Shown piece by piece: positions 1 through 64,000 of a stretch of DNA of 64,000 nucleotides. Numbering within the stretch: position 1 is the first letter of the stretch; each line of letters begins with the position of its first letter. The stretch is from Microbotryum violaceum (Eukaryota): the NCBI GenBank assembly GCA_001244265.2, contig CDLV01000004.1, forward strand, positions 3,658,001-3,722,000, given 5' to 3'. Position numbers and translations under genes: made by a program. The notes beneath the pieces were generated by a model that saw nothing but the letters and a program-made list of their open reading frames with translations, had not been told where the DNA came from and did no database searches.

Positions 1-2096
1 CGCCGCTGACATCGACCTCGTCACCCTCCGCCCCTCTGTTCCATCCTTGACAACGACGCAGCTCTTCCCTTTGATGATCACTCGCTTGGCGTCGGTCGGT
101 TCGTCACTCGGGTCACTGAGGTCCGCCGCAGTCTGCGACCTCTTCATTACCGGCTTCTTGAACTTCGCAGCGGTCCCCCTGATATTAATGGAACGTATCT
201 CACCGTCCTCATCCCACGTGGCAAAGTTGTGACGCACCAAAGGGGTTTCAGCGTCAAGCCTCCTCTCGATGCTTTGGTCCCGCTCGAGTCGTGCCTGCTC
301 AACCCAGTTAGCTCTGATCCTGTCCCACTCCTCCCCCTCGCGAAGCGACTTGGCAAGAGTTTCGGGTGACAAAGTTGGGGTTGGTTCGTGGGGTGTCAAT
401 TTGCGGGAAGCGGTGGCGGCGGTTGCTGTTGCGTCGCTGTCGTCGTCATTGTCCAGCCTGTTCGTCTCCCCTAAGTCCGTCGGTTCCGCGTTCTCCGCTT
501 TCGTCGCTCCCCCTGCCTCGTCCACATCGTCCACCTCCGTCGCCACCTCCTCTTCCTCCATCTCCGTCGCCACCTCCTCTTCCTCCATCTCCGTCGCCAC
601 CTTGCCTTCTGTTTCGCCCCTTCCATCCGCCATCACCTCATCCTCATCAATCACCTCTCTATCGGATCCTCTGCGGTCCTCTAAAACCGACTCGTCCTCG
701 CTCTCAAGTTTGATGACCTCCGTTTTCGCGGTCGCCTCTGCTTCCATCTCCGAGTCCTCCGAGTCCTCGTCATCCGCCTTATCACCAGCGTCCTCCTCCC
801 CGATTCCTCCGGCCCCTGTCCGCTCTGGCCAGTTATCGCTTCCTCCTGTCCCTCTTCAACCTCGAGCCCGGCGAAGCGATTCTGTGATGCGATCCTGTTA
901 ACAACCGGCACAGGAATGGGGACCTCGGCATCCACAATGTTGGTGTCGTTGGTGATGGTGCTCTTGTTGGCGTTGGCGTTGGCGTTGTGAGCCTCCTTTC
1001 GCTTCCTCTCCGGACCCAGTCCGCAGGTTCCCACGTGACCCACGAAGTGGCACCTACCGCAAGCCGCCTCCTTCTCATAGTCATGGCAAAGGGCGGTGAC
1101 CGGGATGCCTTGAGTGGGAAGGCCGATTCTCGAAGGTAGGATCTCTTTCAAGTTCGTGTTAGGGCGTTTGAACAGGGAGTCGTCATCGAACTGTAGGAAA
1201 GCTGAGTAGTCTCCGGCAACGTGGGCAAAGGCCAAGGCGTTGTCCACGCTGATAATGCGCAGAACCTGCACAAGTTGGCACAAATGTCCCTTGCCTGACA
1301 AGTCCTGCACTAGTGATTGTAACGATTTGATGATGGCGTCCATGGAAAGCACTCCTTGAACACCAACGTTGATTCGAAGCTCAACCATGTTATGGTGGAA
1401 CCTGTGAGATTTTGCGAAGCGGGCCTTCGCCGATCGCCAAGTGAGAGCAGGGGGCGTCGTAAGCGCAGCGTCACGTGCCTCGCCGGTGACGAACCCAACC
1501 GTAACGCGATGGTGAGCCGCCCCATTACGCAGGATTGATGAATGTTGTACGCCTAGGATCTGTGGTCGATAGGCCGCAAGGTGGTCCGGCAGAGGAACTC
1601 CAGGCTCAAAGCAGATAGGAGAGATCGGCGATAACAGCCTCGTGACGCAGGCCACGAGATCGGTCTTGTCGGCATGAGACGCTCGCGAGGCGCTCTGGTG
1701 AGACAGAGTCACTTCAAGGGCGTAATCAAAGATGTTCTCGACAGACCGGTTCGCGTTCAAGGCCGAGAATTTCAGCGATGTGGCGGTGGCGACGGGGTAG
1801 AGTTCGGCGAAGTAGATGGCCTGGACCCAACGATCCATGCGGTTTCCGGGTACAGCACCCATGGCTTGTAGGAGGCTGCCCAAAGCCTTGGCACGCTGTT
1901 GTTGTTGTTGCTGTTGTTCAGGTGACTGAGTCGCCTGACTCGCAGCGGCGGCATAGTTGGGTGCGGCGGTGGCGGGGCCCGTGACTTGCGTCTTCTTCGA
2001 GCTTATCGGGATCTGGTCGCGGGGTGACTGGACGCTGGTGGCGGACACCGGTGGTGGCGGTGCCGGCGGTGGGGACCCAGGGTCTCCTGTAGACAT
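1..2096 (-). pseudogene. LINE A ORF1 (gag-like, CCHC knuckle), partial, with a 1-bp frameshift near 800
   Basis: ORF 681..2096 contains [13 protein letters not shown] (C-x2-C-x4-H-x3-C). The C-run near 800 is one base shorter than in copy 2. There is a 27-bp tandem duplication at ~541-594. Confidence 0.8.
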
Positions 2097-2168
2097 CTTG
2101 TCGGTGTATCACTTGTTAACTCGAGTATCGAAGACTGCGGTAGGGCGATTTCGAAGTGAAGTGAAGTG
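1..2168 (-). mobile_element. LINE family A (L1/Tx1-like), copy 1: 5' end and ORF1, running off the left edge
   Basis: Near-identical to 18418-20528. Similarity ends at the same 5' terminus (CACTTCACTTCACTT on the minus strand) in both copies. Confidence 0.9.
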
Positions 2169-2172
2169 AGCG

Positions 2173-3329
2173 ATGCGGGATGTGACGATCAGCGCCATCA
2201 TGAGCATGAGCGCGATCCCAGACATCTTGGAGGCACCCACGCCGCTGGCGAGAACGTACGACGAGCTGCAGCGGTATGCGGTCGACACGTGGTCCGTCTT
2301 CGAGCCGCTGGCAAGAATGGTGAGTGAAAATCGCTTCTTGTCTCCGCTCGTATACGCCGTGTTGAGGGGATGCCTCGATTTTTTTTTGTTTTCATGATCG
2401 ATCAGGACCAATCGGCTGAACATTACATCCGTCGATATTTCGCGCTCCGCTGGACGACGCCCCACAAACGCAAGAAAAAGGGAGCCGCGGACCTCAAAGT
2501 CGAGCCTGCCTCTGCACGAACTTCTGTTCCCGAGACTGGGCCAGAGCCGTCGGATGGCCGGGTCGTTATGCGCAAGAACAAGACGCTAGCCTCGTTTATC
2601 TTTGACGAGCTCGACCTCCGCCTGGGATCAGCTTTCCCTATGCTCGTTATGCCCAAAGGTACGCGACCTGGAGACGGTCAGGGTTACGATAAGGTTTCTG
2701 GCTTCCCTACTCGACCCCCGAGCACGTGCAGGCATCGAAGATGCCTACGACCAAAACACTATCCTGATGCAAAAGATGCTTGATCGCATGACCAAGGACG
2801 TTGCCGAGATCAACGTGACGAGGATCAGGAATCGACAAACGCCTTGGCCCAAATTAGACGAGGTGTGAACGATGGAGGGGGTGGGTTGAATTTGATCCGA
2901 GTGCGTCTCAACTGCATGCGCCGTAGCTGATTTGTCTCTTCTTCGTTTATTGAACAACAGTCGTCTTCAAGAAAGAGTCCTCGTTCCTCAACCGCACCGG
3001 TGCGCGCCGAGGCTTCATGCCCCTTCAAGAATGTGAGTCATGTTCGCAGGTCCCTCGACACGCCAGATTACATACTGAAATATTTCACCACCCAAAAAGA
3101 TCTCGCCGAACGACCCGATCGCGTCGACCACTTCCCACCGCACCGAGCATGCTACCTCCCTCCCGAACTGACTAAAGGATGGGTCATCACCCCCCGTCCG
3201 TGGGATGAGAAAGCCGATATGTTGACTCCTGCGGGGAGAAATCGGCGCAAGGGTGAGAGTGCAGTGTTGAATAAGGGCAGGGAGTCACTTTATCAGAGTC
3301 AGCAACAGCAACAGCAGCAAAAGTTGTGA
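2173..3329 (+). CDS. Probable multi-exon hypothetical gene (3' part; the 5' part is likely interrupted by LINE A)
   Basis: Consecutive short + ORFs (2173, 2370, 2602, 3000) are separated by GTGAGT/GTACGC/GTGTGA...CAG intron-like segments. It ends in polyQ-KL* followed by a T-rich 3' region. No family recognised. Confidence 0.4.
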
Positions 3330-3844
3330 GCGGGCGATGCTCATTGTCGACGCGCAGCCTGCAGATCACTCGTAGTATCCTAGATGCCATCGACGACCCA
3401 CCACACATACACTACATCCATCTATCACGATATTCTCCTACGACCCGAATCCACAGACACTTCTAATATTCCGACATATATTTGACTGTGACCTCTTGAT
3501 CACCTAGAGCCTCTCTCTTTCTGTTGTTGCATCGATACCAATTCATACACTTTTTCGTCCACCTTTTGATCACGTTTCACGAATTATTTATTCCTCGTGC
3601 GGCGTCTAAAAAAGGTCCATTGGTCATGACGTACAGTATGAAACGATAAGTCAGAGCAAGTATAAAGTAAGAAGGGGATTAAATGCTACAAGGCCAGAAG
3701 GGAAGTGGGTTCGTTTGATCGTTAAGCAGAAAAAGACGGCAAAGGGTTGGGCGAGTGACGCACAAAAACAATGAAGCAACAGAGTGCCTATATTCTACCG
3801 AGGAAATTTTCCAAGAAAAAAAGAGAAAAGTCGTGGGCGTGCTT

Positions 3845-6800
3845 CTATCGACGATCGAAAGGCTCCTCGGATCCTCGCGGCGAGCCATTACCTGTTGGTC
3901 GAGGGCCGAAAGCCGCGAAAGGAGACGCAGAGTTCGCCATCGGCGCATGAGGGATGAAAGGAGGGGGAGTGGCCGCTCCAATAGGTCGAGGAGGTGTGGC
4001 ACCCATCGGTAAACCCCTGGGTGAAGGACCGGGTGGGAGACTGCCTTGGCGGATGTGGTGCATCGGGGGTTGTTGACTTCCGGCATGACGAGAGGGGAGG
4101 CTGTTCCCGAATGCGACTTCGAACGAGGCTCTCGGGTCCCTTGCAGCCCGATAAGCTTGATCAGGTCCGGGTGAGGGTGTACGAGAGCGAGAGACGGCGG
4201 AGTAGTTGGCGTGGGGGGAGGAGGGAAGAGGGACGCCAAAGTCCATGGCACTCATTCTCCTCTGCTGCTGTTGTTGTTCGTGCAGGTACTCTTCTTCATG
4301 ATCACTCGGCGCGACGGAGGGGTACTTCGCCGTTGATCCTACTGAGGACGTGGGGTGACGTCCGGCGTACCTAGACATACTTCCACCCGGTTGAGAGCCG
4401 AACAAATTAACCGCGTAAGAGGGAGGGTACTGGATCAGCTGATCTGTCGACGAGTTGGGGCCCATCGTGCCTCCCGTCGGCATCCTCGACAACTCATTCG
4501 GTACATCCATATCATCGATCGGAGTACCGAGAGGACTTCCATTCTTGCTCGCCCCGTGTTGAAGGTATTGTTCCCTTCGCGTGTTGAAGTAATCGCCACC
4601 ATCGACGTATCGGCCCGCCGCACCAGGTCCCATTCCCGGACCGATGCCAGGACTGGCGTGCAATTGGGTCGCGGAAGAAATGGTCATCGCATCCTCGTCG
4701 CGCTGATGCAAGTATGCGTTGCGATCGAAAGTTAACTGACTCTCCTCGAGCAAGTCGAACGTGAGACCGCCGATCTTGTTCTGTTCGACCTTCTTGCCTT
4801 CGAGTGTACCACGGGTTTGATCGATCCGGCCATGATAGATCGTCGGCAGCAGGTGCTGGATCTTTTTATGGAGCATCGGGGTGAAGAGCGGGTCGAACAT
4901 GGACGGGTGACCGAAGCGACGCTCGAGGCGGTTCTTCCTCGCGTCGGCGTGATGAATCCTCAATTCGGCCAACTCGGTCTGCGAGGGCACATACCAACGG
5001 AAACGGTCGCTGAACTGTCGATCGAGGAAGAATTTGAAGACAAAGACGCCGATGAAGGGGGGGGCGATCGAGATCGAGTGGTACCAGTTCGACGTCAAGC
5101 CCATCGTAACGGCCATCAAGGCATGCATGAGGACCACGCACACCAAGACACGATTGATGCAGACGTTCCACAATCGACCTCCCGTCTCGACGCGGGTCGT
5201 GTTGACGTACATCAGCTGATACTTGTAGACCCAGTAAGACACCGCGAAAGCGAAGCATCCGAATAGAGGGACGAGAGGAGCGATGGGCGCGTAGACGAGC
5301 GCGACGGCGACCATGAGCAGGTGGTTTGAGTAGTAGACCGGGTAATCAAATTCTGGCGGCTTGGTCCATTCACGGATCTCGCGAGGCGTGCGACCGAATA
5401 GTCGCGTGCGGATCCAAACGTAAAGCAGTGCGATCAATTGCGCAAGATCGAACAGCGCCGACGCTCCTCGAAGTGGGAAGACGGTAAGCCAATAAGAACT
5501 TTGAATGATGTACGTATTTTGACTGGAAGAGAGGAGTTCGTATCAGTCATTGGCAATGCTCTTCAGCCTTTTGACCGGTGAGCAGGTTACTAACAGTGTA
5601 TCAGGAACCGTCTTGAGGTAATTCCAAATCTCGGAGGCCGACGAGTGGGCGTCAATCTCGACATAAAGTTTCATCGCGACTTGAACCACGACACCGAGCA
5701 ACGTGAAGATGACAAATTGCGAGATGATGACGAACGCTGAGTACCTCGCCGTGACGACTCGATCTGCACGCGAGTGGGTTATAGCTCCTTGCATCGAAGC
5801 GATCGCACGGATGACCACGGGAAGCAACAACTGTAACAAAGCCGTGAGGAGGGAGGGCACCACTCCGACGAATGCGGCGAACAATGTAGGGTGATTGTTT
5901 TGCCAGTCACGGATGAACCTGACGTAGGCGATCAGGGAAGCCAAATTGGCCAACAACGAAGCCGCGGCCAAGGGTATGAGGTAGAAGATGCAAAAAACGA
6001 CGAGCAAGATGGCACCGAGAAACTTGTTCTTGCGCCGCGAGTTGTCATGCATCGTCAAATTGTCCCAGATGATGTCTTGCGGCGAAGGGGCGAGATCCCA
6101 GCGTGCATCACCCTTCTTCTTGCCTTCGAGCTTTTTCGCTACGAGGTGTGCGTACGGAACAGTTTCAAACGAGGCGAAACCATAATTCTCAGGCTTGGCG
6201 CCAGTGATTCCTTGTCGCGTCACCTCGATTCTCTCTTCGAAGCGTTGGATCTTCTGCGTCAAGTAATCTATCGAGTCGACCTTCTTGCCACCCATGCCCA
6301 TCCATCCACCGACCCTCATAGTCGGTCGGTTCGTCGCTACTCGATTCGGGTCCTTGAAGTAGCTCGTCAACACGCCTTCGAGTGCGCGTACGGCATCGTT
6401 GTGTCGTTGGATCAATTCGGGCAGAGTGCTGACTTTGCGACCGATGTGAACGGCGGTCGTAGGGTACGGGATTTGGAGAGTTCGCAGAAGGTTGAACAGG
6501 CCTTCATCAGACCGATCGCGTTTCTGGATCTGGGTGACCATGATCGATCGCGCGTGGAGGGTGTTTTGGTACTCATCGGATCGAAACCATTGCCAACGCA
6601 TCTTGACCATCTGGTCGTAGTTGACCCAGATGAAGTAGAAGACGACGGCGGTGAGGACGTAGGTCATGGTTACATGGGCCCAGAGCCACGAGCCGCGCAC
6701 TTTCGAGATGGTCAGGATGAGCAGGGAGTTGCGGTTCTTAGACGTCACGTTGCGCAAGTTGTAGATGACGTCGAGCGGGATCAGGACGGCGCAAGTCAAT

Positions 6801-7426
6801 GCAGCGGTGACGAGGAGACTGCATGAGTGTACCGTGGCAGCATGACATCAACGGCTTTTCTCTCGCGAAGCTCATCTTGAACGGAGCACTCACGCATTGC
6901 GGCACATTTTCAGAAACCTCAGATATGCTACGGCATCCAAACCAATCGTGATCAAGAGTTGCTGCTCGTCGGTTCTGAACGTAGGTCCAACCCTATCAGG
7001 TAGCAAGTCACATGAATGAGGTTTCGCCAACCCCGCTGTCGCAGCTCAGCCTAGAAGTGATAAACGGACCAACTTGTAAGACCCTTGCCCAACTTGGGAG
7101 GTCGCTTTTCATCCTCCGAGTATTTGACTTTGGGTTGGTAGACGACCGAGTTGTTGGGTCGAAGGATCGAAAAGGAGACGATGGCGGTGAGCCCGAGCGC
7201 GGCCATCAAAGCCAACTGGATGCCCACGGCTTTGGGACTGGAGTGGCAGAAACGTGCAAAAGTATGAATGTGAGATGAGGGAAATCACACTTGGTGTAAG
7301 AACGCTGCCGGGTATCCACGACACCCAGTGCAAACTCGCCAGGGCGGAGCTAACTTACGCAACCTTGTTGAGCTTCGAGTTGTATTCATTGGCGATCTGG
7401 TTGATCTGTTGGGCTGCAGACGACAT
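3845..7426 (-). CDS. CSC1/OSCA-family (RSN1/PHM7, DUF221) Ca2+-permeable osmosensitive channel, multi-exon
   Basis: ATG at 7426. Spliced N-terminal TM segment ...FSILRPNNSVVYQPK, then LWAHVTMTY, ARSIMV, YGFASF, LAPSPQDIIWDNL, YAPIAPLV and YKYQLMYV..ETGGRLW. GT-AG introns at ~7358, ~7068, ~6892 and ~5590. Confidence 0.93.
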
Positions 7427-8221
7427 CTTGGCGAATCACCACGGAGATGACTCCGTTTCCGATGTTGTCTTTGGACTTTCGGAGCTTGACCAGCCGACGT
7501 ATGAGAGTGGTGACCAAGACTGACTCCGCTAGCTCGTCGTACGCAGCACGTCGTTACCCCGGACAAAGGTTCCAACAAGTTCGTTTACTTAAACGCGAAA
7601 GAAGGCTCCGGTGTTACGCGCACTGCTATTGCCGGACAGGCTAGTTTAAGGACCTGTAGGGTAGAGAGATGGTCAATACCTGAATTCGGAAAGTTTTCGA
7701 GATGGTTAGTCTTTGTGTTAGGATCGGTTGCGCCTCTGGCCAAGGCTACTCTAGTCACGTCATGCCACGAACGGTCCCGACGGGCCGCGTGTGCCTTCGT
7801 GGTCGTCACCCACCGGATGGGCGCAAGCCCTAGAGCAAGCCGTTTCATGTTCCAGTCCAGCATTGGACCATACTATCCTTCCACTCCCGTCCAGCCCCTT
7901 GCACCCACCCAACACCTTCCCCATTCGTCCTGCGAAGGCTCAATTTCGGCCTGTGGCCTAAGGCTGGGGTCGCACCGCTTTCGCGCACGCCGCTCGCAAC
8001 GGGCGGTGCCGCAGCCGTGACCCGGCCTACCCTGGTTTCGGACATGCACGAACCATTCAGGAACAACGCACACGATCACTCACCTTGACAGATGCGTTGA
8101 ATCCCAAGAAACCGAAGGTAGATCCAATGATCCGAAAGAATGACTCGGTGTCGTAGGACAATGCTCACTTGGCGGGGTAGGGGTGTAGCCGGAGGGGGCA
8201 AGACGAGCGTGGACAAGGGAC

Positions 8222-8360
8222 GGGCTTACGAGTTATCGGCGCGCTTGGCCCAGTTGCCCTCCGAAATTTCAGGGCCATTTTGGGGTGTTTCTCTGTAACT
8301 TGGCAAGTAGGCGCATCCATGCAAAAGTGACGGACCTTATTTTTCTTTATGCTCTAAAAA
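8222..8360 (+). mobile_element. Orphan copy of the AcademH left terminal region
   Basis: Matches 10673-10811 (GGGCTTACGAGTTATCGGCGCGCTTGGCCCAGTTGCCCTCCG...GCTCTAAAAA). It is cut by a Helitron CTAG end at an A|T site. Confidence 0.8.
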
Positions 8361-8450
8361 CTAGTGCGGTGGCGCGCTTCGCGCGCCATCAAGCCACGTG
8401 GTTTTTCTCGTTCTAGAATGTTCTTTGTCTCGACGACGTTTTTTACTATA
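8361..8450 (-). mobile_element. 90-bp minimal Helitron-like unit (5' subterminal motif, hairpin and CTAG)
   Basis: The minus strand reads GTCGAGACAAAGAAC..CCACGTGG, then the hairpin TGGCGCGCGAAGCGCGCCA, then CTAG. Confidence 0.65.
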
Positions 8451-9500
8451 CTAGGTTCGGCGGCGCTCCGCGCGCCACCTCACGCCGTAACCTTTGATCC
8501 GCTGCAATGTGATGTGCTTTGCTGCAACAGTTTGGCTACTGTTGTAACGGAAACCTGGTGGTTCAAGTCGAGAGAGGACCGCGCGCGACAATCAAATGTA
8601 CACAGTTTTCATTTCATCATTGGACTACTTTTTCGTTCTCCGGGAGCCCGATGATGGGCTCAGACCGTCGTCGAGACCCGTGTCGAGTGCGTAGACCTTT
8701 TCACGGGTGTCGCACGCTTGACTTGCGAGCTGCCAATCGAACCGAGCCGTACATATTGGAATATCCTTTCGACCAGCTGGAAACATCGACGGGGCTGCAT
8801 CAGCGCCTCTCGTTTCATCACTGGGAGCCCCCTGATGGGCTAAGACCGTCGTCGAGACCCGCGTCGAGTGTGGAGCAACGCCATCCCGGTGATGTTGAGA
8901 CTCTGAAGATACTCGATCGAGAACAGTGTGATTCGTCTTCGTTTTCGACCGAATCTGCGCTATAGAACGTTTGAGCGTCACCCGGCAGCAAGTCGAGCAC
9001 CACGTCGTTGATGTGATCCACCTGCAAATTTTTGGGCGTCAGTTGTGCTCGCTCTCGGAAGTATTCGACTTTTTCGCCTATCGATATATTGTCCAGTTCG
9101 AGCGCGGGGACGGGATAGACGTGTCTGATCAACCTCGACATCTTCGACGACTCTACGTGCAATGTTCCGAGACATCGACGGTGCTGCATCGGTGCCTTGT
9201 CCCAGAGCTCGGCAAGCTGTCCTTGTTTCGGAACCTTGCACGTAAAGTCGTCGAAGATGATGATCGGGACCTTGAACCGTGAATGCGCCGTTCTGCCTTT
9301 TGGCAGTAGCAGCGCAACAATACTCGATGATGCAACGGCAAGAGCGTATGTTCCCTCTGACCGAATCCGAGCAAGGACCGTTTCTTCCAAGCACGATTTT
9401 CCTGTCCCTCCCGGAGCATCAACGAAATCGACGATCGCACTTGGCTCAGCGAAGTGCGGACCCATCCCGCCACACTCAGCCGAGTCGCACTTATGCAGGT
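8451..9500 (-). mobile_element. Deleted Helitron (PIF1 helicase fragments and 3' terminus)
   Basis: ORF 8818..9465 has [29 protein letters not shown] and WDKAPMQH. The 3' hairpin and CTAG lie at 8451-8480, and the 3' region resembles 45990-46087. The right boundary is approximate. Confidence 0.85.
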
Positions 9501-11595
9501 TTTGAATGATTAGCCTTCTACTACCCTGAAGATGGTATAATATCGAGGATTGTGGAAGCTCCTGCGGCTAGAAAGTCACGTGCTATAAAACACGACACAG
9601 CACATCACTCTTCTCTTGGGCTATATGCTCAAGATAGGTAGGCGCCGGGGCGCCGGTAGCCGATCGGCACGGTACGGCAACGAACGATATGGCCCGGTGG
9701 AAGGAGTGATGCGGCTTCTTGACTTCGCGAATCTGACCGACAACATTGATATGCATGCAGCTGGTTAGTGCGGCGCGCCTGCATCAGAACATTCTTCACC
9801 ATTGAGTCTGAATTTAGTCTCATCCCGTCCATGCAGATGGCTACGTCAAGAGTTCGACCTATCACGAGCGAGGCAACACCCGCGCTCACATGAAAGAGAT
9901 CAAGAAACGCAGAGAAGTTCCTTCGTCTTATATCAGTGACGCCAACATGCCAGAAGCGTCAGTTGCGTTCGCTTCTCCTGCTCGTTATCCCGGGACAGGC
10001 GTTTCCAAGTCATCAAACGCGCCGCCCAGCTCGTTGTCGCGGCCCATGCCAGTCTCACCGATTGAGATCGACGATTTGATCACGATAGATTTAGCTCGCT
10101 CACGGCAGCTACCCGTCGATCCGAGAAGCAAAGTAAACTGCGCGGTGCGCAATCAAGGCCGGCCAAAGCGGTTTCCAAAAATGGGCCTATCATGACTTTT
10201 CAAGCGCTATCCGATTCAACTCTCCTAAAAGCCGCTTGCACGCGTGAGCTATTTTTAAGCGAAGTCGAGTCAGAGTTGCAGCAAAACCGGGTAAACTGGG
10301 TTGTAACTAACAAGCACAGTCTGTTTTTTTGTTTTGTTGTTTTTTAGGAAAAAAGGAAAAGTGGAAAAGTGGAAAAAAAGAGAGGATAGGTGAACAAGGG
10401 AAGGCGGGCGGGAAGCTCAAAACAGAGGTCTTTGCGAGGCGTAGCAAAGATTGTATTTAGTGACGTGCAACTATGACATGGGCTTTGCGTAGCGTGATAG
10501 CGTACCTTTGCGAGGCGTAGCACGAGTGTCAATGAGAATTGAAGCACTTAGTGCGGTCTCGGCGGAGGTAGCCTATAGAATGCTAGGCGTCACATAGCCA
10601 GAAATGGGTGCCCAGCGCTCCCGGCCTCAGACCCTCTCAGACCTAAGCTCAACTAAGCCCTCCCTCTGGGAGGGGCTTACGAGTTATCGGCGCGCTTGGC
10701 CCAGTTGCCCTCCGAAATTTCAGGGCCATTTTAGGGTGGTTCTCTGTATCTTGGCAACTAGGCGCATTCCTGCAAAAGTGAGGGATATTATTTTTCTCTA
10801 TGCTCTAAAAATGACTTACCCAAGTGACGAGAGCTTTCATAAGATGTGGGTGGCGCTCCAGCAATCCGAAGTCTGCGATTTCGGTCGATCGGGCCCCAGA
10901 TGGTCCGAGCGCATCGTGTAATTGGCGCTCTCATCATCGGCGAGTCTGCTTCGATTTTGTAGCCGCGATATCTCGCTATGTCAATACCTGTCGTAGTACT
11001 TCAGCCCATACAATTTGAAGGCGTTCAAACACACCGACCAAAGCTGTTCAACAACAACTGGTCCAGCCTTAAGAGTTGGAAGGAGCAACGAGCGGTCGAG
11101 GAGGTCTGTGCGGCGTACGCGCGAGTGCAAGAGGGCCTGAATAGAATTTGATAGGCCTGATCCCGCGCATGACAAACTGGGTCTTTTCCTCACGTTTGGC
11201 TCTGCATCAGATCAGGTGTGTACTTCGCGTATTCATGCCTCAATGTGTTAAATGATTAACTCTGATGTTTGGCTCTGTATTGGATCAGTCCATTGTTCAA
11301 CTTTAAGCGTGTACTTGATCTCATTCTACGACTTGCACGCGAGGATGGCGCAGAGTCAAGAAGCCAAATCAATGACTGGATCGCCGACTTGGAGCAGGTG
11401 GGCAACACTTCGTACTTCTTGGATTGATTCTCCGGATCCAATAAAGCTACTTAATACTTGCCTTATTCGCCTGCAGGCCGACTCAATCAGCATTAAAGAG
11501 ATGAAGCGTGAGTGTTTCTGACCCTAGCTCGGCTGGGTATCGCAGCGAACTGACACCAAAAATCAACACGCTGGCCGCAGCTTTACCGCAGTGTC

Positions 11596-12215
11596 ATGGG
11601 TCAGATCGAATTCGCTTGCAACCGAGGGAACAACGCCATGCAGCATCACAACGGTCTCATGACTCTCGCATGTGGAGCGAACGACCGATTGACAACATTT
11701 CTGTACGATTGCGGCTTGACGACTTCTCGCTGGGCGACTCTCCAGGCAGCTGCGAGCTTGACGAAGGCGAATTCGACGAAACTGAAGGAGGTTGGCTCGA
11801 ACAAGTACTTCCATGTGACCATTGACAACATCGACGTCACACATCACGTCAACGATCGGCAATTGGATCGACGAACCGAGCTGCTTCATGGAACTTTTGG
11901 TTACGCCCACATTCAGAACGGAGATATTGCCGGCGCTTACAACCTTCGAGCCTACTCTGCACATCAAGCGTCTTTGCCGCGAGTCAATCTCCAACATCTC
12001 CTCCCAACTCCCCAATCCGACTCGTCATTTACAACCGGGATCAAAGCTCAGATATATCGAACGCTTGCTCGATTGGTCCCTCATCTTGGTCTCAGTCTTC
12101 GCGATCCTCGATGCACACCACCCCCTGTGGAACAACTGGACGTCAAAAAGCCCGTCATCAATTTGCTTCAAATGATGGACGAGTCGGATACCTCCACCGC
12201 GGATGTGGCACAAGT
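11596..12215 (+). pseudogene. Academ transposase (DUF6589-like), N-terminal part
   Basis: NRGNNAMQHHNGL..LACG..FLYDCGLTTS, IDNIDV, HGTFGYAH, LLPTP and LLQMMDES match the pattern of fungal Academ/DUF6589 proteins. Truncated at ~12215. Confidence 0.75.
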
Positions 12216-13090
12216 GGCTCATGGATCCAGCGCGGTCGGCGCTGCCTGCGAGTCCCCATTCGGCGATCTTGATTGCCTCGTCATAGACGAGCAACTTGAC
12301 GCGCTCTCGAAAGGACTCGTTAGAGATCAACTTTGCCCAATCTGCATTGTTGATATGCATTTCAGGAGACTTGACACGCAGCAAACAGGAAGGAAAATCA
12401 ACACATCTGCACTTCACTCAAACAGGAGGTCAACCGGCACATACAATCAGAATGAAGGAGATCGTGTGATTGGGGTCGTCCAACTGCCTGTACAGCTCGC
12501 CGTCTCTCCAGGCCTCCTCAGATACCACAACCGCTTTCTTTCCCTTTCGATTGAGATCGGCAGCCTGAAAGAGGCATGTGACTGCGGAAATCGGCACGGA
12601 TGTCGGTCCAGCAAGCCCAGTCGGCAGAAAAACTCACCTGATGATTGCTCAGTGCATTCAGTGGACTGACAACAATGGTGACGGCCCGACGTCCATAAAT
12701 GAGATATATTGCTTCGAAAAGAACACTTTTGCCTGAACCTGTTGGCGCTGTGACGAACACAGCGTCATATCGATCCCGGTTCGCAAATTGATCGAGTTCG
12801 AAAAGTGCCGCAATGGCCTCGATCTGCACAGGCCGGGGGATAGAGTCCTCGCCAAGACTTTCGCCCAGAATAACTTTGATCTTCTTGCGTAATTCGCTGG
12901 AATCTCGTCGGTCCTCCTGAGTCAAACGTGGCCTCCAGTGACCGAGAACGGTTGTCGGTTTGGTTGAATGATTCGGTGCTGGGGTCGTAGGACTGGCCCT
13001 TGAAGCTGATCGCAAGGGAGACGCCCTGAACTCAATTGACGGATGTCGACGGGGCGGTCCCCTAACCGGCCTGGGTGTTTGTACCAACAT
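12216..13090 (-). pseudogene. RecQ-like SF2 helicase, N-terminal part, spliced and truncated
   Basis: PRPVQIEAI, TAPTGSGKS (motif I) and VVSPLNAL..HQ (Ia), then after introns SPEM and LLVYDEAIKIAEWG (motif II variant plus aromatic loop). Confidence 0.85.
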
Positions 13091-13470
13091 GGCTCATCAT
13101 GAGGGGAGGTGCGATGTTGAGTGGAGAGTGAGGGTGCGTGAGGCGCGGCCGGGCTTGAGTGACCTGGATCTATGCAGTCTTCGACGCGGACCGGGCTACG
13201 ACTGGTCCGTGCGCCGACCTGCGTCTCGTTCGGAATCAGTTGATTCAAGCTGCTGTAGCGAGATGATCAAGCGTTCCTAGACTTCAAGCTTCGGTGAAGC
13301 CTCATCAATAATGATGAAGTAAAAACTTATCCCTCCAGTTTTCAGATAGCACCAATATATGCCATGCTACAGCAAGGGGGCACTTTTCAGGGCCAAAATC
13401 TCGGAGGGCAACTGGGCCAAGCGCGCCGATAACTCACAAGCCCCTCCCAAAGGGAGGGGCGTCGAGCTTA

Positions 13471-13504
13471 ACCAGAACCCAGAACCAGAACCAGAACCAG
13501 AACC
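13471..13504 (+). repeat. (CCAGAA)n microsatellite
   Basis: About five to six imperfect hexamer units next to the Academ right TIR. Confidence 0.8.
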
Positions 13505-14243
13505 GAGATCTCGAACAAGAACCAAGACAGGAATTCTTCGAACTCAAACACGAACCAGAACCCCGCGACCCGGCCCCACAGCCTTTTTTTTGTTTTTTGT
13601 AGAGACTGTTCATCATGGCCACAATTCTTGTTCCCCCTGATTGGCCTACGGAAAAATTAGATGGAAGTCGACGATGATAACACAAACCGCCCGCAAGATG
13701 CGAGAAACGGGCCCGTGTCCACCAATCCGATACTTGGGATTCAAGTGCCCGAGCCAAGCGGTTGCTCCCCCCCAGGAGACGAATGAGAGAGAGAAGAAGA
13801 GAGAGAGAGAAAGAGAAAGAGTAATAAAATAATTGACTAACGACAAGAGAGCCACCCCGCCGTCACTTCCCAACTCGGTCGAGACAAAGACAAGAGAGCG
13901 ACTGCGCAGCTACCCTGACCCGCGAAGTCCCAAGTCTATGCTCGGTCACAACAAGACGCGGTGGAGGCCCCTCAAAACCTCCACCTCAGCAGTCCCTGGC
14001 CCCTCAAAGCCGACTTTCTGCCTGTGTCCGCTGATCCCTCCCTTGACTCAGAACCCCGAAGCCAAAGAGCGCGAGCCACCGTCGAGCCAATCCCAAATCG
14101 CGAGCCGGTCCATGAGCAACAAAAGCAGACCTGTAATAGATGAAAGATGAAAGCAAGATATTTGGTATACAGTGTTTTGTTTGAAGATGAAGTGTGATGG
14201 TGTGTTTGTGGGGGGTGGGATGGGGGGGAATTGAACCCAGCCT

Positions 14244-17200
14244 CTACTGCCCTCGCCCGCCTCTTGCTCCTCCCGCCCTCAACTTCATCCTCTCCTCCAG
14301 TACCACCCTCCTCCTCTCCACGCTTTTCATCCTCGTCCCGTGCTTCTGTATCCTCCATCTCCCACTGCTGATCATCTCCAAAACCATCCCTGTGAAGATC
14401 TCGATCGTCCTGCCCGCCCCTTCCTGTTCGCTGAGCTTGGCCTTGAGCTTGGGGAGGCCAAAGAGCCGTTGCAGTGTCGTGTACTGGTCGTCCTCGATCG
14501 TGTCGCACCCGAGTGCGTCGCAGAGCACGCCCCTTGCCGCAATCCAGACGTTCCGCGAGTCAACGCAGCCGAAAAAATAGTGGTCGGTGTCGTCCACCGG
14601 CGCTTCGCAGACGAGGCACGCGGCAGAAGTGTTGTGATTTTGTTGGTGTTGCAGCTTGCGCGTCGGGGTGAAGGGAGAATCAGCTTGAACCAAACTTCCC
14701 TCTCCCTCGCCGTCAGTGCCTTCGAGTTGACCGCCTTCCAGAAGCTCCTGAGGTCGTCCGGCTGCGGTGGTCCCTTGAGCCCGAGCGTGTTGGTAAAGGC
14801 CTTCGCGTTCAGGACCCGGCGGATGCGACGGATGGTGTACGGTCAAGCCATGTTCCGCAGCTTGTACTGTCTCGCCTGTTGTGGAAGCACCGGGTCCGGA
14901 AGGCGCTGCTCCATTGCGAAGCGGGCCACGGGCTTGGGGAGAATTGCCTCGAGCGATGCGCTGGTGCCAATCCGGGGAGGCACGTTGAGCCGTCCCGCCG
15001 CCACCGCCACCGCCAAGGGCGTGTTCTTGTGTCGATCGACAGTGAACGGGTACCAGGCCGCGATTGCCAGTCGCTGCAGGAGCCTGCGTCGATCATACTT
15101 GCTGTTGTCGCCGAGCACATCCGCAGGCGGCGTCCAAAGGTGAAACCCCCCACCCGCATACAACTCGCGCCGGTAGAGATCCGCCAGCTTCGGGTAGCCC
15201 TGGAGACGAAGGTAGTCAGGTATATGAACCGCGTCGATGGTCTGTCTACCTATGATGGGGGTGTGGAGGCTGCCGAGCAAGGTGGGAAGCGCGAGCAGGT
15301 TTGCGGTGGTCAAGGTCCTTGGGTTGACCTGCGCGTCGTGATGTTTCGGAACGTCCAGTGCTGCTCGCCATCGGGGATGGAGGTCGTTGGGGATGGGAGT
15401 GGATGGATGTGGCCAGAGATCGGTGGCCAGGTCGAGGTCGGGCTGAGCTCGCTGGAGTGCCGCGCGCGCAAGTCCTTGCCAGATCGCGCCCGAACCGCCG
15501 AGAAGAACGTCCCAGATCCGTGCCGCAACCGCGTCCACGACGTCCTGCATCCTGATCACCCCGAGTCCCACCTTGAGCTTGGCTGTGAACACAATATCTC
15601 TGCCGTAGCTGGTCCTGCCCTTGCCCCCACAAACGAAATCGACGAGCATGTCATTGAGCTTCTTGACAACTTCGGGCGGTGGGATGTTGGCTGCAAGGAA
15701 GTGTAGGATCTTGGGGATGGTGTACCAATTGACGTAAAAGGCACGGGTGTGGTGTGTGAGCCAGCGATGCTGAACCCCTTCCAGCGTCGCCTCAAGGCGT
15801 TCGATGAGATTCGCGTAGGCGAGTTCGGTGTCGCCGCTCGGGTCGAAGGGGAGGCCAATCCACTCGAGCGACTCGCCTGCGGCCTTGACGACGAGCGGGC
15901 GTTGCCCCGGGTCCCAGCGGCGTCCGATCGGTAGGACGACCGTCTTGTCCGTGTTAAGCGGGCCATTTGTTGCATGCCTCCAGTCGAGCGCCAGGTCATT
16001 GAGCAAGTTGAGTGACTCCAAGCCCGCGACGGCGACCACAACGTCATCGGCGAAAGCAAGTGATGTAATGGCGCGGCTCTGTGGGTACGGATGAAGTGCA
16101 GGTATGGACAGATTCAGCGCGATGTTTCAACGGTGTAGAGCATCCAGAAACGGCTGAAACACGATGTCCCAGACCGACGACGACGCCGGGTCCCCTTGGC
16201 CGAGCCCACACGTCAGTCGCACCGGCGCCGTTAGGAACCCATTGATGATGTAGCGGGCCAAGGTCGAGTCACCCGAGTAGAGCATCTTCAGCACACAAAG
16301 AAAGGTGGCAGGAGCGCTCAGAGCGTTGAAGATGGCAAAGATCCAGTCATGTTCGACGAGGTCGTAGGCGGATGATTGGTCAAGAGACAAGAGCGCGGCC
16401 GTGGGGAACTCGGTCCTGTGCGCGCCAAGTTCCTCCATCAGGAGACGAAGGTGTAGTGCAGCGTCAGCCGGTCGGCGGTCCTTGACGAATCCGTGCTGCT
16501 GCGGCGGGAGGAGATCGGGTAGAATCTGGTTCAAACGGGCGACATAGACCTTGGTAAAAATCTTGTAATTGCACTCGCGCAGGGTGATCGGCCGGTACAA
16601 CGAAAGCTCGGCGCGATCGGCATTCTTCTTGTGTTGCTTGAAGATGAGGCACACGAGTCCTTGGCCCTGCTTGGGAGAGAGTGAGCCTCGCTCTATCATC
16701 GCGTTGTAGGCCTTGGTCAGCACCTTGGCCCACGCCTTGGGTGCGGTCTGGTAGAGTTCGTAGGGCGCGCCCGACGGTCCCGGCGATCGCCCCGGGTGCG
16801 TCGTCCCAATCACGGCCACGACCTTGTCCTCGTTGATTGGTTCCTGGAGTAAGTCGATCTGCGATTCCGAGAGTCGGCGCAGAAAGCGAGGATCCGAGCG
16901 CGGGTCGTCGCAAGTCCGCGCCGCCCTGATCAGCGCGAGGAATGCATCCCAAAGTCGGTCAACGCGGTCCGGGTCACGAGGCTCGATGTGGTAGAGGCGC
17001 CGGATGCGTGTGGTCAAGAGCGACATCAATGTCATGCGTTAGCTCTCCGTTGCTCAAGCGCAGTGCTGTAATCTTGGAGTCTGAGTTCCGCGCCGCGAGC
17101 TTGGCGTGGACCGGCCGCAACAGTCGTTCCTCGGAGGCGATCTCGGGTACGTGGGCTCGGATCCGGAGTAGGCGCGCGCGCTCCTCCACCGCCCGCTTGA

Positions 17201-18250
17201 GTTCCTCGGACGTCCTTGTCCATTCTGCCGTTTCCGCCTCCCCCATTCCGGTATCGCCTCCAGATCCTGCACCCTCCCCACCAAATACTCCATCCGTTCC
17301 GTCCGCTCCCGATGCAGCCTCCTCGCCATCTCCCCACCCCTATCCCTGCACGCCTTCAGAATGACCTCGAGCTCCCCCACCGGTTCCTCCCGCTTGCCCT
17401 TTCCAACCATCCTTCCATCATCCGCTGGAACTCCACCGTCTTAAAGGTTGTGGTGTTGATTCGATGTAGTTGGTTTGATGTGGTAGGTAGGCTGAGCTGT
17501 GGGAGGGTCGCATCAGGATCGTCTGAGAGAGCCAGCACAATCAAGACCGGTCGGTGATCGGAAAGCTCCTTGGGATAGTCGTAGATCGTCGAGGCCTGAT
17601 CGAGTCTTTTTTGGTGTGTCCGTTGCAGGAGAAAGTAGTCAAGCCGGGAGAAGGAGTTGGGTCGCTTGCGATTGGGATTAGGTCGAGTGAAGGATGGGGT
17701 GATGGGGTGTTTGTAGCGGATGCAGTCCGTGTAGGCCGAGTCGAGCTTGCCGATCAGGATTGGCCAGTGGTGGCCGCGCCGACTTTGGTTCCGCCGATCG
17801 ACTTCTGGGCGCGGGCAGTCGTTGAGATCACCGCCGAGGAGTCGGAGGTGGGATTTCTGTGTTTTGTGAAATAAGAGTTTGTCAAAGAATTTCGCTCGTT
17901 GCTTTGGGTCAACGGCGCGTAAACGTTGTTGATTTCTAGAATTTTGATGTCGCCCCGCAGACGAAAGGACATGACGAGGAGCCGGCCGTCGAGTGCCGAG
18001 TGGGTGCGCAAGAGCTCGGCGTCGATCAGGGGGAGTCAGCCGGAATTAGAGTCAGACAATGTTGGTTGATGAAGAGCTTGCCCTCGTACTCATCTTTGAT
18101 GAGTTGCCAGAGGTGCGGTCTGATGAAGTGCTCTTGTATGAGAATGGCTGATGCTTTGAAAAGGGATAGGTAGTTGTAAGTGTCACATCGTTTCTTCGGG
18201 ACCCCCATGCCCCTCCTCACGTTCCCGGTGATGATGGTGTGCTTAATCAT
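14244..18250 (-). pseudogene. LINE A ORF2: APE endonuclease, reverse transcriptase and C-terminal zf-RVT; several stops and frameshifts
   Basis: TGNVR..LIQEH and NVYAP (APE); [38 protein letters not shown] and FADD (RT); CLVCEAPVDDTDHYFFGC. Confidence 0.93.
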
Positions 18251-20456
18251 TAATGGGTAGTTGAGGTCAAAGCGCTCTTGGCGGTGGTGACGTCCTCAAA
18301 GAGGGGGAGGGCGGGCAGGACATTGTCCTTGGGCTCGTGGTCGGACCATCTTTTCTCCTCGGCTACCCCCTTTGCTTTCCCTCGGTCCACTTTTGTCACG
18401 CCAACCGGCATCGCCGCCGCCGCTGACATCGACCTCGTCACCCTCCGCCCCTCTGTTCCATCCTTGACAACGACGCAGCTCTTCCCTTTGATGATCACTC
18501 GCTTGGCGTCGGTCGGTTCGTCACTCGGGTCACTGAGGTCCGCCGCAGTCTGCGACCTCTTCATTACCGGCTTCTTGAACTTCGCAGCGGTCCCCCTGAT
18601 ATTAATGGAACGTATCTCACCGTCCTCATCCCACGTGGCAAAGTTGTGACGCACCAAAGGGGTTTCAGCGTCAAGCCTCCTCTCGATGCTTTGGTCCCGC
18701 TCGAGTCGTGCCTGCTCAACCCAGTTAGCTCTGATCCTGTCCCACTCCTCCCCTCGCGAAGCGACTTGGCAAGAGTTTCGGGTGACAAAGTTGGGGTTGG
18801 TTCGTGGGGTGTCAATTTGCGGGAAGCGGTGGCGGCGGTTGCTGTTGCGTCGCTGTCGTCGTCATTGTCCAGCCTGTTCGTCTCCCCTAAGTCCGTCGGT
18901 TCCGCGTTCTCCGCTTTCGTCGCTCCCCCTGCCTCGTCCACATCGTCCACCTCCGTCGCCACCTCCTCTTCCTCCATCTCCGTCGCCACCTTGCCTTCTG
19001 TTTCGCCCCTTCCATCCGCCATCACCTCATCCTCATCAATCACCTCTCTATCGGATCCTCTGCGGTCCTCTAAAACCGACTCGTCCTCGCTCTCAAGTTT
19101 GATGACCTCCGTTTTCGCGGTCGCCTCTGCTTCCATCTCCGAGTCCTCCGAGTCCTCGTCATCCGCCTTATCACCAGCGTCCTCCTCCCCCGATTCCTCC
19201 GGCCCCTGTCCGCTCTGGCCAGTTATCGCTTCCTCCTGTCCCTCTTCAACCTCGAGCCCGGCGAAGCGATTCTGTGATGCGATCCTGTTAACAACCGGCA
19301 CAGGAATGGGGACCTCGGCATCCACAATGTTGGTGTCGTTGGTGATGGTGCTCTTGTTGGCGTTGGCGTTGGCGTTGTGAGCCTCCTTTCGCTTCCTCTC
19401 CGGACCCAGTCCGCAGGTTCCCACGTGACCCACGAAGTGGCACCTACCGCAAGCCGCCTCCTTCTCATAGTCATGGCAAAGGGCGGTGACCGGGATGCCT
19501 TGAGTGGGAAGGCCGATTCTCGAAGGTAGGATCTCTTTCAAGTTCGTGTTAGGGCGTTTGAACAGGGAGTCGTCATCGAACTGTAGGAAAGCTGAGTAGT
19601 CTCCGGCAACGTGGGCAAAGGCCAAGGCGTTGTCCACGCTGATAATGCGCAGAACCTGCACAAGTTGGCACAAATGTCCCTTGCCTGACAAGTCCTGCAC
19701 TAGTGATTGTAACGATTTGATGATGGCGTCCATGGAAAGCACTCCTTGAACACCAACGTTGATTCGAAGCTCAACCATGTTATGGTGGAACCTGTGAGAT
19801 TTTGCGAAGCGGGCCTTCGCCGATCGCCAAGTGAGAGCAGGGGGCGTCGTAAGCGCAGCGTCACGTGCCTCGCCGGTGACGAACCCAACCGTAACGCGAT
19901 GGTGAGCCGCCCCATTACGCAGGATTGATGAATGTTGTACGCCTAGGATCTGTGGTCGATAGGCCGCAAGGTGGTCCGGCAGAGGAACTCCAGGCTCAAA
20001 GCAGATAGGAGAGATCGGCGATAACAGCCTCGTGACGCAGGCCACGAGCTTGGTCTTGTTGGCATGGAGGGTCGCGAGGCGCTCTGGTGAGACAGAGTCA
20101 CTTCAAGGGCGTAATCAAAGATGTTCTCGACAGACCGGTTCGCGTTCAAGGCCGAGAATTTCAGCGATGTGGCGGTGGCGACGGGGTAGAGTTCGGCGAA
20201 GTAGATGGCCTGGACCCAACGATCCATGCGGTTTCCGGGTACAGCACCCATGGCTTGTAGGAGGCTGCCCAGAGCCTTGGCACGCTGTTGTTCAGGTGAC
20301 TGAGTCACCATATGACTTGCAGCGGCGGCATAGTTGCGTGAGGCGGTGGCGGGGCCCGTGGCTTGCGTCTTCTTCGAGCTTATCGGGATCTGGTCGTGGG
20401 GTGGCTGGACGCTGGTGGCGGTGCCGTCAGTGGGACCCAGGGTCTCCTGTAGACAT
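18250..20456 (-). pseudogene. LINE A ORF1 (gag-like), frameshifted
   Basis: Same protein as copy 1. Frameshifts near 20070 and 18750 and indels near the start. The TAA stop overlaps the ORF2 ATG. Confidence 0.85.
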
Positions 20457-20528
20457 CTTGTCGGTGTATCACTTGTTAACTCGAGTATCGAAGACTGCGG
20501 TAGGGTGATCTCAAAGTGAAGTGAAGTG

Positions 20529-21953
<1,425 letters not shown>

Positions 21954-21959
21954 TTGGGC

Positions 21960-22278
21960 CAGTGCCGCTCCCGCCATCACCCCCAGCTTTGCGAAACGGC
22001 CTCAAACACCATCCTTTAGCGCACTCGTCAGGCGCGCAGGTGTGCGCGGTCCCCGCCCCAAGGGTCTTCGGTTCGAGTCTCTCCTTCCTCGAGTTCTTTT
22101 TTCTCTTTCCTTTCCTTTTGGGTATGGTTGATTTTGTTCCAAGGTCAACAAGTCCTACACTACTGGCCTAGCCAGTGTGCTTAACTGCATTCCCTCCGTC
22201 TTTTCCGAGGATTTTTAGGCATTAATATAGATATGCTGTTAATGAAATCTATTAGTTAGATAAAAAAAAAAAAAAAAA
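21960..22278 (+). mobile_element. Poly(A)-tailed retroposed fragment (third non-LTR family or SINE)
   Basis: 22171-22255 is repeated at 43536-43620, and both copies are followed by A-rich tails. The left boundary is uncertain. Confidence 0.6.
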
Positions 22279-22996
22279 TCGGCCGGGGTGCTTACCAATC
22301 CGTTGCCTTACGCGCCTGCCAGGCTGGGGAAATTTAGATCTTTTCGTCCAGACCTGGCCGAAGCAACTACTGACGCGCGTGTCTCTTTTTCTTTTTGTCC
22401 AGGTAGCTCTCTTTTTGTCGTAGACTTTTCCGGTTGCCCCCGGGGCCCGTGCAGCCCCGTGCAGCCCCCGCTAGCCTCCCTACGGATCGGTAGGCTTACC
22501 CGAGTCGACTCCAGATTTATATTCGCCCGTCCTTTGTCAGACACCGTGCCACCCGTGCCACCACCTCATCGTCAGCGACACCTAGTTTTCATCTCGCCTG
22601 TCCCTCGCACTGCTTCATACCTCCTACTCCAGGCGTCCAGTTGCTGTTCAGTGATCATCACCAATCGCGTGCTCGATCCGCTCCGCTTACTGGTCCTCGT
22701 GAGTTGCAACCTGCAACGCAGGCCCTGCGCTGCCCGCAAGGCCGGCGATGCGCCTCGTCCAAACGTAAGTCTCCCGTCGCTTACTTTGTCGGCGCCGCCT
22801 TCATCTCGCTACAGATTAATAGGACGTCCATAATCTGCCTCGTAACCTCTTTGATTCCCTTGGCGCATCCGACCATTGCACCTGCCTTCGTCCTCGCGCT
22901 TCGAAGCCACCTCAATCTCGATCTCAAACAATCCTCGAGAGCACGCAAACCTAGGCTCTACCACTCCCGCGTTTCCTGGACGATTCGCGATATATC

Positions 22997-25168
<2,172 letters not shown>

Positions 25169-25675
25169 ACGGGTTACTGGGAGCGGCCCATATTGTGCGC
25201 CGACGTGTATGTGATATGAATGTGGGCATGTGTGCCTCTGTCCGTGATATCTGTGGTGACCACATGAAGCCCTCGCCGGCCCGGACCAACTTGACTAATC
25301 CGCAACGAATGTCAGCTATCAATTCATGCTTTCTTCTTTTGTTAGTTTCAGGCTGCCTTCTAGAACCCGCTCACAATCCTATCCTACTATCCTTTAAAAC
25401 TATCTTCTATACTACTGGATACGTCGAGACAAAGAATCTTCTGAACAAAAGACAAATCACGTGGCGTGACGTCATCAGCAGCTCTCGGTCCAGCGTGTCC
25501 CCCCGGGCCAGCTAGCTAGCGCGGTTTTAGCAGGGGTCGGCCAGTGACAGCCCGCTATGTTCGCCGAGGTTCCATTTTCCATCAAATCAATGACTCTGGC
25601 TCAGACGACCTGTCTTGCGTGTCTACCACATTGTAGCGTAGTTACTTCGAGCATCTACTTCCTGCCACTGTCGAA

Positions 25676-28600
25676 ATGTCATCTGTAAACTTTCACGTAC
25701 AGAAGACTCTCCACTACGAATCTTCATGGAGAGGACAGGGGCAGCCGAGACGTCGCCAATGTGAGCGAGGTCAGCGCGCCGTCCGCGAGGCTGAGAAGGA
25801 CCCCGAAAGCCCAGCCGGAGGCGCATTTTTTTTTGACATTTTGAGGACCCAAAATCCTGGAAATCGTCGAGGCGCATTGCAAAAAATCGACATTTTGGGA
25901 CGAAACACACGTTTCGCCCCCGAGGCGCATGTCCAGATTTTGACATTTTCCCGTGAGTCGGCCCAATTTTGGCCTACCCTGAGCAACCTTCGGCATGACT
26001 TTGGGCCCGTTCGCCTTCGTTTCGAGACGCGTTTAGCGATGCTCGCGCCTGAACAAGTCACTTAGTACTAGCCATCTTCGGTAATCACTTGAGTTAAGTG
26101 GCTGTGAGGGATTAGGCCGATTCGATATTGAAGGGGCGCAGGTTCCGTTCCGCTTCACTTCGGTCCGAGATTGGAGCATAGCACGACAACATCATCCCAT
26201 GCAGGCCTGCTATTTGAACGATGCCTTCGATTGATTATCGCCGCTCACCAACATGAACATGACGATCGCCGAGCTCCTCGCCTTCGATGTCGCTCCCGCC
26301 GACGCGTCTCTTCACATCGAATTGTCCAAAGACGAGCACACCCAGTACTCGACCTTATCATCTACTCGATGCTGTTGAGAAGGCAAACAGCTTCTCACGA
26401 TCAATCGTGCGTCTACCAAGCTCAACTATCGAAATTTTGGTCTAAGCTCACGCGTGTTCGGTTCTACACAGCCCACAAACTTGAAACTTCCGCCTCAAGT
26501 TGTCGATGCTCGCGATACCAATTTCTCGCTGGACTGGCCAACCTGAATGCCCATCAAGCTGCTCATAAGTGTAGCCACCTCAAGCTGTTCTACCCAAGGG
26601 AGGCCGATGGAATCGAGCGACCCAACTCGCGGAGAGGCAGGCGTAGGGGGGGTTAGCAATACAGAGGAAGGACGCAGTGCAGCACATTCATGCGTCTTGA
26701 AAGGGTTGGTACAGTCCATGGGACCATCTCGCTGCGAAGACATGGCGGGCACGACAACGAGCTTTCACTGGACTAGAGGTGACCAAATGGACCGAGCGCT
26801 CACAACACACGAGGATCCAGAAGAATGTCTATACTGAGGATGGCCGCATTCAAGTGAGTTGTCGCTGAATCTAGGAGCGAAGGCAACTGGATCTAATGTT
26901 TGGAGAAACAAGCAGACGGAGCACTAGCACAACGCTATCCTCATTTTGGATCGCTTGACGGCGGAGCTGTAACCACTACCACAACATCGGAGATCGGATC
27001 TCTGGTCTGCTTTGGCCTCAAGCGTGGCATGCATTCAATCAGCTGCGATCAAACTGCCTATGGAGAAGAAGTGCCGTTCATTGGAATTGGTACGATGCCT
27101 TGAATGGCAGTTGAGCTGTGAAGTTCTCGTTTGACACAAGTCTTGTGTCCTACAGTGCAATATATCTACAGCAAAGTGACAACAAACCACTGCAACCAAG
27201 ACACGCTCGCCTCGTTGGTTTTACTCTCAAATGTCGTCGTACAGGAGCTTCGCCTCATCAAGAAAACATGCTATTCCACACACCTCATTGATGGCACTAT
27301 GCCGTTCCGCATGATTGATGGTCGATAGGTCATCGAGTCATTAGGCCCGTCAACGACTACATATCGTTCAACCACGGACCTTACCTCATGTTGCCCGGAC
27401 GAGCGCCTAATCAGCACGAGCGCACATGCCGAGCAAAGGTTTGCCGCCTTCGGAGCGTGCCCGGCCTGCGAGATGCCGCCGGCAGAACCTCTACAAGCCG
27501 CACAAATGCCACCGCGGAAACAAGGATCTCAACTTCAGCAAAAAGGAAGTCTGACAACGAAGCAGCGAGCCAGCCAGCAAAGCAAGGAAGGCTTGTTTGA
27601 AGCCTACACCAGCCGAAGCGACGCGCGCCGCGAGCCACTTTCGATAGGCCGCCGCGCGCCCGCAAACGCCCGGAACGCGTTTTCGAGGACTTTTGAGCGA
27701 TTTTTGGAGCAGGTAGAACACATTTTGATAATATTTCCGAGGCGCATGCGAAATTTTGACATTTTGGGGCCAAAATAGGGTAAAAAACTTTGACAAAAAA
27801 GCCAAAAAAGGGCGTTTTTCCGCATGCGCCTCTGGCTGGGCTTTCGGGGGTCCTGGCTGAGAGGGCCGCCAACGAGGCTGCTTTGCGCTGTGTGCAAAGG
27901 GGGAGGAAATCATCAGCCCAGACCTCGCGCATGAGGACAGTACAAACTTGAATGTATGGATGCCCGCCGCGTTCGCGCTCCTCCGCCCAACCCTACTTCC
28001 GCTCTAACCACACAGACGCCGCCGCCAACAACCGCTGCATCTGCCGACATGTCATCTGCTAACTTTCATGTGCCGTTTCCTCAACAACAACCTTCACGTA
28101 GAGCACAGGGGCAGCAAAGACGTCGGCAATGTGAGCGAGCTGAGCGCGCCGCCCGCGAGGCTGCAGGCGCCCCTCCGCACAACCCGACTCCCGCTTTAAT
28201 CGCACAGACGCCGCCACCAATCGATCAACGCAACGTCGCGCAAAATGGATCGTCGAGTCGATCTGCACAGGCAGCCGGCACTCCCAATGTCGCCCGGCAA
28301 ATGCGACGGGCCCGCAGTCCTTCACCTCCTGGCTTGAGATTCGTTCGTCCACGCTTTGAAGCAATTCCAGACCTCTCTCGCGTCGCCGGTTCGAGTACAG
28401 ACGCGACTGCGACTTCAACCACTACTGTCGTCGAACAATGATCCGCGGCGCAGCGTCAACGACGCCAATACGAAAGAGGGCGATCGAGCCAGTCCGTCCC
28501 AACTGCGCTGCTGCCGTTGCTGGAAGGACCTTTTCCCCGGCACGACCTTGGATCAATGACGTTGCAGTGTCCGATCTGTTCGGCTCTACACTGGGAGTTC

Positions 28601-31600
28601 GAAAAATCACCAACCCGAGGCGGCGCCACACCGTTCAAACTCTGTTGCGCGGACTGCAAAGTTCGATTGCCCGGGATCGAAAAACCCCCGCCCGAGCTGC
28701 TCGAGCTCCTGACTGGCGATGGCCCAGGTTTGTACACGTCGATTCGTTCAACTTGCTAGAATGAGTACAGCGGACTAACGGCCTCGCTGACTATCCGTGA
28801 AACAGTTGAGAAGATCTTTCGGGACCGCATTCTTGCATTCAACGAAAGCTTTGCTATGGCATCATTCGGCACGAGCAAAGGTCATGGCATCATCAACGGC
28901 GCCGGACCGCCATCTTTCTACCTGAGCGGAACGGTTTTTCACCGTTTCGGCACGCTGGCACCGGGCCCAGCAGACGACCCCGTCTTTGCCCAGATTCTCT
29001 TCCTGGCTCCGACTGAACACATCGAAGCCCGACGAAGATTCAACGGACCGCCTGAAGAGGTTTGACGTCTGGACTCGGCGTATCAGCAGATCGTTCCTGT
29101 ACTCGGCGTATCAGCAGATCGTTCCTGTACTCGACGGCATGTTGCAAGTCCACAACAGACGCGTCAAACTGTTCCTAACGGCAAAAGAATTCATGAACAG
29201 TGAAACATCTCACATGTACAAGCTCCGCTTACTTGCACCGCGCAATCGAGACCCGAGAACGTACAACTTGCCGACGCAAGAGGAGGCGGTCGTCATACTA
29301 CCCGGAGACGACACCGAGTACCGATCTTCAAGAAGAGAGATCGTCGTGCGGTTATGTCACCCGCCAAACAATGACAGCCGCGGAATTCAGCTCATTCACG
29401 ATGGTCACCCTGCACTCATGGCACTGACATACCCGCTATTGTTACCGTATGGCAAAGACTGGTACCATGACAGAATCCCCCTCAGCCAAAACGCTATCGC
29501 AACAGAGGCAGCTCGGCGCGTGCGAGACGAAAACGGTGTATTGCAGCGCACAACAGATGACGCCAATGCCAACCCGCAAACCGGAACGGCCGGATCCAAA
29601 TGTGTGACACAGAGCCAATTCAATGTGTATTACTTCCATATTTGTCCTCACAATATCAGTTACCCAATGCTGTTCCTAGGAGGGCGGTTGTTCCAGAAAT
29701 TTGTTGCGGACACCTGGGCAATGACTGAACAAGAACGGCTATATTGGATGAGAGCGAATCAGAAGAAGCTCAGAGCCGAAGAGTATTCGCCCTTCAAGCA
29801 AGCCTGGCTGAAGGACTCGATCCCGCGCAGATCGGCAAAAGAGTCATTCTACTGTCCTCACACACCGGATCGCCACGCCAAATGGTCCAACTTTACCAAG
29901 ATGCTATGGCCATTGTTCGTGTTTTTGGTGCTCCGGACATATTCATCACAATGACATGCAACCCTGCCTGGTCGGAAATCGTCAACGCTTTGCTTCCTGG
30001 CCAAACCGCATCCGACCGTCCCGACATAGTAGCACGGGTCTTTCACGGTAAATTGAAAGCTCTTCTGGCGGATGTATTAGGTGTTGGTCGTGCGCCGGGA
30101 GTCCTTGGAAAGGTATGTCATTGACGCGGTGAATCCTTAAAACATAAATTGAATAAAATGCTCATGAGTCTCAATCTTTGCACAGGTCATTGCATATGTC
30201 TATGTTGTCAAATTTCAAAAGCGCGGGCTGCCTCACGCCCACATCCTTTTGATCATGGACCCAGAAGACAAACCAAAAACAAACGACGACTACGACAAGA
30301 TAGTCACCGCAGAAATACCGGACCGTAACAAATTTCCCGCATTGTTTGAGACCATCACAAACACCATGCTACACCGGCGATGTGATCGTCCCGGCAAGCA
30401 TACCTGCCACGACGACCATGGAAAATGTACCAAACGGTTTCCCAAACGACTCCAACCGCGGACGACCAGCGAAGACGGCGGCTATCCACACTACCGGTGT
30501 CGCGGCATACAACAATATGTCAAATTTGCGGGCACAGCGCAAAAAGAAGTTTATACGGATGCAAATGTTGTTCCAACAAATCCGTTCCTTGCGTCCAAGT
30601 ACAACTGTCATGTCAACGTGGAAATCGCAAGCGGCATTGCTGCAATCAAGTACCTGTACAAGTACGTTTACAAGGGCCACGACCGTACTTCATTCACGAT
30701 CGACGATCCCAAAGCTCAAGACAAAATCAACAACTTCCTTGACGCTCGATATGTTTGTGCCCCCGAAGCCATTCACCGGCTATTTCGATTCGGTATGCAT
30801 GATCGAGATCCCGCAGTGGCCAGGCTTGCGCTGCACCTCCCGAATGAGCAACAAGTTCGGTTCAACCCAGATCACGGAGCACCGGATTTATCAGCGCCAC
30901 CGGAAACGACGTTAACCGCCTTCATCAAATTGTGCGCCAAGACGCCGCCCGATCACAACGCACGAAATCTGCTTTACGTCGACGTGCCAACCCGTTTCAC
31001 ATGGACCAACGAAGATTGTACTTGGGTTCCACGAAAAGTTGACAACCGGACAATCGGAAGAATTTACTTTTGTGGTCCTGAAGGCGGAGAGCGATACTAC
31101 TTGCGGCTACTCCTTCTCAAGGTGCCTTCTCCGACATCGTTTGCGGATCTGAAGACTTTCAATGGTGTTGAGTTTCGAACATTCCGGGAAGCCTGTGTCG
31201 AACGGGGGCTCCTACACAACGACGCTGAAGCCGACAGATGTCTGACTGAGGCAGCGGTCTTCCGTACGGACCACGAGCAGCGACACCTGTTTGCCATGCT
31301 GTTAATGGCTGATGATGGAGTCACAAACGCGGCGCAGTTATGGACAAGGCACTATGACAACCTCACCCAAGACGTCGAATACCAGCTACGAAACCAAAGA
31401 CGGCAGCCGATCATCACACCCGAGCATGTAGCCAGCTGGGGGCTGCTACAGCTCAGCAATATTCTGCAACGACTCGACTCCTCATTGTCAGACCACGGCC
31501 TGCCGCTGCCAACGATTCAGTTCGATGACGAAGCTTCAACAAAACGTCTCATCATGGAGGAATCAGCCACAGCAGCAGAACTTCACAAATTGGAGGGTAT

Positions 31601-32052
31601 CTGGAGGAACAACTTCGAGTCATGCAACGCCGAACAATGCGTTGTTGTTGAGACAGTTCTTGACTCGATTCTGAACAGCCGCGGAAAAGTCTTTTTCATT
31701 GATGCTCCAGGAGGGACAGGCAAAACGTCCTTGGAGAAAACGATCCTTGCTCGGATTCGCTCAGAGGGAAAATACGCTCTTGCCGTTGCATCATCGGGTA
31801 TTGCTGCACTGCTACTGCCAAAAGGCAGAACGGCACATTCACGGTTCAAGATCCCGATCAACATCTTCGACGAATCTACGTGCAATATTCCAAAACAAGG
31901 ACAGCTTGCCGAGCTTTTTCGGATGTGCGACTTGATCGTCTGGGACGAGGCACCGATGCAGCATGTCGATGTTTCCAGCCGGTGGACAGGATGTTGCAAC
32001 ATGTGCGATCGTCAACGGCTCGGTTTGGTGGACTGACCGTTGTGTTGGCAGG
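25676..32052 (+). pseudogene. Helitron Rep/PIF1 helicase, broken and truncated after DEAPMQH
   Basis: CPICSALHW..CCADCKV zinc finger, PDIFITMTCNPAW, KFQKRGLPHAHIL (HUH), KYLYKYVYKG, APGGTGKT and WDEAPMQH. A 28-bp tandem duplication lies at 29073-29128. Confidence 0.92.
25797..27854. mobile_element. Non-autonomous TIR DNA transposon with 8-bp TSD
   Basis: ~30-bp TIR AGGACCCC(C)GAAAGCCCAGCCRGAGGCGCAT. Perfect GGCTGAGA duplication at 25789-25796 and 27855-27862. Subterminal GAGGCGCAT..GACATTTT repeats. Confidence 0.9.
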
Positions 32053-32226
32053 TGCGTGCCAATGTTTCAGCAGCAAAGCGCAGGGCAGCATGACTAACTG
32101 ACCCGTAGGACTGTCCCATCACAGGGGATCCGCGGCTTGACTTCGTACGGTGCAGAATCCGGGTCATGGGAACACTAGATGCGAGTCTTCACTGTCATTG
32201 CTACAGATGGACAACAGCAAGAATAC

Positions 32227-32505
<279 letters not shown>

Positions 32506-33311
32506 AATACTGATAGCTGCACGACGTCTCGGAGGTCTGAAGGCCAGCAACAACATTGTCAATGGGAAAGGCCTGAGCGAGAGCGTTCCGGTCCGGTCCC
32601 ACACAGTTCTTTGCCGAACCCTGCCTCTACCACATCAACATCGATGAATCATTCTACTTCCAGAGGATCTAGGGCGCATCAAGTGCGGAGACTCAGGGAA
32701 AGGCAGCAAATGATTCTGTCAATCAATCGCCTCCACCCCAGCCAATGCCCGACATCCACTCTGTCCTGGTGGGTGTCGTCGTCCAATGGTTCCACCGCCT
32801 GTGAACGCTGCGATCTCTCGAAGGTCTTAAGGTCAGCAAAGACGTTGTCAACGGGAAAGGCTCGAGCGAGAGCGTTCCAGTCCGGTCCCGCAGTTCTTCG
32901 CCGAACCCTGCGTCCACCGCATCAACATTGACGAACCAGTCTACTTTCAGAAGATCTAGGGCACACCGACGTCCAGCCGCCACACAGTCACCGATGGCGC
33001 TGGCACTGTGTCCACTGCCGGAGGATCAACTTCATCCAATGGATCCACCGGCTAACGCTGCAATCTCTTGGAGGTCTCAAGGTCAGCAAAGACGTCTTCA
33101 ACGGGAACGGCTTGAGCAAGAGCGTTTCGTGTAACAGAACTGCTGAATTTCAGTGTGAGGCGGAGCGCGCCGCCGAACCTACCGAACCTAGTATAATAAA
33201 ATAGGCCGTCGAGACAAAGAACGTTCTAGAACGAGACAAACCACGTGGCGTGACGTCATAGCCAGCTCTCGGTCCAGCGCGTCCCAGCTAGCTAGCGCTG
33301 TTTCAGAATGT

Positions 33312-35788
33312 GGGCCCGTACCCATGTCGGGGGGTGGGGGGGAAAAGGAAAAGAAAAAAAAGGGAAAAAAAGAGGGGAAAAAAAGAGGGGGGGAGGAAAA
33401 AAAAAAAAAAAAAAAAAAGGGAGAGGGAAAGAAAAAAAGGAAAAGGGGAAAGGAGAAGAGGGAGGGGAGGTGAAACAGGAGGAAGAGAGGAAGTGGTACG
33501 GAACAAGTCATTTTGAATATACATCATATTACAGGTATTATGAAGCATCAAAGTTGTGACATTTCTTTTGATGCCGAGCTCGGCCATTCATCTCAGCCCT
33601 TGTCAGTCCTCTACAGAACCTTCGTGATTGTGGGTCGTTCGGATCCATCTCGTCTGTCAGCCCGAAAGGCTTTCCGCAGTCCAAGCACGCCCCTTCACAC
33701 CCAGTCACCGATCCGTCATCTCTTAGTTTTGACCCCTTGAGTTGACAAGTAGTTTGACCACAGAATCGACAGTGCCTTGCCCCTTTTGTGGTACCCGCGC
33801 GCGTCAAAGCCCTGCTCGTGCCCAAGTCCGCGCTCGAACCAGCGTCGCTCGAGGCAGTTGCAACAACGGGGCGGATGGATGACGTTGGCGGATCTGAGGC
33901 ATCGACTTCTATCTCTGTAAGCCTCCCCAAGACTGGCGGTTTGTGACCAAGTAATGGCTTAGCCGCTAGCATGCTAACATCACGACCGCGGGAGGGGTCG
34001 GTAAGTAAAGCTTGAATCACTCTGACGTCGTTCCCACCCATGTTCATTGTGGCTTGAGCATTTGCCAGCGACGACCATCTCGATGCCCATGTTTTAATGT
34101 GCTCTGGCATCTGTGTGAGAATTGCGCTTCAGCTCAACATCACCATACAGTGTGACACAGACGCGACATACTTTGTAAAAGATGTCTACTCCGTTGGCAT
34201 ACTTGTTCCAAAGCTCGGTAATCTCCAAAATCCGAAGATTTTGAGGAGCTCCCAGTCGTATCTTGCTTGAGAGATATCTGTATAGCGCTCGTTCGCTGGG
34301 TGTATGGACATGTAATACAGCGAATCGAGTACCCTGACGTTCCGCTAGCCAGTCGTGGCGAAGCTTGCGATCGGTTAGCAGCCGGCTTTGCATATGCTGT
34401 ATCGCCGACGTATTGTTTTGCAGCAAGTTCCGTGGCGACCACTTGACGGGCTCCAAACGCAGAGTCCCGCGCTCGATGTGATAGGGCTCGATCAGAAAGC
34501 GCATTTGCGCTGTTGGCGACTGAACAGGTACGATGCCGAATGTTTCGGTGGATGGGGTGTAGAGCAGCGGGTTGACTATATCTGACACAGTGGCTGAGTG
34601 CCGTGGGAAAAATGCCGAGGCCTTGCGCCTTAGACGATGTAATCCCACAGTGAGCCAGAGGTCGTAGTGCCCCACGAATGGTTTTCCGGTACGATTGAAC
34701 GTCCCAACCTGCGAATACAAGGGATAGTGGGTGAGAAAGGTTGCCGCTTCTTCGAATCGCGATGGTGAAGTTGGACTGACCGTGAGATTGTGCACTAGCA
34801 CGTAGTCAGCCAAGCACGCATTGGCATGGCACGGAGAAACACCCGAATTCGGAAACCGTTGGCGAAGGTTCCGGTGGATGCCTCCTTCGAGACTGTTGGT
34901 GCCGCGCTGGCAGGAATATAAACGGACACCGTCATCCGCCTTTCCATCTGGCCCTCCGCAAGGCCCAAGGTCGGTGTACAGCTCGATGCCAACTGGATCC
35001 GAGACTTGGCCTTTCCGAATCGCCTCAAGACATCTCTTCGCTGCATCGTGCGCCGCTTTGTTGAAAAGTGGTTGCTTCGACTTCGCATCGATCAATGGTC
35101 CGAACTTCTCAAAGACCTCCCGGACCAAAGGCTCGAGAATGCTTGGCGGAGGGATCCATCGACGAACGCGTCTCCAAAGTTTCTTATTCCATACCGGCGA
35201 ACGGACGGCTTCTTCCCACGTCATTCCGAGTTTTGCTAGGCGAGCCTCCATCAGGAGTCGATCATCCGCATTCGGGATGAAAACCGCATCGGAGCACGCG
35301 CGAGCAAAGGCTTTGGCAGCGCCATGTTTTTTTGGACACATAGATCCGGTCAAAGAAATGCCAGAGATCGATTAGAATCCGCACAGCGGTCTCGTCTGAG
35401 GAAGGGACTAGTGAAAGGGGATGGTTCGATATAGGTACATCAGCTCCAGCCCCGGCGCCAGGACTGGCGCAAGTCCGTAGTAACTCACCTTTGCTTGTTG
35501 CAGCCTTGCCCCAGACAGCTTTGCCAGCTGCTTCGTTTTGGCATCCGTGTTATCGGCGCTTCGTTTCCGAAAGAAGCGTGACAGCAGTTGCATCGTAGGA
35601 TATGGCACGTTGCAGCATGAAGACAAGGGGATGGCCGCGTGCGGCGCGCCTGATTGCGCCAACTCAACTCAAGTGCGCTAACTCACGTGCGCCAACTCGG
35701 GCGCCCGACTGCGCCAACTCAATTGCGCCAACTCAATTTGGCGCGCGCGAGTTAGCGCAAGCGCACCCCCCAGCACCGGTACCGCCCC
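33312..35788 (-). mobile_element. Zisupton/KDZ-like DNA transposon, internally deleted, inserted in the Helitron 2 5' region
   Basis: GAATGT is duplicated at both flanks and the Helitron sequence rejoins across the insert. Short imperfect TIR (GGGCCCGTACC / GGGGCGGTACC), GCGCCAACTC subterminal repeats and a transposase fragment. Confidence 0.72.
33538..35353 (-). pseudogene. Zisupton-like transposase, C-terminal part, spliced
   Basis: RRVRRWIPPP, PLFN..A, GQVSDP.GIELY, LYSCQRGTNSLEGGIH (cf. Zisupton YRCARGS.SLE..H), HN..GTFNRTG..GHYD.W, and C-terminal RHCRFCGQTTC. Confidence 0.72.
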
Positions 35789-36193
35789 GAATGTTTGGCC
35801 AGCTACAGGTCGTTTCGTCTACGTTCGACGAGGTTCCATTTTCCATCAAAGCAGCCTGGCACGTGACCCTCCGCTTCCCAGAGCAGACTGAGATGACCTG
35901 TTGTGCGTGTCTACTACATCGTAGCGTAGTTCCTTCAATCATCCAGTTCCTGTCACTGCCGAAATCTATGCCAGACCTCGGGAAGTGTCGGCCAGTGCGC
36001 CAATTTCGCCGTTAGGGGCCCGCCAGCGTGTCACGGGGCTTCACTCCATCAAAGGCCTTCCACGACATTCTATGAGTCCGGTTTAGACCGGTTCTCGGCG
36101 CTCGCGATGGCTAGGAGCTAGAGGTGGTTTCGCCAACGTTCGCTGACGTTCGCCGGCGTTCCATAATCGGCGAAGTTACGTCAACGTTATCAA

Positions 36194-39100
36194 ATGAATC
36201 CACCGCCTCGGAGATCTGAAGCCCAGCAACGACGTCGTCAACGGGAAAGGCTCGAGCGAGAGCGTTCCGGTCCGGTCCCATCGACAAATCAGACCACTTC
36301 TATAAGATCTAGCGCACAACGATTGTGGCGACTCGGGGAAAGGCAGCAAAATGATTCTGTCGATGTATCACCTCCACCCCAGCCAACGCCCGACGTCCAT
36401 TCTGTCCCGCAGCGACGACCTCACAGTCCTGAACCTCCGGGAGCGCGTTCGGTTCGCGCACGGCAGCATCCATTCGCCACACAGTCACCCATGGCACTGC
36501 GTCCCCTGCCGGAGGATCAACTGCATCCAATGGATCCACCGCCTATGAACGCTGCGATCTCTCGGAGGTCTCAAGGTCAGCAAAGACGTCGTCAGCGGGA
36601 AAGGCTCGAGCGAGAGCGTTCCGTTCCGGTCCCGCACAGTTTTCCGCCCGACCCTGCCTTTGCCGAATCAGCATTGACGAATCAGTCCACCTCCAGGAGA
36701 TCTGGGCAATATGATTGCGTTGAACAATCACCTCCACCCGAGCCAACGCCCGACGTTCATTCTGACCCGCAGCGACGACCTCGCAGTCCTGAACCTCCAG
36801 GAGCGCGTTCGGTTCGCGCACGGCAACATCCACCCGCCACACAATCACCGATGGCACTGCGTCCACTGCCGGAAGGAGCCTACTCTCGACACGACTTAGG
36901 TCCAATGGATCTTCTGTGTCCGAAGTGTAGCGCCTTCCATTGGGACTTCGAACGCTTGGGAGGACGGCAAAATTCAGAATTCAGGTCATGTTGCGACGAC
37001 GGCAAGGTGGAGCTACCGAAGATCAGAAAACCTCCCAACACTTTGCTTGAACTTCTCACTGGCGATGGGCAAGGTATGTTAGACATCATTCCCTTATTTG
37101 TTGGTGCAGTACATCTGACGAAAACGCCTTGCACCGTGTGTACAGTGGAGAAGCTATTCCGTGAGCGAATCCTGGCCTTTAACGAGAACCTTGCAATGGC
37201 GTCATTTGGAACAAGCCAAGATTACGGAATGATCGGCGCTGGTGGACCGCCTTCTTTCTATCTCAGCGGGAATGTCTATCATAGAATGGGTACGCTAGCT
37301 CCAGCACAGGGTAGCAACCCTGTATTCGCGCAAATTCTCTTCGTGGCTCCTTCCGAACGGATCGACGCTCGAATTAGGTTCAACGGACCCTCATCGGACG
37401 ACGAACAGCAATTGGTCACCGCATACCGCCAGATTCTTCCCCGGTTGGACGAGATGATGCTACAGGAAAACAGGAGAGCGCAGCAGTTCCTCACGGCGCG
37501 AGAGTTCATCAATCATGAGGATGCACACGCATATCAGTTACGTCTTCTTGCACCACGAAATCGAGACCCCAGGAGGTACAATTTGACAACGCAAGACGAA
37601 GTCACCGTAATCCTACCGGGTGACGAGACGGAGCATCGTTCGTCTTATCGGGAAATCGTGGTGCGATTACGTTCGCCACCAGATGGGGACACGACCCATG
37701 GGCTTCAAATCCTTCCAGACAAACATCCAGCGGTAATGTCGCTGACATATCCGCTACTATTGCCGTTCGGAGAAGACTGGTATCAGGACAACATTTCTTT
37801 CAGTCAAAATGCAAGCACATCCTCGGCTGATCGGAGAACTCGGGACGCGGATGGCGTCTTGCAGCGTACGCATGGGTCTGGCTCGACGACCGCCGATAAT
37901 CCGCAGACCGGGAGAGGTGGATCGAAACACGTCACACCGCTTCAATTCAACGCCTATTACTTCCACATTCGGCCCGAAACCATGTCCTTCACTACACTAT
38001 TCCTTGGTGGTCGACTTTTCCAAAAGTTCGTCGCCGATGCGTGGGCTCTGACAGAGCAGGAACGGCTGCGATGGATCACGACGAACCAGAAAACCTTAAG
38101 AGCCGAGGAATATTCGTCCCTTCAAGCCAGCCTTGCGGAGGGCATCGATCCGTCGGAAATTGGGAAAAGAGTCATTTTACCGTCTTCGTACCCCAGCTTA
38201 CCTCGGAACATGGTGCAGCTATACCAAGACGCCATGGCGATCGTCCGTGCTTTCGGCGCACCGGATCTGTTTATCACGATGACCTGCAATCCCGCCTGGC
38301 CAATGATCATAAACGCGTTGTTGCCAGGCCAAACCGCTTCAAATCGTCCCGACATTGTCGCACGAGTTTTCCAAGGCAAGCTCACAGCTTGCCTTCATGA
38401 CATCTATGAAGACCATGGCAGACCCGGCGTCTTTGGCAGGGTGAGTTTTATCACAATGGTTTCAGGGTATTCTGTGTGCTAATGTGCAGCCCAAACATTG
38501 TCGATCATTCAGGTCGTTGTCCACGTCCACGTAATCGAGTTTCAGAAGAGGGCCTCCCACACGCCCACATCCTTTTGATCTTACATCCGGATGACAAATC
38601 GAAGACGAACGAAGACTTTGACCGAATTGTCACAGCGGAGATTCCGGATCGAGAAAAGTTTCCGACATTGTTTGAGACGATCACCAATTCCATGCTCCAT
38701 CGTCGATGCGACCTCCCCGGACAACACACCTGTCACGACAAGAATGGAAAATGGTCGAAGGGATTCCCGAAGCAATTTCAGGATCGCACTACCAGTGAAG
38801 ACGGGGGCTATCCGCATTACCGTCACCGCAATCTTCACCAGTTCATCAAGTTTCCGGGAACTGGACGGGAGGAGATCTATACCGATGCAAACGTTGTACC
38901 GACTAATCCGTGGCTGGCTTCGAAATACAATTGCCATATCAATGTGGAAATTGCGAACGGGGTTGCGGCGGTCAAGTATCTTTACAAATACGTTTACAAG
39001 GGTCATGACCGGACTTTATTTACCGTGGAAGCAGGCGCGCCGCGTAACGAAGTGAAAGACTTCCTCGATGCGCGATATGTCTGTGCTCCAGAAGCAATGC

Positions 39101-41547
39101 ACCGACTGTTTCAATACCAAATGCACGGTCACAAACCAGCTGTCACACGTCTCGCACTGCACCTGCCTAACGAGCAACAAGTCCGATTTGATCCTGAAGA
39201 CGGACCGCCAACTACGGCAGCTCCACCAGAGACGACTCTTACGGCATTCGTGAAGCTTTGCGCCACAGTTCCACCGGTACCCGAGGCACAAAACTTACTT
39301 TGTCTCGACGTGCCCAGGTCTTTTTGTTGGGATTTGAACAACCGAGCTTGGCAAGAACGGAAAAGAAACACACCCGCCATTGGCCGTATGTACTTCTGCG
39401 GTCCGGAAGCCGGTGAACGATATTACTTGCGGTTGCTTCTACTCAACGTCCCGTCGCCGACAACCTTCGCTCAATTGAGAACTTTCAACGGCACGGAATT
39501 TAAGACTTTCCGGGAAGCATGTGTCGAACGAGGATTACTGCGAGACAACACCGAGGCAAACCGTTGCCTCACGGAAGCGGCCGTCTTTCATTCCGGTCAC
39601 CAGCTTCGCCATCTATTTGCGATGTTGTTGACCGCTGATGGCGGTGTCTCGAATGCAGCGGAGTTATGGGAGACACCACAACAGTCTGTCGGACGATGCC
39701 GAGTACCATCTGCGGATGCGACGTGGACAGTCTTTCATCACTCCAGAACACATTTCTAGCTGGGCACTACTCCAACTGGACCAGATCCTCCAACGCTTAG
39801 GGACCAGTCTCTGTGATCACGGACTGCCTTTGCCGACAGCGACGTTCGAAAACGAGCTCGAGCTATCGCGACTAATGATGGAAGAGCGGTCAACACCGGA
39901 AGAAATTGAGCGAATGAACCGGGAGTGGATGAAAAATCTGGAGGCGTTCACGGTTGAGCAAAGGCACGCATTCGACACAATTTGCGATTCAGTATTCAAT
40001 GTCCGAGGCAAGACGTTCATCATCAACGCACCAGGTGGAACTGGCAAAACGTTCCTGGAGACTACAATTCTTTCACGGATTCGTTCCGAGAACAAATACG
40101 TTTTGGCTGTTGCTTCATCCGGCATTGCTGCGCTATTACTTCCGAAAGGCAGAACGGCACATTCGTGCTTCAAGATTCCGGTCGACATATTCGATGACTC
40201 GACCTGCAACGTTCACAAACAAGGACAGCTGGCGGAACTTTTTCGAGCGTGCGAGCTCATTGTATGGGATGGAGCGCCGATGCAGCACCGTCGTCACTTT
40301 GAGCTGGTGAACAAGATGCTGCAAGACGTCCGTACGTCTTCGGCAAGATTTGGTGGAATTACAGTTCTCCCGGCAGGTACATATCAATGACTACCATGGC
40401 ATATTAGACTTGGCTAATGAACTTGCGTATTTCAACTGCCTGCAGGTGACCCCAGACAATGCCTCGCTGTTGTACCCAAGGCTTCACCTACTCAGATCTT
40501 GGATGCCTGCATCATGAATGCGGATTTCTGGGGAGAAGTTCAAATACTCCATCTGTCAGTAAGTCCATTCATTCGATTCATTTGTGAAAAGTTTGACAAT
40601 GCGAGACTGAATTGCGACCTAGGGGCCTTTCTACTCAGACGAACATGCGTCTTCTCGCTGCTGTACACCGCATGACAGAAACGGAACTGGCCAAGTCACA
40701 GGAGTTTGCAGAATGGCTTCTGAAAGTTGGTGATGGCTCCGCCAACATTGATGGTGGAGATACCATCACTCTTCCTGACCACCTGTGCCTCCCAGTCGAC
40801 TCGAGACACAAGACCGGCTTGATCAACCACATATATCCTCTCTCTGCGGATGATCTCACCCTGATGTCAACCGAAAACAAAGCTGCTTATTTCCGGGATC
40901 GCGCAATTTTGGCCCCAAAGAATGCGGATGTCGATGAACTCAACAACATGATCATCGAACGTCTTCCCGGCGACGCTCAGACATTTTACAGCGCTGACTC
41001 CGTAGACAAGGAGGCCGGATCACTGTATCCGACGGAGTATCTCAACACTCTTAACATTCCCGGGATGCCACTCCATGCAGTTCGATTGAAGGTCGGCTGC
41101 ACGGCCATGCTGCTGCGCAATATGGACCCTGGCGCGGGGCTGTGTAATGGCACCCGGCTGTTGTTGACACGGTTGCAGTCCCGTGTACTGGAAACAATCA
41201 TCTTGACTGGCGATCATGCCGGACAAACCATTCTGCTGCCGCGGATCACGCTCAAGAATGCATCTTCAGCAGATCTTCCGCTCACCCTCTACCGAACACA
41301 GTTCCCCATCCGGCTGGCCATGGCGATGACAATCAACAAATCACAAGGACAGTCTTTGGGTCACGTTGGGGTGTGTCTGGAAAACCCTGTCTTCTCACAT
41401 GGACAGTTATACGTTGCACTGTCCCGAGCATCAAGCGTACATGGTGTTAAGGTTCTTCTGCCAACTACTACTGGCACTCAACAGCATGCTTCCCACAACG
41501 TCACTGACAACATTGTGTTCACAAGGATATTTGACTCGATGGCCTGA
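36194..41547 (+). pseudogene. Helitron Rep/PIF1 helicase, nearly intact (4 introns, ~2 frameshifts)
   Basis: N-terminal QQRRRQRERLERERS repeats, zinc finger, HUH (GLPHAHIL), Y2 (KYLYKYVYKG), GGTGKT, LCNGTRL, TINKSQGQS and [12 protein letters not shown]. Frameshifts near 38550 and 39670. Confidence 0.95.
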
Positions 41548-42008
41548 AATATCGAAGCTACGTCTAAGTATTTGTGTACCCCAAGCAAAAACTAAACAAA
41601 CCTTGACAACCTCTGTACGAGTCTTGGGAATTGAGCACGCCGAGCACAACAACCGGACCCGTAGCTGGCAGAGCCGGCAGAGGCTTCGACGAGGCTCGCC
41701 GATGCAGTGGCCCTTGGTGCCGCGCTTTGCACTTTCAACAGGCTTGATGTGCCACACGGTTAGAAAATTGGGTTGCCTAACAAATGATTTTTCGCAAACA
41801 CGGTAACATCATAAATCAACAGCACTTCATACGAGATATTCGCCGAGGTTACATGTTCTCCAGTCGACTTGTGCTTCTCACGCCGATATTCTTCTACGAT
41901 ATTCCATGCCTGCATAGGCGGTTCAAAAGGCGGTTTCTCTTCTCCTCGCGCTTTTGTCTTCCTACCATCACGTCGCCTCGAACCTTCACAGACCACCGTG
42001 CTTAGTCG

Positions 42009-43347
42009 ATGGCTACCCTCACAGCTTCCTCCGTGTACCAAAGCACGGAGGCACCACGTACAAACCTTGATCAAGGTCACATCGAAGAACTCCAATGAAG
42101 ATATCAAAACCAGCGCGTGACGCTGGCATCAATCGGTCCCAATACTACTGCCATCATCAAACTGCCAGCAGGCCACTTCGGCCAAACAGTAATGACTGAA
42201 AACGGAACGCACCCTTTGGTCGTGACGTTCTTCGGAAAAGTTGCAACGTTGGACCCCTCTTCAGGAAAGCCACCAGTTTAGTGAGTCGTCACAAGACAGG
42301 CCGTTCTTTCTTCTCAAATTTCTTCGATCAGGATCATAGATCACATCCATGTCTGAACTAATTGTACAGCATAACCAATGTAGACGATTTGAAAGGACCC
42401 CATGAGCTTGGCCGCCAGATAGGGCTGGAGCTTTTCGAATCTGAAGCCATCGTTGCAAACGGCCTCCACGTCTTATGCTCCAAGTTTAGCGACGGTATAA
42501 GCTCTGTTTGTAATGTTGCAGCTGAATCCGGTAAACCTACTCGAGCTACTGACCGAGAGTACGGCAGCCGCTGACACAATCACATATGTCATCTCTTTGT
42601 TCCACAGCCATCCCATTTACCGCCTCATCCTCGAAGTCAAATCTCCGGATAGTCTTTCTGCACCACAATTTGGTCACCCCGGAACAGTAAGTACTGGCTG
42701 CGCGATATCGAAAAGACAGGAGAATCTGGAAGATGTGTACTGACATCAACACGATAGGTATTGGGATAATGTGACAGGAGGAGAACAGAAGCCGGGAGAA
42801 CAGGAATATCCGCCGATGCCAATGTGGGGGGCAGGGCTCGACGCCCAAGCGTACCGTGCATTGTACGCGGACGGAAGCGCGCGATGGGTTGTACCGAGGC
42901 AAGAAATGCCTCAAGGCATACCCAACTCCACTTCCGGTTGTAATCGATGGTCATGAAGGACGGACTTTTAGCCACACCATCCTCAAAAAGGGTGACTGTT
43001 GTGGGGTCATGTGCATGATAGTAGGGCGGACGTGGAAAAGCAAGAAAACTGGAAGCATGGTGGGGAAGGTGGACTTCGTACCGTTGAAAATACGTGTTAC
43101 GGGAGCTTCAATGTAAGTACGTCTGAAAGTCTCGAACCCCGTAACCAACAATTGACCGGTTCCCAACTTGTGGCAGCAGTCGTTTACGACAGGGTCGTTC
43201 GCATCAACGTCAACCGAGGCACCGGAAACCAAGCTCGCGATGCCAATCAAGCGTTCCGCTTTGAATGTCGAACTTGATGTCGGTGACACCGACTCAGAAG
43301 ACTCGGAACTTCTGTCCAGTCCTCCAACGAAACACCAGAAGACATAG
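42009..43347 (+). pseudogene. Helitron-borne spliced accessory gene, putative OB-fold ssDNA-binding protein
   Basis: ATG at 42009 and GT-AG introns with CTAA/CTGAC branch sites (42281-42369, ~42531-42608, ~42687-42757, ~43113-43176). LKKGDCCGVMCMIVGRTWKSKKTG..KVDFVPLKIRV and an acidic tail DVGDTDSEDSE..PPTKHQKT*. One in-frame TGA near 42096. Confidence 0.6.
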
Positions 43348-43535
43348 ACGAAAGCAGCGTAGAACCATAGGCATCTGCAATAATGTAACAGAAGTGCTGA
43401 TTTTCAATGTGAGGTGGCGCGCAGAGCGCGCCGCCGAACCTAGTATATCCTCAAAACTTATCTATCCTTAAAACTATCTTCTATCTTCTATACTACTAAA
43501 TCCTACTATCCTACTTCCTACTATACTCTGCTTCT

Positions 43536-43643
43536 GCCAGTGTGCGTAACAGCATTCCCTCCGACTTTTCCGAAGATTTCTAGGTATTAATATAATTATG
43601 CTGTTAATGAAGTCTATCAAATAAAAGAAATAAAATAAAAAAA
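43536..43643 (+). mobile_element. Short A-tailed retroposed fragment (same family as 22171-22278)
   Basis: GCCAGTGTGC.TAAC.GCATTCCCTCCG.CTTTTCCGA.GATTT.TAGG.ATTAATATA is shared with 22171 and followed by an A-rich tail. Confidence 0.65.
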
Positions 43644-45137
43644 CCGACTGTTGTCTAGACAAAGAACGTCAAAGAACAAAAGACAAACCACGTGGCGTGA
43701 CGTCATCGGCAGCTCTCGGTCTGGCGCGTCCCCGGAACTAGCTAGCGCTGATTCAGCATGGGGCCAGTGACAGACCGTTTCGCCTACCTTCGCCAAGGTT
43801 CCATTTCCCAACAAAGCAGTCTGGCACATTACCCTCTGCTTCCCAGACGAACGGTTTTGCGTGCCTGCCACATCGTAGCGTAGACCCTTCAACCATCCAG
43901 TTGCTGCCACTTCCGAAGAGTCATCTGCAAGCTTTCACGTCCCGTCTCCTGTACAACGATCTTCACGGAGAGCAGCGGGGCAGCAGAGACGTCGGCAGCT
44001 GCTCGCGTTCCTCCTCCGCACAAACGTCGCGCAAACTGGTTCGTCAATTCAACCTGCACCGGCAGCAGGCAGCCTCAAATGTCGCACGGCAAGTGCAACG
44101 GGCCCGCAGTTCTTCACCTCCAAGCTTGAGATTCGTTCCTCCACGCTTTGAAGCAGTTCCAGACCTCGGGTAGCGTCGGCCAGTGCGCCAATGCCGCTGT
44201 TAGGGGCCCCGCCAGCGTGTCACGGGCCTTCACTCCACGACGTTCCGCGGCCTTCTGCGACATTCTATGAGCCCGGTTTAAACTGAGGCGCAGGCTTCCC
44301 CATCTTTCTCCCTCCTGCTCTTCACCCCTGACCCATCGCACCTCATCCCAACCCCACCTCGAGCTCGCGACATCTGAAGCGGTCGTCGTGGAAGCTCTGC
44401 AACGAATACGGGATCAAGAAACGGCTGCCGCAAGTAACTTCATGAACTGTGCCCTTGGTGTGGGATTGTTCAGAAGCTGATGGAAAACTACCAAGCAGCA
44501 ATTCCCTTCAACACGTCTTCTTTGAATGTCACCCTCGAGTCGTTTCTTCACTGTCAGCTGGTGACACTGCATGCGTGCGTTATCCCTTAACTGAGAATCC
44601 GGGTTATCGGCACACCAAATGTGAGTCTTCACTGCCATTGCCACAGATGGACAACAGCAAGAGTACTGATAGTTGTAACGAATCACGGAAGAAAACAGGC
44701 TCTGGTCGCGTGAATTGCGGCTCACCATCCCGTGGCAGATCCTCAACGGCTCGGTTCGGTGGGGTGACCATCGCGTTGGCAGGTGTGTGCCAATCTTTCA
44801 GAAGCAAAACGCAGGGCAGCATGACTAACTGTCCGGTTGACTGTAACATCACAGGAAATCCGAAGCAATGCCTTCCCGTTATTTCACGGCGCGGTTCGGT
44901 GGAGTGACCGTCGTGTTGGCAGTTATGTGCCAATCTTTCAAAAGCAAGGCGCAGGGCAGCATGACTGACTGGCCGGTTGGACTGTAACATCACAGGGGAT
45001 CCGAAGCAATGCCTTCCCGTTATTCCCAAGTCAACGCCTACACAAATCGTCGATGCTCGCATCATGAATGCTGACTTCTGCGGGGATCTCTCTGTAAGTA
45101 GTAGTCCTCGCCTGACCTTTAGACCGTATACTAACGA

Positions 45138-45289
45138 CATCAGCAACTTTGCCACTCGCGCTTTAGTGCAATTTAGTGACTTTTAGCGCATTTTAGTGCC
45201 AAAAGCGCACTTTTAGTGACATTTAGCTCGTTTTCTATAATCTCCGGTGCGCCAAATTGCACCAAGCGCGAGTGGCAAAGTTGCTGATG
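45138..45289. mobile_element. 152-bp MITE with 26-bp perfect TIR
   Basis: CATCAGCAACTTTGCCACTCGCGCTT ... AAGCGCGAGTGGCAAAGTTGCTGATG, with internal TTTAGTG repeats. It sits in a Helitron intron. Flanks are ACGA/ACGG. Confidence 0.9.
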
Positions 45290-47020
45290 ACGGCACGGTG
45301 CGAGCACAGACCAACAATGCCTCTTCTGGCCGCTGCAGACCGCGTGACCGAAACGGCACGGGCAAAGGCACAGGACTTTGCAAATTGGCTCTTGGGAGTT
45401 GGAGACGGCTCGGCAAACAAACAGAAGACTCTATCGCGCTCCCACGTCAGCTTTTCTTGCCGGCGACCACGAGGAACAGATCCGGCCCGGGGTTGATCAG
45501 ACACGTTTATCCCGTCTCCGCGCTCGAACTGGACAATATGTCAACAGGCGAAAAAGTCGAATACTTCTGAGAAGGTGGGTCAGAACGGCAGAAGACTGTT
45601 GTGAACCCGGTTACACACCCGCGTGCTCGAAGCCATCATTCTCACACGAGATCGTGCTGGACAGCCCGTTTTGTTGCCACGGATCACGCTGAAGACAGGG
45701 TCATCAGCTGAGCTTCCGTTCACTGCGTCGGAGTCTCCGATTCGGCTGGCAATGGCTATGACGTTCAACAAGTTGCAGGGGCAGTCGTCACGCGCGCAGG
45801 TAAGAGTGTGTCTGGTGACGTCCGTCTTTTCTCACGGCCAGTTGTATGTCGCGTTGTCCCAGCAACTTATGTGGACGGTGTCAGAGTTCTGCTTCATCAG
45901 ACTGAGAACAGAGAAGCGGATAATGTTGAAATGAAGGCTGTGTACATTTGATCGTCGTCACGCGCTTCTCTCCCGACTTCAACCACTACGCTTCCGTTAC
46001 TCAACAGTACCGCAGCTGTTGTATCACATTGCAGCGGGTCAACTCTTACGGTGAGAGGTGGCGCGCTCCGCGCGCCACCGCACCTAGTATATTGAAGAAT
46101 GAGCTACATTCCTCGTTCGCCGAAAAAAGCGAGCCGTGATGCTATCGTAATCGACAGTCTCGGACACTGTGCCACTCCGTCCCAGTACTATCCTAGTCAG
46201 TCCCAGCCTTCTTAGTATTCCTTAGTCTTTTCTAGTCCAGAGACGTTCGCCAGAGGCGGGAAACGGCCAGCTCGCACCTTTACGACTCCCCCTCTACCGC
46301 CGCGCCTTCTCAGCCGTTCCTCCACTTACTCGCCATTGGCGACGAGCTTGGGATCACTCGTTGCTGTACTATGAACACTCGGCGTTCTCTGTCGGCGTCT
46401 CTCCACCCCGCTCAACCCCAGGGATAAACCCGAGTCAGCCACGGCATCATCATGCCGGACGAGCGCGCCAGCTCCAGACCGAATGCGACCACAGAGCAGG
46501 TCGAGCGGGTCGCTACTACTCCTGCTGATGAAGAGGCATATCTGTGTCACGACTCGTTCGCTCGTTCGCTCCTCCCGTTGATGCAACTGCGAGGGGCGCC
46601 CGCCGACAGTGCTAGCGCCACTGATGGACAAAGGCCCCCTACGAGTCGTGTCCGACCGCTGCAATGTAGGGTGCACTTGGCTACTAGATCCTCCCTCGAA
46701 ACATGTCGACTGAAACCGCAGTGCTTGCGACCATCGTATCCATCGCTCGATAGCTCTACAGGCTCTACGCGCACCCGTGGTCGAGACGGCTTCTCCGCTA
46801 GCGTCGCCGACTCATGTCGTACTCCCTCTCTATACCAGCCGTAGCGGAGCACTAGGATCCACCAAACCTGCACGATCCATCTGGCGCGAATCAGATCGCT
46901 CAGAAGGTTAGATCATGTTGTCTCAGTCATCGCCTCCAGTGCCTGTCATTCTAACCGGCCGATTGTCTCATTCCAGACGGTGTCGCCGTCGCAGCAGGGG
47001 CTCGATCGGTGCCGCAGTCC

Positions 47021-48099
47021 ATGCCGGCCAAGGCCAGGCAGCTCAGACCACTTTCCCGAGCTGTCGTGCCCAAGCTTGTGTTGTCACCCCGCCCCGCTTT
47101 AACCCCCCGACGAGTAATGGGTGCCGTCGGGCGTTTCGATTCTTCGTTCTCACGCGCTACACAACCAGAGTCGAATGCACCTGCTGCTACCCGCGGCCAT
47201 GCGAGCCCGATATCCTCTCGAGCTGGCCTATATCAGTCAAACGCTCTGACAGACCAAGCTGACTTGCGTCCCTACGCAAAGTCGATGATGCACGGGTCCC
47301 ATATTCCCATTTCTGGAAGGATTCCGAGACCCCCCTCGCCCACGGTGAATTGGGGTGGTGAAGGCCATGACGGGACACTTGAACAATGGAGTCCCCGCAA
47401 GGCCAAGAGCCGAGCCTTGTAAGTAAGCGGTGTGGGGTGTGGCTCAATATTTCACCGCTAAGGGATGTGCGCCAGCCTCGCTTGGACAACAGGATGGGAT
47501 CTGCCGCGCGCGCCACGTTGCTATTCTCATCTACCCGCACGGCAAACGTTCTGTGGCAGCATTCAATTGCACACAATCGTACTGGAGTGGGATTGGCACA
47601 GAACATCCAAGATGTTGCTCGGCCCTCATTGTGCCTGAGGGTATTGTCTGTGCTGCCCGACAACGCTCCACGGGAAATGCCGAGTTCTCTAGCACGCCCG
47701 CCCACGACATCAGCGCGTATCGGCGGAAAGAGATCCGTCTTGCTCCACTGCCGTCTTTCATCCACGCCCATCCACGCGCAATCAGATCGATACCATGATG
47801 CAGCATGCGACATTCAGGATGGTTTTGTTTTGCTCTCTGTACTCGACAGTCCCGCTAATTCCACCTGTGTGGGTGAGATTGTGCCACTACCGTCGGACTT
47901 GGTTGGACAACAAACTACTACTACGGCAACATCCAACGGGTTCGTTCCGACAGGTACCGCTGATCTATCACGCATTCAAGCGGGCTGTGACGTATGGGTT
48001 TTTCACCCGTACCATCACATCGAGATTGTGAGGGTTGACTCACCTAGCGATGTCAAGCGAATCAACTTGATATGCACACGCTTTCTGGTGGCGACATGA
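47021..48099 (+). CDS. Hypothetical protein, candidate SPIDR-like N-terminal OB-fold (may extend 5' to ~46452)
   Basis: Disordered exon ending WSPRKAK, a GTAAGT intron at ~47419, then GSAARATLLFSSTRTANVLWQH ... IQAGCDVWVFHPYHHIEI..INLICTRFLV*. Convergent with the next gene. Confidence 0.55.
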
Positions 48100-48213
48100 T
48101 TATATGACCATGCGTATCGAGCCACGTATTCACATGTATTGCATATATTGTCAACAATAGTCAGGAAAGGTCATGAGTCCTGTCTTTCATGTCATCCAGA
48201 GAGAGAGCTCGAT

Positions 48214-51200
48214 CTAAGCCAGGATAAGTGATGCGGCACGCTTGCGGACGAAGGCAGGCGCCACATTCTCCTTAGAGCCTGCATTGCGAGCAAGATGGAT
48301 AGACGACTTGGGTGTGCTTGAAAGTGTGGGCAACGAGGTGGCATCGCGCCGACTCGAGCTACCAAAGCCGAGACTAGGCTTACGTGTGCCCCCTTTCTGT
48401 GAGAGGGTAGCTTCGCAGAGCCCGCCGTCGGTCAGCGCCAAAGGGGGTTGCCCCACAAACGCCGCAACTCGAGGAAGATCGGAAGCCTGATGTTGATCCT
48501 GTGCGGTCTTCGAGGTCGTAATAGACATCTGTGAGAGTCGAGACGACTGAACTTGACGCTTCCACGCCGAAGCCTCCTGCTGCTTCGCCTGCGGTCGTTC
48601 GAAGCACGGTCAGCAGGGCATCGCCGAGAGTGTGCTGATCGTTAGCCGTCTTTATCAACTGCTCACCTCGAGTGCAATGTTCAGGCCGAGGATATCGGAC
48701 TCCAACTCAGCCTTCAGGTTCTTGAGCGCGGTGTATTTGCCTGAGGACAGAGGCTTTCCTCGTTCAGCATGGTATCACCGGACGGGAAGCGGAAGCAAAC
48801 TCGACTCACCATCACGAACTGCGAGTCGATTGCGCAGCATTCCAACCATGAGAGCGTTTGTCTTGCATTCGTTATCAAGCTTCACAAAACGGGCAGCGTG
48901 ACTCGAGATGTCATTCTTTACCGTCTCCAATTGTTGCTCCTTGGATTCGATCACAGCCCCAAGCTCGTTTTCGACCCGACTGAGTTCCGACTCAGCGAGA
49001 TGGACCTTGTTGACGGCCTCTTGCTCAATCAACGAGACCGAGTCCATGAGGCGTGTGATCTCGGCTTGGTGTTCCTTCCACGCCTTGATATGAAGTGCAA
49101 TCTGGTCATCCTTGACCTTCAGCTCTGCTTCAAACCGTTCGGAGCGAACGTCCTGCTCCTCGAGTCGAACGGTGGCCTCGAGTAGACGCGCTTGAAGATC
49201 TTGAGATGTATTATCGGCTTTCCTGAGCTCGCGTTCCATCCACTCCATTCTGTCGTTCGCATGCTCGTATGTGATCGCCATATTCCCTCGCTCTGTGTTC
49301 GGCGTCGTGCACAACTCGTCGGTCGACCGCATCCCTGGGTGCGGCGAGCCTCGGACGCTTGCCATTTCCTCCGCGTTCTTGTGCGCGCCCATATTTGTGC
49401 TTGCCGAGTGGGCCGCGTTTGCCGCTGATGTCTTCTGAGCCTGTTCGTTCGAGGCGCGAGAGTGCTGTCCTTCGTTCCCAGGAACAGTCTTGTCGCTTTG
49501 ACCGCCGATCGTGTTTACATCCTGCCTCCAGTTGGCGCGTGCATCATCCCGTTCTTGCCGCAAAGCGTCGTTCTCGCGGACCAGTTGCAATACCTGCTGT
49601 TGCATACGAGAGTGCGTCTCGCTCAGATCAGCTTGGGCGGCTTGGGCGACACGCAAACGTATTTCGCGATCGCGAGCCGCGTCTTGCGCCTTGAGGAGCT
49701 CGGCTCGCGAGTCCCTCAAGTCCATCTCGCGTTTGTTCTTGTTGCTCAGTTGTTGCTGGATCCGAGCTTCCAACTCTTCGGTGAGTTTCGAGACAAGCCT
49801 CACGAGCGCTTCGTTCTTCCTGAGCAACCTCTTGAGCACTCCTTCGGGGCCGCCGTCACGGTCCAGCAGGGTGTGGTTGGTCTCGTCCAAGGTCGCGGTG
49901 ATATGTTGCAGCTGCCTCTCCAGCGTCTCGTTACGCCCAGCGAGCTTGGCCAGTACCGCGTCCTTACGTTGGCATTCGGTGCGTATGATCGCAAGAAGCG
50001 AAGCAATGTCCGATTTTTGAGCCGTCGTGTGTCCTCGCCACACATCATAGGTCGCGACGAGGGAGGCGAATACATCAAAGCTCTCTTGAAAGTCGATGGA
50101 GGATGTCTCATTCATCGATGTTGGTGGAAGGGACAGAGCGAACGATGGGTGCTTTTCGGGAGTGAATGACGCAAAAGACGAAGTCGTACTTGTGATGTAC
50201 AAAGATCCTGGCTTTCCTCTGAATGGCGCTGCCCTTCCGATACGGGACGCTGCCTCATCACACAAAGGCAATCGCACAGACTCGACTGTGGTGTTGGGCT
50301 CGGACTGCAGGGTACCAACAAGAGATGCGGTCAGATATATACCACAATCGGGCGAATTCCAGTGGTGTGGGCGGCAGAGCCTACCAATTCGGGAATGGGT
50401 GAGAGATAAGTAAGTGGCATAGCAGCGAAGTAGGAGTCGTCCAGCTGGTAGTCTCCAGCGTCATTTGCGAGGTCTGACGAACATCCTTCGATACTGGTGC
50501 AGCTCGGCGTACCAAACTCTCCGGAGTGTTTCAGCTCTTCCAAGGCGTATTGATCGCGGGGGCGCAGGTTTGGCGAGAGATTTGGAGGGCGACCGAGAGA
50601 AGTGTTGGCCTGTGCGCTCTCCATCAGGCGAGCAGGTTCCTTGTCACCTGCTTGACCTTCGTGGACGAGACGACCCCATTCGTCTGCCGCAATGCGACTA
50701 CCCTCTGATCGCTTTTGCATAAAAATTCGGTAGAGCGATGAGCCTATACAACTCGAACGAGAAATTGCCGAGGGTCGAGTCACATTTTCCTCGTTGGAGC
50801 AGCTATCCGAGACGGTTATGTGAGCAGTGGCACAACCGAGAGGTTTCGAGGCTTCCTGATCTCGACCCATTGCCAGCATGTCCGGTGCTTTATCAGCTGG
50901 CATCGGCGGCGAGGCACCGGGGTTACTTGGTTGCAAAGACTTGATACGCGGAGGCAACCGAGGAGGGTCGCTGGCTGATGGCCTTGAAAGACGATTGTCG
51001 CCGGCCGCTTCGTCGACTTGGGAGAGGGCGGCCAACCCGGGTGCAAATCGAGCACCCTCGCTTTCAAGCTGAGCAAATGTTGGCCTGCTGGTAGATCCAA
51101 GATCTTGATTGGTGGATGCTGCCAACATGGATATTGATGCTCCAGCGAAAGGGTTGCTCTCGTCGAAGAGGTCACGTGTCTCGCGCACGCTGCGAGCAAA

Positions 51201-51971
51201 GCCAAGTCCGACGACCGGCAGGTGCTTGGCCAAATCGATGGCATAATCGCTTGAGGTCGGACTCGTTACGGCAACCGCGGGGCGGTGACTAGTAGCTTCG
51301 ACGACGCTTTGATCGCCGGGACCAGCCAAGCGAGAAACTGTCGATGCGAGGGACGAATCTGGCGAGGGGATAACCGCTTGTAGCCGAGACAGGAAGCTGG
51401 CGACCAAGTGACTGGAAACTTCCTCTTCGGAAGAAGAATTTTTTTCCTCCCGATCCTCTTCCTTTTCAACGCGCAGAACTCTTTCTTGTTCCCCACTTCC
51501 GCCGTCGCTGGTGAGCGAAGGTGAACGATCTGGTCGAGCACTAGGAGAGTGATCTTCAATGCGCCTCGCACTACTTGTGAAGCGCACTGATCGACCAGTG
51601 CCCGGCGTTCCAGGCACTTTCAGAATCGTCCTGACCGACGGGGCAGATGCCTGCCGTGTCCGATACGAAGTCGGAGACTCCGTAGCGTCACTGTTGGCGC
51701 TCGTGGGATCGAGGAGAGCCGGAAGCGGGGGCGGCGGCAGGCCCAGCAGAGGTGATGGGGCCAGGGAAAGTGGGGAGAATTGCACCTGCGGCGGTCTTGG
51801 AGAGCGTCCTGGACCGGAGGTGCTCCTCTGTTGTGAAGACGCCAAACAGATTGGAGTTGGCGATTGTTTCGGCAAAGATTCGCTGATCTCAATGAGTCGG
51901 GCTGACTGCTCCTCGACATCGCATAGGTTCGAGTCGTTCTCCTCGAAAATGAGCGACGTCTCCTCCGTCAC
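48214..51971 (-). CDS. Large multi-exon protein: disordered S/P-rich N-half plus long coiled coil (possible SPB/centrosomal scaffold); start not resolved
   Basis: ORFs of 546 aa and 500 aa in the same orientation, plus downstream exons. Heptad-rich E/K/R/L region and the motif TILKVPGTPGTGRSVRF. Confidence 0.75.
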
Positions 51972-52741
51972 GCTGAGTTGCCACTCATCGCTATTGACAC
52001 TCGTGTTCGCAGTGGGGCATCCTGTGTCGACATGGCAAGGAAGAAGGGAGTTTCAATCGCTGCCGGTGCGAACGTCTGAGGCTAAGATGTCCGCAAGCGC
52101 ACCATGGTTGGGTAAAGTGTGGGCCGGTGCCCCTTCGGCCTTCATTTGGCGTGTGCACATACCGAACCACTGAGCGAAGGATGGAGGCTTCCTGGGTCAT
52201 TCAAAGCCTTGATTCGCGATTCAGCCCACCGTAGCAAAAGGAATCAGTTCAGTGCTATTCTCGGGGAGAGCTGTGCAGGTCGCCTCGAATTAACTCACCT
52301 CGACCACCCCACAGGTGCGATGGCGTCACTTGGTCACCGGGTCACGGCGAGGTTGAGCGACAGAGTGAAGCAGGAATATACAGCAATATGGATAGCTGGC
52401 GTAATCCGATGGGTGTGAAGCGACGCGAAGCAAGCAAGGTGTGCGTGCGAGTCGACGCGCGGAGTTGAGTGAAGATGGGAGAGAGAACTCTCGAGAAGGT
52501 TCCAACCATGGCCTACCCTGGCGGCCCGCAAAATTGGACATTTTTGGCCCATAACCCGTAAATAGTCCTGCCCACTCCCTCAAACCTTTCCTTTTTCCCT
52601 ACTCTCATCCAATTTTAGTGACACTCATTCAAGAACAAACCCTCGCTACTATGCCAAGGTCCCAACGTCGCCAGGGAGGGCCATCGCAACCTCGCCAAGT
52701 CTTGGGCGCGAGGGTAGCGCCGTACCATACGCTACCTTCAC

Positions 52742-53886
52742 CTCAGGCAGACATAGAAAGTACCGCTGGTAAGGCGCGCGCGCAGCGCGCTCCCAGACTG
52801 CGCGAAAGGCGTACTTTCAGTGGGTTGCAACCTTGCTACCAATGGTAGCAGTATAGGCCCAGGTTGCGCACACCGACTTCAATAAGTGTATTAAGTGGGT
52901 TTGGGATTCAGAGACTGGCAGAGGAGAGGTGGTTGGGTTGGAGGAGTTGGTTGCCAAGTCGAGTTTATTGAGCTTGGACCCATGCTTAGTTTGACTGGCT
53001 CTCTTGTGCCCGTTTGCCTCTCTGGCTTAGAATCATCTATCATCATCGCCTAGTTTTTTCTTATCTCGTCATCGACCCCAGCTTTATTGCTGCTCTTTTC
53101 TTGATTGCAAGGTAGTCCTGATACAGCGTATACCTTTGGGTCTTCGTTGGGAGCAGCGCCTCGTGCTTTCACCTTCGCGTTCGAGTCACGTATTCGACTC
53201 CGCATCTTCACCACGTATCGAGCTCTCATGTGCTCTCCTGGGTGTCGTCTCTCGGTCATCGACTCGCTTTACGGCTCAAGTCGATTGCCCCCCTGCTTGC
53301 TGACGAGTCTTCCCAGCCAGCTTTGCACACCGCTTCGGGCGGTCCGTGTCACCCCGTGCAGGTTGCCCTGCCTCGATCTCGACTCCAACACTCGACCTCG
53401 AGGGAGTGGTCCTGTCATGACGGATGCGATCATTGGCGCACGCCTCGACCAGTCCCATCAGGCCAACAAGCGTCGTCGACCGGACGACCCCGCCTTTCGG
53501 ACCGGCAGTCACGTCTACCTTTCAACAAAGAATCTGGCAGTGCCTGAAGCGATGAAGTCGAAGTTGTTGCCGCGCTACATCGGCCCTTTCCGTATTCGAG
53601 CGGCCATTCCGGCAACATCCAGCTACGACCTCGAGCTCCCTCCAGCGATGTCGCGAGTGCACAATCGCTTCCCTGCTCGACTCCTTCGGCCTTATGTTGA
53701 GAATGATGCTGAAGGGTTCCCTGGGCGTGACCCCGCAGTTCTTTTTGTCGAAGATGTAGCCGACGCAGCCGACAACTCTGTGCTCGATCGCTCGAACCGC
53801 CACCTCGCCGCACGGTAGACTTCCTTCTGGGGGGCACAGTGTCAGGATGACAGAGGTACACTGACAGCAATACTCGAAGGAAGTGC
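52742..53886 (+). mobile_element. Ty3/Gypsy LTR retrotransposon remnant (LTR-like end, integrase C-terminus, PPT and start of 3' LTR)
   Basis: QANKRRR..FRTGSHVYLSTKNL..KLLPRYIGPFRI..SYDLELPP..VHNRF...LLRPY (GPY/F module). A G-run is followed by TGTCAGGA at 53840, and a possible 5' LTR end TCCTGATACA is at 53125. The left boundary is uncertain. Confidence 0.8.
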
Positions 53887-54457
53887 TTTTTTTTTGTAGA
53901 AACTGTTCATCATATTGCCCCCGATTCCTGTTCCCCCTGATTGGTCTACGGAAAAATTAGATGGAAGTCGACGATGATAACACAAACCGCCCGCAAGATG
54001 CGAGAAACGGGCCGGTGTCCACCAATCCGATACTTGGGATTCGAGTGCCCCAGCCAAGCGGTTGCTCCCCCCCCCCCAGGAGACGAATGAGAGAGAGAAG
54101 GAGAGAGAGAGAGAAAGAGTAAGAGGAATAAAACGATTTACTAACGACAAGAGGCCCACCCCGCACCCACTTCCCCACTCGGTCGAGACAAAGACAAGAG
54201 AGCGACTGCGCAGCTACCCTGACCCGCGAAGTCCCAGGTCTATGCTCGGTCACAACAAGACGCGGTGGAGGCCCCTCAAAACCTCCACCTCAGCAGTCCC
54301 TGGCCCCTCAAAGCCGACTTTCTGCCTGTGTCTGCTGATCCCTCCCTTGACTAAGAACCCCGAAGCCAAAGAGCGCGAGCCACCGTCGAGTCAATCCCAA
54401 ATTGCGAGCCGGTCCATGAGCAACGAAAGCAGACCTGTAATAGAGGAAAGATGAAAG
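53887..54457 (-). mobile_element. LINE A 3' UTR fragment with poly(A)
   Basis: Homologous to 13590-14153. The T-run at 53887 is the tail. It interrupts the Gypsy 3' LTR. Confidence 0.9.
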
Positions 54458-54485
54458 TGCGCTTTTTTTAAAATAAAAAAAAGTG

Positions 54486-57033
54486 TTTTTGTTTTTGTTT
54501 TTTTGACTGGGGCTCATAGATTGCAATCCTTCGGGTTGGCTGGGACCGCTACAAAAAGAGGTAAAGGAGGTTATGAAGCAACGATGGCAAGCAGTTGGCT
54601 GAAAGTCAAACCCCTGCGCGCAAAGAGCGCTGCGTAGATCAAAACCCGCCGAGCACCTAACGCGGACTCCAACGGGCGGTGAGTACTGCTGCCGCTTCAC
54701 GTCCCAAGAGCGGGAGCGAAGATACTCGAAAACCAGGCAAGGGCGCCTAGAGAAAGAAGGGGGAAAATATACAGAAATTCACGACTGGAAACACGGAAAA
54801 TCAGGAATACTAAGACAGAGAGGAGGGGAACACACCCGAGGGGCCAAGGGAGGGGGTCGAAGCCGGGGATAGAGGTCCCCAGGGACTAACAAGCCGCAGC
54901 CAAGCCCCAGCTACTCGTCACATCGCCTGATGTCCTCCCTTGGCTGAATCTCGAGTGCTGGCTGTTGAGCCGTCGGGGCCGAGCGAAAAGCAATCCAATA
55001 CAACGAAACGAGCCTCGCCTTGACGCGAGGATATTGACCAAAAGACGAGCGACCTTTCTTCCCGAGCCATGCCGTAGATCTTGACCAACGCGAACGAACG
55101 AATCATTCGACGAAATCCAACACACGGCTTAGGAGTAAAAGGAGAAGTGGCTGGAGCGTAGTGAACAACCGAGCAACAGGGACAAGAGAAAGGGAAGGGA
55201 GAAAGGAGAGAAAGGAGAGGGGAAAACTTCACAAAACTTCCAACGCAAAGACGATCGACCAGGCTTGCCGATCAATCCAGGAACGAAAACCGCTACTGCG
55301 CAAAGTAGAGAGAGGGGGAGAGAGGTGCGCAGCCTTCCACTGCGCAACAAGTTTCAAGACAGTCAGCTTCTGAAAGAGAAGTCGACCTCCGAAAAAGAAG
55401 GGAGGAAAGGAGGGGAGGAAGATGGGAAGGAAGGGCTTAACTCAGTCATCACACCTCCCAATCTCGAGCCCCAGGCACAAAGCCCGCTCGAGAGAGAAAA
55501 CTCGCTCGAACGGTCTGAGTGCACTGGGGAGCGAGGGAGGGGCCACGACCTTGTCCAGCTCGAACCGCTGATGAACGCGCCAGCGGAGCAGGTGCAGCCG
55601 CTGGAAGCCGATCGCGCAAGCCAGCCGAACCCACATCCATTTCGAGGTCGTTCTCCCACAACCCCGCAAAAGAGGCAGCCCCATAGTCAGCTGCTCCGGA
55701 GTGAACGTCGACGGATCGACGTCGGTATCCTCGATGCCGAGCTTGTCGAACAGAATGCGAAGCACCCCGCCCCAGAAGCTGGTCGAGTACGCGCACTCGA
55801 AAAAGTGGTGCGACACCGTCTCGATGACCGCTGCATTGTTGCCGCAGAACAGACACGTCGGCGAAGAGGCATGACCCTGCGTATGCTGCCTCTTGCGCAT
55901 CGGCGTCACGTCGTACATGAGCCGCCAGTGGGTGTCCTGCTCCACAGCAGACGCGAACCGGTCATGAAGCCATCTCCAGAAGCTCTTCCTATCGCTCTGA
56001 GAAGTCCCATCACGGAAACGCTTGACTCGATCCTTCCTCCCTGGGAACCGAACCACGTTCACAAGCCGACGAAGCTTGCGAATAGTGAACGGTCGGGTGA
56101 GCCCAAAGAAGTTGAAGCACCGAGGACGGGGAGCCTCCTTGAGAGGTATCCGAGCAGGTCGCAACACGGTCTTGGGCAGCAAGGCTTTCGCCTTGAGCAA
56201 CTGACCCACGCGCGACCATACGTGCCCGTGCTGTAGGGCGGGTTCCTTAGAGTGCTGCCAGAACCCGCGTCGATGACCAACAAGAGCCCATCCCTTCCCT
56301 TCGTCCCTCCAGTACAGGTCCGCGATCTGCGTAAACTTCGCCACTGCGTCCGCATCGTCATATGCGTGCTTGGCACCTTCAGCATAGAGTGAAGGGAGGC
56401 GAGGCGGAAGCGAGAGCAATTCGGGGAGCGTAAGGAGTTCGGACTTGATGGTTGGTAAGGTGACCCTGGCCGCTGCAACGACTGCCCCCCAGCGCGTCGA
56501 GTCGCGATACAGCTTCTCGAGCCGAGCCGTGCTGCTGAAGAACCCCCTCGGACTGAAATCGCGGGTCGCAGCGACGAGGGACCTCCAGCTCTCGCGAGCT
56601 AGGGGCGCCCAGATCGCCTCGTCCGAGCCCGCCACAGCATCCCAAAACCGAAGCGCCACCGAATGAACGATGTCGCCGATCGAAATCAAGCCCAAGCCAC
56701 CGTCCTCCCGAGCCTGGAACACGAAATCGCGAGCGACGGTATTTCGCCCTGCTCCTCCCCAGACAAAATCCGTAAGTGCTGTCTCCGCCGCCTTAATAAA
56801 CCATTGAGGCGGTATGTCGAAGGACAGCACGTGGAGGACCGTCGAGATGATGTGAGCGTTGGCATAGAAGACCTTCCCACTCGGCGAAAGTGTCCGGTCT
56901 CCAGCGGCGCGGGTCTTGGCCTTGATCCTGTCAAGAACATGGGTCCAAAACAGTTTCGAGTCACCGTGGCGAAAGAAGGCATAGCCGCACCACTTGGAGC
57001 TCTCCCCCTCCTGCACCGTTGGCAGCGCCTGCG
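54486..57033 (-). mobile_element. LINE family B, 3' part (post-RT region and zf-RVT), cut by an LTR
   Basis: The 524-aa ORF 55442..57016 has LSPSGKVFYAN, FVWGG, DGGLGL and CLFCG..ETVSHHFFEC. The 3' UTR is homologous to 20529-21430. Confidence 0.9.
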
Positions 57034-57068
57034 TGTTGTAGGAAATTAGTGGGGTCTGCGGTCCAGAG
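57034..57068. mobile_element. 35-bp stub of the LTR seen at 32227
   Basis: TGTTGTAGGAAATTAGTGGGGTCTGCGGTCCAGAG matches the solo LTR end with one mismatch. Confidence 0.8.
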
Positions 57069-58914
57069 CATCAGCAAAATGGCCACGCGCGCGAACCCGC
57101 TGAAGGATTCGCCCGAGATTACGCGCGCTTAACAGCGCTTTAACGGTGCATAAGATGTGCATAAGGACGCATACGCGCGCGGCTGATCGTGCCCGCACGC
57201 CTGCCCGTGATTTTGGCGAGCAGCGCGGCGTAGTCGGCTTGAAGCGCGGTCAGGGCCGACGACAGTGTCAGATGGCATGGTGTTGGTTTCAGGAGTGAGT
57301 TCTGGTGGAGGTGAAGTGTTGGATGGTGGTGGTCCGCTTGCGTCTGCTGTAGAAGCTTTGTGAGCGGCTTTTGGGCTCATGACCTATTAGAAGTCTGGAT
57401 CCCGACTCAAGGGGTTGAGTACGAGCACAAGATTGAGGATGGAAGATGGATGAAGAAGGATGAAGAAGGAAGAGAGACGAGTGCCCGCGAGGCGCGCGAC
57501 TTCAACCCAAGCCAACATGTCAACCGAGTCTCAATCAGGCGCTGGGATCCGGTGTAGTGAGAATAGGCTAAAGAGGGAGTGCAAAGTAGAAGTGAAATAG
57601 TGGCAAGAGAAGTAAATAGGATTGGAAGAGAATCAGAGATATGATTGGGTTCTGACAGCCAGGACGTGGGCGCAAGCGCCGTCACGGCCAAGTGACTCGC
57701 ATTAGGCCACGGCCGCGTGTTGTTTACCAAGTCCACGCGCCGTCGCGAGCCTCCTTTTCCTTCCTCCCACTCACTGCCACCGCTCACGATCCCCATCCCT
57801 TGTTCCCTCTTGCCTCCACCATCACCTTTCATTCTGCCCCTGGCTATCTCCGAGTGAGTTGACCGTATGGCACAGTCATTGAAAGGTATGGCTGAAGCGT
57901 TACAAGCCGCCGGCAAAGACACCGCCAGCGACCGGCGGGACCAAAGCGCGGTCAACCGAACACGAAGCAGACTGAGGCGCACGTCACATCTTGACAACGC
58001 TGACCATCTTCGGAGGGGTTCTTGGAACTTTGCTGTGGCCACACTTTTAGGGTGATCTTGAAGAGGTTATACTGTTGTCCAGAGCAGGAAATGGCTAGTA
58101 AGTATTTGCATTACTGCAGAGAGATTTCCAGTTCGGCCGGAAGTCAGGCGACCTGTCAAACTCACTCACTGTTGAACGATCTCGTCGCCGTGTTCGCAGC
58201 TTGCGCCAAGAGCCAAAAGGTGGCCTCTCTCAATGCGGCGCAGCCGGACAACCAACCCCTGGCTTTTGGTCTAGTATCTTACGCTTAAGGTGCGGTGAGT
58301 CGAGAGATTTTCCGCGGATATCGGTTTCATCCCTGTAACATTCGACCTAACGTTCGTCTACTGGTCCCATCAATAGGCGCTTGTGTCTCTTGAAAAGGTG
58401 ATGCCCCCAATTGCGGAGTTCTCAGGTGAGTCTCAATCACCCGTTGTTGCGACATACACGAGTTGTTTCCCCGGGAGGGGGGTTATGCTTCCGTTTTCAG
58501 GTGGCGAAGCAGTGGCCAAAGACTCGCTCGAGGCAGGCTTGGCACTTAGGCACAGGGCACAGTTGGTGCCGAATGATACGTAAGAAGAGGACTCAGAATA
58601 GATTGTTTGGCTGGCAGTAGCCTAGTACTCAGCACTGTGATTATGAGTGGAATGCAAGCATGTACCAGTACTACCAGGCATTGATTGCTCAAGCGCGCTT
58701 ATACACATAATAGCACTGAAATCAGGTTGTTGCAAAAGCACTATAAGTGCACTAAATGGCACAAAGTGCACTTAAGTGCCTTTTAGATGTCATTTAGTGA
58801 CCCACCGGAGATTATAGAAAGTGCACTAAATTTCACTAAAAGTGCGCTTTTGGCACTAAAGTGCGCTAAATTTCACTAAATTTCACTAAAGCGCGAGTGG
58901 CAAAGTTGCTGATG
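57069..58914. mobile_element. Longer member or composite of the CATCAGCA-TIR family
   Basis: The left end CATCAGCAAAATGGCCACGCGCGC is an imperfect TIR. 58803-58914 is the reverse complement of MITE 45138-45249. No TSD is visible. Confidence 0.65.
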
Positions 58915-59638
58915 TTCTTGCAGCTGCTCAAAATAAACCACGACCAATGTGAGTGTTCTGGTGACAAGGAAAGGTCCGATGCAGTTTGGGAGAGCCCATA
59001 TCTTGAGCAATTGACTCCAACATCAGATTTGTATTGCGAGCCCAGCATTGCGTGCAAGGCTTCAGCGAAGTTGCACAGCTTTGAAAAAGGATGCTTCCCT
59101 CTTGCGCTTCGATCGGCGAGGGCTTGGGGCATTTGTGGATATAGCGGCAATTGACCGAACGGCCAATGTACGTGTTTGATACCTTGGCAAGCAAGCAACG
59201 ACCTCGAGTGCCTCAGACACCGGCAGAGGGGGAGTAGGGTCGAACCTTGCGACCTCTGGAGTCTCATTGGCGGCGCATCTGGCATCGAACCAATCGTTGC
59301 AATTGACGGTGCCGGGTTGGGCCGCGGGGGCCTTCGCGAAATCAACTGAGCAGTACATTGAGCGTCAGGATTGGAGTCAGAGGCGTACATTGTGCCGATC
59401 GAAGGGTCAATCAGAATGAGGGTAGGCGGGTAATTTTTTCAATGCCGGGCGATCCTAAGGGCTTCTCTTCGAGCTCCGGCAAAATCTCCTTGAGCGCGAG
59501 TGGGATAGATTCTCCATACACAAGAGTGTCAGCCTCAATATCAAGCAAGCTTGAACTATCACTAAGATCAGATAGTTGAGATCAACAGTAGGATGATTGA
59601 CCGGGAACCGGCGGAGGAGCTCCACTCCCCTCTCGCAA

Positions 59639-61022
59639 TCAGCGGAGGGGCAGAATTTGCTTCAACTCCGTGTCACACCGCAAGCGAGCATGTTTAACCA
59701 CGTCTAACATGTATGCGCGTTGGTTAGCATAGAAGTTGTCCTGTAGTGGCTTGAGTGGGCTCCAGCTCCAGTCTAACTCAGACTGAAACGCAACCGCCGC
59801 GACCAACGTTTCCATCGTTCGACAAACGAAGACGCCGCAAGCGTTGCCATTGGGCTGTCGCGTAAACTCTGTCCTAGGCATCAAGTCCCCCTTCTTCGGT
59901 ACTCGCGGTTTCACGATCTCTCGCTCCCACTCTGCGTACGGGATTGCGGGCCGGTCACTGCCTCCGGTGACACAAGGGATGGGTCCTTCTGCCCGAGCCG
60001 TGATGAAAGGAACGATGTTCTGCGATCATGAGCTCGGCGAATTATAGTCAGCCTATCAGGTAAGCGGGATCCACACAAGTCGCTTCTCCCTCTCACCTGG
60101 CAAAGCTTTGTTCCGGCGATGGAATGTTCGGGTCGTCTACGCTTTCTTTAGATCGCCGCAGCGAGTCATGAAAGCGGAAGGTGTGGTCGGACAGACGGGT
60201 CTCAACAAGCACCCAATGACCGGGCACAATGTCAGGTGATCCGCCGGATGCTGATGGAAAGAGATCGATGGAGCACCGTGAGATGCTTCGATTACGGTGA
60301 GGCAACGTTCGTATTTGCAGGCTGTCCATTCGTGCTCCTGTTCAGGTTGGTTTCGCCAATGAAGGACAGGAGGAGGATCGGCGAGGAAGAGTTTTGTCAG
60401 TTTTGCTTCCTAATCAGCAACTTCAAATAGCCATCAATGACTGCTTTTGCTTGGAACCAGTATCAACCCACTTCGGTGGACATGTACAAAGGAAGCTTGA
60501 GAATTGGTATAGTGTCCTTGAGCGTCCATTCATCTGCTTTCCTTCGGTCACCAAGAATCAGCGGCCATTGCCCGTAGTCGGCTTTCTTTTCCGCCGACCA
60601 GAGGAGGTTCGACGACATGATCGCTTTAGGTTTGGCTTGCATTGTGTCATACTCCAGCTGTAGATGGTTAGGTGCACAATTTTCGAGGAGGTTGACGACT
60701 TGGCGCAGGCGATCCATGGCTTCCTTGCCCCCATCGGAGATGGCTTCGGAGTCGTCGACGGCGGGGTCTGAGTCGGTGTTCGAGTCGACTCAGTCGGAGC
60801 AGCCCTCATGAGTCATTGGCATTTGATTGGAGTGCGTCACTGAGGGAGATCGTCAATGGTATTGGGTTCCCGCTGGCCCAAGTCTTTCTTCTGGGTAGAC
60901 GTAGTCGAGGACATCTGGGAGGTGCCACATGCAGGTGGGCGGGTCATGTCAATTGGTCGGGTCCCAATGCGGGGTCGGCCACCCTTGTTCTGGAGCGTTG
61001 CATTCATCTGCTGACTGGACAT
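59639..61022 (-). pseudogene. Ulp1/SENP-like (C48) cysteine protease, degenerate, probably transposon-borne
   Basis: Motifs in order: WFQAKAVIDGYLKLL, GHWVLV...FRFHDSL, QPNGNACGVFV. They are split over several frames and introns. Confidence 0.75.
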
Positions 61023-62383
61023 GACGTATGCGACACGGGTTTTGGAACCAAGGCGAGTATCTGTCCATGGCAACGGATGGCAGGAACTGGCGTGGCGCGG
61101 TGAACATGAGTCGAAAGTTAAAGTAAGCATTTGGCGCGACGCGACGCGTCAAGCAGGCTACGTGCACTCAGACAAAATTGAGCAAGTTCGCTGGCGGCGA
61201 TGCGCGGCTGTGCAGTGGATGCAGGGCCCACTTTGCTTGGGCAGTGACACGCATGATCGGATCACTTGACCCGTTGTAGTACCCAGTAAAAGAAAGAGTG
61301 AATATTCGATGCCTGGGGGTCTTTGTCGAGCCCGTGGGGGGGGGGGGGGGGGGGGGAGTACAGGCACGATTTTCAACTACATGAGATCCGGGTGAGAGTG
61401 CGTCTTACCAAGGGTGGACGTACTTGATGGTCATGTAAAAGGCCTCGTCAAGCTTCAGGGTGATACATGGCATACTACACGAGATACAGCGGATTGCCCC
61501 GCTACGTGGTAAACGCACCTTTCTTCCGGAGCAAACGCACCAAACTTGCGCGAAGAATGCACCATTTGTAAGTGAACTGTGCACCTTACTACCTGGGTAG
61601 ATGCGTCAAGCTTCGGGAGTAAACGCGCGCGCGTAATTGGTAAATGCACCATTTACTCGCGGCATTATGTATGGATGCATACGCAAAGCGGTCCGTAAGC
61701 CCTCTTATGCGGCGCAAAGCGGTCATAAAGCGACTTTATCCGAACCACAGACCGTGTTTTAAGCGGCTGTTTAGGCAGTCTTATCTTTGCAGCCCCTGAT
61801 CTGTTGTCCTTATAAACCTATGATACACTCATATACTACAGTCAAGTGAAGAGAGACTCTTCAAAGTCGCAAGCCCGTTGGGCTGTGATCCTCATCTCAT
61901 CACCGGTTCCCCGCCTAGAAACCCCGGGCCCTCGATACTCCTCAAGGAGTGCTACATCCACGCTGTTCTGTACTTGATTGGTGACTCTTACCTGCATAGC
62001 TTCTGAGTAAAAAGGACCAGAGCCTTCTCTACGACGCCTATGCAGTATGGCCATGACGGGACCCTGATAGTGAGTGGCCAAGAACTCGTGCCAGAGCGCT
62101 ACGGTTTGCTTTGCCACATTCGCATTTCTGCCAGCGTCGGACGATTCGGGGAGCGATGGGGCGGCGTAAAGACCTGCATGGCATACCGAACCTGATCCGT
62201 CATAGCAAGAATGTAGCGATATGATTGGTAGTTTGACATGGACATTGCTGAACAGTTGAGGAACTTACGCCGGCATATGCATGAGTCAAAAGAGCGAATG
62301 CAAGCTCGCGATGATCATTGTCGTTTGGGTCGAGACTGTTGGAATCAACGATGATCCCGAAATGATCAACAAAAGAACAACAA

Positions 62384-62455
62384 CAGCTGGACCAGGAGTC
62401 GAACCTGGGTCGCTTCCATTAATCGGAAAAGCTTTGACCACTAAGCTATCCGGCC
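62384..62455 (-). tRNA. tRNA-like sequence (pseudo-tRNA or SINE/LTR-embedded), non-canonical anticodon loop
   Basis: GGCCGGA TA GCTTAGTGGTCAAAGC T TTTCC GATTAAT GGAAG CGAC CCAGG TTCGACT CCTGG TCCAGCT G folds as a cloverleaf with A and B boxes. A TTTT run lies 10 nt downstream. Confidence 0.7.
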
Positions 62456-62510
62456 CCTGATATCAGTGCAAGGTCTACTAACACCTTCAACAGAGACCTT
62501 CCCATTGGAT

Positions 62511-62668
62511 GAATCCCAAATATTGGATTGGTGGACACCGGCCCGTTTCTCGCATCTTGCGGGCGGTTTGTGTTATCATCGTCGACTTTCATTTAGTTTT
62601 TCCGTAGGTCAATCAGGGGGAACAGGAATTGGGGGCAATATGATGAACAGTTTCTACAAAAAAAAAAA
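62511..62668 (+). mobile_element. LINE A extreme 3' fragment with poly(A)
   Basis: Reverse complement of 53887-54042, ending in an A11 run. Confidence 0.9.
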
Positions 62669-64000
62669 GGAAAGCAGCAGATTTTTCTTCCCTTATGCCG
62701 GTGACGATCTGAACAAAGATCTCGTACAGAAGGTCGTTCTGAAAATCATCCTCGGCCTCGAAGGAGCAATCGTTCATGTCGACCCCACCCTGAGGGAGAA
62801 AGATATTGTAAGCAGCTTGGTGCCAAAACATATGGCCACAACGCTGAATCGCACTCGAAGGAGCTGGTAGCGGGGCTTTGGAAAGGCTTACCGTTCCCGC
62901 ACCGCAACGTAACTCTTTGGCCGCCCATTTAGTAGGTTGGAGATAGAGTACGGCCTTGGCGGTCCATGCCTCACGTTGCCTGTCCGGTCCAGTTTGTATG
63001 CTTTGTAGGTGTATTTCAGCGCCGTCCTTTTGATCAAATTCAAGACTCCCAGAGTCTTCGAAACGGTCTGCTTGAAGGAAACACAGGTGTTGTCAGCGCT
63101 GGCAAGGTATCACCGTAGGCGGGGAAGAATGCCGCACAAGGTCGGCGATCTTCGATGACCACTCGATAGGCCTCTCAGCGTTTTCGTTGTAGACCTCCGC
63201 TACGAGCTGAGACTGGGCGTAAAGCGATCTCTTTGTTCGCCACAGGCCTTGGCCGTCGAGAATATTCTGCATGAAGATAGTTTGGAACCAGGCGCTAGCG
63301 ACCATCTTCTGCTCTAGAGTCAAGTCGGATGCTTGTCGGCGGTTGGGCTTTGAATCCAAAGTCTCTTGATCTATTGGCTTGCGGTTGTGCGCCCCGTCGT
63401 AGGGGGCATTGACATCGAGGTTCCCTTTGACCAGGGGCGACGATCTCGCAAACGACAAAGACGAGCCTGGTGTACGACTGGCAACCCTACCTTGCGGTGG
63501 ATTGCGTCTTAAAGCTTGTCCGGCGATTGAGGACTGTAGAGCCTGAGCCTTGGGCTGGGGCGTCTGCAAGTGTTGATAAGACCCATTGAATGCCTGCACG
63601 CAAGTACCGAAACCTGCTTGAATGCTACTCACTACGCCTGGAATGACGCTTTCGTCATCATCGTCCATGATGCTGGTCGCTACCATGTTGACAATGGCGA
63701 CAGGTGCGGCCCCATCGGCGCCATCCACAACCGTGGGTCCGACTAAGTCTTCGCCCTCGTCCGAGTCTGCCTCGTCCTGACCGTTGTCCGAAAAGTCACA
63801 GGGGTCCTCGGCTTGTCCACCCAACACAAGGTCCTTTATAGCAGGATCGATATAGGGGTCCTCGTCGCCGCTATCTTCGTCGCTGTATGGCTCAACAGAA
63901 GTCTGCTGTGCGCGGAAAAGCTGACGTGTGGTATCTGCATGAACGGTGTGAAGAGAAGAGGTGCGTGTCACCGCAAGCCTGGATGCGTGTGCAGGGGCTG

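Follow-up and report, generated by a model that had tools for sequence, protein, structure and literature searches.

A second, spliced gene lies 3' of the RepHel gene of a Helitron in Microbotryum violaceum, and its position, splicing and constraint make it very probably a dedicated, ancient accessory gene of Microbotryum Helitron-like elements. Its 344-aa product is a putative non-RPA, OB-fold single-stranded DNA (ssDNA)-binding helper acting in trans, a function to which we give an even chance. The gene was recognised in a 64,000-nucleotide stretch of contig CDLV01000004.1 (the window; positions 3,658,001 to 3,722,000, with coordinates below counted from its first nucleotide). The initial annotation had placed it within a Helitron, and this part of the annotation holds, the gene being stable, spliced and constrained in several Helitron-like families. 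The features of the element are as follows:

35789..43443, + strand: canonical Helitron (HLE1), family A, the left limit being where homology to the other copies starts; 92-96% identical to its copies by blastn
36167..41547, + strand: RepHel gene (Helitron_like_N + PIF1; Pfam PF14214, PF05970, PF21530), broken in the window copy; the start is approximate, being that of the first open frame
37074-37145, 38441-38512, 40377-40445 and 40559-40622, + strand: the four RepHel introns of the splice model
41548..42008, + strand: spacer (~460 bp) between RepHel and the second gene, taken as promoter and 5' UTR; conserved in L002, L003 and L007 of family A
42009..42280, + strand: second gene, exon 1, containing PLVVTFFGKV; an in-frame stop in the window copy only
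42370..42530, + strand: exon 2, with a conserved R[QE]IxLEL and then a probable long helix, the latter from a low-confidence model only
42608..42686, + strand: exon 3, with a conserved [FY][LI]HH
42758..43112, + strand: exon 4, with the core PTPLPV...HTIL..GD.C..(M/V)C...W...G...P.RxHG; contains both frameshifts of the window copy
43177..43347, + strand: exon 5, a low-complexity tail in which P[IV]KRS is conserved, with a short stretch of acidic residues and a basic end; in run X11 the acceptor is at 43180
43413..43443, + strand: 3' terminus, a 10-bp GC-rich hairpin plus CTAG (DNA fold, -13.3 kcal/mol)

The window element is an HLE1 Helitron by its Rep and PIF1 domains (PF14214, E 5e-43; PF05970, E 2.5e-47) and by its 3' end, where the hairpin at 43413-43435 is followed by CTAG at 43440-43443 and then by a T, in keeping with the CTRR + T pattern. 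Both the RepHel stop at 41547 and the hairpin-CTAG end at 43443 had been placed correctly from the letters alone. The identical 3' end recurs in many genomic copies, and homology to other family-A copies begins at 35789; a 5' TC end following an A was not located. The RepHel gene of the window copy has its first stop at codon 509 of the splice model and carries two 2-bp deletions relative to L322 and L324, two family-A copies that lack the second gene. An intact RepHel in a gene-less family-A copy was ruled out, as none of the four family-A RepHel models reads through. A 425-aa open frame at 34094-35371 (- strand) is unrelated to the Helitron and presumably resembles a DNA-transposon protein.

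The second gene runs from an ATG at 42009 to a TAG at 43347 on the same strand as RepHel, in five exons separated by exactly four GT-AG introns (42281-42369, 42531-42607, 42687-42757 and 43113-43176), which agrees well with the "about four" introns first proposed. Junctions in RNA had been suggested as a check, and GT..AG joints for all four introns do occur in public contigs. Four runs (X1, X2, X3 and X11) out of 13 listed were compared with the gene; no run is on record as RNA, and RNA origin was inferred from the joints themselves. X2 shows the joints of introns 1 and 2, and X11 shows those of all four, the acceptor of intron 4 lying 3 nt downstream; in the DNA-like run X1 the introns are covered and no joint is seen. 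Run X3 has an alternative intron-1 acceptor 14 nt downstream (42281-42383) that would shift the frame. The spliced-type contigs of X2 and X11 start at 41971-41985, positions which, being contig ends, cannot show the true start; the 3' end of the helicase had no cover in X2, X3 or X11, and such contigs cannot rank genes.

The fragmentation of the gene into short open frames, ascribed initially to its introns, has a further source in the window copy, which also carries three lesions: a stop codon in frame at 42096-42098 and two frameshifts, one from a duplication of 4 bp near 42868-42875 and one from the loss of 1 bp near 43099. All three are absent from every other copy covering those sites, and joining the exons of undamaged copies gives an uninterrupted 344-aa frame. 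Across both frameshifts the window matches a spliced X11 contig letter for letter, and the window copy therefore appears to be a pseudogene that is still transcribed and spliced; X2 contains a spliced relative without the 4-bp duplication.

In the 33-Mb genome searched (20 contigs), exon 4 has 55 matches, and the 30 examined as loci all fall in three repeats, families A (4 loci), B (14) and C (12), with membership set at 80% nucleotide identity or more and four loci serving as their own references. Family B, also a canonical Helitron, has a helicase end ~74% identical to the one in family A. Family C is an HLE2 (Helentron-type) element: it carries DUF6570 (PF20209, E 6e-12), RepHel remains in L074, short inverted repeats and a 3' stem-loop, and DUF6570 with short terminal inverted repeats and a 3' stem-loop is the HLE2 anatomy outlined in PMC11417382. 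Both halves of the terminal repeat are present in five of the 11 distinct family-C loci scanned (L074, L083, L084, L085 and L087). Most family-C copies examined are deletion derivatives fusing DUF6570 to exon 2, and such fusions (L077, L079, L083-L086) have spread while evolving neutrally. A ~550-bp inversion splits the family-C copies into two groups, and many copies have a retrotransposon-like insert in their 3' part. Family B is also represented in the window, by rearranged pieces just 3' of the element (44024-46021, + strand), including an exon 2-3 remnant near 44340-44590; by a RepHel at 27963-32228 (+ strand) that is 91% identical to L073, truncated within its helicase, with 95 bp of the second gene left behind it; and by a short deletion derivative with helicase pieces and a 3' end (8502-9427, - strand).

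A fourth family, D (P0014, P0025 and P0026; 359-377 aa), is 24% identical to family A over 325 columns. It is multi-copy in M. saponariae, at 88-100% identity and on different chromosomes, and has no close match in the genome of the window. A gene model of M. saponariae fuses a Pif1 helicase to a family-B C-terminus, which extends the adjacency of the two genes to a second species. Throughout the loci examined the gene lies 3' of RepHel or of RepHel remains, both in HLE1 families A and B and in the DUF6570 element with HLE2 termini, a position that the initial annotation had proposed to check. That annotation had also named simple capture of an ordinary host gene as a possible undoing of its proposal. 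Host RPA70 and mitochondrial SSB are separate single loci, of which the second gene is no copy, and every examined locus is a repeat.

Family B has introns at the same four positions as family A, and family C shares the three introns that its copies still cover. Compared over 239 codons, the A and B proteins are 48% identical, with pN 0.36 and a saturated pS of 0.815; codon positions 1, 2 and 3 are 61, 70 and 29% identical, and the similarity of the four introns does not exceed that of shuffled sequences (13-191 of 200 shuffles did at least as well). The intron positions shared across families and the saturated synonymous sites between A and B argue that the gene is not a recent host capture. 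The dN/dS comparison advocated in the initial annotation gave a divided answer, with purifying selection within family B (0.22-0.58 in 10 of 10 pairs) and present-day neutrality within family C (~1), the latter as expected for dead derivatives. The helicase end evolves more slowly than the second gene (dN 0.16 vs 0.49).

The presence of the gene behind the helicase was followed from 63 helicase-end matches, 30 of which were examined as loci. Among seven complete helicase ends of family A, the gene follows in four (displaced by an 11-kb insertion in one), and in the other three the helicase end passes directly into the 3' terminus, with a short overlap of AATA at the joint. Two of these three belong to one 99%-identical duplication, leaving two independent sites. 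The gene-less family-A copies all lie less than 50 kb from a contig end (L322 and L324 on C5, at 0.4 kb and 47 kb; L323 on C4, at 35 kb). L322 and L324 constitute the duplication, which is 9 kb long, has many small indels in L324 and is possibly an assembly artefact. Nine family-B-like ends comprise five with the gene, three with remnants and one with nothing. Another abundant HLE1 family was followed at 12 loci, and the gene is absent from 11 of them; at the twelfth, a gene fragment lies ~0.9 kb further on, which is probably a separate insertion. Copies of this HLE1-like family (L307-L316, L318 and L319) end within ~250 bp of the helicase stop, and the scanned hairpin-CTAG pattern was not found in them. 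Whole-locus scans of three gene-less elements found no second-gene match inside the elements.

As families B, C and D have the gene, the simpler reading is that gene-less family-A copies would have arisen by loss. The second gene is dispensable in cis, since two family-A insertion sites and one whole further Helitron family are without it, and these same elements speak against an obligatory Rep-helicase-SSB module. Absence from other copies, or neutral evolution, had been named in advance as counting against that proposal; absence is seen at three family-A ends, at one family-B-like end and in nearly all loci of the further family, and neutral evolution in family C.

Relatives with a name were confined to Microbotryum. 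A profile search of 1.84 billion representatives returned 21 matches; of the 10 that were identified, eight are from Microbotryum and two are chance matches, and all named relatives come from Microbotryum silenes-dioicae and M. saponariae. ESM features tie P0014 of family D to 30 unnamed, Pfam-less clusters at scores of at least 0.9, and the three clusters listed are mostly of Basidiomycota. These look-alike clusters may offer a lead to a wider family; the sequence searches named no relative beyond Microbotryum. Longer proteins containing exon 4 were not found by a word-index search, an Atlas search with exon 4 alone gave no usable match, and a phage collection searched with a family-B protein gave nine records at E 4, a chance level. 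A pattern scan of viral contigs gave no match, and one of metagenome contigs gave three, all chance (phage or bacterial antisense frames). The literature searched holds no description of the gene family, most subscription papers, Repbase and the supplements of PMC11417382 and PMC4289320 lying outside its scope.

The assignment to the SSBs began with a sequence pattern in exon 4 that resembles the OB folds of bacterial, phage and mitochondrial proteins. The pattern is real as a gapless register, in which the 40-column core falls best on beta3-beta4-L45 of E. coli SSB; for this window, chosen after looking, an equally good fit came from 1 of 1000 column-shuffled and 8 of 1000 block-shuffled controls. 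The best registers of the core on T7 and Enc34 SSB land on the presumed equivalent segment and are not significant. In an unbiased window scan, however, chance registers are as strong as the pattern, those at non-equivalent positions attaining z 4-5 and so equalling the E. coli register. In the gapless comparison itself, E. coli SSB was outscored by a non-equivalent window of Enc34 and by 1 window among 7615 from the background. The profile comparison proposed with the pattern did not favour it: hhalign, with shallow profiles, gave at most 3.6% probability against T7 gp2.5, Enc34 ORF6, E. coli-type SSB and host RPA70, so that three SSB families and RPA70 all stayed below 4%, with T7 against Enc34 reaching 29% as the control.

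Among 22 family members, Pfam detected no SSB or RPA family at E<=1 and no enzyme family. PHROGs gave unnamed families only (E>=0.038), and sequence searches of the PDB with two profiles gave one chance match (E 0.3) and then none. PF00436 matches only the host mitochondrial SSB locus in the genome, and the second gene fails that HMM; PF21265 and PF10991 gave neither an HMM match nor a significant profile-profile match to it. The RPA OB-domain HMMs likewise gave no match, and PF16900 matches only the host gene in the genome. The early proposal that this Helitron may encode its own non-RPA ssDNA-binding protein is partly supported, the gene being a constrained part of the element and its product matching none of the SSB family HMMs (PF00436, PF21265, PF10991) or RPA HMMs. 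AlphaFold models had pLDDT 46.6 (exon 4) and 30.9 (family D), both unusable. A search of BFVD with these models gave no match at E<=0.001, which at pLDDT 31-47 is uninformative, and other fold searches with them gave none at Z>=2 and none at Z>=5. Rows named as SSB (11 of the top 50, vs 1 of 50 in a parallel search) were discounted as one beta-hairpin in the pLDDT-31 model. In that family-D model a helix (126-148) follows the R[QE]IxLEL motif.

The peptides quoted in the initial annotation are present in the sequence. The two described as beta-strand-like are ~167 residues apart in the 344-aa protein rather than adjacent as in bacterial SSB, and a plain bacterial SSB is therefore excluded. The motifs HH, HT.L, D.C...C and R.HG are invariant or near-invariant across the four families. 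The tail had been called acidic and NLS-like. It is locally acidic in families A and D and has a basic end, but it is basic in family B and its acidity is not conserved: D+E vs K+R counts are 8 vs 7 in family A, 3 vs 8 in family B and 12 vs 7 in family D, and the last 30 residues of T7 gp2.5 and Enc34 have 15 vs 3 and 16 vs 3. In families A and B the tail finishes with basic residues, has a net charge near zero or positive, and does not show the strongly acidic C-terminal tail or tip of bacterial and mitochondrial SSBs. Because P[IV]KRS and the basic residues are kept and acidic residues occur only in A and D, the tail seems to read more like a nuclear import signal than like an SSB acidic tail; we take the basic end of exon 5 to be NLS-like.

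Within the SSBs, the virus-type (T7 gp2.5-like) proteins match the layout of the protein better than the bacterial and mitochondrial type does. That layout is read as an early strand, then a second strand with a long helix behind it, a PV-x-x-D segment late in the chain, and at the end a long beta-hairpin and the disordered tail. T7 gp2.5 (PF21265) and Enc34 ORF6 (PF10991) show, by eye, a similar order of elements, with a strand plus long helix, V-x-x-D before the terminal beta-hairpin and a disordered tail (PMC5686142, PMC4889955), the long helix of the T7 type coming immediately after strand beta2 (PMC5686142). The second gene differs from these in its longer protein (~345-377 aa), its not consistently acidic tail and its introns. 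Its likeness to the bacterial and mitochondrial SSBs (PF00436) is the gapless placement of exon 4 described above, and it differs from them in lacking the acidic C-terminal tip and in being three times the length of the OB core.

As an ssDNA-binding helper, the second gene would be transcribed from its own promoter in the 460-bp spacer behind RepHel, and its product would enter the nucleus via the basic tail. There it may coat the strand displaced by the Pif1-like helicase in rolling-circle transposition, preventing re-annealing and degradation of that strand. It would act in trans and improve rather than enable transposition, so that copies could lose the gene. RPA is itself patchily distributed among Helitrons (PMC11417382; PMC4683698; PMC6431247) and absent from the Fusarium Helitrons described in PMC5148889, which accords with a helper role rather than an essential one.

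Helitrons elsewhere are accompanied by comparable genes, of the RPA or Ssb-like_OB kind, and in HLE1 the RPA genes show enrichment downstream of RepHel (PMC11417382). The RPA70-like genes of plant Helitrons (PHRPA) are likewise separate genes beside RepHel, enriched downstream in HLE1 (PMC4683698, PMC11417382), and they too are non-essential and lost in derivatives, with binding of the displaced single strand as their proposed job (PMC4683698). The second gene differs from PHRPA in having no detectable RPA homology and a fungal host, and from RPA genes more broadly in forming one gene family common to HLE1 and HLE2 and downstream in both, whereas RPA lies upstream in HLE2 (PMC11417382). The Ssb-like_OB domain of HLE2 is a non-RPA-annotated ssDNA-binding OB domain already known in Helitron-like elements; that domain is Pfam-detectable and almost exclusive to HLE2, whereas the second gene matches no such Pfam model and occurs also in HLE1 (PMC11417382). 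Among basidiomycete Helitrons, capA and capB of HELPO1 in Pleurotus ostreatus are similar in being expressed, function-unassigned genes downstream of RepHel, and capB relatives in other mushrooms also lie beside RepHel (PMC4289320). Compared by description only, the second gene adds to these a demonstrated constraint, intron conservation and presence in HLE2. A wider extension, which we offer as speculative and rather improbable, is that HLE1 and HLE2 elements of basidiomycetes share an ancient, intron-bearing SSB of the T7 gp2.5 type; with the HUH Rep and Pif1 it would form a virus-like replication module that passes from one transposon group to another and serves gene-less derivatives in trans, and the "captured genes" of mushrooms would belong to the same superfamily.

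Other functions were weighed against ssDNA binding. It is conceivable, if doubtful, that the gene is a dedicated Helitron accessory of another kind, e.g. for anti-silencing or for protection from RIP-like mutation, or a His/Cys metal-binding nucleic-acid enzyme or regulator. The conserved His and Cys motifs of the four families could be a metal site, neither fold models nor profiles gave evidence for an OB fold, and a gene dispensable in cis is compatible with such a role; fungal Helitrons carry TET/JBP dioxygenase genes (PMC12730594), and Microbotryum Helitrons are less affected by RIP than other repeats (PMC10502011). On the other side stand the lack of a Pfam enzyme family among the 22 members, the lack of an HxD motif conserved across families (by eye), and the fact that the only recurring resemblances, weak as they are, are to OB strands. 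A TET/JBP identity for the second gene itself was considered and rejected, with no Pfam match and no conserved HxD.

An unlikely origin is a highly diverged RPA70, with two OB folds (exons 1-2 and exon 4), as the fungal counterpart of the RPA of plant Helitrons. The best local hhalign alignment to host RPA70 sets the strand in exon 1 against beta3 of an RPA OB domain (probability 0.19%), and a beta3-like segment occurs in both exon 1 and exon 4; the position downstream of RepHel is that of RPA in HLE1 (PMC11417382), and plant Helitron RPAs average only 21% mutual identity (PMC4683698). Yet none of the 22 members was matched by an RPA family, PF16900 recognises only the host gene, a four-cysteine zinc motif is not conserved (by eye), and reports of RPA in plant Helitrons are limited to monocots and dicots (PMC4683698). 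Less likely still, and quite improbable, is a captured host gene or passenger without a role in transposition. Gene-less elements exist and have spread; moreover, the loci examined are 30 of the 55 genomic matches, and the context of family D lies outside these data. Against a passenger, however, all 30 of those loci are repeats of families A, B or C, constraint persisted inside the elements while synonymous sites saturated, and family D is dispersed in copies of 88-100% identity over different M. saponariae chromosomes with no close match in the genome of the window.

Second genes of fungal Helitrons are usually filed as captured cargo of unassigned function. The gene described here is old, spliced, under purifying selection and common to HLE1 and HLE2, which makes it part of the transposon's own biology. 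Should the product turn out not to be an SSB, its family is one not described before, marked by conserved His/Cys motifs. If it proves to be a non-RPA SSB, the recruitment of ssDNA-binding helpers by Helitrons has happened more than once, with viruses as a possible source, and a T7-type fold, if confirmed, would be notable given that T7-like SSBs are described as virus-specific (PMC4889955). Such a protein would also allow the contribution of ssDNA-binding helpers to rolling-circle transposition to be tested directly, and it may be relevant to the expansion of Helitrons in the mating-type chromosomes of Microbotryum (PMC10502011).
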